A program made the position numbers and the translations under genes. A stretch of 64,000 nt of DNA from a virus. Location: the IMG/VR virus record IMGVR_UViG_3300021437_000002. One strand, given 5' to 3'. Under the pieces are notes generated by a model. That model saw only the letters and a program-made list of their open reading frames with translations, had not been told where the DNA came from and made no database searches. This document shows, in pieces, positions 1 to 64,000 of this stretch (positions are counted from its first letter, which is position 1; every line of letters starts with the position of its first letter).

Positions 1-479
1 AGGACATCATCTTACAGCGGCGCATGATCGTTGCGCGCGCGCGCGTCCAGGGCATCACCGAGCAAGGCATCGTGAAATCCCTGGAGAAGCAAGGGTTCAT
101 CAATCCAAAGACCGGAGTGGCATGGACGCACGTCACGATCCATACCGATATCAAGGCCATCGAGAAAGCCTGGCGCGAGGAGATGCTGAAAGCCACCTCC
201 GAACACAAGGCCCGCATCCTGGCTGAGTTGGCGGAGGTCAAGCGCCGGGGCTGGTCCGAGGGTGATATAGACCTTGTGCTCAAGGCCCTGGCGCAGGAAC
301 GGGCGGTGATCGGAGCGGATGCGCCGACCAAGATCACAGAGACCGATGAGAAGGGGCGTTCAATTTATTATTTTCCTGATGACGTGCCGACGGCAGCAGC
401 CTGGACAGAAAAGTTTGCGCCGATCACAAACAGTGACGATCTGGATAAGTGCGTAAATGGGAACGGCACCGTTCACTAA
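1..479 (+). CDS. terminase small subunit-like DNA-binding protein, 5' end probably outside window
   Basis: Frame is open from nt 3 to the stop at 479 (ORF track 24..479). HTH-like N-terminus (GITEQGIVKSLEKQGF). Overlaps and directly precedes the large terminase gene. Confidence 0.5.
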   Translation, partial: DIILQRRMIVARARVQGITEQGIVKSLEKQGFINPKTGVAWTHVTIHTDIKAIEKAWREEMLKATSEHKARILAELAEVKRRGWSEGDIDLVLKALAQERAVIGADAPTKITETDEKGRSIYYFPDDVPTAAAWTEKFAPITNSDDLDKCVNGNGTVH

Positions 480-1872
480 CGAGCATCCCGTCACTGTGTG
501 GGCACCGAATCCGGGGCCGCAGTGGGCGCTGTTAGCCTGCCCGGTAGAGGATGTTTTCTTTGGCGGACAACGCGGGGGCGGCAAGAGCGTCGGACTTTTG
601 ATGCATTTTGCCAAGCGAGCTGACCGCTATAAAAAGCATGCGCGTGGCGTTTTGATGCGTCGTTCATACCCAGAACTCGAAGAGATTGAGTATCTTGCTT
701 CACTGATCTACCCAGGCATGGGGGCCAGGTGGTTCGCCTCCCGCCACCGCTGGCAATGGCCTAATGGTGCCTCTCTCCGGCTGCGGTATCTGAAGAGAGA
801 CGAGGACGCTCAGCAGTACCAGGGGCAAAGCTTTACCGATCTGCTACTTGACGAGATTACTCAATGGGCGAGCCCGCAACCGCTTGATTATCTCCGGGCC
901 TGTCTGCGATCTGCGGCGGGGGTGCCCTGCGTTCTCCGTGCGAGCGGTAATCCTGGCGGTCCCGGACATAATTGGTGCAAAGCTCGCTATATTGATCCTG
1001 CCCCCCCCTGGCGCGTGCATATTGATAATCAGGAATTGCCAGACGGCACGACGGCTGAGGTGGCGCGTGTCTTCGTCCCATCAGCAATGGAAGACAACCC
1101 GCAACTTATGAAAAATGATCCCAACTATTGGCAGCGGGTCGCTCTTGCGGCCGGTGGGCGTGAGGACCTGCTGAAAGCCTGGCGCTATGGGATCTGGGAT
1201 ATTGTCGCGGGGGGCGCGCTAGACGATCTGTGGAACCCGGCTGTTCATGTTGTTGAGCCATTCCCTATCCCTTCTTCGTGGTTCGTCAATCGGAGCTTTG
1301 ACTGGGGTTCATCCGCGCCGTTCTCGGTGTGCTGGTGGGCGGAGTCTGACGGGACGACGGCGCCGAACGGGCGGGTGTATCCTCGGGGAACTCTCTTTCA
1401 TATTGCCGAGTGGTACGGATGCACGAAACCAAATGAAGGCGTCCGCATGCTTGCCTCTGAAGTTGCCCGCGGCATTGTCAAGATAGAGAAAGACTTGCCG
1501 TATCGCGTGCAGCCGGGTGCCGCTGATGCAAAAATCTTCAGTGCTGAAAACGGGGTCTGCATTGCCGACGATATGGCACGAGTAGGCGTGCCCTGGCAGT
1601 GCGCAGATAATTCTCCCGGAAGCCGGGCAACCGGACTTGAACGCCTGCGACAGTATCTTATGGCGTCGCTTCAGTTTCCTCTGGAATCACCAGGGCTTTT
1701 CGTCTTCTCGACTTGTCGGCATTTTATCCGTACTGTTCCGGTGTTGCCGCGTGATGAGCGAAATCCCGACGATGTCGATACCGGGGCAGAAGATCATATT
1801 TACGATGCGACACGCTACAGACTTATGTCCCCGCGTCGGCAGATCGGCACAGCCCGGATACAGGGAGTGTAA
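457..1872 (+). CDS. terL: terminase large subunit
   Basis: 471 aa. Walker A-like FFGGQRGGGKSVG near the N-terminus and an acidic nuclease-like C-terminal part (DTGAEDHIYDATRY). Sits between the small terminase-like and portal genes. Confidence 0.9.
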   Translation: MGTAPFTNEHPVTVWAPNPGPQWALLACPVEDVFFGGQRGGGKSVGLLMHFAKRADRYKKHARGVLMRRSYPELEEIEYLASLIYPGMGARWFASRHRWQWPNGASLRLRYLKRDEDAQQYQGQSFTDLLLDEITQWASPQPLDYLRACLRSAAGVPCVLRASGNPGGPGHNWCKARYIDPAPPWRVHIDNQELPDGTTAEVARVFVPSAMEDNPQLMKNDPNYWQRVALAAGGREDLLKAWRYGIWDIVAGGALDDLWNPAVHVVEPFPIPSSWFVNRSFDWGSSAPFSVCWWAESDGTTAPNGRVYPRGTLFHIAEWYGCTKPNEGVRMLASEVARGIVKIEKDLPYRVQPGAADAKIFSAENGVCIADDMARVGVPWQCADNSPGSRATGLERLRQYLMASLQFPLESPGLFVFSTCRHFIRTVPVLPRDERNPDDVDTGAEDHIYDATRYRLMSPRRQIGTARIQGV

Positions 1873-1924
1873 TTCATGTTCCTTTTAGTGCCCCTTGCGT
1901 GGGCCTTCGATCACGGAGGCCCCC

Positions 1925-3472
1925 ATGCCAGGCGTCACCTCACAGCACAAGCAGTATATCCAGATGCTCCCGCTCTGGAGCCGCGTCCGCGATTGCGAAG
2001 AAGGAGAGGACACGATCAAGCTCCGAGCGACGTTGTACCTGCCGCGCCTGAGCGGACAAAGCCATGAGGACTACAAGCGCTTTCTCGATCGGGCCGACTA
2101 CTATAATGGCACGGGCCGCACGATTGACGGACTACATGGCGCCATTTTCCGCCAGCCGCCGGTTATCCAGTGGCGCAAGCAACCGACCGGGGCGGAACAG
2201 TTTGACCCCGCGACGGAAGATGCACCGAAGACCTTCTCGGGTTCCTCCCTCGAGCAGACCCAGGAAGAGCGCTGGGAAGAGAATATCACCCTCTCTGGCG
2301 TCCCTCTCCAAACCTTCATTAAAAAGACTCTGCGGGAAATCCTTATCACCGGGCGCTACGGCATTCTGGTCGATATGCCGCAGGATGGCGATCAACAGTG
2401 CTACCTGTGCGGCTACAACGCGGAATCAATCATCAACTGGCGCGAGGTGAAAACGGGCGGGGTGACAAAACTGACGCTGGTCGTCTTGGAAGAGACCCAG
2501 GAAACGATTGACGCAGACGGCTTCGGTGTGACGGAGAGCATCATCTATCGCGTGTTGGATCTGGACGAGTCCGGCTTCTACCGCGTGCGGATTTTTGTCT
2601 ACAACGAAGGCGACAAGGAATGGGTACTGAGCAGTCAGTTTGCACCGACACGCCTCAATCAGCGACTCGACTTTATTCCTTTCCTTTTCGATGGGGTGAC
2701 GGATCTGACGCCAGCGGCAGAGATCCCGCCGCTGCTTGACCTGGCCAATACGAACCTCACGCATTACCGGACTGCGGCGGATTATCAAAATGCCTTACAC
2801 TTTACCTCCTTGCCGCAACCCTGGGTATCGACGACAGACCGTCAACACGTGCTCGCGATCGGCGGCACAACCGCATGGCTGCTCAATCCTGGCGACCAGG
2901 CCGGCTACCTGGAGTTTTCCGGGCATGGTATCGGGGCGATCAAGGATAGCCTCACTAGTGGTGAGAACCAGATGGCACGGCTTGGCGCCGAACTGCTGGA
3001 ACACGCAAAGGAAGGCGTCGAAGCGGCAGAGACGGTCCGCTTGCGGCAGTCAGGCCGGGCCTCGGTGCTGAGCAATATCGCCAACACATCGAGCCTGGCG
3101 TTCACCAAGGCACTGAAGTGGCTGGTCTGGTGGTCGAACTATGACGAAACTGATGTGCAGGTGAAGATCAACGATGAGTTTATCGAGCAGCGGCTCTCGC
3201 CACAGGATTTGATTGCCTTGACAAATTCCTGGATGATGCGGGCGGTGTCGCGTGACACCCTGCTCTATAATATCAAGCGCGGTGGCGTCATGCCGGAAGA
3301 CCGGACCATTGCGGATGAGAAGGCGCTGATTGATGCCGAGACGGTCACGCCAACGAGCCCGGCATTGCCGCTGGATCAGCAGCCGTTGGGCCAGCCGGGG
3401 CAGCCGCCGCCCCGGCCGCTAAGTGTCGGCGTGCGGGGGAATATCTCGGGGGTGGATGCCTTCGGACAATAG
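1925..3472 (+). CDS. portal protein
   Basis: About 515 aa directly after terL. GGAGG lies 7 nt before the ATG at 1925. Size, position and N-terminal KQYIQMLPLWSRVRDCEEGEDTIK...LYLPRL resemble DUF4055-type portals. Confidence 0.8.
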   Translation: MPGVTSQHKQYIQMLPLWSRVRDCEEGEDTIKLRATLYLPRLSGQSHEDYKRFLDRADYYNGTGRTIDGLHGAIFRQPPVIQWRKQPTGAEQFDPATEDAPKTFSGSSLEQTQEERWEENITLSGVPLQTFIKKTLREILITGRYGILVDMPQDGDQQCYLCGYNAESIINWREVKTGGVTKLTLVVLEETQETIDADGFGVTESIIYRVLDLDESGFYRVRIFVYNEGDKEWVLSSQFAPTRLNQRLDFIPFLFDGVTDLTPAAEIPPLLDLANTNLTHYRTAADYQNALHFTSLPQPWVSTTDRQHVLAIGGTTAWLLNPGDQAGYLEFSGHGIGAIKDSLTSGENQMARLGAELLEHAKEGVEAAETVRLRQSGRASVLSNIANTSSLAFTKALKWLVWWSNYDETDVQVKINDEFIEQRLSPQDLIALTNSWMMRAVSRDTLLYNIKRGGVMPEDRTIADEKALIDAETVTPTSPALPLDQQPLGQPGQPPPRPLSVGVRGNISGVDAFGQ

Positions 3473-3663
3473 GATGCACTATAAGCAGGCAGGAAAGAAA
3501 CAGATCGTTGCAATCTCACGCAAGCAACGGAAAAAAGACCTGGGGTATTTTCTCTCCGTGCAGGGTCGTACTGAGAGCACAGGGTATTCGATCATCTTCA
3601 TTCTTGGACCGATCTATCATCGGGAGCACGATTCTGCCATCGGGCAGTAAGAGGAAAATTGCA

Positions 3664-3942
3664 ATGAGCCAAACAAGGGCTGAGATATACTTTCATCGCT
3701 ACTTCATATTTGGGAAGTATGCTAACGGCGTGCATGTTGATGTGGCTGATAGTGAGGGAGACGTAGTGACGTATGTGATAAGGGAAGAGGCAGACCGCCT
3801 CATTTGCGAGAGAAACAAAATTATTGATGCATTTGATAGGGTATTAAATTTTGTCATAGACGAAGGGCTGGGGATGGGAAAAGAAGAGCTGTGGGAAAAT
3901 ATTTCCTCTCGTATGCGAGGCGGAGATGCCAACCACGACTGA
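3664..3942 (+). CDS. hypothetical protein (AT-richer accessory cassette)
   Basis: Internal ATG of ORF 3508..3942, preceded by AAGAGGA. The region is visibly AT-richer than the flanks. Confidence 0.45.
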   Translation: MSQTRAEIYFHRYFIFGKYANGVHVDVADSEGDVVTYVIREEADRLICERNKIIDAFDRVLNFVIDEGLGMGKEELWENISSRMRGGDANHD

Positions 3943-4279
3943 GGCCGAAGTGGAAAAAGTGAAAGTTGGCATCGCTGCCTATGCCCACGAACAGCTCGTG
4001 GTTCTTCGCATACTCAGAAAACATGGGGAGCTGACCGAGAGAGATTTTGACCGTATTTTCTCTGATTTCAAGAGCACGGTGGGAAGCGACGGAATGACAA
4101 GAAGATCCTTCAGAAAACCGAAGATGAGATTTTGTCCTACTACTGGAGATTCTTTCCTTCTTGGCGGATTTCCACAACGCACCCGTGATCAGTGGCTGCA
4201 TCTTACGCAGTTGATGTGTCTCTGTGGCCTCGTGAAAATCAAAACCGAAAATGGACTTGTGGTGTACTCAGCACCATGA
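3926..4279 (+). CDS. hypothetical protein
   Basis: 117-aa ORF that overlaps its neighbours in operon style. Confidence 0.45.
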   Translation: MPTTTEAEVEKVKVGIAAYAHEQLVVLRILRKHGELTERDFDRIFSDFKSTVGSDGMTRRSFRKPKMRFCPTTGDSFLLGGFPQRTRDQWLHLTQLMCLCGLVKIKTENGLVVYSAP

Positions 4280-4371
4280 ATGTCAATTCTCATCTGCTCG
4301 ATAGTACGCTCGCGCGTGCCGTCACGCGTGAACGCGTGACCTCGTGCGCGACAACTCAAATGCCAGTGTGA
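4276..4371 (+). pseudogene. remnant copy of the 5' end of the head morphogenesis gene
   Basis: Encodes MNVNSHLLDSTLARAVTRERVTSCAT..., matching MTVNSDLLDSTLARAVTLER plus the later gtgacctcgtgcgcgac segment of gene 5082. Stops after 31 codons. Confidence 0.55.
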
Positions 4372-4478
4372 GCGTTTTTATGCTGACTCGAGGGAAGCCG
4401 TAGTGGATGCTGGGCAGGGACTTGGGAGCCGGCATGGTCAGCGTGAATGATGCGCTGGGGCAGTAAACGGGGGGACGT

Positions 4479-4850
4479 ATGTCTTCGGAAAGTGATATTG
4501 TTTTGGATGCGAAAGCGGTGTTGACACGCGCCGGTAAAATTCTTACCCAAGGGGCTCTGCCCTCTGACTGGCAAACCCACGGCGCCAATTGTGTCTTTTG
4601 TGCCTGCGCGTTAGCAAAGACACAATTGGATGAGGAGTGTGATACTGGCGTATCGGTTGCACATGCCCTTGCGGATTTTTTTTCTGGACACGTAACAGAA
4701 GAGCCGACAGATGCTCCCCTGACGCAGGCAACTCACGCGCTCATTCTGGCACTGCCCTTGTACAGGGAATTGGGATGTATTGAGATGGCCTCGCTCACCC
4801 AACAGGGTGCGCTCATGGTGATACAGCAAGCCTATGAACTCTGTGAATGA
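4479..4850 (+). CDS. hypothetical protein
   Basis: 123-aa ORF with no recognisable motif. Confidence 0.45.
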   Translation: MSSESDIVLDAKAVLTRAGKILTQGALPSDWQTHGANCVFCACALAKTQLDEECDTGVSVAHALADFFSGHVTEEPTDAPLTQATHALILALPLYRELGCIEMASLTQQGALMVIQQAYELCE

Positions 4851-5085
4851 TGCCCTCCTCACGAGCACCCTCTCCCGCGCGATCACCGAAGGAAGGAATA
4901 ATATGCGAGCAAGATGGTTGCTTGATGGTTCGCTTGTACTAAGCGATTTACCAATAAAATCCCCTGGACGACCGCGAAAGACTGTCCAGATAACAAGAGA
5001 AGAAGCCCGAGATACAACCAAGTGGCATGCAGCTAAGACAAAGGCCCGGAAGGAAAAGCGAGACCTAGAGTTACTACCACAATGA
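4834..5085 (+). CDS. hypothetical protein whose N-terminus duplicates the morphogenesis protein N-terminus
   Basis: MNSVNDALLTSTLSRAIT resembles MTVNSDLLDSTLARAVT. The stop overlaps the ATG of gene 5082 (ATGA). Confidence 0.45.
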   Translation: MNSVNDALLTSTLSRAITEGRNNMRARWLLDGSLVLSDLPIKSPGRPRKTVQITREEARDTTKWHAAKTKARKEKRDLELLPQ

Positions 5086-7313
5086 CCGTCAATTCTGATC
5101 TTCTTGACAGTACCTTAGCGCGCGCGGTCACCCTGGAACGCTTGACCGCCGGCGAGCGGCACGAAGTGCTTCGCATCCTCACGCAGCTTGAGCGTGACCT
5201 CGTGCGCGACCTGGAACGCTCCGGCCTGACGACTTTTCGGCGTGATCGACTCACCGCCTTGCTTTCACAGGCCAGAGAGACCATCCGCCTTGCCTATCGG
5301 GATATCCGCGACAGCCAGCAGGCGAACATGCAGGACCTCGCAGACCTCGAATCCACCTGGACAGTGCGGGCGCTCAATACCGCGATCGACGTTGACGTGG
5401 CCTCCGTCGCGTGGTCTCCGCAGCAGTTGCGCACGCTGGTCAGCACCGTAATGATTGACAACGCCCCGAGCGCCGAGTGGTGGGCGAAACAGGCTGGTGC
5501 CCTGAGTCAGCGATTCTCGGAGATCATCCGTCAGGGTATGCTGCGTGGGGATTCGCTCTCAGACCTGACCCGTGCGGTTCGTGGCACGCGCGAGAACGGA
5601 TTTACGGACGGGATTATGCAGGTGCCGACCTATCAGGCGGAGGCACTCATTCACAGTTCCATTTCGACCGTTGCGCAAGAAACGCGCCTCGCAACCTTCC
5701 GTGCTAACAGCGATGTGGTCAAGTCTGTGATGTGGCTCTCGGTGTTGGATGGGCGGACAACGATCGAGTACTGCATCCCGCGGTCACGCAAGCTCTACAC
5801 GCTCGATGGGCAGCCGATCGGGCATAGTCTGCCGTGGGACGGCGGCCCTGGAAGAATTCACTGGCGCGCCATTTGTAGCGGAACACTGATTACCACCGCC
5901 CGAGGTGACGTGCCGATTGAGCGGGTCAAAGTCGGTGAGCAGGTTTTAACGCACCACGGGCGATTTGCTGCCGTTACTGCGTGCAGATCGCAGAACTTCA
6001 AGGATGGGATCATTCGGATTATCCACACGGAATCCGGTCGGATTCTCAGGGCATCTGATGACCACCCGGTATTGGTGTCTGGTCGTGGCTGGAAATTCAC
6101 TGGGGCAGTGAAAGTCGGAGAATACCTTTTCGGCAATACGGAAAAGTTTCCCGTAGTAACTCGTGGTCAATCCCCTATCGGCGCGGCATCGGAAAATTGT
6201 CCACCCTGCATTGACAAGGGCGAGATCGCGCTGAAGCGAGCGATTCAGCTTGTGGCCCCCAACGTCGATTTCAAAGGCGATCAGGAGGTCTGGTCTCGCG
6301 AAGTCGAGGATAGCGCAATCGATTTGATATTGCGTGATCCACCGACAATCGAAGACCAGGGCCGCTTGCATTATTTGCTCGCGCTGGCTGAGGCGCTGGA
6401 GCAATTGGGGCGCTACGGCTTTCGCAATCTTTTGTCGGACATGCTGAGGGATGGTGCTACCTCTATGCCGTTGGCTCATCCTTTTATAGACCCCATGCCG
6501 TCGTTTAGTCTCGTCAGAGCGCTCAATAACGCCGGGCATGTGCATAGGATTATGGGCGATCATGCGGGCAGAATGGGCAGCCAGGGCGGGGTGAGTTTCT
6601 TTCGTGAGTCCCCAAGACCAATGCTGTTGACCGGCAGGAAATACCCTATTCCCATTAGCGCAGTCAACCAGAGCTTGTTCTCTTCTGGATCTGGTGGGGA
6701 TGTTGTTATACCTCGCGTATCTGGAAAGGGTTCCGTTCGCCAGGTTGTGTTTCCGTTCGATAGCACGGAGAGAATGACCATTTGTGATGTGTTCAGTGAG
6801 AATGAGCATCCGATGGGAAAGGTTTTCTTTGGGCATGATCGTATCGTAGCACTGGAAGTGCAGACATACAATGGCCGCGTGTTCGACCTTGAAGTACAAG
6901 GCGATTGCTCGTATGTGGCCTCTGGCATTGTCGTCTCAAACTGTCGCAGTCAGGCCGTGCCAGTAACCAAGTCATGGCAGGAATTGAGTGGCCGCCCACT
7001 TCAGCAAGCAGACGGCCAGACGCTGGACCGGCTCTTTCAGCAGAACTTGCGAGACCGGGGCTGGAGTGAGGAGCGGATCGCGACGGCAAGAAGGAATCAA
7101 CAAGCTTCCATGAATGGGCAGGTGAGCGCCTCGCTGAGCTATCAAGACTGGTTCAAGACCCAGGGCAAAGATTTTCAACTTGAAGTGTTGGGGCGCGGAA
7201 GATATGATTTGTACTCGCAAGGGAAACTGACGGACTTGACTGACCTGGTAAGCCAGCGCGGCAATCCGCTAACGGTGCGGGAACTGAAACAGCAGTACGG
7301 AGTAGCAGCGTAA
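5082..7313 (+). CDS. head morphogenesis protein (Mu F / SPP1 gp7 type) interrupted by an in-frame intein
   Basis: 743-aa ORF downstream of the portal gene. The exteins total 387 aa. The junction reconstitutes ...IHWRAI|CRSQ, resembling the family HxxCRC motif. Confidence 0.8.
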   Translation: MTVNSDLLDSTLARAVTLERLTAGERHEVLRILTQLERDLVRDLERSGLTTFRRDRLTALLSQARETIRLAYRDIRDSQQANMQDLADLESTWTVRALNTAIDVDVASVAWSPQQLRTLVSTVMIDNAPSAEWWAKQAGALSQRFSEIIRQGMLRGDSLSDLTRAVRGTRENGFTDGIMQVPTYQAEALIHSSISTVAQETRLATFRANSDVVKSVMWLSVLDGRTTIEYCIPRSRKLYTLDGQPIGHSLPWDGGPGRIHWRAICSGTLITTARGDVPIERVKVGEQVLTHHGRFAAVTACRSQNFKDGIIRIIHTESGRILRASDDHPVLVSGRGWKFTGAVKVGEYLFGNTEKFPVVTRGQSPIGAASENCPPCIDKGEIALKRAIQLVAPNVDFKGDQEVWSREVEDSAIDLILRDPPTIEDQGRLHYLLALAEALEQLGRYGFRNLLSDMLRDGATSMPLAHPFIDPMPSFSLVRALNNAGHVHRIMGDHAGRMGSQGGVSFFRESPRPMLLTGRKYPIPISAVNQSLFSSGSGGDVVIPRVSGKGSVRQVVFPFDSTERMTICDVFSENEHPMGKVFFGHDRIVALEVQTYNGRVFDLEVQGDCSYVASGIVVSNCRSQAVPVTKSWQELSGRPLQQADGQTLDRLFQQNLRDRGWSEERIATARRNQQASMNGQVSASLSYQDWFKTQGKDFQLEVLGRGRYDLYSQGKLTDLTDLVSQRGNPLTVRELKQQYGVAA
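5874..6941 (+). mobile_element. intein (356 aa)
   Basis: Starts CSGTLITTARGDVPIERVKVGEQV (block A). Contains ILRASDDHPVLV (block B). Ends VFDLEVQGDCSYVASGIVVSN followed by a +1 Cys at 6942. Confidence 0.85.
5946..6836 (-). CDS. putative free-standing homing endonuclease (HTH + Vsr/DUF559-like nuclease), antisense inside the intein
   Basis: Uninterrupted antisense ORF 5946..6899, with a likely ATG at 6836. Contains GHSLRAIERKHNLANGTLSRYARYNNI and CAILDFARPDLLIAFEIDVGGHKLNRSLQRDLALVNAGWTIFRC. Confidence 0.5.
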   Translation of the reverse strand: MPKENLSHRMLILTEHITNGHSLRAIERKHNLANGTLSRYARYNNIPTRSRREQALVDCANGNRVFPAGQQHWSWGLTKETHPALAAHSARMIAHNPMHMPGVIERSDETKRRHGVYKRMSQRHRGSTIPQHVRQKIAKAVAPQLLQRLSQREQIMQAALVFDCRWITQYQIDCAILDFARPDLLIAFEIDVGGHKLNRSLQRDLALVNAGWTIFRCRADRGLTTSYYGKLFRIAEKVFSDFHCPSEFPATTRHQYRVVIRCPENPTGFRVDNPNDPILEVLRSARSNGSKSPVVR

Positions 7314-7324
7314 AGGAGATCCCC

Positions 7325-7528
7325 ATGACTCTTAATGTGACCGTAACCGCGCTCGACCAAATGACCGGCCAACACTGGAACGGCTCGGCCTTTGTGGATG
7401 CAACCCTGTATTATGCCACGCTTGCGGTGACGGCCGCCGGCAGTGTGGAACAGGGGCAGATCAATCTCACCTCCCTGGCGCCCTTCGGCTGGACGGTGAA
7501 CGATACAGGAACGTTGGCGATCGGGTAA
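7325..7528 (+). CDS. hypothetical protein
   Basis: 67-aa ORF with GGAG upstream. Confidence 0.4.
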   Translation: MTLNVTVTALDQMTGQHWNGSAFVDATLYYATLAVTAAGSVEQGQINLTSLAPFGWTVNDTGTLAIG

Positions 7529-7532
7529 AAGA

Positions 7533-7829
7533 ATGGGCACAATCTTCTATGCCGTCAATCCCGAAACACAAAAGGCATACGAACTCGGGAAGGGGAACTG
7601 GATCGCCTTGTGCAAAGAGAACGACGAGTGGACGGCGGATTGCTCTCGCTTTGAGGCAATCTTACAAAAGATTTCCGATGAAATACTAGGCACAGCAGAC
7701 CCAGAGTATAATGTAGAAATCGCAACGGCCTTGTGCGCTCTGGGTCCGTTCCTGCAGATTCGAGACGATCATGACGGCAGCAATCCAATAGCAGGACTGG
7801 AACTTGCCGGCAGTCGGTATAGGCCATGA
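7533..7829 (+). CDS. hypothetical protein
   Basis: 98-aa ORF in an AT-richer region. Confidence 0.45.
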   Translation: MGTIFYAVNPETQKAYELGKGNWIALCKENDEWTADCSRFEAILQKISDEILGTADPEYNVEIATALCALGPFLQIRDDHDGSNPIAGLELAGSRYRP

Positions 7830-7955
7830 CCGCTGGGGCGTGGGTAAAATCATGAGCGACAATAAAAGCCTTCTGCAAATCCTCTGTGAAAAATTCTAAC
7901 CTGCTGGAAGGATTCCAGTCATGCCCACGACCGCTATGCGGGCTCGAAGGAGATC

Positions 7956-8183
7956 ATGATGGCAGCAACGAACTTTGATTGTGGGGCCTTGAACGAGGCG
8001 ACCGTACAAAAAAGCGTCTACGACGGCAACGGCGTCTGGGCGGATTACGAGGATTGCTATGTGTACGAGGCCTATGCGCAGGTCAATCCTGCCGGGAATA
8101 TCCAGAATGCCTCAATCTCTCTGCGCGCGAACGCAGTGCTGACCTGGGCGAAGACCGATGCGCTGGTGCTGAGCATCCCGTAA
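7956..8183 (+). CDS. hypothetical protein
   Basis: 75-aa ORF preceded by AAGGAG. Confidence 0.4.
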   Translation: MMAATNFDCGALNEATVQKSVYDGNGVWADYEDCYVYEAYAQVNPAGNIQNASISLRANAVLTWAKTDALVLSIP

Positions 8184-8197
8184 AAGGTTGCTGTCTT

Positions 8198-8464
8198 ATG
8201 GTTCTTGAGAAGACGTTCAAGATGCCTTTTGGCACGCGCCATTTTAACTACAACCAGCGGGTCTGGATTGTGTATGAATCCGGCGCCCTGGCCTCTTATT
8301 GTTTTGGCAGATTGAGAGGCAAAGGCCGATGGGTCAGGGCATGGGTCCGCTACGACATAAAAAGAAGGGCAGTGCCAGACATACGGGATTGCGATGTGAC
8401 TGAAGAATTCTCGAAGGGTATACATAGAAAAGAGCCGTGGGATGAGCACGGATTTTCTCGATAA
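8198..8464 (+). CDS. hypothetical protein
   Basis: ATG at 8198 inside ORF 7979..8464. Confidence 0.35.
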   Translation: MVLEKTFKMPFGTRHFNYNQRVWIVYESGALASYCFGRLRGKGRWVRAWVRYDIKRRAVPDIRDCDVTEEFSKGIHRKEPWDEHGFSR

Positions 8465-8504
8465 AAAGAATCATCCCCGTGCTAAGCATTCCATGACGGG
8501 ATGA

Positions 8505-8840
8505 GTGTACTCCATGAACGAAAATAAACACAAACACATGCCCTTCGTCCATCGTCCTTTGCCTGACCTTCATAAAATACGGCTTACGGATATCGCTTTT
8601 GAGAGAATCGCGTTTCACAATCAGGTTATGCCGCATAGCCTTCGGAATCCGCAGAAAGGCCTTATCCGCGGGATGATCGAATTGAGCGGAAGAGCAATTA
8701 CCGTCAATAATGAGGATGTGCAGATCATGATTGTGTTGACTGATGAGGAAAAGGTGGAGTTCGCCGCGTTCGTCGCAAAAGTGGAGCGACGAATAAAAGT
8801 AAGCGGGACACGCAACATCACCGTTTTGGAAAGGAATTGA
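8505..8840 (+). CDS. hypothetical protein
   Basis: 111-aa ORF. Confidence 0.4.
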   Translation: MYSMNENKHKHMPFVHRPLPDLHKIRLTDIAFERIAFHNQVMPHSLRNPQKGLIRGMIELSGRAITVNNEDVQIMIVLTDEEKVEFAAFVAKVERRIKVSGTRNITVLERN

Positions 8841-9286
8841 ACACCACGCCTGACCCTCACTGCCCGACCTGCAGTACTGAGTTGATGGAGCATGAAGCGG
8901 GGCCGTGTCTTGACCTCTGGATTGCCTCATCCATTGGGCTGATTCCGTGCGATGCCTGGGAGCCAACGAACTTCGGCAGTGCTGGTGGACCTGCCTTTAT
9001 CAAGCGGTGTCAGCATGAGAATTGTTACTCAACAAAGACTCTCGGCTCAATGAATGGGATAGTCGGCGGGTGTCCACAGTTCTCCATAAACAGGGTCTGG
9101 GCCGACGATCTTATGGAAAAGGTATGGGAGATCGCCCCGCAATCGAGCGTCGAGCGCCATACCATCACGCTCTGGTGGCACGACGCAGAGCGTGGACTGT
9201 GCTCTCAGTTGATTGACGGCAATACTTTTCCGCTGCGTGTCTGCCGTACCTTCCTCTGGCTCAACGCGCAAAGGAAAGAGGCATGA
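8837..9286 (+). CDS. hypothetical Cys-containing protein
   Basis: 149-aa ORF with a TTG start overlapping the previous stop. The first ATG is at 8885. Confidence 0.4.
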   Translation: MNTTPDPHCPTCSTELMEHEAGPCLDLWIASSIGLIPCDAWEPTNFGSAGGPAFIKRCQHENCYSTKTLGSMNGIVGGCPQFSINRVWADDLMEKVWEIAPQSSVERHTITLWWHDAERGLCSQLIDGNTFPLRVCRTFLWLNAQRKEA

Positions 9287-9426
9287 TTGACCGTCAACTT
9301 CTCCTGGAAGATATTGAAACATTTCCCGAAAATGAGCGGGGATTCTATGTGGAAATCCCATTGCAAAGCGTAGATTTTACAGAAGATTTTACCGTGAGCT
9401 GGATTCTGGGAGCAGTTGACGTATAG
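9283..9426 (+). CDS. small hypothetical protein
   Basis: 47 codons read by eye. ATGA overlap with the preceding gene. Confidence 0.3.
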   Translation: MIDRQLLLEDIETFPENERGFYVEIPLQSVDFTEDFTVSWILGAVDV

Positions 9427-9443
9427 TAACTGAAGCTCACAAT

Positions 9444-9737
9444 GTGCGGAAGCGAGGACTCTTCCCGTTTCTTGCGTATATCTTGCGCCACTATGCGGAA
9501 GAAGGTGACTTTCCATTGACTCTCACCATCGACGGCAAACTGATCCAACTGCACCCGGTTGTGGTGGCCATGATTGCCGTCTTGATCGAAAAGCAGGAGG
9601 GGATTTGGAGGCGCGGGACTGGGAGCGTCACGCTAGATTTTGCTCCGCAGGGTGTCGCGCTGAAGGTATACGATCCGCCCATTTTTACCGGATACAAAAA
9701 GACAACGGAGGCCAAGCGGCCTTCCCTCGACAATTAG
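9444..9737 (+). CDS. hypothetical protein
   Basis: 97-aa ORF with a GTG start. Confidence 0.35.
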   Translation: MRKRGLFPFLAYILRHYAEEGDFPLTLTIDGKLIQLHPVVVAMIAVLIEKQEGIWRRGTGSVTLDFAPQGVALKVYDPPIFTGYKKTTEAKRPSLDN

Positions 9738-9808
9738 CGCTTGACATCTCGCGATTCGAAGCCATACAATAACGGCTCAGTAAAAAATCGTTCGCGGATA
9801 CCTTTCTA

Positions 9809-9848
9809 AGCCCCGCTCGGGTTCACCCCCGGCCGGGGCTTTTTTTAT
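9809..9848 (+). terminator. rho-independent terminator
   Basis: AGCCCCG (9809-9815) pairs with CGGGGCT (9834-9840), followed by TTTTTTATTT. Confidence 0.7.
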
Positions 9849-9888
9849 TTATGCTCAGCCGAGCGCTGCGCACAGGAGACAAGGCGGA

Positions 9889-10689
9889 ATGCCAAAGCTC
9901 AAAGCCAAACTGACGAAAAACGAATATGACGCGCTCCCGGAAGCCAAGCGCGAAGATTACCGCCAAGAGGGCGAGGAGTGGTTTCTCGATGCTGAGGGCA
10001 TCGAGGACGTGAGCGGACTCAAATCGGCCCTGCGCAAACAGCAGGAAGAGAACAAGAAAATCAAAGACGAGCAGCGTGCACGGGCGGACCTCTACAAAGA
10101 CCTCGACCCCGAGAAAGCCCGTGAGGCGATGAAGAAACTCGAAGAGCTGGAAAACAAAAGCCTCATGGATGAGGGGAAATTTGAGGAGTTGTTCGCCAAG
10201 CGCACCGAGGCGATGAAGCGCGACCACGAAAACCAACTCACCGCCGTACAAAAATCACTCGACGGTGAGAAGCAGCGCAACGGCGTACTAGAAAGTCAAC
10301 TCTCTCGCACCCTCATCAATACCGAACTCGTCCGCAATGCCGGAGACCTCAAGATTAAATCCGAGTTTGTCGATCTCCTGCAGTTACGCGCTGAAAAAGA
10401 TTGGACCCTGGACGAGCACGGTAATCCGGTGTGGAAAGTCAACGGCGAGATCAAGTATGGCAAGGACGGGCAGCCGGCCACCATGCAGGAATATCTCGGA
10501 GAGATTGTCAAAAGTCGGCCGACGATGCTGGAGCCCAGCTCCGGCGGCGGTGCGAACGGCAGTGGGCCCCGCCTGAATGGCGGGGCCTTTGTGCTGAGCC
10601 GGGAAGAGGCCAAAGATCCGGCAAAATACCGGGCCGCGAAAGCGCAGGCCGAAAAAGTCGGTGCTTCGTTCCAGATTGCGCAAGAGTAG
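9889..10689 (+). CDS. capsid scaffolding protein
   Basis: 266 aa, very E/K-rich with a coiled-coil-like sequence. Lies immediately upstream of the major capsid gene. Confidence 0.7.
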   Translation: MPKLKAKLTKNEYDALPEAKREDYRQEGEEWFLDAEGIEDVSGLKSALRKQQEENKKIKDEQRARADLYKDLDPEKAREAMKKLEELENKSLMDEGKFEELFAKRTEAMKRDHENQLTAVQKSLDGEKQRNGVLESQLSRTLINTELVRNAGDLKIKSEFVDLLQLRAEKDWTLDEHGNPVWKVNGEIKYGKDGQPATMQEYLGEIVKSRPTMLEPSSGGGANGSGPRLNGGAFVLSREEAKDPAKYRAAKAQAEKVGASFQIAQE

Positions 10690-10788
10690 TTTTCTTTTCC
10701 CGCGTGCAGTGAGGCTGCGCGCATTCCCGTTCACTCCGTCCTCCTGTGAGGCAGGTGGATTTGACCACACCCATAGTGAGGACGAATC

Positions 10789-11925
10789 ATGGCCAACACG
10801 CTTGGCGTCTATGATCCAATTTTCTACGCACAGGAAGCGCTGATCTGGCTGGAGAAGGCGCTCGGCATGGCGGGCCGTGTACATCGGGGATATGATGAGA
10901 CCCCACAGGACAAAGGCTCGGTCATTCAGATCCGCCGACCGATGACGTTCACCGCCGCAGCGATGCCTGCCGCCAATACCGACCTTGCCCCGGATACCGT
11001 CTCGATCACGCTCAACCAATGGCAAGGCGTGGTCTTCTCCCTGACCGACAAAGAGCTGGCCCACACCAAAGAGATCATCATCCAAGAACACATCGTGCCA
11101 GCAGCCTATGCTGTGGCAGATGCGATCGACCAGACTCTGGTCCTTCTCTACAAAGATGTTCCCTGGTTTGTGGACAATGACGGCACCACGCCGATTAAGG
11201 ACTTCACCAACACATGGCAAGCCTTGTTCGATCATTTCGTGCCGCAGACTGACCTCCATTTCATGTTGAACGGCGCGCAGACCAACGTCTATCTGCAGCA
11301 GACGGCATTTAGCCAGTGGCAGGGCGCCGGTGATGTGGGCGTGAGCACGCAGCAGCGTGGCACGCTCGGCACCAAGTTTGGCATGGAAACGTTCTCCAAC
11401 CAGAACGTGCGCACCCACGCCACGACCGCGATCACCGCGATTACGCAACTACAATTGAACGCCAATGCTGCGAAGGGCGACACCACTGTTGTCCTCAAGG
11501 ACACTGACGCCGTGCTGGCCGGGACCATTGCCAAGGGTGACACCTTTGTCATTGCCGGCTCGACCCAGCGGTTTGCGGCTACGGCTGACGCCACGGCGGC
11601 CTCCAATCTGATTACCGTGGCCATCACGCCGGCGCTTGATATTGCCCATCTGGCCAACGACAACGTGACGTTGCGGCAAGCCAACGGCAAGGCAGAAAAT
11701 CTGGCTTTTCACCGTGGCGCATTCGCCTTGGCGATGGCACCACTGTCCGATCTCGGCAATCAGCTCGGAGCGAAGATCGCCGCGGTCAGTGATCCAGTGA
11801 CAAATCTCAGTATCCGCTCGCGCATGTGGTACGACGGCACCAATGCGAAAGTCTATGTCGGTTTGGATGCGCTGTGGGGAGTGAAGACCCTCAACTCAAA
11901 CCTCGCCGTGCGGATGAATTCATAA
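10789..11925 (+). CDS. major capsid protein
   Basis: 378 aa directly after the scaffold gene. The N-terminal ANTLGVYDPIFYAQEALIWLEKAL resembles P22-coat/HK97-fold capsid proteins. Confidence 0.8.
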   Translation: MANTLGVYDPIFYAQEALIWLEKALGMAGRVHRGYDETPQDKGSVIQIRRPMTFTAAAMPAANTDLAPDTVSITLNQWQGVVFSLTDKELAHTKEIIIQEHIVPAAYAVADAIDQTLVLLYKDVPWFVDNDGTTPIKDFTNTWQALFDHFVPQTDLHFMLNGAQTNVYLQQTAFSQWQGAGDVGVSTQQRGTLGTKFGMETFSNQNVRTHATTAITAITQLQLNANAAKGDTTVVLKDTDAVLAGTIAKGDTFVIAGSTQRFAATADATAASNLITVAITPALDIAHLANDNVTLRQANGKAENLAFHRGAFALAMAPLSDLGNQLGAKIAAVSDPVTNLSIRSRMWYDGTNAKVYVGLDALWGVKTLNSNLAVRMNS

Positions 11926-11934
11926 GAGTTCGCC

Positions 11935-12252
11935 ATGGCCGAACTTGCTACGATGACGGTGCGGCTGCGCTATAGTCCCAGCCGCGCCCTTGCCAACATC
12001 AACGCGCTCGACTTCGATCCGGCGCTGCATCAGCGCATGGATGAGGGTGAGCAGGAGGAAAACCATGAAGAGCGGCAAAGCAATGAGCCCAGCACCGGAA
12101 CCGGCGATGAAGAACGCGGCCCGCAAAGCAAAGGTGAGCCCCCCGCCGGTGGCGACGGGCAAGCCGAAAGTCCTCATGCCCTCGGGTCAAAGAATGTCCG
12201 GGTCGATGAAAGGGTACTAGCCACGCCACATCCACGGGGACGGAGGCACTAA
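11935..12252 (+). CDS. hypothetical protein (uncertain; competes with 12065..12220)
   Basis: 105-aa ORF. The first third looks coding, and the remainder overlaps a better-initiated ORF in another frame. Confidence 0.3.
   Translation: MAELATMTVRLRYSPSRALANINALDFDPALHQRMDEGEQEENHEERQSNEPSTGTGDEERGPQSKGEPPAGGDGQAESPHALGSKNVRVDERVLATPHPRGRRH
12065..12220 (+). CDS. small basic protein (alternative frame)
   Basis: AGGAGG lies 7 nt before the ATG. 51 aa, K/P-rich, with GC-rich third codon positions. Confidence 0.35.
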   Translation: MKSGKAMSPAPEPAMKNAARKAKVSPPPVATGKPKVLMPSGQRMSGSMKGY

Positions 12253-12347
12253 TGGCAAGCGCAAAACAACTGGCCAACCGCAAGCGATTCGCCGCGATGG
12301 TCAGGAAGAAAGCTGGCCGGAAAAAGGCCAGCCAAAAGAAAAAGTAA
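12252..12347 (+). CDS. small highly basic protein
   Basis: 31 aa: MASAKQLANRKRFAAMVRKKAGRKKASQKKK. Confidence 0.4.
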   Translation: MASAKQLANRKRFAAMVRKKAGRKKASQKKK

Positions 12348-12348
12348 C

Positions 12349-12555
12349 ATGACCGTCAAGAGAAAAAAGCCGTCGCTTGGAAGCGGGAAACGGTTTGCGG
12401 CGCTCACCAGGAAGTTCGCGGCACGGAAGGGCAAACGGAAGGTGAGCAACCCGGGTGCGTTGGCGGCATTTTTGGGTAGGAAAAAGCTAGGAGCAGCGCG
12501 GTTTCAGAAGTTGGCGACCGCCGGCAGAAAGCGCGCCGCACGAAAGCGAAAGTAA
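12349..12555 (+). CDS. small highly basic protein
   Basis: 68 aa, with about one third K/R. Confidence 0.5.
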   Translation: MTVKRKKPSLGSGKRFAALTRKFAARKGKRKVSNPGALAAFLGRKKLGAARFQKLATAGRKRAARKRK

Positions 12556-13077
12556 ATGCCTCTGGTCCTCATCCGCGAAGACGGCTCAGCCCGTATAGAC
12601 GCCAACAGCTATTGCACGGTGGCGGAGGGTGACACCTACAACCAGAGCGTGCTCTACGCCGATGCCTGGCTGAACGCGAGCACGAACGACAAGACCATCG
12701 CGCTGGTGCAGGCGACCCGGCTGCTTGATGAGATGGTGAACTGGATGGGCTGGCCGATCACGACGACGCAGGCGCTGCGCTGGCCGCGGGTGTGGGTATG
12801 GAAACGAGACCGCCTCTTTTATGAAGCCTCAGATAGTTTGCCAGTCTGGCTGGTCCAGGCAACGGCGGAATTCGCTCGCAACCTGCTGGCATCCGACCGC
12901 TTCGCGGATAGTGCGCCGGTCGGGTTCACGTCCGTTTCCGTGCCCGGGATGAGTGCCACCGTCGAACGGGCCAATCTGCCGCGTGTCCTGCCAGTGAGCG
13001 TCCAGATCCTGGTTGGTCCCTATGGGCAGGTCAATCAGCCGGGCAGCATTAGCAGTGCGCGACTGGAGCGGATGTAG
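12556..13077 (+). CDS. head-tail adaptor/connector protein
   Basis: 173 aa. N-terminal ...DANSYCTVAEGDTYNQ...ALVQATRLLD is typical of gp6-like connector proteins, and the position fits. Confidence 0.65.
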   Translation: MPLVLIREDGSARIDANSYCTVAEGDTYNQSVLYADAWLNASTNDKTIALVQATRLLDEMVNWMGWPITTTQALRWPRVWVWKRDRLFYEASDSLPVWLVQATAEFARNLLASDRFADSAPVGFTSVSVPGMSATVERANLPRVLPVSVQILVGPYGQVNQPGSISSARLERM

Positions 13078-13078
13078 C

Positions 13079-13441
13079 ATGCGCAGTCAGGTACAAACCC
13101 TCCTGTCTCGCGCGCTGGCGACCTTCGGCGATGCACGGGAGGACGTGACCTACCAGGGCAGTGGTGGCACGTATGATCCGCTCACAGAGACCACGATGGA
13201 GGCACCCGGTGCGCTGTCACTGGAAAATGTCCTCTTCACTGATTTTCGTGTGGACCAGATTGATAACGTCACTGTGCTGTCGAAGGACAAGCAGGTGATC
13301 GTGGCTGGGCTCGGTCTCGACCCGAGCGTCTTCGTGATTGAGGGGACGTTCACGCGCAGCAACGGCGAAGTGTGGCGGATTATCAATCTCAGACTCGACC
13401 CTGCCGGGGCAATCTTTCTTTTGCACGTGAGGCAAGCATGA
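13079..13441 (+). CDS. neck/head-closure protein (hypothetical)
   Basis: ATG at 13079 inside ORF 13013..13441. Sits in the neck gene position. Confidence 0.5.
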   Translation: MRSQVQTLLSRALATFGDAREDVTYQGSGGTYDPLTETTMEAPGALSLENVLFTDFRVDQIDNVTVLSKDKQVIVAGLGLDPSVFVIEGTFTRSNGEVWRIINLRLDPAGAIFLLHVRQA

Positions 13442-14118
13442 CGACACCAAACCCGATCTTTCTGCAGAACCTGTTTCCCGGCGAGGTGGATGCCAATAGT
13501 TTTGCCTCTCTGAAAGAGGCGCTGACGTCTACGGGACAGAGCATGACCTTTGTCATTTCTTCGCCACTGGATGTGAGCACGGCAGAGGTCGATGCCGTCG
13601 TGATGACCGCCACACAGGCGTTGCGGTTTGTCGGTCGTGGCAGTCTCGTCTTTACCCCCACCCAGACGCTGGATATCAACCAGATCGAAGCGGCGCCCAT
13701 CCGGTGCCTCTTTGAAAACTGCCTGCCTGCCCAGGTGACATTCTCCAGTTTTCTCCGTGAAGGCCATGCCTATCTCGAATGGTTCGGGATTGATCCTGAC
13801 ATGGTGGCTGGGGACTTTGTGCTCTCGGCTGGCTGGGGTACGACGGCTGCCGTCTCCGCGATTACCGGTACCTGCATGCAGATGGGGTTTACCGTGACCT
13901 CGACAGGGACCGGGCAAGACACGAGTACGATCATCACCATAATGTTTAAGCGTGGCTTCTGGAATCTTGATCCTATCGCCCTCGTCGTCATGAACGGTGG
14001 CACTGGCACGCAACGCGCCCCAACGTGGACGGTCGATAAGACCTCCCTGGTCATTACCTACGGCGGCCTGGCGGTCGCGGCGGCTACCTACAAATTCAGT
14101 GTGCTGCTGATGAACTGA
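13438..14118 (+). CDS. hypothetical structural protein
   Basis: ATG at 13438 (ATGA overlap). 226 aa. Confidence 0.5.
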   Translation: MTTPNPIFLQNLFPGEVDANSFASLKEALTSTGQSMTFVISSPLDVSTAEVDAVVMTATQALRFVGRGSLVFTPTQTLDINQIEAAPIRCLFENCLPAQVTFSSFLREGHAYLEWFGIDPDMVAGDFVLSAGWGTTAAVSAITGTCMQMGFTVTSTGTGQDTSTIITIMFKRGFWNLDPIALVVMNGGTGTQRAPTWTVDKTSLVITYGGLAVAAATYKFSVLLMN

Positions 14119-14119
14119 C

Positions 14120-14572
14120 ATGGCAGAGAACGAGCAACACCTCATTCAGTTCACCGCCGATCTGGAGGCATTTGCCAAGCAGATCGGCGTGGAGCTTGGC
14201 ACGGTGGTCAAAAAAACGACCCTCGATCTCTTAGGGAAGATCGTCGCACGCACTCCTGTGAAGACAGGTCGCGCGCGCGGCAGTTGGATTGTCTCTCTTG
14301 ATACCTCGTCAGAGACAAGTCTGCCCCCCGGTGATTACCCCGCCTATCACGAGTCGAGCAGCGCCGCCAACGCGGCGGTGAGTGTCGCAACGCCGGAACT
14401 CGATGTGCTCACCGCACCAGGCGGGAATCCATACCGCACCGTGTGGATCTCGAATAATTTGCCCTATATCCAGCCCTTAAACGATGGTCACAGCACGCAA
14501 GCACCAGCGGGCTACGTCGAGATGACCGTGGCCGAAGTTGAGGCGGACATTCAGGGAACGAGCGTGATCTGA
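14120..14572 (+). CDS. HK97 gp10-like tail completion/neck protein
   Basis: Contains ARTPVKTGRARGSW...NNLPYIQPLNDGHS, typical of the HK97 gp10 family. Confidence 0.7.
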   Translation: MAENEQHLIQFTADLEAFAKQIGVELGTVVKKTTLDLLGKIVARTPVKTGRARGSWIVSLDTSSETSLPPGDYPAYHESSSAANAAVSVATPELDVLTAPGGNPYRTVWISNNLPYIQPLNDGHSTQAPAGYVEMTVAEVEADIQGTSVI

Positions 14573-15000
14573 TGGGTGACTTTCTCGACGAACGCACCGC
14601 CTTCATCTCACGCTTTCAGACCGCGTGGGGCACGACCACGCCGGTGCGCTGGGAGAACGCCCCGTGGGTGCAGCCGGTCGCGGTTCCCTGGGTGGCCTTC
14701 TTTCTCCGCTCCGGTGCCGGGCAACAAGCCTCGATCAATACCCGCCCGCTGCACCGCTTTGCAGGTGTGGTCATGGTGCAAGTGTTTGTCCCGGAGGAGA
14801 CGGGAGAAGTGCGCGCGCACACCCTGGCCGATCAGATCGCGGCCGTGTTTCGCACGTCTGATGGTCACGGCGCGCAATTCACAGCCGGCACCCAGGGTCA
14901 GATTACCTGCCGCACTCCCTATGCGGAGACAGTCCCAGCGCGCGATGGCTGGTTTCAGATGAACGTGGTCGTGCCCTATATCCGGGAGAAGGTGTATTAG
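14572..15000 (+). CDS. tail terminator-like protein
   Basis: 142 aa, directly upstream of the major tail gene. The sequence resembles DUF4128/gpU-like terminators. Confidence 0.6.
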   Translation: MGDFLDERTAFISRFQTAWGTTTPVRWENAPWVQPVAVPWVAFFLRSGAGQQASINTRPLHRFAGVVMVQVFVPEETGEVRAHTLADQIAAVFRTSDGHGAQFTAGTQGQITCRTPYAETVPARDGWFQMNVVVPYIREKVY

Positions 15001-15003
15001 CCC

Positions 15004-15183
15004 GTGGAACCGCAACGCCCAGACGTGCTGCGGACGCTCACAGAGCTACCGCTCAAGGTCAAGGTGGCTCCCGGAGAACCGGCGCGGTGTGTCTGCAACC
15101 GGATGCTGGCGCAACCGAATGCAGAGGGAAAGATCGCCGGACGATTTGTGTGTCACCGCTGTAAACGGGTGATCGAGGTGTAA
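15004..15183 (+). CDS. small zinc-ribbon protein (Com-like?)
   Basis: GTG start, 59 aa. Contains CVCNRML...GRFVCHRCKRVIEV, a CxC...CxxC pattern. Not in the ORF track because it is under 60 aa. Confidence 0.35.
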   Translation: MEPQRPDVLRTLTELPLKVKVAPGEPARCVCNRMLAQPNAEGKIAGRFVCHRCKRVIEV

Positions 15184-15252
15184 GCAGAGTCCCAGTCCTA
15201 TTTTACTTTCTCATCGTGCTCCAGCGTGGGCCAGAGGTAGAGGAGATCGACA

Positions 15253-16434
15253 ATGGCCAATGCTGACAGCAACCGCGTGAGGTGGGTGTACAAGCCCGAG
15301 GTCACATGGGGTGAGACGCCCGTCGCCGGCACCTACACAGAGATTCGCACCACCGGCGCGGATTTCAACCACGTCATGACAACAGCGGCCAGCGCCGAAG
15401 TGCGCTCTGACCGTCAAGTGCCCGATCTGGTGGAGATTGGCGGGAGCGCCGTCGGCTCGCTGCCTTTCGAGCTGAGCGAGACGGAGTATGATCCGTTCAT
15501 GGCGGCCATCCTGGGCACGACGTTCACCGTCACGACCATGACGGCCGCCAACCTGCAAGCGATTGCCGCTTCAAGCACCATCGTGCGGGCGACGGGATCG
15601 TTCCTCACAGACGGATTTGTCGTCGGTCAGTGGGTCAAGACCACCGGGTTCACCGCTGCTGCGAACAACGGAATCTTTTTGATTACGGCGCTCACCGCCA
15701 CCATTATGACGGTCTTTCCGACCGCCACCTTGGTGGACGAAGTCTCTACCGCTGGACGCAGCATCAGTGGCAAATTTGCCCGCAACGGCACGACACCCGT
15801 CTCCTATGTCTTTGAGGAACAAGACCTCGACCTCAACATCTACAACTTCTTCAACGGGATGCGTGTCAGCCAGATGGATCTCAGTTTCGCCACGCAGGCC
15901 ATACTCACCGGCACTTTCGCGCTGATGGGCAAGGGGGGAAGCGTCTCCGGTGCCTCGCCGCTGGGCACGACCGTCACGCCGGCGCAAACCGGCTCTGTCA
16001 TGAACGCCACTGCCAATGTGGGCACGATCTATGAAGGCACAATCGTCCCTCCCTCCACTGTACCGGCGGTGCTGACGACGGCCCTCAAGAGTGTGGCGCT
16101 GACGGTGACCGGCAATCTGCGCAACCAGCCAGCCATTGCCAATAAGTCTGGCGTTGGCATTGGGTACGGCTCGCTGGGTATCACCGGCACGCTCGTCGCC
16201 TATTTCGACTCGATCACGCTGCGCAACAAGTTCTTCAGCCACGTCGTCAGCGGGCTCTCGCTGCGCGTCACCAGCGTGACGCCGAAAACGTACATCTTTA
16301 CATTGCCGAAGCTCTATTTTTCCGATGGCAACAAGCAGCAGGTGACGATTAACAACGACCTGCTCATCTCGCTGCCGTTTACGGCGGTGCGCGAACCGAC
16401 GCAGAATTTCACGATGCAGATTGACATTCTCTAA
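15253..16434 (+). CDS. major tail (tube) protein
   Basis: 393 aa with GGAG upstream. Sits immediately before the chaperone and tape measure genes. Confidence 0.7.
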   Translation: MANADSNRVRWVYKPEVTWGETPVAGTYTEIRTTGADFNHVMTTAASAEVRSDRQVPDLVEIGGSAVGSLPFELSETEYDPFMAAILGTTFTVTTMTAANLQAIAASSTIVRATGSFLTDGFVVGQWVKTTGFTAAANNGIFLITALTATIMTVFPTATLVDEVSTAGRSISGKFARNGTTPVSYVFEEQDLDLNIYNFFNGMRVSQMDLSFATQAILTGTFALMGKGGSVSGASPLGTTVTPAQTGSVMNATANVGTIYEGTIVPPSTVPAVLTTALKSVALTVTGNLRNQPAIANKSGVGIGYGSLGITGTLVAYFDSITLRNKFFSHVVSGLSLRVTSVTPKTYIFTLPKLYFSDGNKQQVTINNDLLISLPFTAVREPTQNFTMQIDIL

Positions 16435-16475
16435 TCCCACAACCAGTGTCCGTGGTCCACAGGAGGCCCATGACC

Positions 16476-16904
16476 ATGAATCTAGGCAAAACCGATAGTC
16501 TCGCCGAGCAGGAGGGCGTATGGATCGATTATTCGTACCGCGTGCCCGGCGTCAAACTCAAGATCGCCCGCGATGGCAACCCGCGTCACAAAGAGTGGCT
16601 AGAGAAAGAACTGCGGCCTTTCTTCCGTCAGTTTCGCGATGGCTATATCCCCGCCTCGATTCGCGACCCCATCGCACTGCGGGCATTGGCAAAATATATC
16701 CTGCTCGATTGGCAGGGGGTGACGACGGACGACGACCCGCCGACGGCGGTTCCTTACAGCGAAACGGCAGCGTATGCCGCGCTGAAGGAATCGACCGATT
16801 TCCGCAACGATGTGGAATTTCACTCGTTGCAGGCGGCGAACTACAAGCGCGAGCAGGACGAGGTCGAGCACGAAAATTTGTCCAGTACCTCGGCTGGTTC
16901 CTGA
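16476..16904 (+). CDS. tail assembly chaperone (G-like)
   Basis: AGGAGG lies 9 nt before the ATG at 16476. Sits between the major tail and tape measure genes. Confidence 0.7.
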   Translation: MNLGKTDSLAEQEGVWIDYSYRVPGVKLKIARDGNPRHKEWLEKELRPFFRQFRDGYIPASIRDPIALRALAKYILLDWQGVTTDDDPPTAVPYSETAAYAALKESTDFRNDVEFHSLQAANYKREQDEVEHENLSSTSAGS

Positions 16905-17254
16905 AGCACGGCACGACGAGTGACCGCACGCCGGCTAATGCCGAGTGGTTTGCGGCGCTGGCGCAGGAGCGCGACCCATTTACGGGCAAACCCGTGCTCA
17001 AGGAAATTCCGGCTGAAGTGCTGGACCCTGAGTTAGCGCCGCACCTGCTGCCGGTGTGGAATGCATTCGCGTTCCTCTCGCCATCACGGCCAATGGGGAT
17101 GGAGGTGGGCGCGATCCCACTCACCGAGATCCTGGCCTATCTCGATGAGCACGAGGTCAGGGGGGAATGGCGGGCCGATATGGTGGCGCTCATTCGCGAT
17201 CTCGATAACGCCTTCCGGGAGCACTGCCGCGCGCAGAGCGAGAAGAAGAAATAG
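16476..17254 (+). CDS. tail assembly chaperone -1 frameshift product (GT-like)
   Basis: The -1 frame stays open from the slippery site to 17254, reading KFVQYLGWFLKHGTTSDRT.... Its stop overlaps the tape measure start. Confidence 0.6.
16874..16880 (+). promoter_or_regulatory. programmed -1 ribosomal frameshift slippery heptamer A_AAT_TTG
   Basis: Zero-frame codons GAA AAT TTG fit the X_XXY_YYZ pattern, about 25 nt before the G stop codon. Confidence 0.6.
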
Positions 17255-20200
17255 TGGCCACCACGCTGAACATCTCGATCAACGCGACCGGGGCGACGGC
17301 CGGCGCGCAGCAGGTCAACCAGGCCCTGGGCAGCATTCCCCCGCAGGCCGGGCAGGTAACGCGCGCCGTCGATGCCGTCGCGAGTTCTTTGCAGCGGATC
17401 GCGCAAATTGCCGCCGGCATCACGCTCGCCGGTCTCTTTCGCGGTCTCATCAGTGATGCTGAGGGACTGGTCAAGCAAGGCATCAGTTACAGCGCCACGC
17501 TGGAGCGGTCCCGGCTGGGCATCGCAGCCCTGCTGCAAGGGACCACGCAACTGGTCGATGCCTCGGGCAAACAAGTCTCGACCTCAGCAGCCTGGACGGC
17601 CAATCTCAAAGAGGCTGGGGCACTCCAGGAGAAAATTGCCCAAATGTCCGCGTCCACCTTAGGGACACAGCAAGAGTTGCTTGATGTGTTCCGCAACGTG
17701 CTGGCCTTCGGTCGCGGCCAGGTCGCCACCGATAACGATCGATTGCAGGCCGCGCAAGGCATTCTGAATATCAGTAAGCTGCTGGGCTTGAATGACGCAT
17801 TGGTCGAGAACCAGTCGCGTGAAATTTTCACGCTCTTGCGCGCGCAGGGACAGATTGTCTTACAGACGATCGGCATCACGGTCGAGCAAGCGCGGCAATA
17901 CAAGGCGCAGGGGACGCTCATCCAGGAACTCAACGCGCATCTGGCGGTCTATAACCAGCTCGCAGAAGGGGCTGCCCTGACCTGGGTCGGGCTGACTACC
18001 ACGGTCAGCACCTTTAGCAACTTGACGCTGGCGGCGAACTTCGCCGGCGTGTTTAGCGCGATGAAAGAGGTATTGATCGGCGCCCGCGATGAGCTGGATA
18101 AGTTGCGGGCAGCGGGCGAGTCCGTGCCGGTCAATGTCGATACCCAAACCTTAAGACAGGCAGGGGCATTTGCGGCGGACTTATGGGACTGGCTCGTCAA
18201 ACTGGCGGCGAAAAGTACGGTCGTCGCCATTCAGGTCGTCACGCAAGCCACCTCTACTGCACAGCCGGGAGGGATCACCAGTAAGGGTGTCGGTTTCGCT
18301 GCGGCCAAGCTCGGTACTCTCGCATTGTCTGCGGCGATCAGCGAGGCAAGTGATGTACTGACGATTTTGACCGCGGCACTGCATGCGACGGAAGGAGCAG
18401 CGTTAGCGCTGATGGCACCGTTTGAGGCAGTGGTTGGGCAGACGGACACGCTGGACCTGGCCTTGCAAAAAGGTCAGCAAGCGTTGGATGAATGGAATGG
18501 GGTCGCAGGGAAAACCGGGGCGCAACTCACTGCGCTGACAACCCAATGGCATCAGTTACCCGACTCCGTCAACCTGGGAACCGTCGCCTTTGAAGCGCTC
18601 GGTGGGGCCTATGTCTCACTCGAAGGTAGCCAGAAAAGGCTGAGTCTCTCACAAGACGAGTCAAACAAGGCCGTAGCGGCCGGGGAGAAACTTGCCACGG
18701 AGGCCGCGAAAGCATATGTCGAACTGGCCGTGGCGCTGGGCAAGGTCACCGGCAGTTCCGAGGGGATACAGGCCTCCTTTCAAGCCCAACTCCAGCAAAT
18801 TGAGGCGCAGCGCCAGCAAGCCTTAGCGCTGGCGAAAGCCAGCAACGTCAAGGACACGAGCGAGATAGATCGCCGGGCCAGTGACGCCACGACCCTGGTC
18901 GTGCTCAAGAATGAACAGGACAAAAGCGCGGCGGCGCAACTCCGGTCTGAGCAGTCGATCAAAGCCACACAAGCAGAGTTTGCGGTGGAGGCCGCCACCG
19001 CGGAAGGGCGCAAGACGCTCCTGCAAGGGCAGGTCGCGCTTCAGCAGGCAAACCTGACCTTGCTCCAGCAGGCCAATGCGCCGTTGGCGGCGCAGCAGGC
19101 GGCGCAAGACAAATTGCTGAGCACACAGCAACAACTCGCCGCAGCCGGCGTGAGCGCAGCCCAAGCGAATCAGGCAAAAGCCCAGGCGGATCTCAACGGG
19201 CTCTTGCAACAACAGGTCGAGATCACCACGCGATTAGGGGAAGCGCAACGACTGGGTGGAGACGAGGGTGCAGCCCGGGCGGCGCAAGACCAGAAGGATC
19301 TCACTGCCACAAATCTCAAGATCCAGGAAGCGACGGCGAATGTAGCGCAGGCAGGAACGGCGGTGACGGCAGCGCAGAATCAGGTAGCCGCCGGCACGCT
19401 ACAGGCCCAACAAGCCGCTATCGCCCTGACCGATCAATTCATCAAGCAGGCGCAGGTACGGGCGGACGCAGCCAAAAGTGCGGGTGATTTGCAACAACAG
19501 TCCGATCTGAACGCGATCGCGAATCAGAAAACGGTGCTCCAGGCTGACCAGCAGCGATTGACGGCAGAGAAAGAACTGGCGGTGGCATCTGGCGCGAGTG
19601 CGCAAGAAATCTTTGCCATCACGCAACGGGAACTGGAGGTGCAGCGTCAATTGATCGTTGCTGACCAGCAAGCGATTCAAATAAAGCTGACCCAAGCACA
19701 AGTAGACCTCGCAGCGGACGCGGCACATGTCGATGCCCTACGCCAGCAACTGGCAGCCATTCAAGACATTAACAGTGCGCAGGGTGGTGTCCAGGCGCAA
19801 AATACTGTTACCGCCCTGGCGGCAGCGACAGCGCAATATAGTAAACAAGCAGAAACCGTCAACACACTCAACACTGAATTCGGCGACACCGTTACCCATC
19901 TTCAGACCATTGGCATCCAAGGCCGCACCGCCTTCCAGACCCTGCAAAACGAACTCGCGAAAACTGCCTTCATCTCGCAGAACAGCATTGGCGCGATGCT
20001 GGAGCAGGTCACCACCGGCATCTTGCAGGGGACGCAGTCTATCGGGAATATCCTGTCGAGTGTCGGCCAGGGGCTTGGGGTCAAATTCTTCTCGCAGTTG
20101 ATTGCTGGGAAGCAGCAGAACCTCGACGTGCCGCTGATCGGCAATATCTCCAAGCTGGTGTTTGACAACGGCGGGGGATTGATAGGCTTTTTATTTGGGC

Positions 20201-23200
20201 AGGGCGGCGCAATTTCCGCAACAAATTTTGTCAGTGGTTTTCAGGGCATCTTTAATGGGACAGGGGCCGGTTCGATATTTACGAGCCTCGGCCAACCGGC
20301 GAGCAGCGGAGGCGGAGGGCTGTTCGGCAGTCTTGGAAATCTCTTTAGCAATGCTGGATTTAATGCGGCGGGCAGCTTCGTGCAATCCTTCGGGCAGGCA
20401 CTCCCTATCATCGGAGTGAGCATCGGACTCGGGCAGATATTCGCAAAAATCTTGGGAGGGGGACAAGGCGCAACTATCGGTGGCTTTCTCGGTCCTCTTG
20501 GGGCTGGCCTCGGCGCACTCTTCGACGTGTTTTTTGCTCACACGCCGACGCAAGGCACGCAGATCCGCGCCTCAGTCAAGGACACACTCACGAGCTGGAA
20601 AGTCTCCTTTGCCGCCGAGATCGACAGCGGCAATTACTTCTTCGAGGACACCAAAGCGCTGGCGGCAAAGATGTTCGGCGGCGACTTCCTGGCGGCGAGC
20701 AAGGACGTACTCACGACTAAGGCCGGGCCGGAGATCGCCAAGCAGTTGCAGGCGCTCGGAACCTTTATCACGGCGGACCAAGCGATGAAGCTCGGCAAGT
20801 CTGTCGAGCAGACCGGGACGACCTTTGGCAACATGCTCATTGCGAACCTCGGCATTGATAAAATCCCCGCTGCCATCGCGGAGACCATCAGCAAGGGAAA
20901 CATCACGTTCCAGGCCCTGACCGACAAGCTGACCAGCGTATTTCAGGCCGGGAAAATCGGCGCGGACTTCTACAAAGACGCCATTATGGGCGCGGTCGGC
21001 CTCTTTACCACCGACCTCCCCGCCGGCATCGACATTGCCAAGATCGCAATGGACTCCTTCACCAAGGACGGGATTTTCGACCTTGAGGTATTCAAAGCTA
21101 AGATTCTGGACGTGAGCACGGCGGCCAAGAACATCCAGGACTCGCTCACTAAGGCGATCACAGAAGGCATCTCAGGGAACCTCACGACGGCCCAGGTTGA
21201 GATCAATTTCAAGACGAACCTGCAACAGGTGATTCGGGACGAGCTGATAGCGAAGACCATTGCCGAGGGGATAGGAGACGTGTTCAAGGGCATCGACCTG
21301 ACCAAACCGCTGGACTCCGCAACGATAGACCTGCTGGGTACGCGCGTCGGCGTGGTTTATGACAACGTGAAAAGTGTGTTGGGAGCGGCGGGAGCGTTGC
21401 CTGACGCTTTCAACAAAACAACCACCGCCGCAACGAGTACGGGTGACGCGGTCGAAAGTATCCTCAAGGGGGTCGGCCTCACTGCCAGTCAGATTGTTGA
21501 CGTGCGCAGTGCTTTCGCGAACCTCAAGCTTCCAGAAAATCTCAGTGGCATCGCAACGCAAGACGCGGATGCCGTCAAGAAAGCCTTTGACGACGCCCTT
21601 GCCTCAGCCGGACTGACCGCCGACCAGATCACGAAGGTGGATGGTGCGTTGCACTCGGCGGGACTGTTCGCGAAGGACTTCGCGGCTGGCCTGAAGGATG
21701 CCGCAAATGCCAGTGCAGACCTAGCAGCGGCGGCGAAGGATGCCACGGCGGCGGCAGACCTGAAGGGCGGAGCCTTCGCGGCTGACATTCGCTCCGCCGC
21801 ATCCACGGCCATCTCAGACGGGATCAAGAACGGCGCAAGCGCGACCGACATTGGCGCATCCTTCACCAAGGGCCTAGAAAATTCCATCGCGACCTCGATC
21901 ACAAATGCCGTCATTACCGGATTCACCAACGCCGCCCTCACAAGTAGTGCGCTTGGTCCGGCGCTCGCGAAAATAACGGATCTCGAAAACTCCTACATCG
22001 CGGGCAAGATCGACCTCTCCACTTTCACCAAGGGCATCGCCGGGGCGTTCGCGGCGGCTAAGCCGGAGATCGAGAAGTTGGCGGCCGCCATCGGCGTCAC
22101 GGGTGACGAGTTACGCAAGGCACTGGGTCCTCTTCTCGGGGATGATGGTACAGGTGCACATCAGCAAGGATTTATTAATAACCCTCTCAATGACCTGCTC
22201 GGTCCGCTCGCAGATAAGCAAAAGGCGGTGACCGACCAGACGAGTCAAACGGCAGACGCGGCGAAAGCAGCAGCGGATAATACTGGTGCGATGGTGGATG
22301 CTTTGCAAGCAGCACTGAAGGCAGCAGGAGGAAGTGCAGAAGAAATTGCGAAAGTGAAGGATGCGATGCTCGCTGCCGGTGCATCTGGAGGGAATCTCAC
22401 TGACGCGCTCGGCGCTGCGGCGAAGGCGGCTGGGCTCTCTCTTCCTGAGCTAGCGAAAATGAAAGATTCGCTGGGATTGGCAGGGGACGCCGGCAATGCG
22501 GTCGCAAAGTCACTGGCCGATGCCCTGGCAAAATCCGGGCTCTTGCCGCCAACGCTCAAGGATGCCGGGAGCGAGGCAGACGGGATACGGGGCGCGATGG
22601 AGAAGGCGTTGGCGAACATCACCTCCTCCGCCTCGCAGGCCCAGGCGCTGGCAACCGCCCTGCAAAATGCAGCGATCGCGAGCGCCACCATCCACATCCC
22701 TGCGGCTCCGGCCGCGACTGGACATGCGGGTGGTGGCCTCGTTGGCGGTTCGGGCACGGGTGACACGGTGCCGGCCATGCTCGCCCCTGGTGAGTTTGTC
22801 GTCAACGCGAAAGATGCGCAGAAGCACCTCGCTTTACTCGCGCAAATCAACGCCGGCATGGAGGTCGCGCACTTTGCCACTGGTGGGCCCGTCGGTACGG
22901 CACCGCATAATTTTATCGAACGTGCGTTAGCGGATCCCACTGCTGACTCTCATCTTGTCGATTCTTTGAAGTCCATGGGGTTTGCCGCAAAGACGGCGGC
23001 AACATCCGTGCAAGACCTCGCCAAGCAGATTGATGCGCTGGCGCAGGCGCGTATTGCGATCGGCACGACGCTCGCCGAGCAGCTCGGGCAGATCGGTGCC
23101 TTATCGGCTGAGGCCGTGGCCAAGGTCAAATATGATGCGATCAAAAATCAGTTGCAACCGCTGCTCGATCAGTTCAACGCGGGGACAAAACTCTCACTTG

Positions 23201-24126
23201 AGGACCTGGCCAAAGCCCAGACGCTCACGAATCAGCTCCGCACTACTACAGTGGACCGCTACACGGCGGAGGTGGCATCGCTGCAGCAGATACAAAAAGA
23301 CTGGCAAACGACGACCAGGACCATCCAGGACGCCATTACCAGCATTGTCGCCAAGGGACCTGGGAGTAGTGGGACCGAGCAACTTGCGTTTCTCCAGATC
23401 CAAGCCGCTCAGTTGCGCGCGCAGATCAAGACTGCGGCTCCGGCAGATCAGCCGGCGTTGGTGCAGAGCCTGGCGACGAATTTACAGAATCAGGTGCAAA
23501 CCGCATCTACCTTCCTCTCAACCAGTGACCAGCGATTCGCCAATTTGCGCGATGACGTGGTGAAGGAGTTGCAGGGATTGCAGGTCGTGGCCTCTCACCA
23601 GGTAGACACCACGGCGGCGGCCATCGCCGACTTGCGCACGGCAACGGTGACAGCGTTGCGCGCCCTGGCCGCGCAAGAGGATGCCCTGGCAGTAGCCCAG
23701 ATTGCGATCCTCCAAAAACAACTTGATGCGATGACGCATCCAGTCTCACGCACGCCCCCAGAGACAGTCCCTAACCCTCATCATCCACTGGGCGGCATGA
23801 CCTCAGCGGCCAGCGGCTTCTTGGGTACACTCACACAGGATCAGCTTTTTCTCGCGCATGCGGGGGAATTGGTCGCCATCGCGCCGGTGTCGAAGCTGCA
23901 GGCGGTAACGGCACCCGCCGTGAGCACCGCACCACCAGTGATCCAGTATAGCCCGCAGATTTCCGTCCGCGTCGATGGGGGCAGTGACGATCCACAGGAC
24001 CTCGCGGATGCGGTGGGCAGACAGGTGCGCAAGGAACTCGACCAGCATGCTGATGACTTTTTCCTGAAAGCCTGGGGCGGGCGTGGTGGCAAAGTGGTCC
24101 GGCAAGAGTTGACGCTGAGGAAATAA
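17254..24126 (+). CDS. tape measure protein
   Basis: 2290 aa with long A/Q-rich coiled-coil stretches, a Gly-rich hydrophobic middle, and the C-terminal motif TVPAMLAPGEFVVNAKDAQKH. Confidence 0.9.
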   Translation: MATTLNISINATGATAGAQQVNQALGSIPPQAGQVTRAVDAVASSLQRIAQIAAGITLAGLFRGLISDAEGLVKQGISYSATLERSRLGIAALLQGTTQLVDASGKQVSTSAAWTANLKEAGALQEKIAQMSASTLGTQQELLDVFRNVLAFGRGQVATDNDRLQAAQGILNISKLLGLNDALVENQSREIFTLLRAQGQIVLQTIGITVEQARQYKAQGTLIQELNAHLAVYNQLAEGAALTWVGLTTTVSTFSNLTLAANFAGVFSAMKEVLIGARDELDKLRAAGESVPVNVDTQTLRQAGAFAADLWDWLVKLAAKSTVVAIQVVTQATSTAQPGGITSKGVGFAAAKLGTLALSAAISEASDVLTILTAALHATEGAALALMAPFEAVVGQTDTLDLALQKGQQALDEWNGVAGKTGAQLTALTTQWHQLPDSVNLGTVAFEALGGAYVSLEGSQKRLSLSQDESNKAVAAGEKLATEAAKAYVELAVALGKVTGSSEGIQASFQAQLQQIEAQRQQALALAKASNVKDTSEIDRRASDATTLVVLKNEQDKSAAAQLRSEQSIKATQAEFAVEAATAEGRKTLLQGQVALQQANLTLLQQANAPLAAQQAAQDKLLSTQQQLAAAGVSAAQANQAKAQADLNGLLQQQVEITTRLGEAQRLGGDEGAARAAQDQKDLTATNLKIQEATANVAQAGTAVTAAQNQVAAGTLQAQQAAIALTDQFIKQAQVRADAAKSAGDLQQQSDLNAIANQKTVLQADQQRLTAEKELAVASGASAQEIFAITQRELEVQRQLIVADQQAIQIKLTQAQVDLAADAAHVDALRQQLAAIQDINSAQGGVQAQNTVTALAAATAQYSKQAETVNTLNTEFGDTVTHLQTIGIQGRTAFQTLQNELAKTAFISQNSIGAMLEQVTTGILQGTQSIGNILSSVGQGLGVKFFSQLIAGKQQNLDVPLIGNISKLVFDNGGGLIGFLFGQGGAISATNFVSGFQGIFNGTGAGSIFTSLGQPASSGGGGLFGSLGNLFSNAGFNAAGSFVQSFGQALPIIGVSIGLGQIFAKILGGGQGATIGGFLGPLGAGLGALFDVFFAHTPTQGTQIRASVKDTLTSWKVSFAAEIDSGNYFFEDTKALAAKMFGGDFLAASKDVLTTKAGPEIAKQLQALGTFITADQAMKLGKSVEQTGTTFGNMLIANLGIDKIPAAIAETISKGNITFQALTDKLTSVFQAGKIGADFYKDAIMGAVGLFTTDLPAGIDIAKIAMDSFTKDGIFDLEVFKAKILDVSTAAKNIQDSLTKAITEGISGNLTTAQVEINFKTNLQQVIRDELIAKTIAEGIGDVFKGIDLTKPLDSATIDLLGTRVGVVYDNVKSVLGAAGALPDAFNKTTTAATSTGDAVESILKGVGLTASQIVDVRSAFANLKLPENLSGIATQDADAVKKAFDDALASAGLTADQITKVDGALHSAGLFAKDFAAGLKDAANASADLAAAAKDATAAADLKGGAFAADIRSAASTAISDGIKNGASATDIGASFTKGLENSIATSITNAVITGFTNAALTSSALGPALAKITDLENSYIAGKIDLSTFTKGIAGAFAAAKPEIEKLAAAIGVTGDELRKALGPLLGDDGTGAHQQGFINNPLNDLLGPLADKQKAVTDQTSQTADAAKAAADNTGAMVDALQAALKAAGGSAEEIAKVKDAMLAAGASGGNLTDALGAAAKAAGLSLPELAKMKDSLGLAGDAGNAVAKSLADALAKSGLLPPTLKDAGSEADGIRGAMEKALANITSSASQAQALATALQNAAIASATIHIPAAPAATGHAGGGLVGGSGTGDTVPAMLAPGEFVVNAKDAQKHLALLAQINAGMEVAHFATGGPVGTAPHNFIERALADPTADSHLVDSLKSMGFAAKTAATSVQDLAKQIDALAQARIAIGTTLAEQLGQIGALSAEAVAKVKYDAIKNQLQPLLDQFNAGTKLSLEDLAKAQTLTNQLRTTTVDRYTAEVASLQQIQKDWQTTTRTIQDAITSIVAKGPGSSGTEQLAFLQIQAAQLRAQIKTAAPADQPALVQSLATNLQNQVQTASTFLSTSDQRFANLRDDVVKELQGLQVVASHQVDTTAAAIADLRTATVTALRALAAQEDALAVAQIAILQKQLDAMTHPVSRTPPETVPNPHHPLGGMTSAASGFLGTLTQDQLFLAHAGELVAIAPVSKLQAVTAPAVSTAPPVIQYSPQISVRVDGGSDDPQDLADAVGRQVRKELDQHADDFFLKAWGGRGGKVVRQELTLRK

Positions 24127-24127
24127 G

Positions 24128-24901
24128 ATGGCCGGGAATGTCCAATACTCCAACAGCTTCAGAACCGCGGTCATTAGCTCGGTCACGTCGGCAGTTGCGG
24201 GCTATCCGGCCACGCGCATGCTGGACAAAAACTTCCCGCTGCGTCCGTGGATGTCCACGAGTCTGGCCGTCCAGCAGGACATTGTCTTCGATCTTGGCTC
24301 CGCCCTGAGCATCGTCGAGGTAGAAATCTACGACGCAAACTTTACGACGTTGCACGTTGCGACCGGCACCGTGGCCACGCCGACCGATGTGAGCTACAAC
24401 GCCGACGACACGACCCATACCCTGCTCACCGACAAGTGGACGAATCGCACGAAGTTACGCATAGCGAAAGTGGCGACAAAACAGTACCTCAGATTGCGCG
24501 TGATCGTGCAGTCCGTGCTGGATGGTTCGCCCGGCTTTCAGATCGCCTATGTTGGCATCCTCTCCGCTGTGACCACAATGACCGCCAATCCCTGGACCGG
24601 CATGCAGATCAAGCAGCGGCAGGCGATGCTCAGCAATGGCCTGAGTGATGCCGAGGCCGGGCCGTTCTATCTCGAGATCCCGATCGAGAATCAGGTGCTC
24701 CCTCCTGCGCAACTCGATGAGTGGCGCAATATCACGCTCTTCGGTCACTCCACGCCCTTTCACTTCTTTTTCAATAACGGGAACGACTCGGAGATTTACT
24801 TGATGAAGTCCGTGGTGGAACCGACCACGTCTTGGGATGGCCCTAATTATCACCCCAGTCTCACCCTGCGTGAGCATATCGGCTACATCGCCAAGTCATG
24901 A
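24128..24901 (+). CDS. distal/minor tail protein
   Basis: 257 aa directly after the tape measure gene. The N-terminus looks like a galactose-binding-like domain. Confidence 0.55.
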   Translation: MAGNVQYSNSFRTAVISSVTSAVAGYPATRMLDKNFPLRPWMSTSLAVQQDIVFDLGSALSIVEVEIYDANFTTLHVATGTVATPTDVSYNADDTTHTLLTDKWTNRTKLRIAKVATKQYLRLRVIVQSVLDGSPGFQIAYVGILSAVTTMTANPWTGMQIKQRQAMLSNGLSDAEAGPFYLEIPIENQVLPPAQLDEWRNITLFGHSTPFHFFFNNGNDSEIYLMKSVVEPTTSWDGPNYHPSLTLREHIGYIAKS

Positions 24902-27900
24902 CCAAAGCCCTGCGCACCCGCGCCAGCCTCACGCTTGATTCCGGTACGGTCTTGTGGACCGATGCCGAAGATGACGCCATTCCCACCTACGAGGGCATGC
25001 TGGTCAAGTCAGTCGTGATTGAGAAAGCCCTGCCTGACCTCGGCGCCGGCGTGCAGGGAGCGCGAGAGGCGACACTGGAAGTGACGAACATTCTCGTGAC
25101 GCCGACCCTGAACACGCCCTCATATCTGCTCACGCTGGGCGAGATTCTCGGCAAGCAGGCGCATGTGGAGGTGACCGACCTGGAGCAGTCCCCTATCAAG
25201 ACCGTGCTCGACCTGGACGGCACGGTGATTGATACGCCTGGCGGCATCGGCCGCACCTCGGCGCAACTGCGCATCAGCACGCAAGACACGGACGGGTTTA
25301 CTTCGCTGGTGCCTGGCGTCGCCATTAGTGATGCGTTCCCATCCAGTGACCACAGTGCTTTGCGTGACACGAAGGCGATGGTACGAGTTCCATTCGGCAT
25401 CATGTCAAAGGTGGACCTGGCGCTCTGTCACGCGACCGTGCTGACCTGCACCTTTGTGATTGCTGCTTCAGCGGATGCGGACAAGTATTTTTATGCTGAT
25501 GATACCAGCGTGCCAGATACCTTGACACAGAACGGTGATCGACTCGTCTATGACATTTTTCTTGCGGCCGCCGGGGTCCTCGTCGGCCTGAGTCTCTGGG
25601 ATGGGACCACTCTCCTGCACGCGACCGCGGCGGTAGACCAGAACGGCCTCTCGAGCCACCCGGCCACGGACCTGAGCGCCTCTGCAAATGCCCGGTGGTA
25701 TAGGCGGGACATTCCCTTGCCGGCGGCGCTCATCGGCAAAACGATCACCACCTTTCTGGTCGGCTGCGAAAATAATGCGGCAGGCACCTACGTTGCTTAT
25801 ATCGCCAATGCCGCCATCGTGGACCGCAACGGCAACGTCAGGGTCTCGATCTTCAACGAGAATGTCACGCCGACCTACAACGTGGGAACACCTTTTCTTA
25901 AACTCCCAGCAACCAACACAGCGACGATCAACAAGATCGCGATCTGGGACTTCGGCGCGATCCGGCTCCCGGCCATCATCAACTCCGGTCCCTCCTTCAG
26001 CGGTGCCGGCGCGGCGACCTATGCGAATCCAGACCGCTACAACTTCACGACCCTGACAGCGGAGATTTGGTTCAAAGTGTCGAGTGCGACAGGCAACCCG
26101 GTGCTGATGGGCAGGACCTGGACCGGAGGGCACGGCTGGACACTGCGCCTCAATACGACCGCAGGTGGCCTGCAGGCCGCAATACAAACCTCAGTCGGCG
26201 CGACCACCTCAAGTGCCTCCGGTGTGTGGACGGACAACGTCTGGCACCATGCGGCCTTCTCAATTAACGTGGCCACCCTCACGCTCAAGGTCTATGGCGA
26301 TGGACTCTTACTGACGACCACGGCCTACACTGGCACGTTTACCACCGGTGGCGGCACCTTCAGCTCTGGCGCGGCATTACTAACCGGCGGCGCGTTCACC
26401 GGGTCGCTGAGCGAGGCGCGGATCTGGAATCGCGTGCTGGACGACCAGGAAATACTCTTTCATTTTAACGCCCTCAAGACGGGCTATGAGACCGGCCTGA
26501 TGGGCTACTGGCCGATGAACGAGAATACCGGATCGGTTGCCGCTGACAACAGTCCCAACGGCAATGATGCAACGCTGACGGGCCACACGTGGGTTGCCGG
26601 GCCGACTGCGACACAGTTAGTGCCAAACGTGATCAACGAACTCTACCGCGACGCCGGGGTGGTCCCGCGCGACCAATGGAGCCCGGTCGCCTGGGGCAGC
26701 TTCCTGCTGGCACAGTTCCTCACCGCACCGCGCTCGCCAGGCGGTCGAGTGCCCGCTATTCAAGCGGATCTGGTGTCGCGCGAGTTTAGCCGTAACCCGG
26801 CCTTAGCAGCAAAATTCATGTTGACAGATGCCTCGTATGGCGGCGGGAAAACGGCGGATACGCAGAACTTTGCCCTGGCTGCCGCGCACTACCTGAGCTT
26901 GGTCAACCCGACCGGCTACCGCATAGACGGCGGCCTCTCCTCACTGCGCCCATTGCGTGATGTGCTCAACGAACTGGCGTTGCACGGTGCGTATTATGAG
27001 CGATTTTCCGGGGGCGCGTATCGCATGTTCGTCGATCATGTCAACTCTGCCCTGTCTCTGACAGCGGCCAGCAGTCAGTATATCGCCGTCGGCGATCGCG
27101 CGGACCTGAGTTTCACAGGAAACATTTTTACCATCGAGTTCTGGCTCAAGGCCAACGACACGACCACGGCAATGGGTATTCTGCGCAAGCGCACGGCCGC
27201 CACGGCTGAGGAATATGCCATCTGGACGAGTGTGGGCGGCACGCTGGAGTTCCGCGCCTGGAACAGCAACGGCGCGACCGTCGTGTATCAGGTCAACACG
27301 ACCTACGACACGAACTGGAATCACTTCGCCCTGGTTGCTGATGGCGCGAATTGCTTTCTGTATAAGAACGGCGTGCAAGTGGCAACGGCGGCCAAGGGCG
27401 GCGCGAGCATGAGCGATACCGTCGCACCCTTTGAACTGGGCCGATCACGGGACAATGCGGGCACTGGCATCACCTACACCAATGGCTTGCTGGATGAGGT
27501 GCGGATCTGGAACGTCGCGCGGTCGCTGACCAACATCATCGACTGGAAAGACCGCGAGCTGGAACGCTTAGAAACGGGGCTGGTCTTTTATATGCAGATG
27601 AACGAGGTGGGCCAGACCAGCGCCTTTGATCTCGTGACCTCAACCTGGTATGCCCTGCTTGCCGGCGCGACCTGGTCCACTGAGGCCGCCGTGACCTGGG
27701 CCGATCCCAAGGACGAGAACGGGGTGGCGGTCGAGCTGGGCGACGGCGACTACGGATCAACAGCCTGGCAAAATGCCTCGTATGAGGGCGAGATCATTAC
27801 CGCGCTGGCGCAACGGGTCAAGACGCTGACGCTCAGTTGCGCGCCGGATCCTGGATTTACCGGGAATCTCAAATACGTACTCGGTCCGTCCCGCTCAACA

Positions 27901-29229
27901 ACCGTCTTGTCTGCAACCGACGTTGGGACGGAAGTCATTGAGACCAATGACTATATCCGCGACTTCCGCACAGCGGACGGTGAATGCCAGTTCCGCCTCT
28001 ATACCGCCTACTACGGCCGGCGCCTGATCACAGTGACCGCCCACCGCTCGGTACGGTTCCTGCGGCTCGGGCAGCGCGTAAAATTCACCGCGCCCAACTG
28101 GAAGTTTGTCCAAGACCGACGACTGCTCTCCCTGATACGCGTCGAGGGCGAGACCCTGCAATTCGGCTTGCGTGGCTGGAATGCCGCTGCGTATTCCTAC
28201 ACTGCGGGTGCGAACCAAGCGCCGAATACGGCCTTGATCCTGACGGACTACACTCAGACCCTGCCTGACATTCCCACCGCATTCTCTACCGGCACGAACA
28301 CCTATACCATCTCCGCCGCTGGCGTCGTGACGGTCACAGTGCCGGTGACGGCGACGGCGCCAAGTACCGCGAACGTGACGGCGCTGGTCTTTAAGATCAC
28401 GGACGCGTCTGGCGTGCCATTCAAAACCCAGTCAATCCCGACACTGCCCGGAGGGACTCTCGCAGCCCTGTTTGATGGCCTGCCGACCGGCACGGCCTTC
28501 TACTATCGCGTCTATGCCTTTGCCGGTCTCAACAACGCTAGTTTTCAAGAGGGCATCAACGCCGTGCTCGGGCCGGTCACCACCGGGGCCACCCCGGGCG
28601 CACCGTCTGCCCCTACCAGCCTTGCCGGCATGACGAAGCCAGGGCAGACCATCCTGACCTGGACGAATCCGACTAACATTGATCTGGCGGCAATTGAGAT
28701 TCACCGCAGCACGTCCAACTCCTTCACCGACAACACGACGAAAATAGACCAGGTGGCGAAGGTCGGGGATGCCGCGGGGGTGTCGAGCAAATACGTCGAT
28801 TCGTCTGGCGTCTACAGCACCGCCTATTTCTACTCGGTGCGGGCAAAAAATTCCTGCGGGCAGGTCAGCTCGTTTGCCACGTCAGTCAGCGTGACGATCC
28901 CGCAGACGACGACCGTTGACCGTCAAAATATGAATTCAACGCTCATTACCGGCGGGAACTTGAATCCCTATACGCGACGCATTCTCACGTTTACCGTCTC
29001 CCCCGCGCTTTCAGTGACCCCCGGGCTTTCAATTGACGTAGCAGATACACCGGCTGCTCATGCGGCAACGCTCGTCGGCCCATGGGAGCAGCGCACGAAT
29101 CTTGTCAGTGCGTGGCAGTTCAACGCTGATCCGTCCGTCATTCGCAACGCGGGCGATCTTTCGTTATGGTTTTGGACCCTAACTATCGGAATTCACTTAA
29201 CCTTATCTCTTTTTCAGCACGTTCTGTGA
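24898..29229 (+). CDS. tail hub/host-specificity protein with two LamG-like domains and an FN3 domain
   Basis: 1443 aa. Two Laminin_G_3-like segments (...AEIWFKV...WHHAAFS...SLSEARIWNRVL and ...IEFWLKA...WNHFALV...LLDEVRIWNVAR) plus an FN3-like segment (PSAPTSLAG...ILTWTNP...YFYSVRAKN). Confidence 0.75.
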   Translation: MTKALRTRASLTLDSGTVLWTDAEDDAIPTYEGMLVKSVVIEKALPDLGAGVQGAREATLEVTNILVTPTLNTPSYLLTLGEILGKQAHVEVTDLEQSPIKTVLDLDGTVIDTPGGIGRTSAQLRISTQDTDGFTSLVPGVAISDAFPSSDHSALRDTKAMVRVPFGIMSKVDLALCHATVLTCTFVIAASADADKYFYADDTSVPDTLTQNGDRLVYDIFLAAAGVLVGLSLWDGTTLLHATAAVDQNGLSSHPATDLSASANARWYRRDIPLPAALIGKTITTFLVGCENNAAGTYVAYIANAAIVDRNGNVRVSIFNENVTPTYNVGTPFLKLPATNTATINKIAIWDFGAIRLPAIINSGPSFSGAGAATYANPDRYNFTTLTAEIWFKVSSATGNPVLMGRTWTGGHGWTLRLNTTAGGLQAAIQTSVGATTSSASGVWTDNVWHHAAFSINVATLTLKVYGDGLLLTTTAYTGTFTTGGGTFSSGAALLTGGAFTGSLSEARIWNRVLDDQEILFHFNALKTGYETGLMGYWPMNENTGSVAADNSPNGNDATLTGHTWVAGPTATQLVPNVINELYRDAGVVPRDQWSPVAWGSFLLAQFLTAPRSPGGRVPAIQADLVSREFSRNPALAAKFMLTDASYGGGKTADTQNFALAAAHYLSLVNPTGYRIDGGLSSLRPLRDVLNELALHGAYYERFSGGAYRMFVDHVNSALSLTAASSQYIAVGDRADLSFTGNIFTIEFWLKANDTTTAMGILRKRTAATAEEYAIWTSVGGTLEFRAWNSNGATVVYQVNTTYDTNWNHFALVADGANCFLYKNGVQVATAAKGGASMSDTVAPFELGRSRDNAGTGITYTNGLLDEVRIWNVARSLTNIIDWKDRELERLETGLVFYMQMNEVGQTSAFDLVTSTWYALLAGATWSTEAAVTWADPKDENGVAVELGDGDYGSTAWQNASYEGEIITALAQRVKTLTLSCAPDPGFTGNLKYVLGPSRSTTVLSATDVGTEVIETNDYIRDFRTADGECQFRLYTAYYGRRLITVTAHRSVRFLRLGQRVKFTAPNWKFVQDRRLLSLIRVEGETLQFGLRGWNAAAYSYTAGANQAPNTALILTDYTQTLPDIPTAFSTGTNTYTISAAGVVTVTVPVTATAPSTANVTALVFKITDASGVPFKTQSIPTLPGGTLAALFDGLPTGTAFYYRVYAFAGLNNASFQEGINAVLGPVTTGATPGAPSAPTSLAGMTKPGQTILTWTNPTNIDLAAIEIHRSTSNSFTDNTTKIDQVAKVGDAAGVSSKYVDSSGVYSTAYFYSVRAKNSCGQVSSFATSVSVTIPQTTTVDRQNMNSTLITGGNLNPYTRRILTFTVSPALSVTPGLSIDVADTPAAHAATLVGPWEQRTNLVSAWQFNADPSVIRNAGDLSLWFWTLTIGIHLTLSLFQHVL

Positions 29230-29329
29230 CACTATTAAATAATCACATTCTGTTTTATCTTTGTTGGAGGCTTCGGCACTGATAGCTAGTCATTCCCTAG
29301 CCGCTCATGTAATGTAGGAGGATACGACA

Positions 29330-29773
29330 ATGCGACTCCCCATGAAAACCGCCGTGGTGGACCCGAGCGGCCAGATAATTTGGGCCTTCAACCACGTCAC
29401 GCCCGAGCTAGAGTTCGCCAACATCCTCCCACCGCTCTATCGGGATGAAGATGTAAGGACCGGGGAAATCGTCGCGGACGGCGTGAAGTCCCATCCTGAC
29501 CATGTCGTGATCGACCTCACCACCGTCATCACTGAACCGGGGCACTGGCATGTCTTTCTGCGCGATCATCACACCATGCGGATTCGGCCCCACCCTGAGC
29601 ACGGCTTCAAGATCACGCGGATTGTCACGCATCTTCAGGATGATGGGACGGAGATAGAAACTGAGGAGGAACACCCCCTGGAGCAGATACGGCGGGTGCG
29701 GCGGAATCTTCAGGCGGTGGCGCCAGTGAAGGAAACTGCGGGGGCTGATCAAAGTCCCCGCAAGGAGCCATGA
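29330..29773 (+). CDS. hypothetical protein
   Basis: 147-aa ORF with GGAGG upstream. Confidence 0.5.
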   Translation: MRLPMKTAVVDPSGQIIWAFNHVTPELEFANILPPLYRDEDVRTGEIVADGVKSHPDHVVIDLTTVITEPGHWHVFLRDHHTMRIRPHPEHGFKITRIVTHLQDDGTEIETEEEHPLEQIRRVRRNLQAVAPVKETAGADQSPRKEP

Positions 29774-29782
29774 AAAGAGAAT

Positions 29783-30070
29783 TTAGGGAGTTGGCGGCGG
29801 CGCGGGCAATTCCGAGTTCAGCGCGTCCACGGCGCTCTGTATGCCAGTCTTCATGGTGGTCGTGGCCGCTTGCAGAGAGGCAGTCGCGGTCATGACCGCA
29901 GGATCGGTACTCGTCCCGAGCGCCGCCGTGACACGCGCGAGTTCGGCTGTCGTGGCATCGCTCAGCTTTTGCAGATCGCTGGCGAGTTCAGTTGTAAACG
30001 CTTGGATAGCAGTATTGAAATCGTCGATAGCAGCCACGAGTGCCTCCTTCAATGAGTGAATTTCCGCCAT
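29783..30070 (-). CDS. hypothetical alpha-helical protein
   Basis: Internal ATG (MAEIHSLKEAL...) of ORF 29783..30160. Minus strand within a plus-strand block. Confidence 0.4.
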   Translation of the reverse strand: MAEIHSLKEALVAAIDDFNTAIQAFTTELASDLQKLSDATTAELARVTAALGTSTDPAVMTATASLQAATTTMKTGIQSAVDALNSELPAPPPTP

Positions 30071-30161
30071 GAGCAGGGGGAAATCTTTGATCTCGACCGT
30101 CACATGCACCGCTCTTTTGTAACAGAAAAAAATCCTTTGAACAAGGGACAGGAGACGCACT

Positions 30162-30377
30162 GTGGAAGGTTGGATGTGCCCGAGATGTCAACGAGTATGG
30201 GGACCTCTTGTGGCGTACTGTCCGTGTCTGCCGCCATGTCAGCACTGCTACTGCAAAACTGAGCCATCACATGCTGTCGGCGCGCGCGTTTTCTGTTGCA
30301 AATGCGGAGCGCAGATGCGGCTGAATAACATATGTACGGGTGCTTCATGGGCAATTCATCGGAGGATTATTCAATGA
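30162..30377 (+). CDS. Cys-rich small protein (uncertain)
   Basis: 71 aa with 11 Cys (CPRC...CPC...CQHCYC...CCKC). AGGAG lies 7 nt before the GTG. Confidence 0.3.
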   Translation: MEGWMCPRCQRVWGPLVAYCPCLPPCQHCYCKTEPSHAVGARVFCCKCGAQMRLNNICTGASWAIHRRIIQ

Positions 30378-31279
30378 AACTGACTCTGAGTGATATTTTA
30401 GCCGGCGTCGCGCTGCTGCTGGCGCTGCCCGTGTGGGGAGCAGCACCAAATCTCCAGCATCATCTCATCGTTCCAGGACACGCTCTCTATAGCCCCTCAT
30501 TTCAAGATGGCGTCCTGTGCTGGGGAGGCTTTGGTGAAGAAGGGGATCTGCACGACACGATTTACTGCGCGGACGTGCAGGACCCATTCTTCCCTATCTT
30601 CGGCTGGAATATGTGGGTCGCTCTCAATCCGGTCAGTACTGGCATGAATCTCATCAACGACATGAATCTTGTCATTCGTCAGGACGGTGTGTGGCTCGGC
30701 TACACGACCTGCGTGGGCGCTGGACTCAACGGCTTTGTGCTTGAGAACAACAAGGTGTGCGTGAGCCTCTCAACCGACCGCGCACGCACATGGACGAAGC
30801 CAGTCATTCTCGTAGACGGGGCGTGGCTTCCTGGTGCGACGAGGGGGCCTGACGGGCATGTGTGGCTCTTCACAAATGGGACCGACTTTGGCGAGCAGAC
30901 CCGCCGCGATTGCGGCCCGGACGGGGTGACCTGTGGACCTCCGGTGTCCGTCTTCACGCCGTTTTTCTACTACAACATGGAGGTGCGGTGGAATGCGGAC
31001 CTCGGCCTCTATGAAATGGTCGCGGAGACATTTGAGGGTACGGATACCGACCCGGACGCGAGCGCGATTGATTACCTGACGAGCGCGGACGGTCTGATCT
31101 GGGGTGTGGGTCAGGAAGACCTCGTCAGACAACCGGAGCCGGGCTGGGCGATCACCCCGGCGTTCAGTCCTGATCCCCATATGCTCTATGTGGGCGAGTC
31201 GGTTGACGGCAAGACCACGGGAGTGAGCGCGGTGGTGTTACCCGATGTGGCTCCTGTGGCGTTGCCGGTATGGTGGTGA
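30374..31279 (+). CDS. secreted protein with a single Asp-box (BNR/sialidase-like fold?)
   Basis: Signal peptide MKLTLSDILAGVALLLALPVWGA, then STDRARTW close to the SxDxGxTW consensus. GGAGG upstream. Confidence 0.5.
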   Translation: MKLTLSDILAGVALLLALPVWGAAPNLQHHLIVPGHALYSPSFQDGVLCWGGFGEEGDLHDTIYCADVQDPFFPIFGWNMWVALNPVSTGMNLINDMNLVIRQDGVWLGYTTCVGAGLNGFVLENNKVCVSLSTDRARTWTKPVILVDGAWLPGATRGPDGHVWLFTNGTDFGEQTRRDCGPDGVTCGPPVSVFTPFFYYNMEVRWNADLGLYEMVAETFEGTDTDPDASAIDYLTSADGLIWGVGQEDLVRQPEPGWAITPAFSPDPHMLYVGESVDGKTTGVSAVVLPDVAPVALPVWW

Positions 31280-31372
31280 GGCTCGGGAAATGACCCTTAG
31301 ACAGAGTGCAAAAGAAAGCGTAGCATAAGAAAAACAGCGTCAAGCAACTTTCGTGTTCGCGTACCCATATTG

Positions 31373-31412
31373 GCCGCGCAGGAGAATTCCCCGCTCCTCC
31401 GCGGCTTTTTTT
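31373..31412 (+). terminator. rho-independent terminator
   Basis: GCCGCGCAGGAG pairs with CTCCTCCGCGGC (one mismatch), followed by TTTTTTT. Confidence 0.65.
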
Positions 31413-31572
31413 GTGCTCTGAAAAGCGAGAGACAACATGAGAAACCCGGAATACTCCTCTCCCCACTACCAGCGATCTTCTCGCGTGCAGTGCATGAACA
31501 AGGCGCGGATCTGGAGCCGGAGCAGTGAACGATTTTTTTACCGGGCTCATTCTCAAGTATAAGGGGGTGCCC

Positions 31573-31764
31573 ATGATTCTGGATTGGATTCGCACACTGA
31601 AGGACTCCGCCTCCGGCAAGAAAACCTACATGGTGGGAGGGATGATGATCTTGCACGCGCTGACCGCCGCGTTTCTCGCCGCCGATCCTTCACAGGTGGA
31701 CACAAAAGAATTGCTTGAGGGCCTCTCGCTCTGTTTCTTGCGAGCGGGGATCGCGAAAGTATAG
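31573..31764 (+). CDS. small membrane protein (holin-like candidate)
   Basis: AAGGGGG before the ATG. 63 aa with a hydrophobic span TYMVGGMMILHALTAAFLAA. Confidence 0.45.
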   Translation: MILDWIRTLKDSASGKKTYMVGGMMILHALTAAFLAADPSQVDTKELLEGLSLCFLRAGIAKV

Positions 31765-31777
31765 GAGCACTACGCCA

Positions 31778-31978
31778 ATGACTGAAGAACAGGCACGCGG
31801 CATTGAAGCCATGAGCACCCTGAGCATCGAGGGAGTGCAAAAGTTTCTGGCAGGCATCACCGAAGCAAGAGAGTGGGCGCTCTCGCTTTACCGGAGGAAT
31901 CAGACGCTCGTAGAGGAAAACACGCGGCTGCGCGCACGCATCGCTGAGCTGGAGCGCGCCGGCGGGAATACGCAATGA
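31778..31978 (+). CDS. small coiled-coil protein
   Basis: 66 aa, with ATG at 31778. Confidence 0.4.
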   Translation: MTEEQARGIEAMSTLSIEGVQKFLAGITEAREWALSLYRRNQTLVEENTRLRARIAELERAGGNTQ

Positions 31979-32268
31979 CCCTCACGGAAAAAATACGCGC
32001 CCTTACGGAACTTATAAATCTGGGGGGACAAGTGAGGAATATAGACATTTTTGCCTGTACCGTCGGTATTCTCATCATGCTGGCACTCGTCGCTGTCTTC
32101 AGTGCTCTGCTCACTGGCTGTGCTCACATGGAACTGCAAGGCTGTGCTCAGGTATATGAGCGAGTCGCGCAGTATGCAGACTATAACCGAGAATCTCTTT
32201 CTTTTGAGCGCAGGCCGATTCCTGCGGCCCTGAGAGAGGCGCAAGAGTGCTGTGATAATGCACACTAG
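31975..32268 (+). CDS. membrane/lipoprotein (spanin-like candidate)
   Basis: Hydrophobic span ending in the lipobox-like LLTGC. Confidence 0.45.
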   Translation: MTLTEKIRALTELINLGGQVRNIDIFACTVGILIMLALVAVFSALLTGCAHMELQGCAQVYERVAQYADYNRESLSFERRPIPAALREAQECCDNAH

Positions 32269-32536
32269 CATCACACTACTCCTTTGCTGTCTCCTCTCCG
32301 GCTGCACCATGCTAGCGGCGATAAGGGAGCGGCCTCGCCTGGAGAATGAGCACCGGCAGGCGATCAACGATGTGATCGAGGCGGAGGCATTGTTGATTGT
32401 GAACTGCAATAGCCTGAAGCCGCCTAGGACCTGTATATATCCGCCGACCTGGCCAGTAACTATTCTCGATTCGCGGAAGAAGGGAGAGGCGAGTCTCATT
32501 AGCCTGCCTTCTCTCCCCGAGGTATTGATGCCTTGA
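32258..32536 (+). CDS. lipoprotein (o-spanin-like candidate)
   Basis: MHTSITLLLCCLLSGC: a signal peptide with an LSGC lipobox. Confidence 0.55.
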   Translation: MHTSITLLLCCLLSGCTMLAAIRERPRLENEHRQAINDVIEAEALLIVNCNSLKPPRTCIYPPTWPVTILDSRKKGEASLISLPSLPEVLMP

Positions 32537-32552
32537 CATCCTCCCAAGAAAC

Positions 32553-32777
32553 ATGATGAACATGACTTCTAGAATGGTTCCTGCTTCGACGGCCCTTGCT
32601 GCCAACAACCGCAGTCATTGGCAGTCTGACAGAGCCTCCACAGGCAGAGACCGCCTGTCCGGCGGCCTTTACATTCAGTGCCGCATCTGGGCAGAGAGTG
32701 TGGAGCTTCTCGCGAGAAATCCTGCGGACTTTGCCGACAGAGTGAACGATCAGGATGTCAATGAGGGCACGCAGTGA
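32553..32777 (+). CDS. hypothetical protein
   Basis: 74-aa ORF. Confidence 0.3.
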   Translation: MMNMTSRMVPASTALAANNRSHWQSDRASTGRDRLSGGLYIQCRIWAESVELLARNPADFADRVNDQDVNEGTQ

Positions 32778-32968
32778 AACTCTATCCCGTGACAGGAGAG
32801 GATGGCCAGCAGTTACTTCTGACAAAGGCACGGACGGAAGTCTGCCGCCATCTGAGCTTGCTTGCCGATGTAACCATAGATCCTCCGAAGATTACGTGCG
32901 CCGTGTGTGAAAAAGAGGTGACAGTCGCTGAAGCGCAGCGGATCTTGGACCGCAGGACAATACCATGA
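32774..32968 (+). CDS. hypothetical protein
   Basis: 64-aa ORF with a GTG start overlapping the previous stop. Confidence 0.4.
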   Translation: MKLYPVTGEDGQQLLLTKARTEVCRHLSLLADVTIDPPKITCAVCEKEVTVAEAQRILDRRTIP

Positions 32969-33270
32969 AGGGCATGACGTTTACTCTCTTGCTCAGCCTC
33001 CTCCTTGTCTTTGCCGCGCACGCCGAGAGCTACAAAGTCCAATTTTCCCTGGACGGGGGCAAGACCTGGAAGCGGCAGTACCTTCCCACTTCCGTCACGA
33101 GAGCTTTTCTGAAAGCAACGCTTAACGAGGCGGACAAGGAGCCGTGGGCCACGGACCATATCATCGTGACAGTCACAAAACGTGAGGGAGGGCAGACGGA
33201 TATTCAGTACGCCCTCAAATGCCATGAGATCCCGCCGCTCACGGAGACCGATACTGGTTTTGACAAATGA
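32965..33270 (+). CDS. secreted hypothetical protein
   Basis: Signal peptide MKGMTFTLLLSLLLVFAAHA. ATGA overlap with the preceding gene. Confidence 0.55.
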   Translation: MKGMTFTLLLSLLLVFAAHAESYKVQFSLDGGKTWKRQYLPTSVTRAFLKATLNEADKEPWATDHIIVTVTKREGGQTDIQYALKCHEIPPLTETDTGFDK

Positions 33271-33437
33271 CGCGAGAAGAAATCCTTGCGGTTCCTGAAG
33301 TCCAGAGCTTTCTGCAAAACTTCGCACAGTACTGCGGAGCGCCTCGGGCAGTGTTTGAAGGGCAGTTTCTTGTGGCGGTGGAGGCAGTGGTTGAGGAAGA
33401 GCGTCGAAAGAATGTAGGAGAGGCAAGTGGTCGATGA
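33267..33437 (+). CDS. small hypothetical protein
   Basis: 56 codons read by eye. ATGA overlap with the preceding gene. Confidence 0.35.
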   Translation: MTREEILAVPEVQSFLQNFAQYCGAPRAVFEGQFLVAVEAVVEEERRKNVGEASGR

Positions 33438-33627
33438 ACTCCAGGCAGAAGTACGATGTGAGTTTACGTTCTGTGGAAACACGCAGTGGGTTGCGTGGGA
33501 GAACCGCAACGAGGTCTACAACGGCAAGGTCTTGCGGCATAGCTCTATTTCCTGTGATGCCTGCCACAGTAAGACCTTTTGGACGGGGAGGCAGCGCGGT
33601 GAGGTGCCGGTGGGGCGGAAGGGGTAA
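33427..33627 (+). CDS. small Cys-containing protein
   Basis: 66-aa ORF with a GTG start. Contains CEFTFC...CDAC. Confidence 0.35.
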   Translation: MVDELQAEVRCEFTFCGNTQWVAWENRNEVYNGKVLRHSSISCDACHSKTFWTGRQRGEVPVGRKG

Positions 33628-33637
33628 ATAAGTGAGA

Positions 33638-34303
33638 TCAGGGATAATGTCGTACCGGAGTCGTCAGGGCGCGTTCGATAGACCACCCATCACGAAGCCG
33701 ACGATAGATCAGCATGAAGTTGACGCCAAGATGACTTGCCCATTGCCGAGGCGTTCGTGTTTCTTCTTGATAGGTAATCCAGATAGTGACGCTTCTGTTG
33801 TCTTGTTGTTGTGCCGAGGTTGCCCACCTTACATTCATCGGCCATTGTCTTGTCAAACACTCTGGACAACGCCCACACGAATAATGACCATTGTTATCTT
33901 TGCGATCAAGCGAATGTTTTTGACTTGGTTTCTCGTGGAGCAGGGCAAAAAAATTCTCAAAGGTTTGCAACCCTTCACAGACCTTTATCCCACGATCGTA
34001 ATAGCGTTCTGGATGCGCATAAGAAGGAAGGATACGAGCCTTCATATTTACCCAGACCCCATATTCTTTTGTGTATCCTCCTCCCCTACTCTGACCATGC
34101 GTTATATTACTTTGCCATACTCGCTCTTTATTCAAACACCCGCAACTTCGCGTATTACCAGACTTCAGATGCCAATTGCGAACAAAAAGAGTGTTTCCAC
34201 AATTGCATTGACAGAGAGACATTGGTATTCCTGGGGTCAGAACTGTAAGGCGCGTAAAAACTTGCCCGACTTCAAATGGTGGGGTAAGAGATTGAATAGC
34301 CAT
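33638..34303 (-). CDS. HNH_3-like homing endonuclease-like protein (paralog of 35894..36529)
   Basis: N-terminal CQCNCG...SCGC zinc motif, SLDRKDNNGHY...NVRWATSAQQQDN, and C-terminal WASHLGVN...RRLRDGWSIERALTTP. AAGGAG upstream. Opposite strand to its neighbours. Confidence 0.7.
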   Translation of the reverse strand: MAIQSLTPPFEVGQVFTRLTVLTPGIPMSLCQCNCGNTLFVRNWHLKSGNTRSCGCLNKERVWQSNITHGQSRGGGYTKEYGVWVNMKARILPSYAHPERYYDRGIKVCEGLQTFENFFALLHEKPSQKHSLDRKDNNGHYSCGRCPECLTRQWPMNVRWATSAQQQDNRSVTIWITYQEETRTPRQWASHLGVNFMLIYRRLRDGWSIERALTTPVRHYP

Positions 34304-34397
34304 CTCGAAAGCTCCTTTTCGCTATGGTTAGAGTTCGCCTCGGTGCTCTTAACATCGAGGCGGCTCGTTCTTCCTAGCATAGCTATAAGAGGGGCCA

Positions 34398-34841
34398 ATG
34401 TCTACTGAATCTGATGCTTTCGACACTTTATTTAAACTCTATGGCCAGCAGTACGGAGTCTCATGGACATTTTTGAAGGCGCAGGTGCGAGTAGAAAGCA
34501 ACTTTAACCCGCTGGCGGTGAATCTTCGGAGTGGGTGCCAAGGGCTCGCCCAGTTCGCGCCTGCGACGTTCCATGAATACGCGGTGAAGCTTGGCCTTCA
34601 GAATGCCAGCCCTTTCAAGCCAGAGGATGCGATTCATGTGCAGGCCGCCTACATGGCGGATCTGCACAAACAGTGGGATGACACGGCGAAGACGCTCGTT
34701 GCGTATGATTGGGGGACAGGGCACTTACAGTGGCTCATGGCGCACATCCGCGATGCAGTACATTGGTTGACTTTCACCCCAACGGAAACGCAACAATATG
34801 TGACAGCGATCATGAAATTCTGGCAGGAGTACCGCGCCTAA
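34398..34841 (+). CDS. endolysin, SLT-type lytic transglycosylase
   Basis: Contains VRVESNFNPLAVNLRSGCQGLAQF, matching the ES..NP.A.S..GA.GLMQ motif. Confidence 0.85.
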   Translation: MSTESDAFDTLFKLYGQQYGVSWTFLKAQVRVESNFNPLAVNLRSGCQGLAQFAPATFHEYAVKLGLQNASPFKPEDAIHVQAAYMADLHKQWDDTAKTLVAYDWGTGHLQWLMAHIRDAVHWLTFTPTETQQYVTAIMKFWQEYRA

Positions 34842-35299
34842 TGGCAGACACACTGACACCCGGAGCAGAACACTCCGTCGGCCCACCAAAGCAGACTTTC
34901 TTCAGTGGTCTGGCGGAAGTACTCTCGGTGGTGATGCCCTATCTGATGGCCTTTCGTTTTTTTACCCTGGAACTGCCGCCCTGGGCGGAAGACATGAGAA
35001 AAACCTGGGGGGTCGGATTCATCATTTTGGGCACAGTAATCTTTTTGATCCTCCGCTATGTGCCACGCCACGGACTGGGAAACTTCATCCATGCACAGGA
35101 ACAGCAGGTCTATGCGATGACGACAATTGCCTATGCGGTACAGGAGATCAACAAAGAGGGCGGACAATTCGCCACTCAGAATGCGAAACTGGAGCAGATC
35201 TTGCTGAACATGGCGCGACTCCTGGAACGGGTCAGAGTCATCGAGGCGAGAGTCCTTTCGCTCAAATTACTGAATGGAGACGATGCCGTGAAAGACTAG
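34841..35299 (+). CDS. membrane protein with C-terminal coiled coil (lysis accessory)
   Basis: TAATG overlap with the endolysin gene. Two hydrophobic spans followed by a helical tail. Confidence 0.5.
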   Translation: MADTLTPGAEHSVGPPKQTFFSGLAEVLSVVMPYLMAFRFFTLELPPWAEDMRKTWGVGFIILGTVIFLILRYVPRHGLGNFIHAQEQQVYAMTTIAYAVQEINKEGGQFATQNAKLEQILLNMARLLERVRVIEARVLSLKLLNGDDAVKD

Positions 35300-35309
35300 G
35301 AGAAGAAAA

Positions 35310-35537
35310 ATGAAAGTTTGGTATCAATCAAAGACGCTCTGGGTGAACTTCGCGGGTCTTGTCACCCTGCTGGCGCAGTGGACTTCTGGCGCGAATCTCA
35401 TCCCGCCGGAGCTGCTCGCCACGATTCTGGCCGTCGCCAATTTCGTGCTGCGCTTCCTCACTGACCAGCCGATCAGCATCCCCGCGCTGATACTGAAGCT
35501 CACTCATTTTGCACTTCCGCCTGAAGGCAAAGATTAA
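35310..35537 (+). CDS. holin-like small membrane protein
   Basis: 75 aa. MKVWYQSKTLWVNFAGLVTLLAQW plus a second hydrophobic span. Confidence 0.55.
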   Translation: MKVWYQSKTLWVNFAGLVTLLAQWTSGANLIPPELLATILAVANFVLRFLTDQPISIPALILKLTHFALPPEGKD

Positions 35538-35553
35538 TACCAGGAGATTAAAC

Positions 35554-35886
35554 ATGGACGTTATTGCCCTTATTATCGCTTTTTTCACCAGCGCGACATT
35601 CCGCGAGATCCTCGCCTACTTCCTCAAAGACCTCAAGGTACGCCGCGTCGATGACCCACGGCTCTTGGACTTTGCTATGACAATCATGACAAACCTGCAG
35701 AATACGAGCCTGACGGGTATACAGAAATATACCGCTGCATTTGATGAGGTCATAGCCTACGCAAAGACTCTGGGTATAGAGGCAGGCGAGGCCGGCGTGG
35801 ACTCACTATTGCAATTCCTCTTGCCAACGGTAAAAGCGAAGGTGGCAGCAATGCAGCCGCCTGTGCCTCTACCCCCGGCAGCTTAG
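35554..35886 (+). CDS. holin-like protein (LL-H-like architecture)
   Basis: N-terminal TM segment MDVIALIIAFFTSATF followed by a soluble helical domain. AGGAG upstream. Confidence 0.45.
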   Translation: MDVIALIIAFFTSATFREILAYFLKDLKVRRVDDPRLLDFAMTIMTNLQNTSLTGIQKYTAAFDEVIAYAKTLGIEAGEAGVDSLLQFLLPTVKAKVAAMQPPVPLPPAA

Positions 35887-35893
35887 GGAGCTG

Positions 35894-36529
35894 TTACCGT
35901 GTCAGGGCTCTCTCAATAGACCAGCCGCTCGCAAGTCTCTCGTGAAGCGTTGTATGATTGATATGGAGAAATCTCGCCCATTGTACAACCGTCAAGGTCA
36001 GTCCCTTATGGGTAAGAAAGCGGCTACTTCGTCTATTGTTTGCCTGTTCTTCCCGGGTTGCCCAGCGGACATTCCCCGGCTCATAATTACCGTCATTATC
36101 CGGGTAGCGGTCGATCGAATATTCCGGTCCCGGCCGGCGGCCTACGTCAGCAAGAAAGTTCTCAAAAGAATCTTTCCAGCGGTCGCAGATAGTGATTCCT
36201 CTGCCCCCGTAACGTGGAAAGGCCTGGTCATTTGGATTCAGGGTTCTCAACTTTATCCCACGCCAAATATTGTACTCAGGCGAGGTAGTACAATTGACCG
36301 AGTCTCCATGTGTTGTTCTCTGGATGTTGCGGGCTACAGTGATTTCTCGCTGCAAACACCCACAGCTCTTGCACCTATTATTACAGATATCCTTAGCTGC
36401 CCTTTCTTGTATCGTTCCACATTGACACTGAAACAAACCCCAGGTTTGGCCATTTCTAGATGGAACCTGAGACAAGACGGTCCAGCGATTAAAAGTTTGC
36501 CCGGGAGAAAAGATATAGGCTTTCGGCAT
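35894..36529 (-). CDS. HNH_3-like homing endonuclease-like protein (paralog of 33638..34303)
   Basis: CQCGT...CKSCGC, YGGRGITICDRW, SIDRYPDNDGNYEPGNVRWATREEQANN, and WARFL...ERLASGWSIERALTR. GGAGG lies 8 nt before the ATG at 36529. Confidence 0.7.
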   Translation of the reverse strand: MPKAYIFSPGQTFNRWTVLSQVPSRNGQTWGLFQCQCGTIQERAAKDICNNRCKSCGCLQREITVARNIQRTTHGDSVNCTTSPEYNIWRGIKLRTLNPNDQAFPRYGGRGITICDRWKDSFENFLADVGRRPGPEYSIDRYPDNDGNYEPGNVRWATREEQANNRRSSRFLTHKGLTLTVVQWARFLHINHTTLHERLASGWSIERALTR

Positions 36530-36740
36530 GACACACCTCCTCATGGTGTCCTCAGTGAAAAGTGCGCGGCAGGTCTGCGAGGTACAGACGGTTCGGGAGC
36601 GATAGCTAGTCGTTCTCTAGCCGCATGAGTAACTATATCATGTGCATGAAGAGCGGGAAAGATGTGGCATGCGGCTTTGCCAAAGGGGACCTTATAATGT
36701 AGATTGACCGAAACAGACTCGTGCGTGGACACCCTCTAGA

Positions 36741-36775
36741 GGCTCCGCGGGCTCACAGCCCCCGGGGCCTTTTTT
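36741..36775 (+). terminator. rho-independent terminator-like hairpin
   Basis: GGCTCCGCGGGCT pairs with AGCCCCCGGGGCC (11 of 13 positions), followed by TTTTTT. Confidence 0.6.
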
Positions 36776-36805
36776 GTGGTCCGCGCAACGAGACAAGGAC
36801 GTGAC

Positions 36806-37129
36806 GTGTGGCAGGTTATCGATAACAACATGGGCTGGCTCATTGCTGTACTGGCAGTCGCAGTGCTCAGTCTCGGGTGCGGGGTCTGGTCGCAAATGCA
36901 GCGGTACAGTCGCAAGCTGAACCGCTTCGACGAGTGGGCGAAGCGGCAGGACAAGCACCGCTTAGCGGACCTGAAGGACCTCACCGAGCACCGCACGATC
37001 ATCGCCCGGGCGGTCAAGGATGAGCACGCGGAGATGATCACGCGGCTGCGAGAAGAAATGACGGCAGTGATCAAAAAGCTGGAGGGAGAAATGCACGCCC
37101 TGCGGAAAGGATCGGAGCGTGACACGTAA
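36806..37129 (+). CDS. membrane-anchored coiled-coil protein
   Basis: GTG at 36806, 7 nt after AAGGA. TM segment MGWLIAVLAVAVLSLGCGVW followed by a charged helix. Confidence 0.45.
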   Translation: MWQVIDNNMGWLIAVLAVAVLSLGCGVWSQMQRYSRKLNRFDEWAKRQDKHRLADLKDLTEHRTIIARAVKDEHAEMITRLREEMTAVIKKLEGEMHALRKGSERDT

Positions 37130-37415
37130 ACGCACCTTCGCCCAAAAAGAAGCGGAGCGGCGCTATTGGCGGCGCAACCTGCCGAGGCTGAACGCGAAAA
37201 AACGGCGCTACCGAGAGCGATTGAAGGCCGACCCTGAGCGGCTGGCAAAACACCGGGCCTCTCGGAATGCCTATTACCAGCAGTGGCAGGCAGGTCGCAA
37301 GCGCATCGCTGTCTTCTCACTGAAGAAGTGGGACTTTGTCAGAAAATGGGAATGGCGACTCAGTGCGCCGCTGCCACGCATCGAACCAGATGGTCAATTC
37401 TGGCTTGTCGAGTAA
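37119..37415 (+). CDS. basic R/K-rich protein
   Basis: 98-aa ORF. The R..Y..R periodicity resembles the C-terminus of the GIY-YIG protein. Confidence 0.4.
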   Translation: MTRKRTFAQKEAERRYWRRNLPRLNAKKRRYRERLKADPERLAKHRASRNAYYQQWQAGRKRIAVFSLKKWDFVRKWEWRLSAPLPRIEPDGQFWLVE

Positions 37416-37440
37416 CCCTTAACCACAGGATGGAGGTTGT

Positions 37441-37797
37441 ATGAAACTTTTGCTTGCTGGATGCTGTGCCCTACTGCTCTCGATGATGGTGACGCCCTCC
37501 GTGTTTGCGCAGGCGACCACGGCAACCGTGCATCTCACGTGGACCGCTGGCGCGAATGCGACCGTCTATAAGATCAATCGGAAAATCGGCGCCGCTGCCT
37601 ACGTCAATGCGATTGCCACCGTCAATGCGCCGGCAGTGTCCTACAATGATGCCGGACTCGCGCTAGGCAACACATTTTGTTACACCGTGACTGCCTCGGC
37701 TGCCGGGGGTGACGGTCCAATTAGTAACGAATGTTGCTCAGCCGTATTTGCTGCTGGTGGGGCAACGGGACTCAGTTGCTCGGTCACCGTTCCGTAG
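37441..37797 (+). CDS. secreted FN3-like protein
   Basis: Signal peptide ...SVFAQA, then VHLTWTAGANATVYKINRK...FCYTVTA. Confidence 0.6.
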   Translation: MKLLLAGCCALLLSMMVTPSVFAQATTATVHLTWTAGANATVYKINRKIGAAAYVNAIATVNAPAVSYNDAGLALGNTFCYTVTASAAGGDGPISNECCSAVFAAGGATGLSCSVTVP

Positions 37798-37806
37798 GAG
37801 ACTACT

Positions 37807-38745
37807 ATGCGTCGCCTCGTGCTCGTCCTCTTACTGTGTCTCTGGGCTGCGGTCGCTCACGCCCAGCAACTGACCCTGAGTTGGACGGCAGGGAGCATCC
37901 TGCCAGACAATTCCAACGCGCCGCAGGGATTCGAGATTCACCGCAAACTCCAGACCGAGGCGACATTCGGGATGATCGGCTCTGTCCCCTACCCCACGCT
38001 CAGCTTTATTGACAATCTGGGATTGACCTCTGGGCAGAGCGCCAGTTATGAGGTGCGCGCCTATAATTTGGTGGGCGTTTCAGGCTTCAGCAACATCGGG
38101 ACTGGGACGCCGGTCGCACCTCCTCCCCCTCCGCCACCTCCTCCTGTGGGCGCCGCCTCCGCACTGACGTGTGGCTACACCCTTGACACGACGCCTGCGC
38201 CGCTCGTCGTCACTGACAACTTCAATCGAGCAAACAATGCGGATTTGGGAGTAAACTGGACGCCAAATGTCCGATCCTGGAAGATCGTCTCCAATGCCGC
38301 GCAGCCGGTGCAGGTCTCCAATGGAGACTGCACCGAGCACAACACATCCGCTGCTTGGCCGAATGACCAATACTCACAAGCCACGATTATCATGTTGAGT
38401 GGTGGTCAGACCGGAGATGGGAGTGGGGTGGGGGTCGTCGTACGCGCAGCCGCGTCGGCCAATACCCTCTATCGTGGGGTCGGCAGCAAAGCTGCGAGCA
38501 ACAACACGGAGATCGCCCGCTTTGTGAACGACACCTACCAGCAGCTCGCGCAGGGAACGGTGACCTGGGACGTTGGCGACGTGATCCGCTTGGGAGTCCA
38601 CGGGCCTCTGCTCACCCTCCAGAAAAATGGCGTCACGGTTTTAACGGCGAGTGACGGAGGAATCACCAGCGGCTCACCCGGCATCACCCTGTCATCAACT
38701 CTTTTATCTGCTGCACTCGATAACTGGGAGGGGGGTGCAAACTGA
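37807..38745 (+). CDS. secreted FN3 - polyPro linker - jelly-roll-like domain protein
   Basis: Signal peptide ...AVAHAQQ, FN3-like LTLSWTAG...YEVRAYN, a P9 linker, and a C-terminal domain paralogous to gene 38773. Confidence 0.6.
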   Translation: MRRLVLVLLLCLWAAVAHAQQLTLSWTAGSILPDNSNAPQGFEIHRKLQTEATFGMIGSVPYPTLSFIDNLGLTSGQSASYEVRAYNLVGVSGFSNIGTGTPVAPPPPPPPPPVGAASALTCGYTLDTTPAPLVVTDNFNRANNADLGVNWTPNVRSWKIVSNAAQPVQVSNGDCTEHNTSAAWPNDQYSQATIIMLSGGQTGDGSGVGVVVRAAASANTLYRGVGSKAASNNTEIARFVNDTYQQLAQGTVTWDVGDVIRLGVHGPLLTLQKNGVTVLTASDGGITSGSPGITLSSTLLSAALDNWEGGAN

Positions 38746-38772
38746 ACTGAAGCTCAAAGGGAAATAAAAAAT

Positions 38773-39351
38773 ATGACTGCTCTCGTCACAGATAGTTTCA
38801 CCAGAGCCAATGCCGCTAATCTCGGGGCGAACTGGACAATTATTACTGGGGAAACGGCTATGCAGATCGTCTCCAATCATGCCGAGCCCACCTCCTTTAG
38901 CAGCGGCGACAGCGGAGAATTCTATTCTGCGATCACTTTTCCGGCAGATCAGTACTCGCAGATTATCCTGGTAGATGAGTTTGGCGCAACTGGCGGGTCA
39001 GGTCCGGCACTGATGGTTCGTGTCGCGAGCGGAGCGCGCACCTATTATCGATGGGCGTTCGCACTGAACGGGACATGGGAACTGGGAAAGAGTATCGCTG
39101 GGGTATTCACGAGTTTAGCGACCGGGACCGCGGCAGGATTTGCAGTAAATGATATCATCAAAATCCAGATAGCGGGGACGACGATCAAACTCTTTCGCAA
39201 TGCCACACAGATTGGTTCTAATGTAATCGATTCATCAATTGCAAGCGGATACCCCGGTATCGGATACTCGACGGCCGGGCAAACCGTGACTTTGATTAAT
39301 TGGCAGGGGGGGGATTTAGCAGACACACTTTTTGCCCAAGCGCTTTTATAG
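38773..39351 (+). CDS. fibre/receptor-binding-like protein (paralog of the 37807 C-terminal domain)
   Basis: Shared pattern D.F.RAN...LG.NWT...W.IVSN.A.P...DQYSQ. Confidence 0.55.
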   Translation: MTALVTDSFTRANAANLGANWTIITGETAMQIVSNHAEPTSFSSGDSGEFYSAITFPADQYSQIILVDEFGATGGSGPALMVRVASGARTYYRWAFALNGTWELGKSIAGVFTSLATGTAAGFAVNDIIKIQIAGTTIKLFRNATQIGSNVIDSSIASGYPGIGYSTAGQTVTLINWQGGDLADTLFAQALL

Positions 39352-39359
39352 GAGGATCT

Positions 39360-39731
39360 ATGGCTTCTCTACGCAAATATGACGGCTATCTCATGATCGA
39401 TCACAGGGCGAGTCCGGGGATTCCTGCTGAAATTGCCCACTTAGCCAACCTCGATCCAAAACAGTGCGGTGAGGGAAAACTACTGGAGGCAGCAACGCTC
39501 TCCTGCTCGCATTGCCGGTGTGCCGTTATTCTCAATCCGCTGCGCACCCGGGAGCGAGCGTACTGCCAAAAGTGCGACCATTACATTTGCGACTTTTGTG
39601 CTGCGATGGCAAGCACGTCTGATTACAGTCATCTGCCCTTCGAGAAACTTGCCGATCTGACGTTCACTCTCGCAGCAAAAGGAGGTGATCTCGGCAGTCC
39701 GCAAGGATTGCTCAGTCTAGTCAAATCCTAA
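39360..39731 (+). CDS. Cys-rich zinc-binding-like protein
   Basis: AGGAGG upstream. Contains CSHCRC...CQKCDHYICDFC. Confidence 0.5.
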   Translation: MASLRKYDGYLMIDHRASPGIPAEIAHLANLDPKQCGEGKLLEAATLSCSHCRCAVILNPLRTRERAYCQKCDHYICDFCAAMASTSDYSHLPFEKLADLTFTLAAKGGDLGSPQGLLSLVKS

Positions 39732-39778
39732 TCTGTATCGTCACCACACATCCACCCTAATCCATAAGGAGTATCACG

Positions 39779-40285
39779 ATGAAAAGAGTTTTTCAGGCAG
39801 CGACATGGACCCCGACCGCGGCGGCGGATAACACTACCCTGGCGAACGGTACCTATATGGCTATTGGCGCCAGCGGCGCTGCGGCCGGATGCCTCGTGTC
39901 GGAAATTTTTGAGGGCGGGCAGGCCACTGCATCGGCGGTCAACATCATGGTCTTTGCCCGCGATGTCGTGCTCGGCGCGACCCCAACCGCGCTGGCGACC
40001 CCCAATTCTGATGGCCCGCTGAACTCATTCGCCTCTGCACTAAGTGCCAATGCCCTCACCTTTGTTGCTGCCCTCACTGGTCCCTCCCGTATCACGGCAG
40101 CCACAGGGGCCAAGCTCAATCTGAGCTTTAATGCCTTCGGTGGCATCTGCAAATGGCTGGCACCACAAGGGGGAGAATGGGGCATCCTTGGTGTCGGCAC
40201 GTCCGTCAGTGAGTCTTCACTCTCCGCCTTTACAGGTGGAAATGTAGGGCTGATGGGAGCCCATCTTGTCTACGAGATTTTGTGA
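39779..40285 (+). CDS. hypothetical A/G-rich protein
   Basis: 168-aa ORF with AAGGAG upstream. Confidence 0.5.
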   Translation: MKRVFQAATWTPTAAADNTTLANGTYMAIGASGAAAGCLVSEIFEGGQATASAVNIMVFARDVVLGATPTALATPNSDGPLNSFASALSANALTFVAALTGPSRITAATGAKLNLSFNAFGGICKWLAPQGGEWGILGVGTSVSESSLSAFTGGNVGLMGAHLVYEIL

Positions 40286-40307
40286 TTATCACATAATGTG
40301 ATATAAT
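40280..40307 (+). promoter_or_regulatory. sigma70-like promoter with embedded palindromic operator
   Basis: TTGTGA, 16-nt spacer, TATAAT. The spacer contains the perfect palindrome ATCACATAATGTGAT (40288-40302). Confidence 0.5.
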
Positions 40308-40357
40308 CCTTGATTTACTCAGTAAAATCAAGGATGTTTAGCTCATCGCACCACAAC

Positions 40358-40396
40358 AAACCCTAGCCCTTAAGAGTCTACAGATGCTAGGGTTTT
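40358..40396 (+). terminator. terminator/attenuator-like hairpin in the leader of the GIY-YIG gene
   Basis: AAACCCTAGC pairs with GCTAGGGTTT, followed by a short T run. Preceded by the hairpin CCTTGATTT/AAATCAAGG (40308-40333). Confidence 0.4.
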
Positions 40397-40436
40397 GTGA
40401 TATCTTATGATACCATGACGTTATAGGAGGTACGCT

Positions 40437-41219
40437 ATGGCGTCGAAGGTAAAATGTGGGATTTACGTGATTGAGCAGATAGATTGTCAGAACTATTACA
40501 TTGGGAGCAGTAAGAGTGTTCATTCCCGATGGTCTAAGCATCGTTTATTGCTAAGAAGCGGAAAACATCACTCGCCATATCTGCAAAACGCTTGGACGAA
40601 ATATGATGAGGCGACTTTTCGTTTTTGGATAATCGAGGAGTGTGAACCGTCTGAATTGCTCGCGAAGGAGCAAGAATATATAGACAATCTTAACCCAGTA
40701 TTTAATGTCTGCCCGTTAGCAAGATCGCGGGCAGGGTCGAAATATACTCTAGAACAACTCCTGCGGCATAAAGCAATTCACTCTGCCCGTGCCGCCCTCA
40801 TCACACATTGTCCACGGGGGCATGAATACACGGAGGAAAACACCTACCGGAATAGCAAGAACGATCGTATCTGCCGCGCCTGCAATGCGTTGCGCGTCTC
40901 GGCGATCTATGAGGCGGAGACACCGGAACAACGGGAGGCGCGGCGGCTGCGGGCCGCTCGCTATGCTGAGCGCACCAGAGAGAGAAGGCTTGTACAGCAA
41001 CAGGAATACATGGCGGCTCATAAAGAAGAGAAACGCGCCTATGATATTGCCCATCGTGCCAGAACGAACGAACTGCGTAAGCAGAGGCGCGCCACGATGA
41101 CACCCGAACAACGCGCCTCACAACTTGAGCAGAAGCGGCAATCCTATCTGCGTCATCATGACAAGAACCTGATGAAGATGCGAGAACGTTACGCAAGACG
41201 GATCATAGCGAGCCTCTAA
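40437..41219 (+). CDS. GIY-YIG homing endonuclease
   Basis: GIYVIEQ...YYIGSS...R.SKH...LQNAW.KY...F.FWIIEEC...EQEYID..NPVFN. GGAGG upstream. The 5' part is AT-richer. Confidence 0.85.
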   Translation: MASKVKCGIYVIEQIDCQNYYIGSSKSVHSRWSKHRLLLRSGKHHSPYLQNAWTKYDEATFRFWIIEECEPSELLAKEQEYIDNLNPVFNVCPLARSRAGSKYTLEQLLRHKAIHSARAALITHCPRGHEYTEENTYRNSKNDRICRACNALRVSAIYEAETPEQREARRLRAARYAERTRERRLVQQQEYMAAHKEEKRAYDIAHRARTNELRKQRRATMTPEQRASQLEQKRQSYLRHHDKNLMKMRERYARRIIASL

Positions 41220-41222
41220 AAA

Positions 41223-43307
41223 ATGGCGACCATCTTTCGACCACCGATCATCACGCCGAAGCCTCCCCCGTGGGTGCCGGTCGTCGAAGTTGTCGCCAAC
41301 CTCCTGCTCACCGTCCTGGCGGGAGCGCCAACTCCTGCCCCATTCCACCAAACCGACTGGCCGACTCCCGCTCGGCCGGCCGCGCCGAAACAGGAAGCGC
41401 CGCCGCCCAATCTTCTGCTCACGACGCTGGCGCCGGCGCCGATGCCGCCATTCAGCCAGGATGATTGGCCGCTGCCAAGCCGGACGGTCAGCTACCGATA
41501 CGATGCACAGGCCAATCTCCTCACCACGACGCTGGCGCCGGTGCCGTTTCGTCAGCAGGATTGGCCGAGTCCGGCACCACGGCAGACACCATCGCAAGAC
41601 GGCCCGCCGAACCTGCTCATAACGCCAGGACTGACGCCCCCATTCAATCAGGACGACTGGCCGGCACCTGTCGCGAAGAAAGCACAGCAGGATGAGGGCG
41701 CACCGAACCTGGTCATTTTCACGCGTGCGCCAGTGCCGTTCAGCCAGACGGACTGGCCGAGTCCGGGAAGACGAGCGATACCGCAGGCGGAGGGTGTCCA
41801 GAATCTCCTCCTCACTCCAGGGCTTGCCCCGCCGTTTCTCTCTGTCGATTTTCCGCCAGTGCGAGCGGTTGGCCGACCAATCCAAACGGATCCGCCGAAC
41901 CTGCTCGCCTCGACACTGGCACTCCCGTCAGCACCGGTTGTCCCGATTGACTGGCCGATTCCCGCTCGGCGCGCACTGCCCCAGGCGGACATACTCCCGA
42001 ATCTGCTCGGGACGACCCTCACGCCAGCGGTCATCGCGGTCCCGTTTACGCCGGTCGATTTTCCGCTCTCACGAGCGCTGGCACGGCCTGTTCACGCAGA
42101 TCCGCAGAACTTGCTGCTGACGACTCTGGCCCCGGCGGTCATAGCCCAACCGTTCAACCAGAATGACTGGCCGCAGCCTGTCGCAAAGAAAGCGCAGCGA
42201 GCTGACGATCCGCTGAACCTTCTCTTGACGCCGGGATTAGCGCCGCCGTTTGGCCAGAATGACTGGCCTCTCTCTGTCAGGCGAGCAGGTCCACAAGCGG
42301 ATGTCCCTCCGAATCTCCTCGGGACAATGTTGGCCCCGGTGGTCATAGCCCACCCCTTTCATCAGGATGATTGGCCGGCTGTAGCCAAATGCAGAGCGTT
42401 GCGGGATGAGGCCGTACCAAATCTGCTGCTGACGACTCTGACCCCGGCTCCTGCGGTCCTTCCTTTCCGATTGCTCGATTTTCCGCCGCTACGGGGGAGA
42501 GCGCAGCCTTTCTCGGCAGACCTGCCTAATCTACTCTCAACGACCTTGGCACCGGCTCTACCCACCGCTGCGCCCTTGAGCGGGCAGGATTGGCCGCTCC
42601 CACCCAGACGGCCAGCAGTGCAGGCGGAGAGCATTCCCAATTTGCTGTTGACGACGCTCGCCCCGGTAGTTGCCCCATTCAATCAGGATGACTGGCCGAT
42701 ACCGGCGCGAAGCAGGGGCGTGCAATCGGCAGACCTCGCCCCGAACCTCCTCTTAACGCCGGGGTTAGCGCCGCCGTTTCTTCCTGTTGATTTTTCCTCA
42801 CCTCGATCGACAGGACGGGCCCCACAGTCTGAAATCGCGCCGAATCTCTTACTCTCGACATTGGCCCCGGTACCCGCGCCATTCCGGCAAACAGACTGGC
42901 CGCCCCTTTCAGCAAAGAGATCACAGCGAGTTGACGATCCGCAAAACCTCCTCGATACCACCCTGGCTGCAGCGCCAGCCGTGCCGGTACCATTTGCACA
43001 GGATGACTGGCCGACTCCAATCAAGCGGGCAGTGCGACCAGAGTGGGCAGCGCCGAATCTCCTGACCGGGTCCCTGACTGCAATTCCGCCTGTCGCACCT
43101 TTCCGCCCCCTCGATTTTCCTTTGCCGCAGAGGAGTGCGAGAACCGCACAGAGTGACCCGCCCAACATGCTGCTGATGATGCTCAGTCAGCCGATCAGTA
43201 CCGGACCCAACGTGCTCCGGCTGGTCAACGAGCAAACCGTGAAACCCACGCTCGCCAATGAGGGCGCGAACCTCGCGCATCTAGTCAATGAGGGCATTGT
43301 CAAGTAG
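41223..43307 (+). CDS. tandem-repeat Pro/Trp-rich protein (fibre-like?)
   Basis: 694 aa containing 18 units of consensus PNLL.TTLAP...PF.Q.DWP.P.RR...... Confidence 0.7.
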   Translation: MATIFRPPIITPKPPPWVPVVEVVANLLLTVLAGAPTPAPFHQTDWPTPARPAAPKQEAPPPNLLLTTLAPAPMPPFSQDDWPLPSRTVSYRYDAQANLLTTTLAPVPFRQQDWPSPAPRQTPSQDGPPNLLITPGLTPPFNQDDWPAPVAKKAQQDEGAPNLVIFTRAPVPFSQTDWPSPGRRAIPQAEGVQNLLLTPGLAPPFLSVDFPPVRAVGRPIQTDPPNLLASTLALPSAPVVPIDWPIPARRALPQADILPNLLGTTLTPAVIAVPFTPVDFPLSRALARPVHADPQNLLLTTLAPAVIAQPFNQNDWPQPVAKKAQRADDPLNLLLTPGLAPPFGQNDWPLSVRRAGPQADVPPNLLGTMLAPVVIAHPFHQDDWPAVAKCRALRDEAVPNLLLTTLTPAPAVLPFRLLDFPPLRGRAQPFSADLPNLLSTTLAPALPTAAPLSGQDWPLPPRRPAVQAESIPNLLLTTLAPVVAPFNQDDWPIPARSRGVQSADLAPNLLLTPGLAPPFLPVDFSSPRSTGRAPQSEIAPNLLLSTLAPVPAPFRQTDWPPLSAKRSQRVDDPQNLLDTTLAAAPAVPVPFAQDDWPTPIKRAVRPEWAAPNLLTGSLTAIPPVAPFRPLDFPLPQRSARTAQSDPPNMLLMMLSQPISTGPNVLRLVNEQTVKPTLANEGANLAHLVNEGIVK
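41298..43190 (+). repeat. 18 tandem coding repeats of about 104 nt (about 35 aa)
   Basis: The D(W/F)P core was counted 18 times. The units are diverged at the nucleotide level and conserved at the peptide level. Confidence 0.8.
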
Positions 43308-43328
43308 ACTCACAGCTCGGAGGACTCT

Positions 43329-43553
43329 ATGGCCAATCCACATGTGGTGATCGAGTATGATCCGCAAACGCAAACGCCAAGTTGGTCGCTCACGGAAGGA
43401 TTCCCGATCAAGGATTTGCTCTTGGCAATTGAGATGCTCAAGGCCTCGATCATCAATGCGCAACTGCAGATGACCATTCAGAAGCGCCAAGAAACGGATC
43501 AGCCGCGCATCATCGTTCCGTCGCTGCAGCCAATACACACGAAGGGGAATTGA
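43329..43553 (+). CDS. hypothetical protein
   Basis: 74-aa ORF. Confidence 0.45.
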   Translation: MANPHVVIEYDPQTQTPSWSLTEGFPIKDLLLAIEMLKASIINAQLQMTIQKRQETDQPRIIVPSLQPIHTKGN

Positions 43554-43957
43554 GCGTGGCCGCCCCAACCCCCTATCTCATCGAACTGACCGAAGGGGAA
43601 ACCGCTACCTACACAGCTTCCTTGCAGGACGAGAATGGCGCCCCCGTGAGCAGTGCTTCACTCAGCGGTGCCCGGCTCACCTACTACTCGGTGCATACCG
43701 GCGCCATCATCAACGGCCGCAATAACCAGAATATCCTGAACGCCAACAATGTGACCATCAGCGCAGGTGGTGCGCTCGCATGGAAACTGCAAGAGGCAGA
43801 CGTGCGCATTAGCGATGCCCCTATTGCTGACGGTGCGGTCGTTTCTCACCGGGCCGTCTTTGTCTTTGAGTGGCTGGACTCGGGGTTGGTCCCGCGCCAG
43901 ATGGTGCGGGAGGTGACAGTCAAGCTCTCGCAGGCGAAGAACGCGCCGTTTAGTTAG
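43550..43957 (+). CDS. hypothetical beta-rich protein (last gene of the plus-strand block)
   Basis: 135-aa ORF. The likely start is the GTG at 43556, 8 nt after AAGGGG. Confidence 0.5.
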   Translation: MSVAAPTPYLIELTEGETATYTASLQDENGAPVSSASLSGARLTYYSVHTGAIINGRNNQNILNANNVTISAGGALAWKLQEADVRISDAPIADGAVVSHRAVFVFEWLDSGLVPRQMVREVTVKLSQAKNAPFS

Positions 43958-44089
43958 GGCGACAAGAAAACGAAGGGGTCCTCGCCGTAAAAGATAGGAC
44001 TGCCGGGAACTTTGGTTCCTGCTCCGCGTCGGCCCAGAGGGGATCGGTGAGGGGAGGCGCCCCCGCGTGATACGGAGTGCCCCCTTTAG

Positions 44090-44410
44090 TTAGGCAGCAG
44101 ATTTGGTTTCTTTCGACGGCACGGGCAAAGCGAACATCTCCGGGGTCCGGCTGAAAAACTTTGGCATAGCGCCAATCACGCGGCGTTGGACTTCCTCCTG
44201 GTCGGATCCCGATTTCTTGAAAAAATCAAAGAGAAAATTGAGATACTTGAGCCGCACGGTCTCGCCCGCATAGACGCCCTTGATGAGCGTATTGCTGGCG
44301 TCGAGCTGCTTGGAGGTGAGGCTCCCGTTGATGGCACCCTGGGCGAGATGGTCACGGAACTCCGCGACACCCTGCTCGGTGACCAGCGTAAACTTTTTCT
44401 CTTCTGCCAT
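44090..44410 (-). CDS. hypothetical protein
   Basis: ATG at 44410, 8 nt after AAGGAG. 106 aa. Confidence 0.55.
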   Translation of the reverse strand: MAEEKKFTLVTEQGVAEFRDHLAQGAINGSLTSKQLDASNTLIKGVYAGETVRLKYLNFLFDFFKKSGSDQEEVQRRVIGAMPKFFSRTPEMFALPVPSKETKSAA

Positions 44411-44506
44411 ATACACACTCCTTGTAAGTAAGGGCGGGAGCGGTCCCGCCCACGTTGAAAGGAAAGATCGCGACGGCACGACACATCACATCAAACCACC
44501 GCACTA

Positions 44507-53097: not shown

Positions 53098-53445
53098 TTA
53101 TGTGGCCGGCTTCTTCTTTCTCGCTGTGAGTGACCAATTCTCCAGCCCGGGCGCCGTGAGAAACATGGCCGTGTTCTCCACCGGCGGACGAGTGGTCGTC
53201 CGGCTTTCTTCTCGGTGCTCGGCAATGCGGGTGCGGATCGGCCTGACGATGATCTCCACCAGTTTCCGCACTGACAGCACGCGGTGTGATCCGCAGGCCA
53301 GACAGCCATTCGCCACGCTGAGGCCATTGGCGATCATGCCGCAGTCCTCACAGACCCATGCGATGTGCGCGGGGAACCAGGCGGGGGCGTGTGTCTTATG
53401 GACGCGCGGTTCCGAGAGCCAGCGAAAGAATTTTCTGAGTGTCAT
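53098..53445 (-). CDS. zinc-ribbon protein
   Basis: ATG at 53445 follows GGGAGGAGG. Contains CEDCG...CLACG. Confidence 0.5.
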   Translation of the reverse strand: MTLRKFFRWLSEPRVHKTHAPAWFPAHIAWVCEDCGMIANGLSVANGCLACGSHRVLSVRKLVEIIVRPIRTRIAEHREESRTTTRPPVENTAMFLTAPGLENWSLTARKKKPAT

Positions 53446-53509
53446 AGGGCCTCCTCCCTGTTCATCTGTGCTTCTTTGGTTGGTGTAGTGATTTGAAAAT
53501 GATCTGTGG

Positions 53510-54043
53510 TCACTGCCGCTCCTCCGGCGCTGTGGGTTCACAAACGCCCTCAATTGCCTGTGCTAGAGCCAGGGAAATTCCATAGGGGATGAGCGCACGA
53601 AGAGCTGCTTGATTTTTTCCGCTCGGGATATTCGTTTTGCCGTAACAATGGTTTGTGAGGAAGAGCGGGAATCTGCCCCACAAATAGCGTGACCCGATTC
53701 GCAAGTAGCGTCTGCCAAGATAGGGGACGGCTCCACGCACATTTTCAAGTATCCACCAACGTGGCTTGATGCTGGCAATAAGGCGCATCGTCGCAAGGCA
53801 GCATGAGAGATCCGGCTTTATTCCTCGATGGGTCCAGGGCTGATCCTCACGCGAGAAATCTGTGCAGGGTGGGCTTGCCCAGAGGAGATCAGGGCGTGTT
53901 CCGCTCCATTGCCAGTCACGAATATCAGCCAAAATGTCTGGCTTTCGAGCAGGATCATTATCTATCATCACCACCTCCCAACCGCGCTCTTTCATAGCGC
54001 GGCTTGCACCTCCCAGGCCGCTAAAGAGATCTAGCATCAGCAT
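53510..54043 (-). CDS. small DNA (cytosine-5)-methyltransferase
   Basis: DLFSGLGG (motif I), SPPCTDFS (motif IV) and ILENV (motif VI). Only about 177 aa from the ATG at 54043. Confidence 0.7.
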   Translation of the reverse strand: MLMLDLFSGLGGASRAMKERGWEVVMIDNDPARKPDILADIRDWQWSGTRPDLLWASPPCTDFSREDQPWTHRGIKPDLSCCLATMRLIASIKPRWWILENVRGAVPYLGRRYLRIGSRYLWGRFPLFLTNHCYGKTNIPSGKNQAALRALIPYGISLALAQAIEGVCEPTAPEERQ

Positions 54044-54324
54044 TCCCGCCCCTCGATCGCCGTTGCTGGCTGCCTGAGTGCCCGTTCGATCTGCTCGATC
54101 TGCTTCCTCAGCGAGCGCTCCATTACGGCACAGGCGAGCCGTTGCTGGACCCAAAACTCTTCCGGGTAGGTCTCGGCCAGAATCCACCAGACGGTGAGTA
54201 CAGGGCTCTTTCGCATGAAGTGCTGCGCCTCCTCCCGCAGATGCGGCGGGATCTTGGCTTCGATCGCTACGGCGGCTTTTTGGTACTGGGACAGGCATTG
54301 CCTGAGATCATTGGTGGTATTCAT
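54037..54324 (-). CDS. hypothetical protein
   Basis: ATG at 54324 (MNTTNDLRQ...). The longer ORF to 54447 would read through the pentanucleotide tract. Confidence 0.5.
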   Translation of the reverse strand: MNTTNDLRQCLSQYQKAAVAIEAKIPPHLREEAQHFMRKSPVLTVWWILAETYPEEFWVQQRLACAVMERSLRKQIEQIERALRQPATAIEGREC

Positions 54325-54330
54325 GCGTAT

Positions 54331-54439
54331 TTGCCCGGCCCTGCCATGCCCTGCCATGCCCGGCCACGCCCCGCCACGCCTTGCCCCGCCCTGCCATGCC
54401 TTGCCTTGCCACGCCTTGCCCTGCCGCGCCACGCCCCGC
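54331..54439. repeat. (NNGCC)n pentanucleotide-phased tract, 21 perfect units
   Basis: GCC recurs at every fifth position from 54331 to 54435. The tract fills the spacer between genes 54324 and 54444. Confidence 0.9.
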
Positions 54440-54443
54440 GTAC

Positions 54444-54962
54444 TCACTGTTTTTCTCCCTTCTGCTGCTCCTGAAGCAGCTTCTCCGCGATGGCAACCAT
54501 CTCATCAATAGACTGCTTGAGTTTCTCGCTCTGTTCGCGCAATTGCCGGACTTCATCGACAGTAATTTTTTCCATGCGGAAAATCTTCGAGGACACCTGA
54601 AAGATGGTTGCCTGACTGAGTGTGATCTCCCCGAGTATACGAGCGGGAGAACGGCGGATTGTCACAGTGGGTTTGGGCATCGCAATGAGGTCGCATTGAT
54701 CCAAGAGACAGGACCAGAGGCGCATATTCCGGTGGAGCGCCACAAAGAGTGCAGGCATCTTACGTGCCGGTATATCGCGGCTCTGATTAAGCCAGCGATG
54801 CACGACCATCTCCCCTTCCTCTATGCCAGGGGACAGCGCAATCTCTTTCAGCGTCATCCGGTTTTCCCAGACGATCCGGCGCACCGTGTCTGCTGGCTGC
54901 ACCTCCCGGTAGCGTCGGTAGGTTTTTTTAGACTGGGTTTCCGTTTCAACAGCGAGTGACAT
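54444..54962 (-). CDS. hypothetical regulatory-looking protein
   Basis: ATG at 54962. 172 aa with a C-terminal coiled coil. Confidence 0.45.
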   Translation of the reverse strand: MSLAVETETQSKKTYRRYREVQPADTVRRIVWENRMTLKEIALSPGIEEGEMVVHRWLNQSRDIPARKMPALFVALHRNMRLWSCLLDQCDLIAMPKPTVTIRRSPARILGEITLSQATIFQVSSKIFRMEKITVDEVRQLREQSEKLKQSIDEMVAIAEKLLQEQQKGEKQ

Positions 54963-54972
54963 ATCATCACCT

Positions 54973-55251
54973 TCAGTGCAGCACAGGAGGTGTGCCGTGT
55001 TGCACTGATTTTTGCTCAGCCTTGAACTGCTCCCACGTCGCCTTTTCCAGCGCCACCAGATCACGCGCGGCAGTGTCAGGCCGGTCGACGGTCAGCAATT
55101 GTTCCACGTCGCCTTGGCGGACGAAGATCTTGCCGCGCGGGTTGACCCGGTAGGCTTTCAGTTCACCGTCCGCGATTTTGCGCCGCAATGTTGAAGCCGA
55201 AGGCCCCAGCAATTTGGCAGCCTGCTCCAGGGAAATGTATTTGGGCGGCAT
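54973..55251 (-). CDS. excisionase-family (MerR-like HTH) DNA-binding protein
   Basis: ISLEQAAKLLGPSASTLRRKIADGELKAYRV fits the HTH_17 pattern. Confidence 0.6.
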   Translation of the reverse strand: MPPKYISLEQAAKLLGPSASTLRRKIADGELKAYRVNPRGKIFVRQGDVEQLLTVDRPDTAARDLVALEKATWEQFKAEQKSVQHGTPPVLH

Positions 55252-55253
55252 GG

Positions 55254-55463
55254 CTAACTCTCCGCAGCGCTCTTGTGGTTGTACGTCCGCTCAGAGACCG
55301 GCTGTATCTCAAGCCGCTGGGCGATCTCCTGTAGCGATCGCATCAGCCACTCCATGCCGCATTTGCACTGCACGAAGCGGTGCAGCTTGAGGTCGCAGTG
55401 CGGGCCATCGGCGCCGCAGGGGCAGGCAGGCTGAGTAAACTGCGTGTGTGGATGCAGGTGCAT
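55254..55463 (-). CDS. hypothetical protein
   Basis: 69-aa ORF. Confidence 0.4.
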   Translation of the reverse strand: MHLHPHTQFTQPACPCGADGPHCDLKLHRFVQCKCGMEWLMRSLQEIAQRLEIQPVSERTYNHKSAAES

Positions 55464-55472
55464 GGCGGAGCC

Positions 55473-55790
55473 CTATCCTTTCTTCTTGGCGGCCTGGTAG
55501 AGATCAAAGCATGTTTCGCACAGCAGCGAGAATAGACCGCCCCTGCTATAGGGTGTGCCCGGCAGGTGGTCCCATCGCAGCCAGTCGCGACTTGTCCTCT
55601 CCGCACCGCAGAGCGTCGGCGAGTCCTCGGATTTCCCGCTGCGGATGTGAATGGTCTGCTGCGGTGTGGGCTCCGGTATGGAGAGCCTGCGGAGCGCCGA
55701 CATGTCCACCCTGAAGGGGTCGGCACGAGTGCCGCTGCCTAACGGATCTGGGAGTCTGTGGCGTCGCATGCTGAGATTCCTCATAGACAC
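55473..55790 (-). CDS. hypothetical protein
   Basis: 105-aa ORF. Confidence 0.4.
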   Translation of the reverse strand: MSMRNLSMRRHRLPDPLGSGTRADPFRVDMSALRRLSIPEPTPQQTIHIRSGKSEDSPTLCGAERTSRDWLRWDHLPGTPYSRGGLFSLLCETCFDLYQAAKKKG

Positions 55791-55981
55791 TTGGGACAGA
55801 AACGCTGGAGTGTGTGAAAGTCGCGCGGGTTGATGTCACCCGGCGGCCGCGCCGGCGTGAAGATGACCTTGCACTTCGCGCAGCAGGCTAGACCGATGTC
55901 CGCGAGCGTGCTGCGTCGAAACTGGCCGCTGCGTGCCCGGGCAATCAGGCGCCCATTCGCGGCTTTGTAGAAGTGCGACAC
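55781..55981 (-). CDS. small Cys-containing protein
   Basis: 66-aa ORF containing CCAKC...CPKC. Confidence 0.4.
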   Translation of the reverse strand: MSHFYKAANGRLIARARSGQFRRSTLADIGLACCAKCKVIFTPARPPGDINPRDFHTLQRFCPKCL

Positions 55982-55990
55982 GATGGGCTC

Positions 55991-56251
55991 CTATGCGGCG
56001 TGCTGGGCGTCCTGGGCGTCGCGCGCCGGTTTCGGCTTCAGGAGAATTTTGGAAAGAGGCACCCCGAGGGCGTCGGCGATGGCCTGCTGAATGAGGCGAT
56101 TCCGATAACGGCCAGCGATATGATTAGAAATTGTCGGCTGTGTAAGTCCCGCCACCAGGCCACTCACCTTTTTCCCCTGCTGGGCGAGAAGTACCTTGAC
56201 TTTCCGATAGTCGAGAGGGTAAAGATTTGTTAGAGAATAGATATTTTTCAT
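55991..56251 (-). CDS. Cro-like HTH regulator
   Basis: GLTQPTISNHIAGRY is an HTH segment. First gene of the minus-strand operon, divergent from the CI-like gene. Confidence 0.6.
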   Translation of the reverse strand: MKNIYSLTNLYPLDYRKVKVLLAQQGKKVSGLVAGLTQPTISNHIAGRYRNRLIQQAIADALGVPLSKILLKPKPARDAQDAQHAA

Positions 56252-56292
56252 AACAGATGCATATGTACGCTAAATTGTCGTGATAGTCAAGC

Positions 56293-56305
56293 GGGACAAA
56301 GTCCC
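56293..56305. promoter_or_regulatory. palindrome GGGACAAAGTCCC in the divergent switch region
   Basis: Perfect 5-3-5 inverted repeat between the Cro-like and CI-like genes. Confidence 0.3.
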
Positions 56306-56319
56306 CCGATAAAATAAAT

Positions 56320-56619
56320 ATGAAATTGGCGAAAGAAGAACAGAAACGGCGGGGCGCGCTCCTCAAAGAGTTGCGCGAGCGGCGTGGGCTGACACAGCCG
56401 CAGGTCGTTATGCAGCTTGACCCAGACGATCCCATCAATTTCATTCGTCGCTATCAGCGGTGGGAATCTGGTGGGAGTTGGGAAACCTTCGCTGAGCCTG
56501 GGCTTGCGCTCTTTTTTGGCGTGGAACTGGATTACTTCCGGCGCGGGGCTGGCCTCATAAAACCCAACGATGAGCCGAAGCCGAAAAAGAAGGAAACCGC
56601 TGCCTCGCGCGCAGGTTAA
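56320..56619 (+). CDS. CI-like XRE-family HTH repressor
   Basis: LKELRERRGLTQPQVVMQL is an HTH_XRE-type segment. Divergent from the Cro-like gene. Confidence 0.6.
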   Translation: MKLAKEEQKRRGALLKELRERRGLTQPQVVMQLDPDDPINFIRRYQRWESGGSWETFAEPGLALFFGVELDYFRRGAGLIKPNDEPKPKKKETAASRAG

Positions 56620-56730
56620 AAAAGAAGGGAAGGTGATTTATCTTTTCCGGCGACCTGCCGATGGGAAGTAAATGAGGGGTAAGGTAACAATCTGTGATGG
56701 AAAATTTGACAACGTGCGAGAAGATGGCTA

Positions 56731-57279
56731 GTGATGCCCACAAAGGAGAAAAATATGGTCACCGGGCTAAAACTCTGGGGGAGCCTCTTAATAATGGGAG
56801 GAATTTTGATCGTCAGCCATGCAACGAATGCCATCCTTGAAATAGAGGCGGGGATTGTTTTTTTGATGGCAACAGTGAGTTTGGGACTGGCGGGAATCAT
56901 CGAGGCTGTGACTCACGCAGAGGTGACTTTGCGCCAGAAGCTTGATGTTCTCATTGCCTACGGGGAACCACCAGAACCGCCAGAGGAAAAGTATGAAAAT
57001 GACAACGGAGAGCGTAGTGGGACAATGGCTACGATACTCTGTTTGCTCCTTCTCCTGCTTTCTTCTCCAGCCTTTGCCCGATCCGGTTCTGCCCGTTTCC
57101 CGCGAAGTTCCACGGTGCGCATGCACTTTCTGAAGGTGCATGGTTTGACCCATACGCCGGCGGGTTGCCAGGTTGACCACATTCAGCCGCTGATGAAGGG
57201 CGGTCTTGATGCGGAGAGTAATATGCAGATTCTCTGCGGTGAGGCACTCCGGCAAAAAGAGCGCACGGAACGGCGCTAG
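56731..57279 (+). CDS. membrane segment fused in frame to a signal-peptide HNH nuclease module
   Basis: Two TM spans, then MATILCLLLLLLSSPAFA (internal ATG at 57025), then CQVDHIQPLMKGGLDAESNMQILC (HNH). Confidence 0.5.
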   Translation: MMPTKEKNMVTGLKLWGSLLIMGGILIVSHATNAILEIEAGIVFLMATVSLGLAGIIEAVTHAEVTLRQKLDVLIAYGEPPEPPEEKYENDNGERSGTMATILCLLLLLLSSPAFARSGSARFPRSSTVRMHFLKVHGLTHTPAGCQVDHIQPLMKGGLDAESNMQILCGEALRQKERTERR

Positions 57280-57289
57280 AGGAATTCTC

Positions 57290-57694
57290 ATGGATCGATT
57301 ACGATTGTCTCTCTTGCTTTTCCTCCTCCTCTCCGGCTGCGGCGCGGCCTACAACGCCCAGCACGGCACCTCGACCGGGGCCCACTGCACCGTCGTCAAC
57401 CCAGCCGGGACAAATCTGATGATCCCGGTCACCAGCCCTGGGACGGTCGGCTGGAACTATCCGACGAACTATCTGGTCGGTTGGGAGCAGTGCTATCTGC
57501 CGGCGGGGACGCAGGTGGAGATCACCGGACCCGGCGACTTGAAGATCGGCACCACGAGGGTGATCAGCTCAGGCGCGAAAGTCTGCTCGGGCAATGCGGA
57601 GCTGTCGGACCTGGGCCAGTGCTCGGGCGGGGAAACGATGACACAGGCGATTTTCCCGTTTACGAAACCCTTACCCATCCTGAGACAAGACTAA
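57290..57694 (+). CDS. lipoprotein (moron/superinfection-exclusion candidate)
   Basis: MDRLRLSLLLFLLLSGC with an LSGC lipobox. Confidence 0.6.
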   Translation: MDRLRLSLLLFLLLSGCGAAYNAQHGTSTGAHCTVVNPAGTNLMIPVTSPGTVGWNYPTNYLVGWEQCYLPAGTQVEITGPGDLKIGTTRVISSGAKVCSGNAELSDLGQCSGGETMTQAIFPFTKPLPILRQD

Positions 57695-57709
57695 CCAGGA
57701 AGTCACGCA

Positions 57710-58027
57710 ATGGCCTACATGCGCGGGGAGATTTATATCTGGGCGAATGACACCCACATCCATTTCTGGGCGTGTGAGGGGTATGACGGCTGGGATAAAA
57801 CGGGGTGGCATGACTCGTCGATGCGCGCGAAGGCAGCATCCGGGGTCGCCCTGCCTCATGACGTAGCAGATGAATTCGTTGTGATGCGTCTGGCCCAAAT
57901 GCTCGATGAAGGTTGTCTGACAGATGCTGTCGCGCGTGCCGTAGGGAAGTGGAGAGGCAACGGCGGCTGTCACGCACTTATTGAATATGCCGGCGTGCTG
58001 TGCGAGGTCGCGACGAGAGGAAAGTGA
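57710..58027 (+). CDS. hypothetical protein
   Basis: 105-aa ORF. Confidence 0.45.
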   Translation: MAYMRGEIYIWANDTHIHFWACEGYDGWDKTGWHDSSMRAKAASGVALPHDVADEFVVMRLAQMLDEGCLTDAVARAVGKWRGNGGCHALIEYAGVLCEVATRGK

Positions 58028-58034
58028 CATCCTC

Positions 58035-59114
58035 ATGGGCGTGCTCGTCCGCAAACGATCGGGTAAGGAGCACCTTGGTTGGTGGGTCATCACCACGCAC
58101 CGGGGCAAGCGCAAGTATCGGCTTGTTGGCGACAAGGCTGCGGCAGAGCAGTATGCCAAGAAAATGCGCCAAACCATCGCGCTCGGCGATTTCCCCAGTA
58201 AGCAAACCGTTCCTGCCCTGCGCGTCTTCTTCGAGCGCTGGCTGGCCGATCACGCCAAGCTCTACTGCAAGCCCAGCACCTACCAGCTCTATGCCATGAC
58301 CTGGCGTCTATGGATTGCGCCGCGGCTCGGCGATCAACCGCTCACGCAGATCACCAGGGACGATATCCGCGCGCTCATTGCCCATATGACCGATGCCGGC
58401 AAAAGCCGCCCATACATTAAGGGCACGCTGGCGCCGCTCTCCGCTGTATTCGCCCGGGCGATTGAGGATCAAGTGCTCTCCCGCAACCCGGTGGCCCGGA
58501 TCATCCCCACGGTGCGCGGGGACGTGCAGAAACGAGTCGGGACGGCTCTCACCAAGGATCAACTGATCCATCTTCTGGAGACCTGCCGCAAGAAGCTCCC
58601 GCTATGGTACCCACTGATTTTGCTCTATGCGCGCAGTGGGTTGCGCCTGCGTGAGGCGTTGGCGCTGCAATGGGGGGACGTCGACTTCATGCACGGCTGC
58701 CTATGGATACGGCGCACGCTCACGCCGAGCGGACAAATCCAGATCCCCAAGGGCGGTAGGGCAGAGCGAGTAGATCTGAGTACGCAGCTTGCCGAGGTCT
58801 TGCGCGCCGCGAAGCCAGCGCACGTCGCGGACACCGACCTGGTCTTCCCGAACAAGCGCGGGCGTCCGGTCAACGCCAGTAACTTCCGCACCCGCCCGTG
58901 GCGCCGGCTCTTTATCCTGGCTGGGATCCCCCGCATTCGGATTCACGACCTACGGCATACTTTCGCGACGCGGCTGCTGGAGGAGGGGGAGAACCTCGCC
59001 TACGTCCAGCAGCAACTCAGACACCGCTCGATCCGCACGACGGTCGATCTGTACGGACACCTGCAGCCGGGCTACAATCGCGGGGCGGTGGATAAGCTGG
59101 ATGACGCACGCTAG
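58035..59114 (+). CDS. int: tyrosine integrase
   Basis: ARSGLRLREAL, RIHDLRHTFATRLLEEG and TTVDLYGH fit the R...HxxR...Y catalytic pattern. ATG at 58035. Confidence 0.9.
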   Translation: MGVLVRKRSGKEHLGWWVITTHRGKRKYRLVGDKAAAEQYAKKMRQTIALGDFPSKQTVPALRVFFERWLADHAKLYCKPSTYQLYAMTWRLWIAPRLGDQPLTQITRDDIRALIAHMTDAGKSRPYIKGTLAPLSAVFARAIEDQVLSRNPVARIIPTVRGDVQKRVGTALTKDQLIHLLETCRKKLPLWYPLILLYARSGLRLREALALQWGDVDFMHGCLWIRRTLTPSGQIQIPKGGRAERVDLSTQLAEVLRAAKPAHVADTDLVFPNKRGRPVNASNFRTRPWRRLFILAGIPRIRIHDLRHTFATRLLEEGENLAYVQQQLRHRSIRTTVDLYGHLQPGYNRGAVDKLDDAR

Positions 59115-60706
59115 GCAATGAACTGACTGATGACCTGCGGTGTCGCCGTATCGAAGCCTACGCAATCCAGCATACCGGCGTCTCTGGGGTCGGCGATGCT
59201 AAATTCGTTCGCGACCATACCTACCACGATGAGTTTTGCGCCAATTCCGGTCTTCTGACGGTATCGCTGCAATGCCTGTATCGGATGGATGCGACCTGCC
59301 CAGGTTTCTGAGTCTGTGTAAATCACGAACGCATCAGCCTGCATGTTATTTTTCAGTGCCCAGAGCATCGGAAGAGCGCAATCCGTGCCGCCCATAGGAA
59401 TGTCCTTCAAGCCTCTCACGACAGTATCGAGGCGCTGACAGCGGCTTATATCGACTGGCACCATCTCATGCGAAAACGTGACGAGTGCGAGTTGCTTCTC
59501 AGTTTTATAATTCACCATTGCCATTGCTGCTGATGCCTGACGCGGAGTGAGGCCAGGGATACCGGCGACTTCTCCGCTGTCCATCGAGCCTGACACGTCG
59601 AGCGCGAGTACAATTCGCTTGCCGGTCGGCTCCACTACCTGAAAGGAGAGGTAAAACGCACGGTCTAGCGCGTCCACGACCTCTGGAACGATCCCCCATT
59701 CTCCCTTTCCGCGCATGCCGTGACCTTGCTGATATGTGAGAAGAGCTGCGAGAACCGCTATCGGATGAATGCGTGCCTTCTTCAACTGGTCGGTGTCGGT
59801 GAGCCTCTGTGTGACCTGCTCGACTGCGCTCCATTGTCCCTTCGCGAGCACGCCGGCCTTGCTCAAGTTGCCAAGATTGCGAATGAGCGCCGTCAGCCCG
59901 AGAGTCGGTATGAGAGCCTCCCACACCTTGCGCGTGCGCTTCTCGGTCGGCACTGCCTCCAGCGGCAAGCAGTGTTTCTCGATGAGGCCGACTAGCGTCT
60001 TTTCCTCCGCCGTCTTTGCCTGCTCGAAACCGGCGATGACCCCGAGTTCCGGCGATAGTTCGTCGAGAGCGGGGAGTTTTACTGTTCCACGGCAGATCCA
60101 CTCAAACACCTGCTTGTGTGCGAGCGCCGCCGTCTTTGGGTGCGATAGGCGGAGTAAGTCTCTGTGTGACCACTTATCTCGCTGCTGATATTTTACAGTC
60201 TGGAATGTGAGGGTGGCGGCCTCTTTTTGCTCGTACCATGCGGCGATAGCGCGGCGCAGTCCTCTCCCCCAGCCTCGGAAGCCTTGGACATATTCTGCGA
60301 AGTGCAGGAGGTGGGTCCCGATCCGCGCGACACGCGGTAAGGCATCGAGGGCGGCACTTTTGGTGAGAGGATCTCCCAAGCCTGCGCACATCGCGAGCAC
60401 GAACAGCGCCGGGTCATTCTTCGGCGCTCGGCCTGCTTCGCTGATCTCTCTGGTGCGCGCGACGACCCGAGGTCCGTCCGCATGGATACACCGCAGGACG
60501 GCCTCGGCATTCTTTATGGTCATCTTGCGTGCTGAGGCGTAATAGGAGCCGCCTTCATTGCCCAATACAAGAAAGCGGTCAAGTCGTACCCAGTCATCGA
60601 CCGCAAAGGAAAATCCACCCGCCGAGTTTTCTACTTGCGTGCTGCCAGGAATCGGCTGCAATTGTGGGGTTTCCAGCACGTTGAAGTGCTGGGCGTAGTT
60701 GACCAT
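59111..60706 (-). CDS. rsr: Ro60/TROVE-domain protein with C-terminal vWA domain
   Basis: NSAGGFSFAVDDWVRLDRFLVLGNEGGSYYA (TROVE) and LALDVSGSM (MIDAS). ATG at 60706 follows AGGAGG. The 3' end overlaps the int stop by 4 nt. Confidence 0.8.
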   Translation of the reverse strand: MVNYAQHFNVLETPQLQPIPGSTQVENSAGGFSFAVDDWVRLDRFLVLGNEGGSYYASARKMTIKNAEAVLRCIHADGPRVVARTREISEAGRAPKNDPALFVLAMCAGLGDPLTKSAALDALPRVARIGTHLLHFAEYVQGFRGWGRGLRRAIAAWYEQKEAATLTFQTVKYQQRDKWSHRDLLRLSHPKTAALAHKQVFEWICRGTVKLPALDELSPELGVIAGFEQAKTAEEKTLVGLIEKHCLPLEAVPTEKRTRKVWEALIPTLGLTALIRNLGNLSKAGVLAKGQWSAVEQVTQRLTDTDQLKKARIHPIAVLAALLTYQQGHGMRGKGEWGIVPEVVDALDRAFYLSFQVVEPTGKRIVLALDVSGSMDSGEVAGIPGLTPRQASAAMAMVNYKTEKQLALVTFSHEMVPVDISRCQRLDTVVRGLKDIPMGGTDCALPMLWALKNNMQADAFVIYTDSETWAGRIHPIQALQRYRQKTGIGAKLIVVGMVANEFSIADPRDAGMLDCVGFDTATPQVISQFIA

Positions 60707-61196
60707 CGTTCCTCCTGCTGAATCGGACGTGTTGCCATAGAGCATTTTATCTGAGCAGGATAACGCTCCATGTCCGGCCCGATCCTGATAATGAGAACTG
60801 GCTTGGCGTGCGGATGTGTGGTTGCTCCAGGGGTCATTGCCAGATAACCCTGGAACTTCGACCCGCAACGGAATCCTTACACGAGAATGATATACTCCGC
60901 AACTGAGGCGCACCAGGGTCGAAGGGGTCTCACGAGGATGAGGGATTTTCCGGGGGTTGGTGAGGGGAAAGGGGCCATTCTAAGTGGTCGGAATCACAAG
61001 AAAACTGAGGAATTGCGCCAGTTTAGGTCAGGACACGCTTTCTTGATGTCGATGATCCTATTCCCTCTGGCCCTACTTAAAATTCCGCATACTTCGCTGA
61101 CACTCTCGTGTTTATATTGAGACCCGAGTCTCATTTGGGGCGCAGATCGTCACTTTACTGAAGCTCACTCGTTTGCGCATGGGTCGTGAATGTCGC

Positions 61197-61228
61197 CAGC
61201 GCGACCGGCTGCGACCGGCCGCGGGGGG
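61197..61228. repeat. GC-rich palindromic element, copy 1
   Basis: CAGCGCGACCGGCTGCGACCGGCCGCGGGGGG is identical to 62758-62789. Lies just 3' of a minus-strand gene. Confidence 0.8.
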
Positions 61229-61245
61229 AGACTCAGTTACAGCAA

Positions 61246-61605
61246 TTATAGGCAGATTTGTCGAATACGTTCCCGAGTTAGCCCCATTTCTGTTGCGATC
61301 GCTTGGAGTGTGAGCCCCGCGTGTCGTGCCTGGCGGACCAGCGCATATTGCAGGAGCCGCTCGGCTGGCTCTAAAGCCGTGCGTAAAACTGCGGCTTTTA
61401 CTCTCCGGGGGTATCTCTTCTTTTTTCGCAGAGCGGAAAGAGGAAGCAATCCCCGATAGCGCAAGCGAGCATCGGCGTGCTCTTCCCTCCATTTTTCAAG
61501 GGTGGCCACATGCAAATTAGGGAGAGAGCCGGAGGCGAGCAACTCGTAGATGCGCATTCGGCTGACCTCCAGATATTTTGCCGCTGCTCGCTTACTCAGT
61601 AACAC
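61246..61605 (-). CDS. DNA-binding protein (HTH_17-like N-terminus, sigma70 region-4-like C-terminus)
   Basis: AAKYLEVSRMRIYELLASG and LTLQAIATEMGLTRERIRQI. Confidence 0.55.
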   Translation of the reverse strand: MLLSKRAAAKYLEVSRMRIYELLASGSLPNLHVATLEKWREEHADARLRYRGLLPLSALRKKKRYPRRVKAAVLRTALEPAERLLQYALVRQARHAGLTLQAIATEMGLTRERIRQICL

Positions 61606-61699
61606 CGGTGCATCTCTCCTAGCGGGAATACCAGTATGCGGGCTTCTCGCGGTCTTCGGAGCTATAGCCCAGGCAGCCCCTTTCGTCAGTGTAGGTGGG

Positions 61700-61815
61700 G
61701 CAGCAGAGCGTCATCTTGTCGATCTCCGCAGCGAGAGATGTTCCGCTGTTGGCATTGTGGCTACACGCACAATGCCGACTTCAATGCGTCTCGGGTTATT
61801 CGTCGTCGGGCTCAT
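61700..61815 (+). pseudogene. degraded C-terminal fragment of an IS605-family TnpB
   Basis: HLVDLRSERC in one frame and FRCWHCGYTHNADFNASRVI in another, matching the TnpB Zn-ribbon/RuvC-III signature. No intact ORF. Confidence 0.45.
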
Positions 61816-61918
61816 CGTTACTGCGATTCTCCTCAGGTTTCACTCAGTTCGTCCCCCGGTGGGGTGGGCGCAAACGAGTGAGCTTCAGTATCAAGCTTTT
61901 TCATTCAATTGGTGGGCA

Positions 61919-62185
61919 TCAGAGATCCCTGAGAAGATCCCTTAGGCACCGCAAAATGCTCTCCGTCCGCTGATGAAAATTCTCTTCCCTGCGAGCTTTC
62001 TCTTGCCGATGGAAGAGAATGATCTCCCGCGCGATAAGAAAGCCTTCCGCATTCGCCAGAAAGTGAACTTTCGACGACATATAACATCCACAATGCGGGG
62101 GATAAAGTTTTGCATTTTTGAGGCTCAAATCAAAAGATTGTTCCTCAAAGCAGAGCGGACAGATGAATTCATGACAATTAGACAT
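61919..62185 (-). CDS. hypothetical Cys-containing protein
   Basis: 88-aa ORF containing CPLC...HCGC. Confidence 0.4.
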   Translation of the reverse strand: MSNCHEFICPLCFEEQSFDLSLKNAKLYPPHCGCYMSSKVHFLANAEGFLIAREIILFHRQEKARREENFHQRTESILRCLRDLLRDL

Positions 62186-62188
62186 CTC

Positions 62189-62476
62189 TTATTCCTTCTC
62201 CTCCTCATTGGAACCTGCTGGGGGAGCCGGTATGGTTTTCACGAGCTCAACGTGAGCGGTATACCCCGCGGCGAGCTGGACTTTTCGTGCCGCGTGAAAC
62301 AGTCCGCTCGCTTCGCTTTCGTGGAAGTATTTGAGCTGCGCGAGCGGCGTAAGAGTAATGCCCAGACCGCGCTCAATGCGGTACTGGACCGCAAGCACAT
62401 CGACGGCTAGTCGCTTTGCTGCTTTGCGCAATGCTGCCCGGGCTTTCGTGTTAGAGTTTGTAAGTAAAATCTCCAT
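62189..62476 (-). CDS. hypothetical protein
   Basis: 95-aa ORF. Confidence 0.45.
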   Translation of the reverse strand: MEILLTNSNTKARAALRKAAKRLAVDVLAVQYRIERGLGITLTPLAQLKYFHESEASGLFHAARKVQLAAGYTAHVELVKTIPAPPAGSNEEEKE

Positions 62477-62524
62477 GTCCTTCTCCTTCTGGCTATTCGG
62501 CCGCGGGGGGGGGGACTCAGGCGG

Positions 62525-62728
62525 CTAGCGGCTAAAATGCTGACTGAGGCTGACCGGCTCACCAGCCTTAATAAGAGCGAGATAGCCATCTACCTCCTCT
62601 CGCGTATATTTACGGGCGACGAGATCGCGACGAAACGGATAGCCCGTGTGGCGTTCATCCGTCTCTCGTAAGCGAAAATGTCGGGCGCGGTAGGGTCGGT
62701 AAAAAGGGTAAACGTCTTGCGTCTTCAT
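62525..62728 (-). CDS. hypothetical protein
   Basis: 67-aa ORF. Confidence 0.45.
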   Translation of the reverse strand: MKTQDVYPFYRPYRARHFRLRETDERHTGYPFRRDLVARKYTREEVDGYLALIKAGEPVSLSQHFSR

Positions 62729-62757
62729 CGTCGGTGCTCCTTTCTTCTGAGTCTCCT

Positions 62758-62790
62758 CAGCGCGACCGGCTGCGACCGGCCGCGGGGGGG
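62758..62790. repeat. GC-rich palindromic element, copy 2
   Basis: Identical 32 nt to copy 1. Lies just 3' of minus-strand gene 62794..62997. Confidence 0.8.
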
Positions 62791-62793
62791 TCG

Positions 62794-62997
62794 TTAGAGT
62801 TTGAAAATATCATGCAACTTTTGCTGATCCTCGGTCGTCAGCTCTCCCGCATTTTCCCTTCTCCTCCTCTCCACCTCGACGCGACAGGCAACGCAGTGCT
62901 CTGAGTCAAATGCGAAATAATCCGTGTCAAATTTACTCAAGCAATCCGCCGAGTGGTTTTTGACGAAGTCGTGGTTACCCTCTTGTCCGCGCGCCAT
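62794..62997 (-). CDS. hypothetical protein
   Basis: 67-aa ORF. Confidence 0.45.
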   Translation of the reverse strand: MARGQEGNHDFVKNHSADCLSKFDTDYFAFDSEHCVACRVEVERRRRENAGELTTEDQQKLHDIFKL

Positions 62998-63031
62998 CGT
63001 TCTTCTCCTTCTGGTGATTCGGCCGCGCGGC

Positions 63032-63328
63032 CTACGGCTCGTCCCCTATGTTTGCCCCATAGGCTCCGGCAGGGCACTTTCCCTGCCCATGTTCCCCCTC
63101 CCCCACCGGATACCCGCACCGGCGGCAGAGCTGTGCTTCCTCGAGGATGCTGAGCTCATCAAATACGGCGATTTCGCCATCCGCGAATTTAACACGGAGG
63201 CGGTCGCCCTCTCGGCCTATGACTTCGCCCTTCTGGCCGCTACGAGAGGAGGGGTAGGGAAGTCCCCAACTTTTATTGGGTTGAGTCGAAATTTCAAACG
63301 CTCCCTTTTTTATTTTTACGGTTGCCAT
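63032..63328 (-). CDS. hypothetical protein
   Basis: 98-aa ORF. Confidence 0.5.
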   Translation of the reverse strand: MATVKIKKGAFEISTQPNKSWGLPYPSSRSGQKGEVIGREGDRLRVKFADGEIAVFDELSILEEAQLCRRCGYPVGEGEHGQGKCPAGAYGANIGDEP

Positions 63329-63392
63329 CTCGGTGCTCCTTTCTCCGCGATACTGTCAGAATATGCACCTTGTTGATAATTGTCAATAGATA

Positions 63393-63584
63393 TTACACAT
63401 TTATTTGTGTCGGGAAATTCTTGAGTAATTCCGCAGGGATAAGCAGCAAAACGGTCTGGCCGGTCGGTCCGGGAATGTGCTCACAGGCTTGTAACAGATT
63501 GTGATGCTGTAGCCATTGGTGGATGCGCTGCCGGGAGACTTTGCAGCGGGTGGCGGCCTGCGAGAGGGTGAGTTTTTCCTGCAT
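63393..63584 (-). CDS. small HTH DNA-binding protein
   Basis: LTLSQAATRCKVSRQRIHQWL. Confidence 0.55.
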   Translation of the reverse strand: MQEKLTLSQAATRCKVSRQRIHQWLQHHNLLQACEHIPGPTGQTVLLLIPAELLKNFPTQINV

Positions 63585-63605
63585 GGGGTTCTCCTAGCAG
63601 GTGAG

Positions 63606-63619
63606 TTGACTATTATCAA
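63606..63619. promoter_or_regulatory. near-palindromic operator TTGACTATTATCAA (second copy TTGATAATTGTCAA at 63373-63386)
   Basis: Both copies are followed by TAGATA. They flank the HTH gene and sit in the divergent promoter region. Confidence 0.4.
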
Positions 63620-63644
63620 TAGATACGATACGTCAGAGCGGAGC

Positions 63645-64000
63645 ATGAGCACTTCCCTTCTTTGGTCCGCCGCTGGTCAACCCGCTCTGTCCGGTGAGAC
63701 CCCTGGTTCTTGTCGCACCTGTGGCCAGGACGGCACCGGCCTCGTCTTCGCGTCGTGGGTCCGTGACACGTTTATGGATTTCGACAAGCTCTTTCCCGGC
63801 TCCATTCTCTGCCAGGCCTGTCAGTTCTGTTTTGCCGAAGCCTCGGAGCCGCTCCGCCAGCGCGTCGGCAAGGAGAAGCCACAAAGGATGCGCAACTATT
63901 CCCACTTTGTTATCAACGATGAGTGGAAACCGCTGAGTAAGGGCAATAAGCGGCAGATGCGGGAAATTCTGCTCCAGGAGCCACAGCTCGCAGTGATTGC
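63645..64000 (+). CDS. Zn-finger protein, 3' end outside window
   Basis: The frame is open from the ATG at 63645 to the window end (read by eye; not in the ORF track because it has no stop). Contains CRTCG...CQACQFC. Confidence 0.5.
   Translation, partial: MSTSLLWSAAGQPALSGETPGSCRTCGQDGTGLVFASWVRDTFMDFDKLFPGSILCQACQFCFAEASEPLRQRVGKEKPQRMRNYSHFVINDEWKPLSKGNKRQMREILLQEPQLAVI

Follow-up and report, generated by a model that had tools for sequence, protein, structure and literature searches.

The window, the whole 64,000-nucleotide stretch of viral DNA that was analysed, carries a head module with the gene order terminase–portal–MuF–scaffold–capsid. Its forward ORF 5082..7313(+) encodes 743 amino acids and represents a minor capsid gene of the Mu F / SPP1 gp7 type: the N-extein matches PHROG 241 ‘head morphogenesis’ (8.6e-62), and the forward protein gives a weak match to Pfam Phage_Mu_F. 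The GC content of the locus is ~57%, and its closest relatives are uncultured. The forward frame reads ...GPGRIHWRAI CSGTLITTARGDVPIERV ... ILRASDDHPVLV ... VFDLEVQGDCSYVASGIVVSN CRSQAVPV..., the part between the exteins being an intein. An antisense ORF, 5946..6836(–), lies wholly within the intein, in the –1 frame and in exact codon register with the forward frame. The features are as follows.

457..1872, terminase large subunit, neighbour of the Mu F-type gene
1895..3472, portal, neighbour
9889..10689, scaffold, neighbour
10789..11925, major head protein, neighbour
5082..7313, + strand, Mu F / SPP1 gp7-type head-morphogenesis (minor capsid) gene, 743 aa precursor, intein included
5082..5867, + strand, N-extein, aa 1–262, ending ...GPGRIHWR; alignable to intein-less homologs P0006–P0008 (...GPGxxHWx|CRS...)
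5868..6941, + strand, intein, most likely 358 aa, from Ala1 (AICSGTLITT...) to ...GIVVSN
5868..6137, + strand, N-terminal splicing (Hint) region; block A 5868..5906, block B RASDDHPVLV 6048..6077
6138..6836, + strand, forward-frame linker, aa 353–585, 233 codons; an open, otherwise unconstrained passenger frame through the endonuclease gene
6837..6941, + strand, C-terminal splicing region (blocks F and G), RVFDLEV...SYVASGIVVSN; +1 Cys at 6942
6942..7313, + strand, C-extein, CRSQAVPV..., 123 aa and stop; alignable to the C-terminal part of intein-less homologs
5946..6836, – strand, antisense gene for a predicted homing endonuclease, 296 aa and stop (stop codon 5946..5948)
6654..6815, – strand, predicted N-terminal helix-turn-helix (HTH) DNA-binding region, residues ~8–61, ...GHSLRAIERKHNLANGTLSRYARYNNI...
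6123..6386, – strand, Vsr-like / DUF559 / EDxHD nuclease core, residues ~151–238, with E153, D178, E189, D191, H195 and D204
5949..6137, – strand, C-terminal tail of the endonuclease, residues 234–296, antisense to the N-terminal splicing domain of the intein

Boundaries and class of the intein

Pfam and NCBIfam searches with the forward protein returned Intein_splicing (3.7e-6), Hint_2 (2.4e-5) and intein_Cterm (TIGR01443, 1.1e-3). Intein residues 2–92 matched the bacterial intein-like domain 2LWY in PDB (1.6e-5), and the C-terminal splicing region is supported by TIGR01443 and by a weak sequence match to the KlbA intein structure 2JMZ (Mja KlbA, E=0.038). The segment is missing from homologs P0006–P0009, which run H-W-x-C-R-S straight through. 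Intein-less homologs read ...GPGRIHWQ-CRSTS..., and the segment is therefore an insertion and not native sequence. P0007, a distant homolog without the intein, carries the label Deltaproteobacteria. The same insertion site is occupied in L002–L007, L010–L015, L021, L022 and L023. A sequence-only reading had proposed that a Mu F/gp7-type gene is interrupted by a contiguous intein, and both the Intein_splicing/Hint_2 matches and the absence of the segment from intein-less homologs bear this out; the ORFs, blocks, +1 Cys and penultimate Ser that it listed are all present, and the comparison with intein-less Mu F homologs that it suggested fixes the insertion point.

The limits given in that reading need partial revision. 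The end at 6941, directly before Cys, holds, while the start, placed at 5874 to give 356 aa, is most likely Ala 5868, two residues before Cys 5874, giving 358 aa. We favour this boundary because at 11 loci the intein directly follows H-x-x and has the canonical [GD][TS] of block A as its residues 5–6, and because Cys 5874 is not conserved (V, P, A, L or K is aligned to it in relatives). Excision from Ala 5868 would recreate H-W-R-C-R-S, the same as H-W-x-C-R-S of intein-less alleles, and not H-W-R-A-I-C-R as had been supposed.

Judged by its sequence, the intein belongs to class 2. With class 2 inteins of the KlbA type (Tori et al. 2010, PMC2807308) it shares Ala1, lack of the WCT triplet, Cys+1, Ser/Thr at position 7 and His at position 10 of block B, and Asp at position 4 of block F. 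In contrast to them, the window intein, assigned to its class by sequence, resides in a phage structural gene and holds an antisense endonuclease gene. As of 2009–2010, five archaeal KlbA orthologs and one putative bacterial helicase intein were known in this class (PMC2807308). Since the intein begins with Ala, we infer that splicing probably starts with direct attack of Cys+1, as in the class 2 / KlbA-type mechanism. Three residues are non-canonical, namely the initial Ala, the Ser that replaces Thr at position 7 of block B, and the Ser that replaces His at the penultimate position, so efficient splicing cannot be assumed. The same three residues favour a Hint domain that performs C-terminal cleavage only, or that is retained in the mature protein; the insert would then serve for processing or be a mere insertion module that is not spliced out. 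We consider such a domain quite unlikely: all relatives retain Asn358, Cys+1, the block B His and the block F Asp; canonical Cys1 or Ser1 is found in relatives with an intein at this site; class 2 (KlbA) inteins, which carry Ala1 and the same signature, are known to splice (PMC2807308); and purifying selection acts on the forward frame of the splicing blocks (pN/pS 0.25–0.6).

In the AlphaFold2 (AF2) model of the forward protein, the N-terminal Hint region forms beta strands with pLDDT of 48–71. The linker has pLDDT of 20–33, which is weak evidence given the shallow 4-sequence alignment; it contains no indels among four homologs of 52–60% identity. Sequence searches against Pfam, NCBIfam and PDB gave no match to an endonuclease or any other domain in the forward linker, in which the earlier reading had recognised no LAGLIDADG or HNH motif.

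The antisense reading frame and its predicted product

The antisense ORF had been described as 5946..6836/6899, and the frame is indeed open and uninterrupted over this range. The longer version, 5946..6899(–), starts from TTG and encodes 317 aa; from the ATG at 6836 the product would be 296 aa long. The start of homologs corresponds to this ATG, which favours the shorter product, and the in-frame upstream TTG (6899) is unlikely to be used.

With the window protein as a single query, Pfam DUF559 was matched weakly (E=0.007, 16.8 bits, under the gathering threshold of 20.6), and a single-sequence search of PDB gave no match. The AF2 model of the protein has pLDDT of 91.3 and pTM of 0.70, and its best Foldseek match is 3R3P (I-Bth0305I; probability 1.00, TM 0.61 on target). 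The endonuclease family comprises 230 relatives at E<=1e-3; 51 of 52 members match Pfam DUF559, and a family profile matched 3HRL (4.7e-16), 3R3P (1.4e-6) and PvuRts1I (9e-4) in PDB. Residues D178, E189 and D191 do not vary across 60 sequences. The window copy holds these as well as E153, H195 and D204, and E153, D178, D191, H195 and D204 correspond to EDxHD residues E170, D196, N208, H213 and D222 of I-Bth0305I. The N-terminus, previously noted as HTH-like, is modelled as helices 8–18, 23–29, 36–43 and 51–61 with pLDDT ~96; profile matches to HTH proteins are weak (2KPJ, 4.5e-3), and several family members match Pfam HTH families. In the C-terminal tail, YRVVIRC (residues 256–262) and ASDDHPV of block B are encoded exactly opposite each other, as read straight from the sequence, and the model contains strands 258–262 and 265–271 and helix 277–287 (pLDDT 87–96). 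By its predicted fold, family and catalytic residues, the antisense protein is a Vsr-like endonuclease. The Vsr/DUF559-type nuclease proposed from the letters alone thus agrees with the family matches to DUF559, I-Bth0305I and PvuRts1I, and searching both translations placed the nuclease family on the antisense side only.

Among characterised homing endonucleases, the antisense protein is matched best in fold and profile by I-Bth0305I of the EDxHD (Vsr-like) family (Taylor et al. 2011, PMC3239194; 3R3P). Both proteins have an N-terminal HTH-type region followed by a Vsr-like core with the E, D, (N/D), H, D active-site residues, at ~14–15% sequence identity. I-Bth0305I itself is encoded on the sense strand of a recA group I intron, with no protein-coding overlap, whereas the window protein has an extra C-terminal tail of ~60 residues antisense to the block B region.

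Selection on opposite strands

In the register found here, forward codon position 1 is antisense position 3. Across the linker (233 codons, four homologs whose six pairs share ancestry), forward positions 1/2/3 show 0.60/0.29/0.38 differences per site, and amino acid identity is 0.54 for the antisense frame vs 0.33 for the forward frame. In exteins and splicing blocks, position 3 of forward codons is the most variable (0.49–0.66). This is the case for the N-extein (forward pN/pS 0.4–0.5), the C-extein, and aa 263–288, which lie outside the overlap with the antisense ORF. Between the window and L001, 144 differences at position 1 and 75 at position 3 were found in the 233 linker codons (binomial p=3.6e-6; Fisher test vs forward-only regions p=4e-7). 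Nei–Gojobori estimates of pN/pS, which are not independent in overlapping frames, are 0.96–1.11 forward and 0.31–0.41 antisense for the linker, and 0.25–0.49 forward and >1 antisense for the C-terminal Hint region. Forward aa 289–352, which overlap the endonuclease tail, show variability of 0.43/0.21/0.47 at positions 1/2/3 and pN/pS of ~0.55 in both frames; by these measures, the stretch 5949..6137 is constrained in both directions. Codon comparison thus shows selection on opposite strands in different segments, antisense in the linker and forward in splicing blocks and exteins. The codon-position check proposed earlier gave this result, which together with the two open frames supports the proposal that ~0.9 kb would be read both ways with the forward frame kept open.

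Since the frames are exactly in register, antisense stops mirror forward TTA, CTA and TCA. The three represent 1.7% of the codons of the window, and a run of 296 open antisense codons has a chance of ~0.7% there, which is not negligible genome-wide. The ORF could then be a chance ‘shadow’, open only because these codons are rare, with no protein made or selected; it does sit in the frame where shadow ORFs are commonest, and neither a Shine–Dalgarno (SD) sequence nor a promoter was recognised for the window copy. This reading is extremely improbable, and the codon-position test led us to reject it: substitutions concentrate at antisense wobble sites, with pN/pS of 0.3–0.4 antisense and ~1 forward. 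The frame is also kept in phages of 44% GC, with a chance of 1e-6 to 1e-7 (2e-7 to 3e-6 for Vibrio-phage homologs of 44–45% GC); in the Vibrio phages TTA/CTA/TCA account for 5–6% of codons, yet none occurs for ~255–260 codons inside the intein. A shadow would hardly yield a nuclease fold at pLDDT 91 with invariant catalytic residues. We conclude from codon comparison, recurrence at diverged loci and the structure model that the antisense ORF is a real gene.

Recurrence, related systems and proposed mechanism

The nested in-register pair of intein and endonuclease gene recurs at >15 diverged loci: in metagenomes (L001–L005), Vibrio phages MG592631 and MG592630, IMG/VR loci L009–L015, a Desulfuromonadaceae metagenome-assembled genome, Salmonella virus VSe101 (Jerseyvirus) and Gordonia phage Angelicage. 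tblastn with the L005 endonuclease matched 107 phage records, and all 25 of the matches listed fall under head-morphogenesis, minor-capsid, structural or otherwise-named CDS. When L010 is compared with L011, L012, L015 and L009, exteins are 10–13% different (0.23–0.33 at position 3) and inteins 0–5% (up to 7% in the last segment of the intein), with the shift at the intein borders. This sequence pattern shows the signature of recent transfer in a clade that is related to, and not part of, the lineage studied here (endonucleases 39–40% identical).

Translation signals are seen in relatives: in the two Vibrio phages, AGGAG and GGAGG are placed 7 nt before the antisense ATG. No recognisable SD sequence precedes the antisense ATG in the window, and a search of the minus strand found no sigma-70-like promoter, so that expression of the gene in this phage is a prediction only. 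Both absences would suit a vertically inherited relic, an endonuclease once active and here no longer expressed or homing, its open frame reflecting recent ancestry or residual constraint. Several groups of VSR-like inteins look vertically inherited (bioRxiv 10.1101/2025.01.02.630785), and decay does occur, as L008 and L009 are copies with broken frames. Within the window clade of four members, however, 60% of antisense wobble sites differ while the ORF and every catalytic residue are kept, with 54% amino acid identity and no indels. Such divergence points to long-term purifying selection and not to recent ancestry, and we regard a relic as unlikely. The homing role rests on homology, and DUF559/Vsr-like folds also occur in restriction enzymes (PvuRts1I) and repair enzymes; the product might instead be a domesticated nuclease or HTH regulator acting in phage–phage competition, host DNA degradation or gene regulation. 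That would be very surprising for a gene that, in very different phages, has turned up nowhere but in inteins and always at a single conserved site of the same gene family, and with one clade whose intein and endonuclease are far less diverged than the exteins, the signature expected of a homing cassette.

In the fractured genes of Dassa et al. 2009 (PMC2677866), split inteins flank a free-standing Vsr-like or GIY-YIG gene, which in their model invades the intein. Those loci likewise combine a phage gene, an intein and a Vsr-like free-standing-type endonuclease at the endonuclease-insertion point of the intein, but there the intein is split and the host gene divided between two ORFs; in the window a single forward frame runs through, and the endonuclease is encoded on the other strand. 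Vsr-like genes being typical occupants of such loci, the window could hold split-intein halves around an independent gene, with forward continuity incidental. We give this hardly any credence: there is no forward stop in 743 codons, and the same is true of >15 homologous loci; phages of 44–45% GC must avoid codons of 5–6% normal usage; and no internal start or ribosome-binding site was seen for the C-terminal half.

The closest system was described by Gosselin, Arsenault and Gogarten as ‘MuF-like minor capsid, VSR -1 ORF’ inteins in Gordonia phages, with Vsr and 3R3P as best structural/HHpred matches of the endonucleases (bioRxiv 10.1101/2025.01.02.630785). An antisense Vsr-like gene nested in a contiguous intein is therefore a published architecture, for which the sequence-only reading had known no precedent. 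In the exemplar (Angelicage, MH651166), as in the window, a contiguous intein occupies a MuF-like host family (IPR006528) at the same site, right before the conserved C-R-[SC], and the endonuclease uses the in-register antisense frame (‘VSR -1 ORF’). The endonucleases are homologous (hhalign probability 97.2%, E=3.6e-11, 212 columns), with an alignment of 18% identity that runs from the HTH through the nuclease core to the terminal QYRV motif. Class 1 inteins (Cys1: CFVADT...) are found in the Gordonia phages, which are actinobacteriophages, whereas the window intein begins with Ala and its phage is not an actinobacteriophage. We found no codon-position or pN/pS evidence in the preprint. It also lists antisense LAGLIDADG genes in inteins of Synechocystis DnaX, a Chloroflexus SpoVR-like protein and Gordonia phage minor capsid cluster 107, crediting Gorbalenya 1998 and Gogarten et al. 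2002 with such inteins. There too the linker of a contiguous intein encodes a homing endonuclease in antisense, of the LAGLIDADG family and not Vsr-like/EDxHD as here.

With good confidence we interpret the locus as a composite selfish element in a Mu F-type gene, a contiguous intein with a nested antisense homing endonuclease gene of the free-standing type. Its predicted antisense transcript would be translated into the endonuclease, which, in a co-infecting phage whose minor capsid gene lacks the intein, would cut that allele near the conserved H-W-x|C-R-S; recombinational repair would copy intein and endonuclease gene into it as one whole cassette. Translation in the carrier phage would read the forward frame across the endonuclease gene as a passenger linker, and the Hint domain would splice out the full insert to restore ...HWR-CRS.... 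The endonuclease gene would have to avoid TTA, CTA and TCA codons, which are forward stops, and the intein would have to avoid the same codons as antisense stops. The nested pair is thus a clear case of two-way coding, but in an arrangement already described in other phages (2025).

The MuF-type host gene and its intein

The forward gene encodes a MuF-type minor capsid protein; PHROG 241 'head morphogenesis' matches the N-terminal 262 aa of the product (8.6e-62). The order of terminase, portal, MuF, scaffold and major head genes is that of a normal tailed-phage head module:

457..1872, large terminase subunit, on one flank of the MuF gene
1895..3472, portal, on the same flank
4834..5085, plus strand, 83-aa ORF
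5082..7313, plus strand, MuF-type ORF, 743 aa, one uninterrupted frame
5868..6941, plus strand, intein within the MuF-type ORF
5946..6836, minus strand, endonuclease ORF within the intein
9889..10689, scaffold, on the other flank of the MuF gene
10789..11925, major head protein, beside the scaffold gene

The 83-aa ORF ends in ATGA, a 4-nt overlap with the MuF start codon at 5082. Since the MuF gene has no Shine-Dalgarno sequence of its own, this overlap suggests that its translation may be coupled to that of the upstream ORF. A blastn search with the gene found no match among 50,697 phage records.

Four collinear MuF homologs in which the insert is absent read ...GPGRIHWQ-CRSTS... (P0006), ...HPG-CRSTS... 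(P0007), ...HWG-CRSTS... (P0008) and ...HFS-CRC... (P0009). The window reads ...GPGRIHWR, then 358 extra in-frame residues, then CRSQA..., a configuration that points to an intein. A fractured gene with a split intein (Dassa et al. 2009) was ruled out, the MuF gene being a single 743-codon frame that is uninterrupted in homologous loci too. A further MuF homolog (P0011, 622 aa, JGI) carries an intein elsewhere, ...DSKTCIE/CFPAGTLVQ...GIIVKN/CGIADGKEY..., upstream of the HxxCRS site; MuF genes thus have at least two intein insertion points.

In the eleven occupied alleles compared, the intein directly follows H-x-x, and its positions 5-6 are [GD][TS] in all listed junctions, as in canonical block A.

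Junctions between N-extein and intein in occupied alleles (the slash marks the insertion point)
Window: HWR/AICSGT
L002, metagenome locus: HWN/AVVGGT
L003, metagenome locus: HFN/AVPAGS
L004, metagenome locus: HWN/SLAAGS
L005, metagenome locus: HIN/CLPGDS
L006, Vibrio phage (of the pair MG592631 and MG592630): HPN/ACLKGT
L007, the other Vibrio phage of that pair: HWN/ACARGT
L010-L015, IMG/VR contigs: HFC/AVPKGT
L021, Desulfuromonadaceae MAG: HYN/ALLEGT
L022, Salmonella virus VSe101: HPN/CLLGDT
L023, Gordonia phage Angelicage: VIN/CFVADT

Because [GD][TS] always stands at positions 5-6, we place the intein at 5868..6941. Alignment to the intein-less homologs and the ten other occupied alleles makes its first residue Ala (GCC at 5868). 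The sequence-only reading had started the intein at the Cys at 5874, which in this alignment is residue 3; as a nucleophile that Cys was ruled out, being unconserved and out of register with block A. Ala1 is found in the window and in most relatives (L002, L003, L006, L007, L010-L015 and L021), position 1 is Ser in L004, and it is Cys in L005, VSe101 and Angelicage.

The window carries the full set of splicing motifs: A1-I-C-S-G5-T6-L-I8 in block A, RASDDHP in block B with Ser at position 7 and His at position 10, and VFDLEV...SYVASGIVVSN/C in blocks F and G, with the terminal Asn and a Cys+1 nucleophile. Pfam matches to Intein_splicing (3.7e-6) and Hint_2 (2.4e-5) scored 27-30 bits against a gathering cut-off of 35.8, and NCBIfam TIGR01443 (intein_Cterm) matched at 1.1e-3. 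A PDB sequence search with the forward protein found the bacterial intein-like domain 2LWY (1.6e-5) and, weakly, the KlbA intein 2JMZ. No endonuclease domain was detected in the forward frame by Pfam, NCBIfam or PDB sequence search. An AlphaFold2 model of the forward intein gave pLDDT 48-71 for the splicing (Hint) parts and 20-33 for the linker between them (forward aa 353-585); since it was built from a 4-sequence alignment, the low linker score is weak and suggestive only, and should not be set against the scores of the 60-sequence antisense model.

With Ala rather than Cys, Ser or Thr at position 1, the window intein falls outside class 1, the class to which the Ser1 (L004) and Cys1 (L005, L022 and L023) relatives belong. 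Class 3 was excluded by the lack of a WCT triplet: block B position 12, block F position 4 and block G position 5 are Val, Asp and Val in the window. Across the intein family, block F has Asp or Asn at position 4 (in the window clade, Asp), the WCT triplet is missing and the +1 residue is Cys; none of the relatives aligned has a conserved block F Cys. Class 2 inteins, known mainly from archaeal KlbA, are defined by an N-terminus without a nucleophile, no WCT triplet, Thr/Ser7 and His10 in block B, and Cys+1 (PMC2807308). The window bears this KlbA-like signature (Ala1, no WCT, Ser7, His10, Cys+1), a test of sequence signature only, and a class 2 splicing mechanism is a prospect that we rate slightly short of even.

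The antisense endonuclease gene

Within the intein, the minus strand has an open frame at 5946..6899, which encodes 317 aa from a TTG or 296 aa from the ATG at 6836. The two frames are exactly in register, with forward codon position 1 opposite antisense position 3, as computed for eight loci. Such a frame might be a mere shadow of the forward one. TTA, CTA and TCA make up 1.7% of window codons, and the probability of an open in-register antisense run of 296 codons is about 0.7%, a figure that on its own is suggestive, not decisive. In the two Vibrio phages (44-45% GC) these three codons amount to 5-6% of the total and are frequent in the exteins, and they are absent from about 255-260 codons inside the intein; the probability of an open antisense frame arising by chance is there 2e-7 to 3e-6. 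What decides against chance is comparative evidence, and the shadow-ORF hypothesis was rejected.

By protein search the antisense translation has three called relatives (54-60% identity), all on short contigs whose opposite strand holds an open MuF-plus-intein frame. A word-indexed search, whether run with the single sequence or an 8-sequence profile, returned the same three only; of 5.8 billion clusters, just 3 hold a call of the antisense gene. Since gene callers almost never call the nested ORF, searches were done at the DNA level instead. The nested in-register pair was found in two more distant metagenomic MuF genes (L004 and L005), two cultured Vibrio phages whose forward CDS bears no annotation beyond 'hint domain protein', seven IMG/VR contigs (L009-L015), the Desulfuromonadaceae MAG, Salmonella virus VSe101 (a Jerseyvirus) and Gordonia phage Angelicage. 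A tblastn search with the L005 endonuclease matched 107 phage records (Salmonella 65, Pseudomonas 15, Gordonia 8, Escherichia 6, Vibrio 4, and others). All 25 matches listed lie under a CDS named head-morphogenesis, minor-capsid, structural, hypothetical or otherwise. In the Jerseyvirus records listed (e.g. NC_073176.1 4166..6025, MT588083.1 and NC_073183.1) the forward gene is called head morphogenesis protein, minor capsid protein, hypothetical protein or 'NAD+--asparagine ADP-ribosyltransferase'. Nowhere among the tblastn matches listed is an antisense endonuclease annotated, with the possible exception of vB_StyS-sam, where two extra 'hypothetical protein' features lie under the match.

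In the MAG contig (CAYNIW010000022.1; genome 44% GC) the MuF-type region is part of a 1150-aa stop-to-stop open frame, minus strand 2707..6156, with a long N-terminal extension that is portal-like by eye only; it holds an Ala1 intein as in the window and the antisense endonuclease gene. Broken frames were seen in two IMG/VR loci: in L008 (2654587543_000003) frameshifts affect both the C-terminus of the endonuclease and the forward Hint-N region, and in L009 the forward frame stops within the linker. Either element decay or assembly error would account for them.

As for the identity of the antisense protein, an exhaustive profile search of 1.84 billion representatives retrieved 230 relatives at E<=1e-3. 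DUF559 (PF04480) is matched at E<=0.01 by 51 of 52 family members (best 1.2e-16). The window protein alone scores 16.8 bits (E=0.0066; gathering threshold 20.6 bits) and the MAG homolog 53.4 bits. NCBIfam and PHROGs gave zero matches to the antisense protein, and a single-sequence phmmer search of the PDB was empty. The family profile matched the DUF559 protein 3HRL (4.7e-16), the catalytic domain of the homing endonuclease I-Bth0305I (3R3P, 1.4e-6), PvuRts1I (9e-4) and, weakly, Vsr (1CW0, 1.3). For their own antisense VSR-like genes, Gosselin, Arsenault and Gogarten report an HHpred match to 3R3P in a preprint (bioRxiv 10.1101/2025.01.02.630785).

In the AlphaFold2 model from a 60-sequence alignment (pLDDT 91.3, pTM 0.70), a helical HTH region at the N-terminus is followed by a middle part, also helical, and an alpha/beta nuclease core. 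Foldseek against the PDB placed 3R3P first (probability 1.00, target TM 0.61, rmsd 3.3 A over 79 columns, E-value only 0.037), followed by 3HRL, PvuRts1I and Vsr, so that the C-terminal part is predicted to adopt a Vsr-like nuclease fold of the EDxHD family. In the 60-sequence alignment D178, E189 and D191 are invariant and E153, Q169, G211 and R216 are at least 90% conserved, as is H195 in a 52-sequence alignment. By HMM alignment to 3R3P, E153, D178, D191, H195 and D204 would correspond to I-Bth0305I E170, D196, N208, H213 and D222, with a one-residue uncertainty at the His; the window copy has all the EDxHD-equivalent residues. The N-terminus is an HTH/NUMOD-type DNA-binding region: the modelled helices lie within residues 8-61 (pLDDT ~96), HTH profiles match weakly, several relatives match Pfam HTH families and one matches NUMOD3. 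Family profile, model and catalytic residues agree with the sequence-only reading, which had described an HTH followed by a Vsr/DUF559-like nuclease.

Related Vsr-like endonuclease genes in which an N-terminal CxxC zinc-ribbon replaces the HTH were seen in five further IMG/VR contigs: L016 (920..1588), L017 (2815..3483), L018 (2602..3432), L019 (2701..3513) and L020 (2728..3471). The two of this group that were scored against DUF559 gave 41-49 bits, above the cut-off. They sit in canonical Cys1 inteins (CFAAGT...HN/CH) of helicase-like, clamp-loader-like and very large (>2100 aa) proteins, and the in-frame linker is of low complexity, e.g. RKKQGQFRENDQNQSKKKEHH. The sense-strand out-of-frame arrangement in the preprint involves EndoVII-like genes only (bioRxiv 10.1101/2025.01.02.630785), so a Vsr-like counterpart in the sense +1 frame may not have been reported before.

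Selection on the two strands

Codon alignments of the window and three metagenome loci (L001-L003) contain zero indels among the four across the 233-codon linker. Exteins and splicing blocks vary as forward-coding sequence normally does; in the linker this pattern is mirrored.

Divergence by region (forward codon positions 1/2/3, differences per site; amino acid identity, forward/antisense)
N-extein: 0.43/0.35/0.66; 0.48/0.30
Hint-N, not overlapped: 0.31/0.29/0.64; 0.55/0.26
Linker (aa 353-585): 0.60/0.29/0.38; 0.33/0.54
Hint-C: 0.24/0.23/0.49; 0.65/0.42
C-extein: 0.40/0.33/0.58; 0.57/0.31

By the Nei-Gojobori method, pN/pS in the linker is 0.96-1.11 forward and 0.31-0.41 antisense; in Hint-C it is 0.25-0.49 forward and above 1 antisense. 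Between the window and L001, linker position 1 differs at 144 of 233 codons and position 3 at 75 of 233 (p=3.6e-6), and the contrast of the linker with forward-only regions gives p=4e-7. The linker position test was also significant in the independent pair L002/L003 (p=0.002), and the Vibrio pair shows the same reversal of positions 1 and 3. Thus, codon-position conservation, the check proposed in the sequence-only reading, assigns the linker to the antisense strand and the splicing blocks and exteins to the forward strand.

Forward aa 289-352, which overlap the last ~64 antisense codons, behave differently from either: positions 1 and 3 are equally variable (0.43, 0.47), position 2 is low at 0.21, and a pN/pS of about 0.55 for the forward and antisense frames alike suggests that the stretch is constrained both ways. 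Here endonuclease residues 256-262 (YRVVIRC, minus strand) are, as read from the sequence, the exact reverse complement of block B ASDDHPV (6048..6068, plus strand), catalytic His included. Neither Y256 nor V258 varies across the 8-sequence alignment. An equivalent Y[RG][VM]... tail in ~33 of 60 called family members suggests that these too may be nested in inteins; more distant members of ~215 aa are without the tail and may be free-standing.

We tentatively propose, at rather less than even confidence, that the window and its Ala1 relatives (L002, L003, L006, L007, L010-L015 and L021) form a phage-borne family of class 2 (KlbA-type) inteins, and further that about 64 codons are functional both ways: the block B motif and a confidently folded beta-hairpin of the endonuclease (YRVVIRC) are exact mirrors, which would physically lock the endonuclease gene and splicing domain into one co-evolving unit. 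That the intein carries a functional, selected antisense endonuclease gene of the Vsr-like/EDxHD type is, in our judgement, likely.

Expression, mobility and relation to known elements

In the Vibrio phages a strong Shine-Dalgarno sequence (AGGAG/GGAGG; L006 2457..2473, L007 2448..2464) lies 7 nt before the antisense ATG; none was found upstream of this ATG in the window clade. A consensus promoter scan of the minus strand found nothing promoter-like, and the sole minus-strand site from the promoter/terminator scan was one terminator-like hairpin, within chance expectation. In the window a weak TTGTAT-17-TACGAT, below the scan threshold, ends 6 nt short of the antisense ATG; in L001 (upstream of 1829) the place of TACGAT is taken by a perfect TATAAT, at the same 6-nt distance from the start codon. 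These elements hint at a possible leaderless antisense transcript in the window clade.

Among L010-L015 and L009 the exteins are 10-13% diverged (codon position 3: 0.23-0.33) and the intein 0-5% (up to 7% in its final segment), with a sharp step at the intein borders (oriented L010 2917..3984). Dual coding does not explain the low intein divergence, since antisense wobble sites are near-identical too (0.04) in the L010-L015 clade. This is the signature that a recent move of the intein-plus-endonuclease cassette between diverged phages would leave in that clade; the clade is distinct from the window's, and the signature, which is indirect evidence for homing, bears on the family, not directly on the window copy. 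The window copy itself more likely than not still homes.

Inteins with a homing endonuclease on the antisense strand have been reported (Gosselin et al., bioRxiv 10.1101/2025.01.02.630785), among them 'anti-sense VSR-like' genes in full inteins of actinobacteriophage MuF-like minor capsid proteins, tabulated as 'minor capsid, MuF-like, IPR006528, class 1, VSR -1 ORF'; for antisense LAGLIDADG genes in inteins the preprint credits Gorbalenya 1998 and Gogarten 2002. Like these 'VSR -1 ORF' inteins, the window element is a contiguous MuF-gene intein with a Vsr-like antisense ORF in the -1 in-register frame. Its endonuclease is homologous to that of Angelicage, an exemplar of the preprint (hhalign probability 97.2%, E=3.6e-11), and the insertion site is equivalent (...VIN/CFVADT...ARN/CRC...). 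The window element is therefore a diverged member of an already published architecture. The observation made from sequence alone was confirmed, and its interpretation as an intein with an antisense Vsr-like endonuclease stands; its N-terminal boundary moves to Ala 5868, and its claim of novelty falls to the preprint. Three points were not found in the preprint: the strand-by-strand selection evidence, the occurrence outside actinophages and the Ala1 class 2-like splicing domain.

The 'VSR -1 ORF' architecture, so far reported for Gordonia phages, is thus widespread, extending to Vibrio phages, a Salmonella Jerseyvirus and many uncultured phages, and tblastn extends the range of the endonuclease to records of Pseudomonas, Escherichia and other phages. 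The antisense gene escapes annotation pipelines. Vsr-like genes are also known between split-intein halves, and the window element supports the model in which free-standing endonuclease genes invade inteins (Dassa et al. 2009, PMC2677866). It offers a clean natural case of a long antisense gene overlap (891 nt) whose parts can each be ascribed to selection on one strand or both: the linker is selected antisense, the splicing blocks forward, and ~190 nt on both. The in-register layout allows clean knock-outs, because a stop on one strand is a synonymous Leu/Ser change on the other, and each gene can be disabled without altering its partner. If it splices, the Ala1 splicing domain would extend class 2 inteins to phages.
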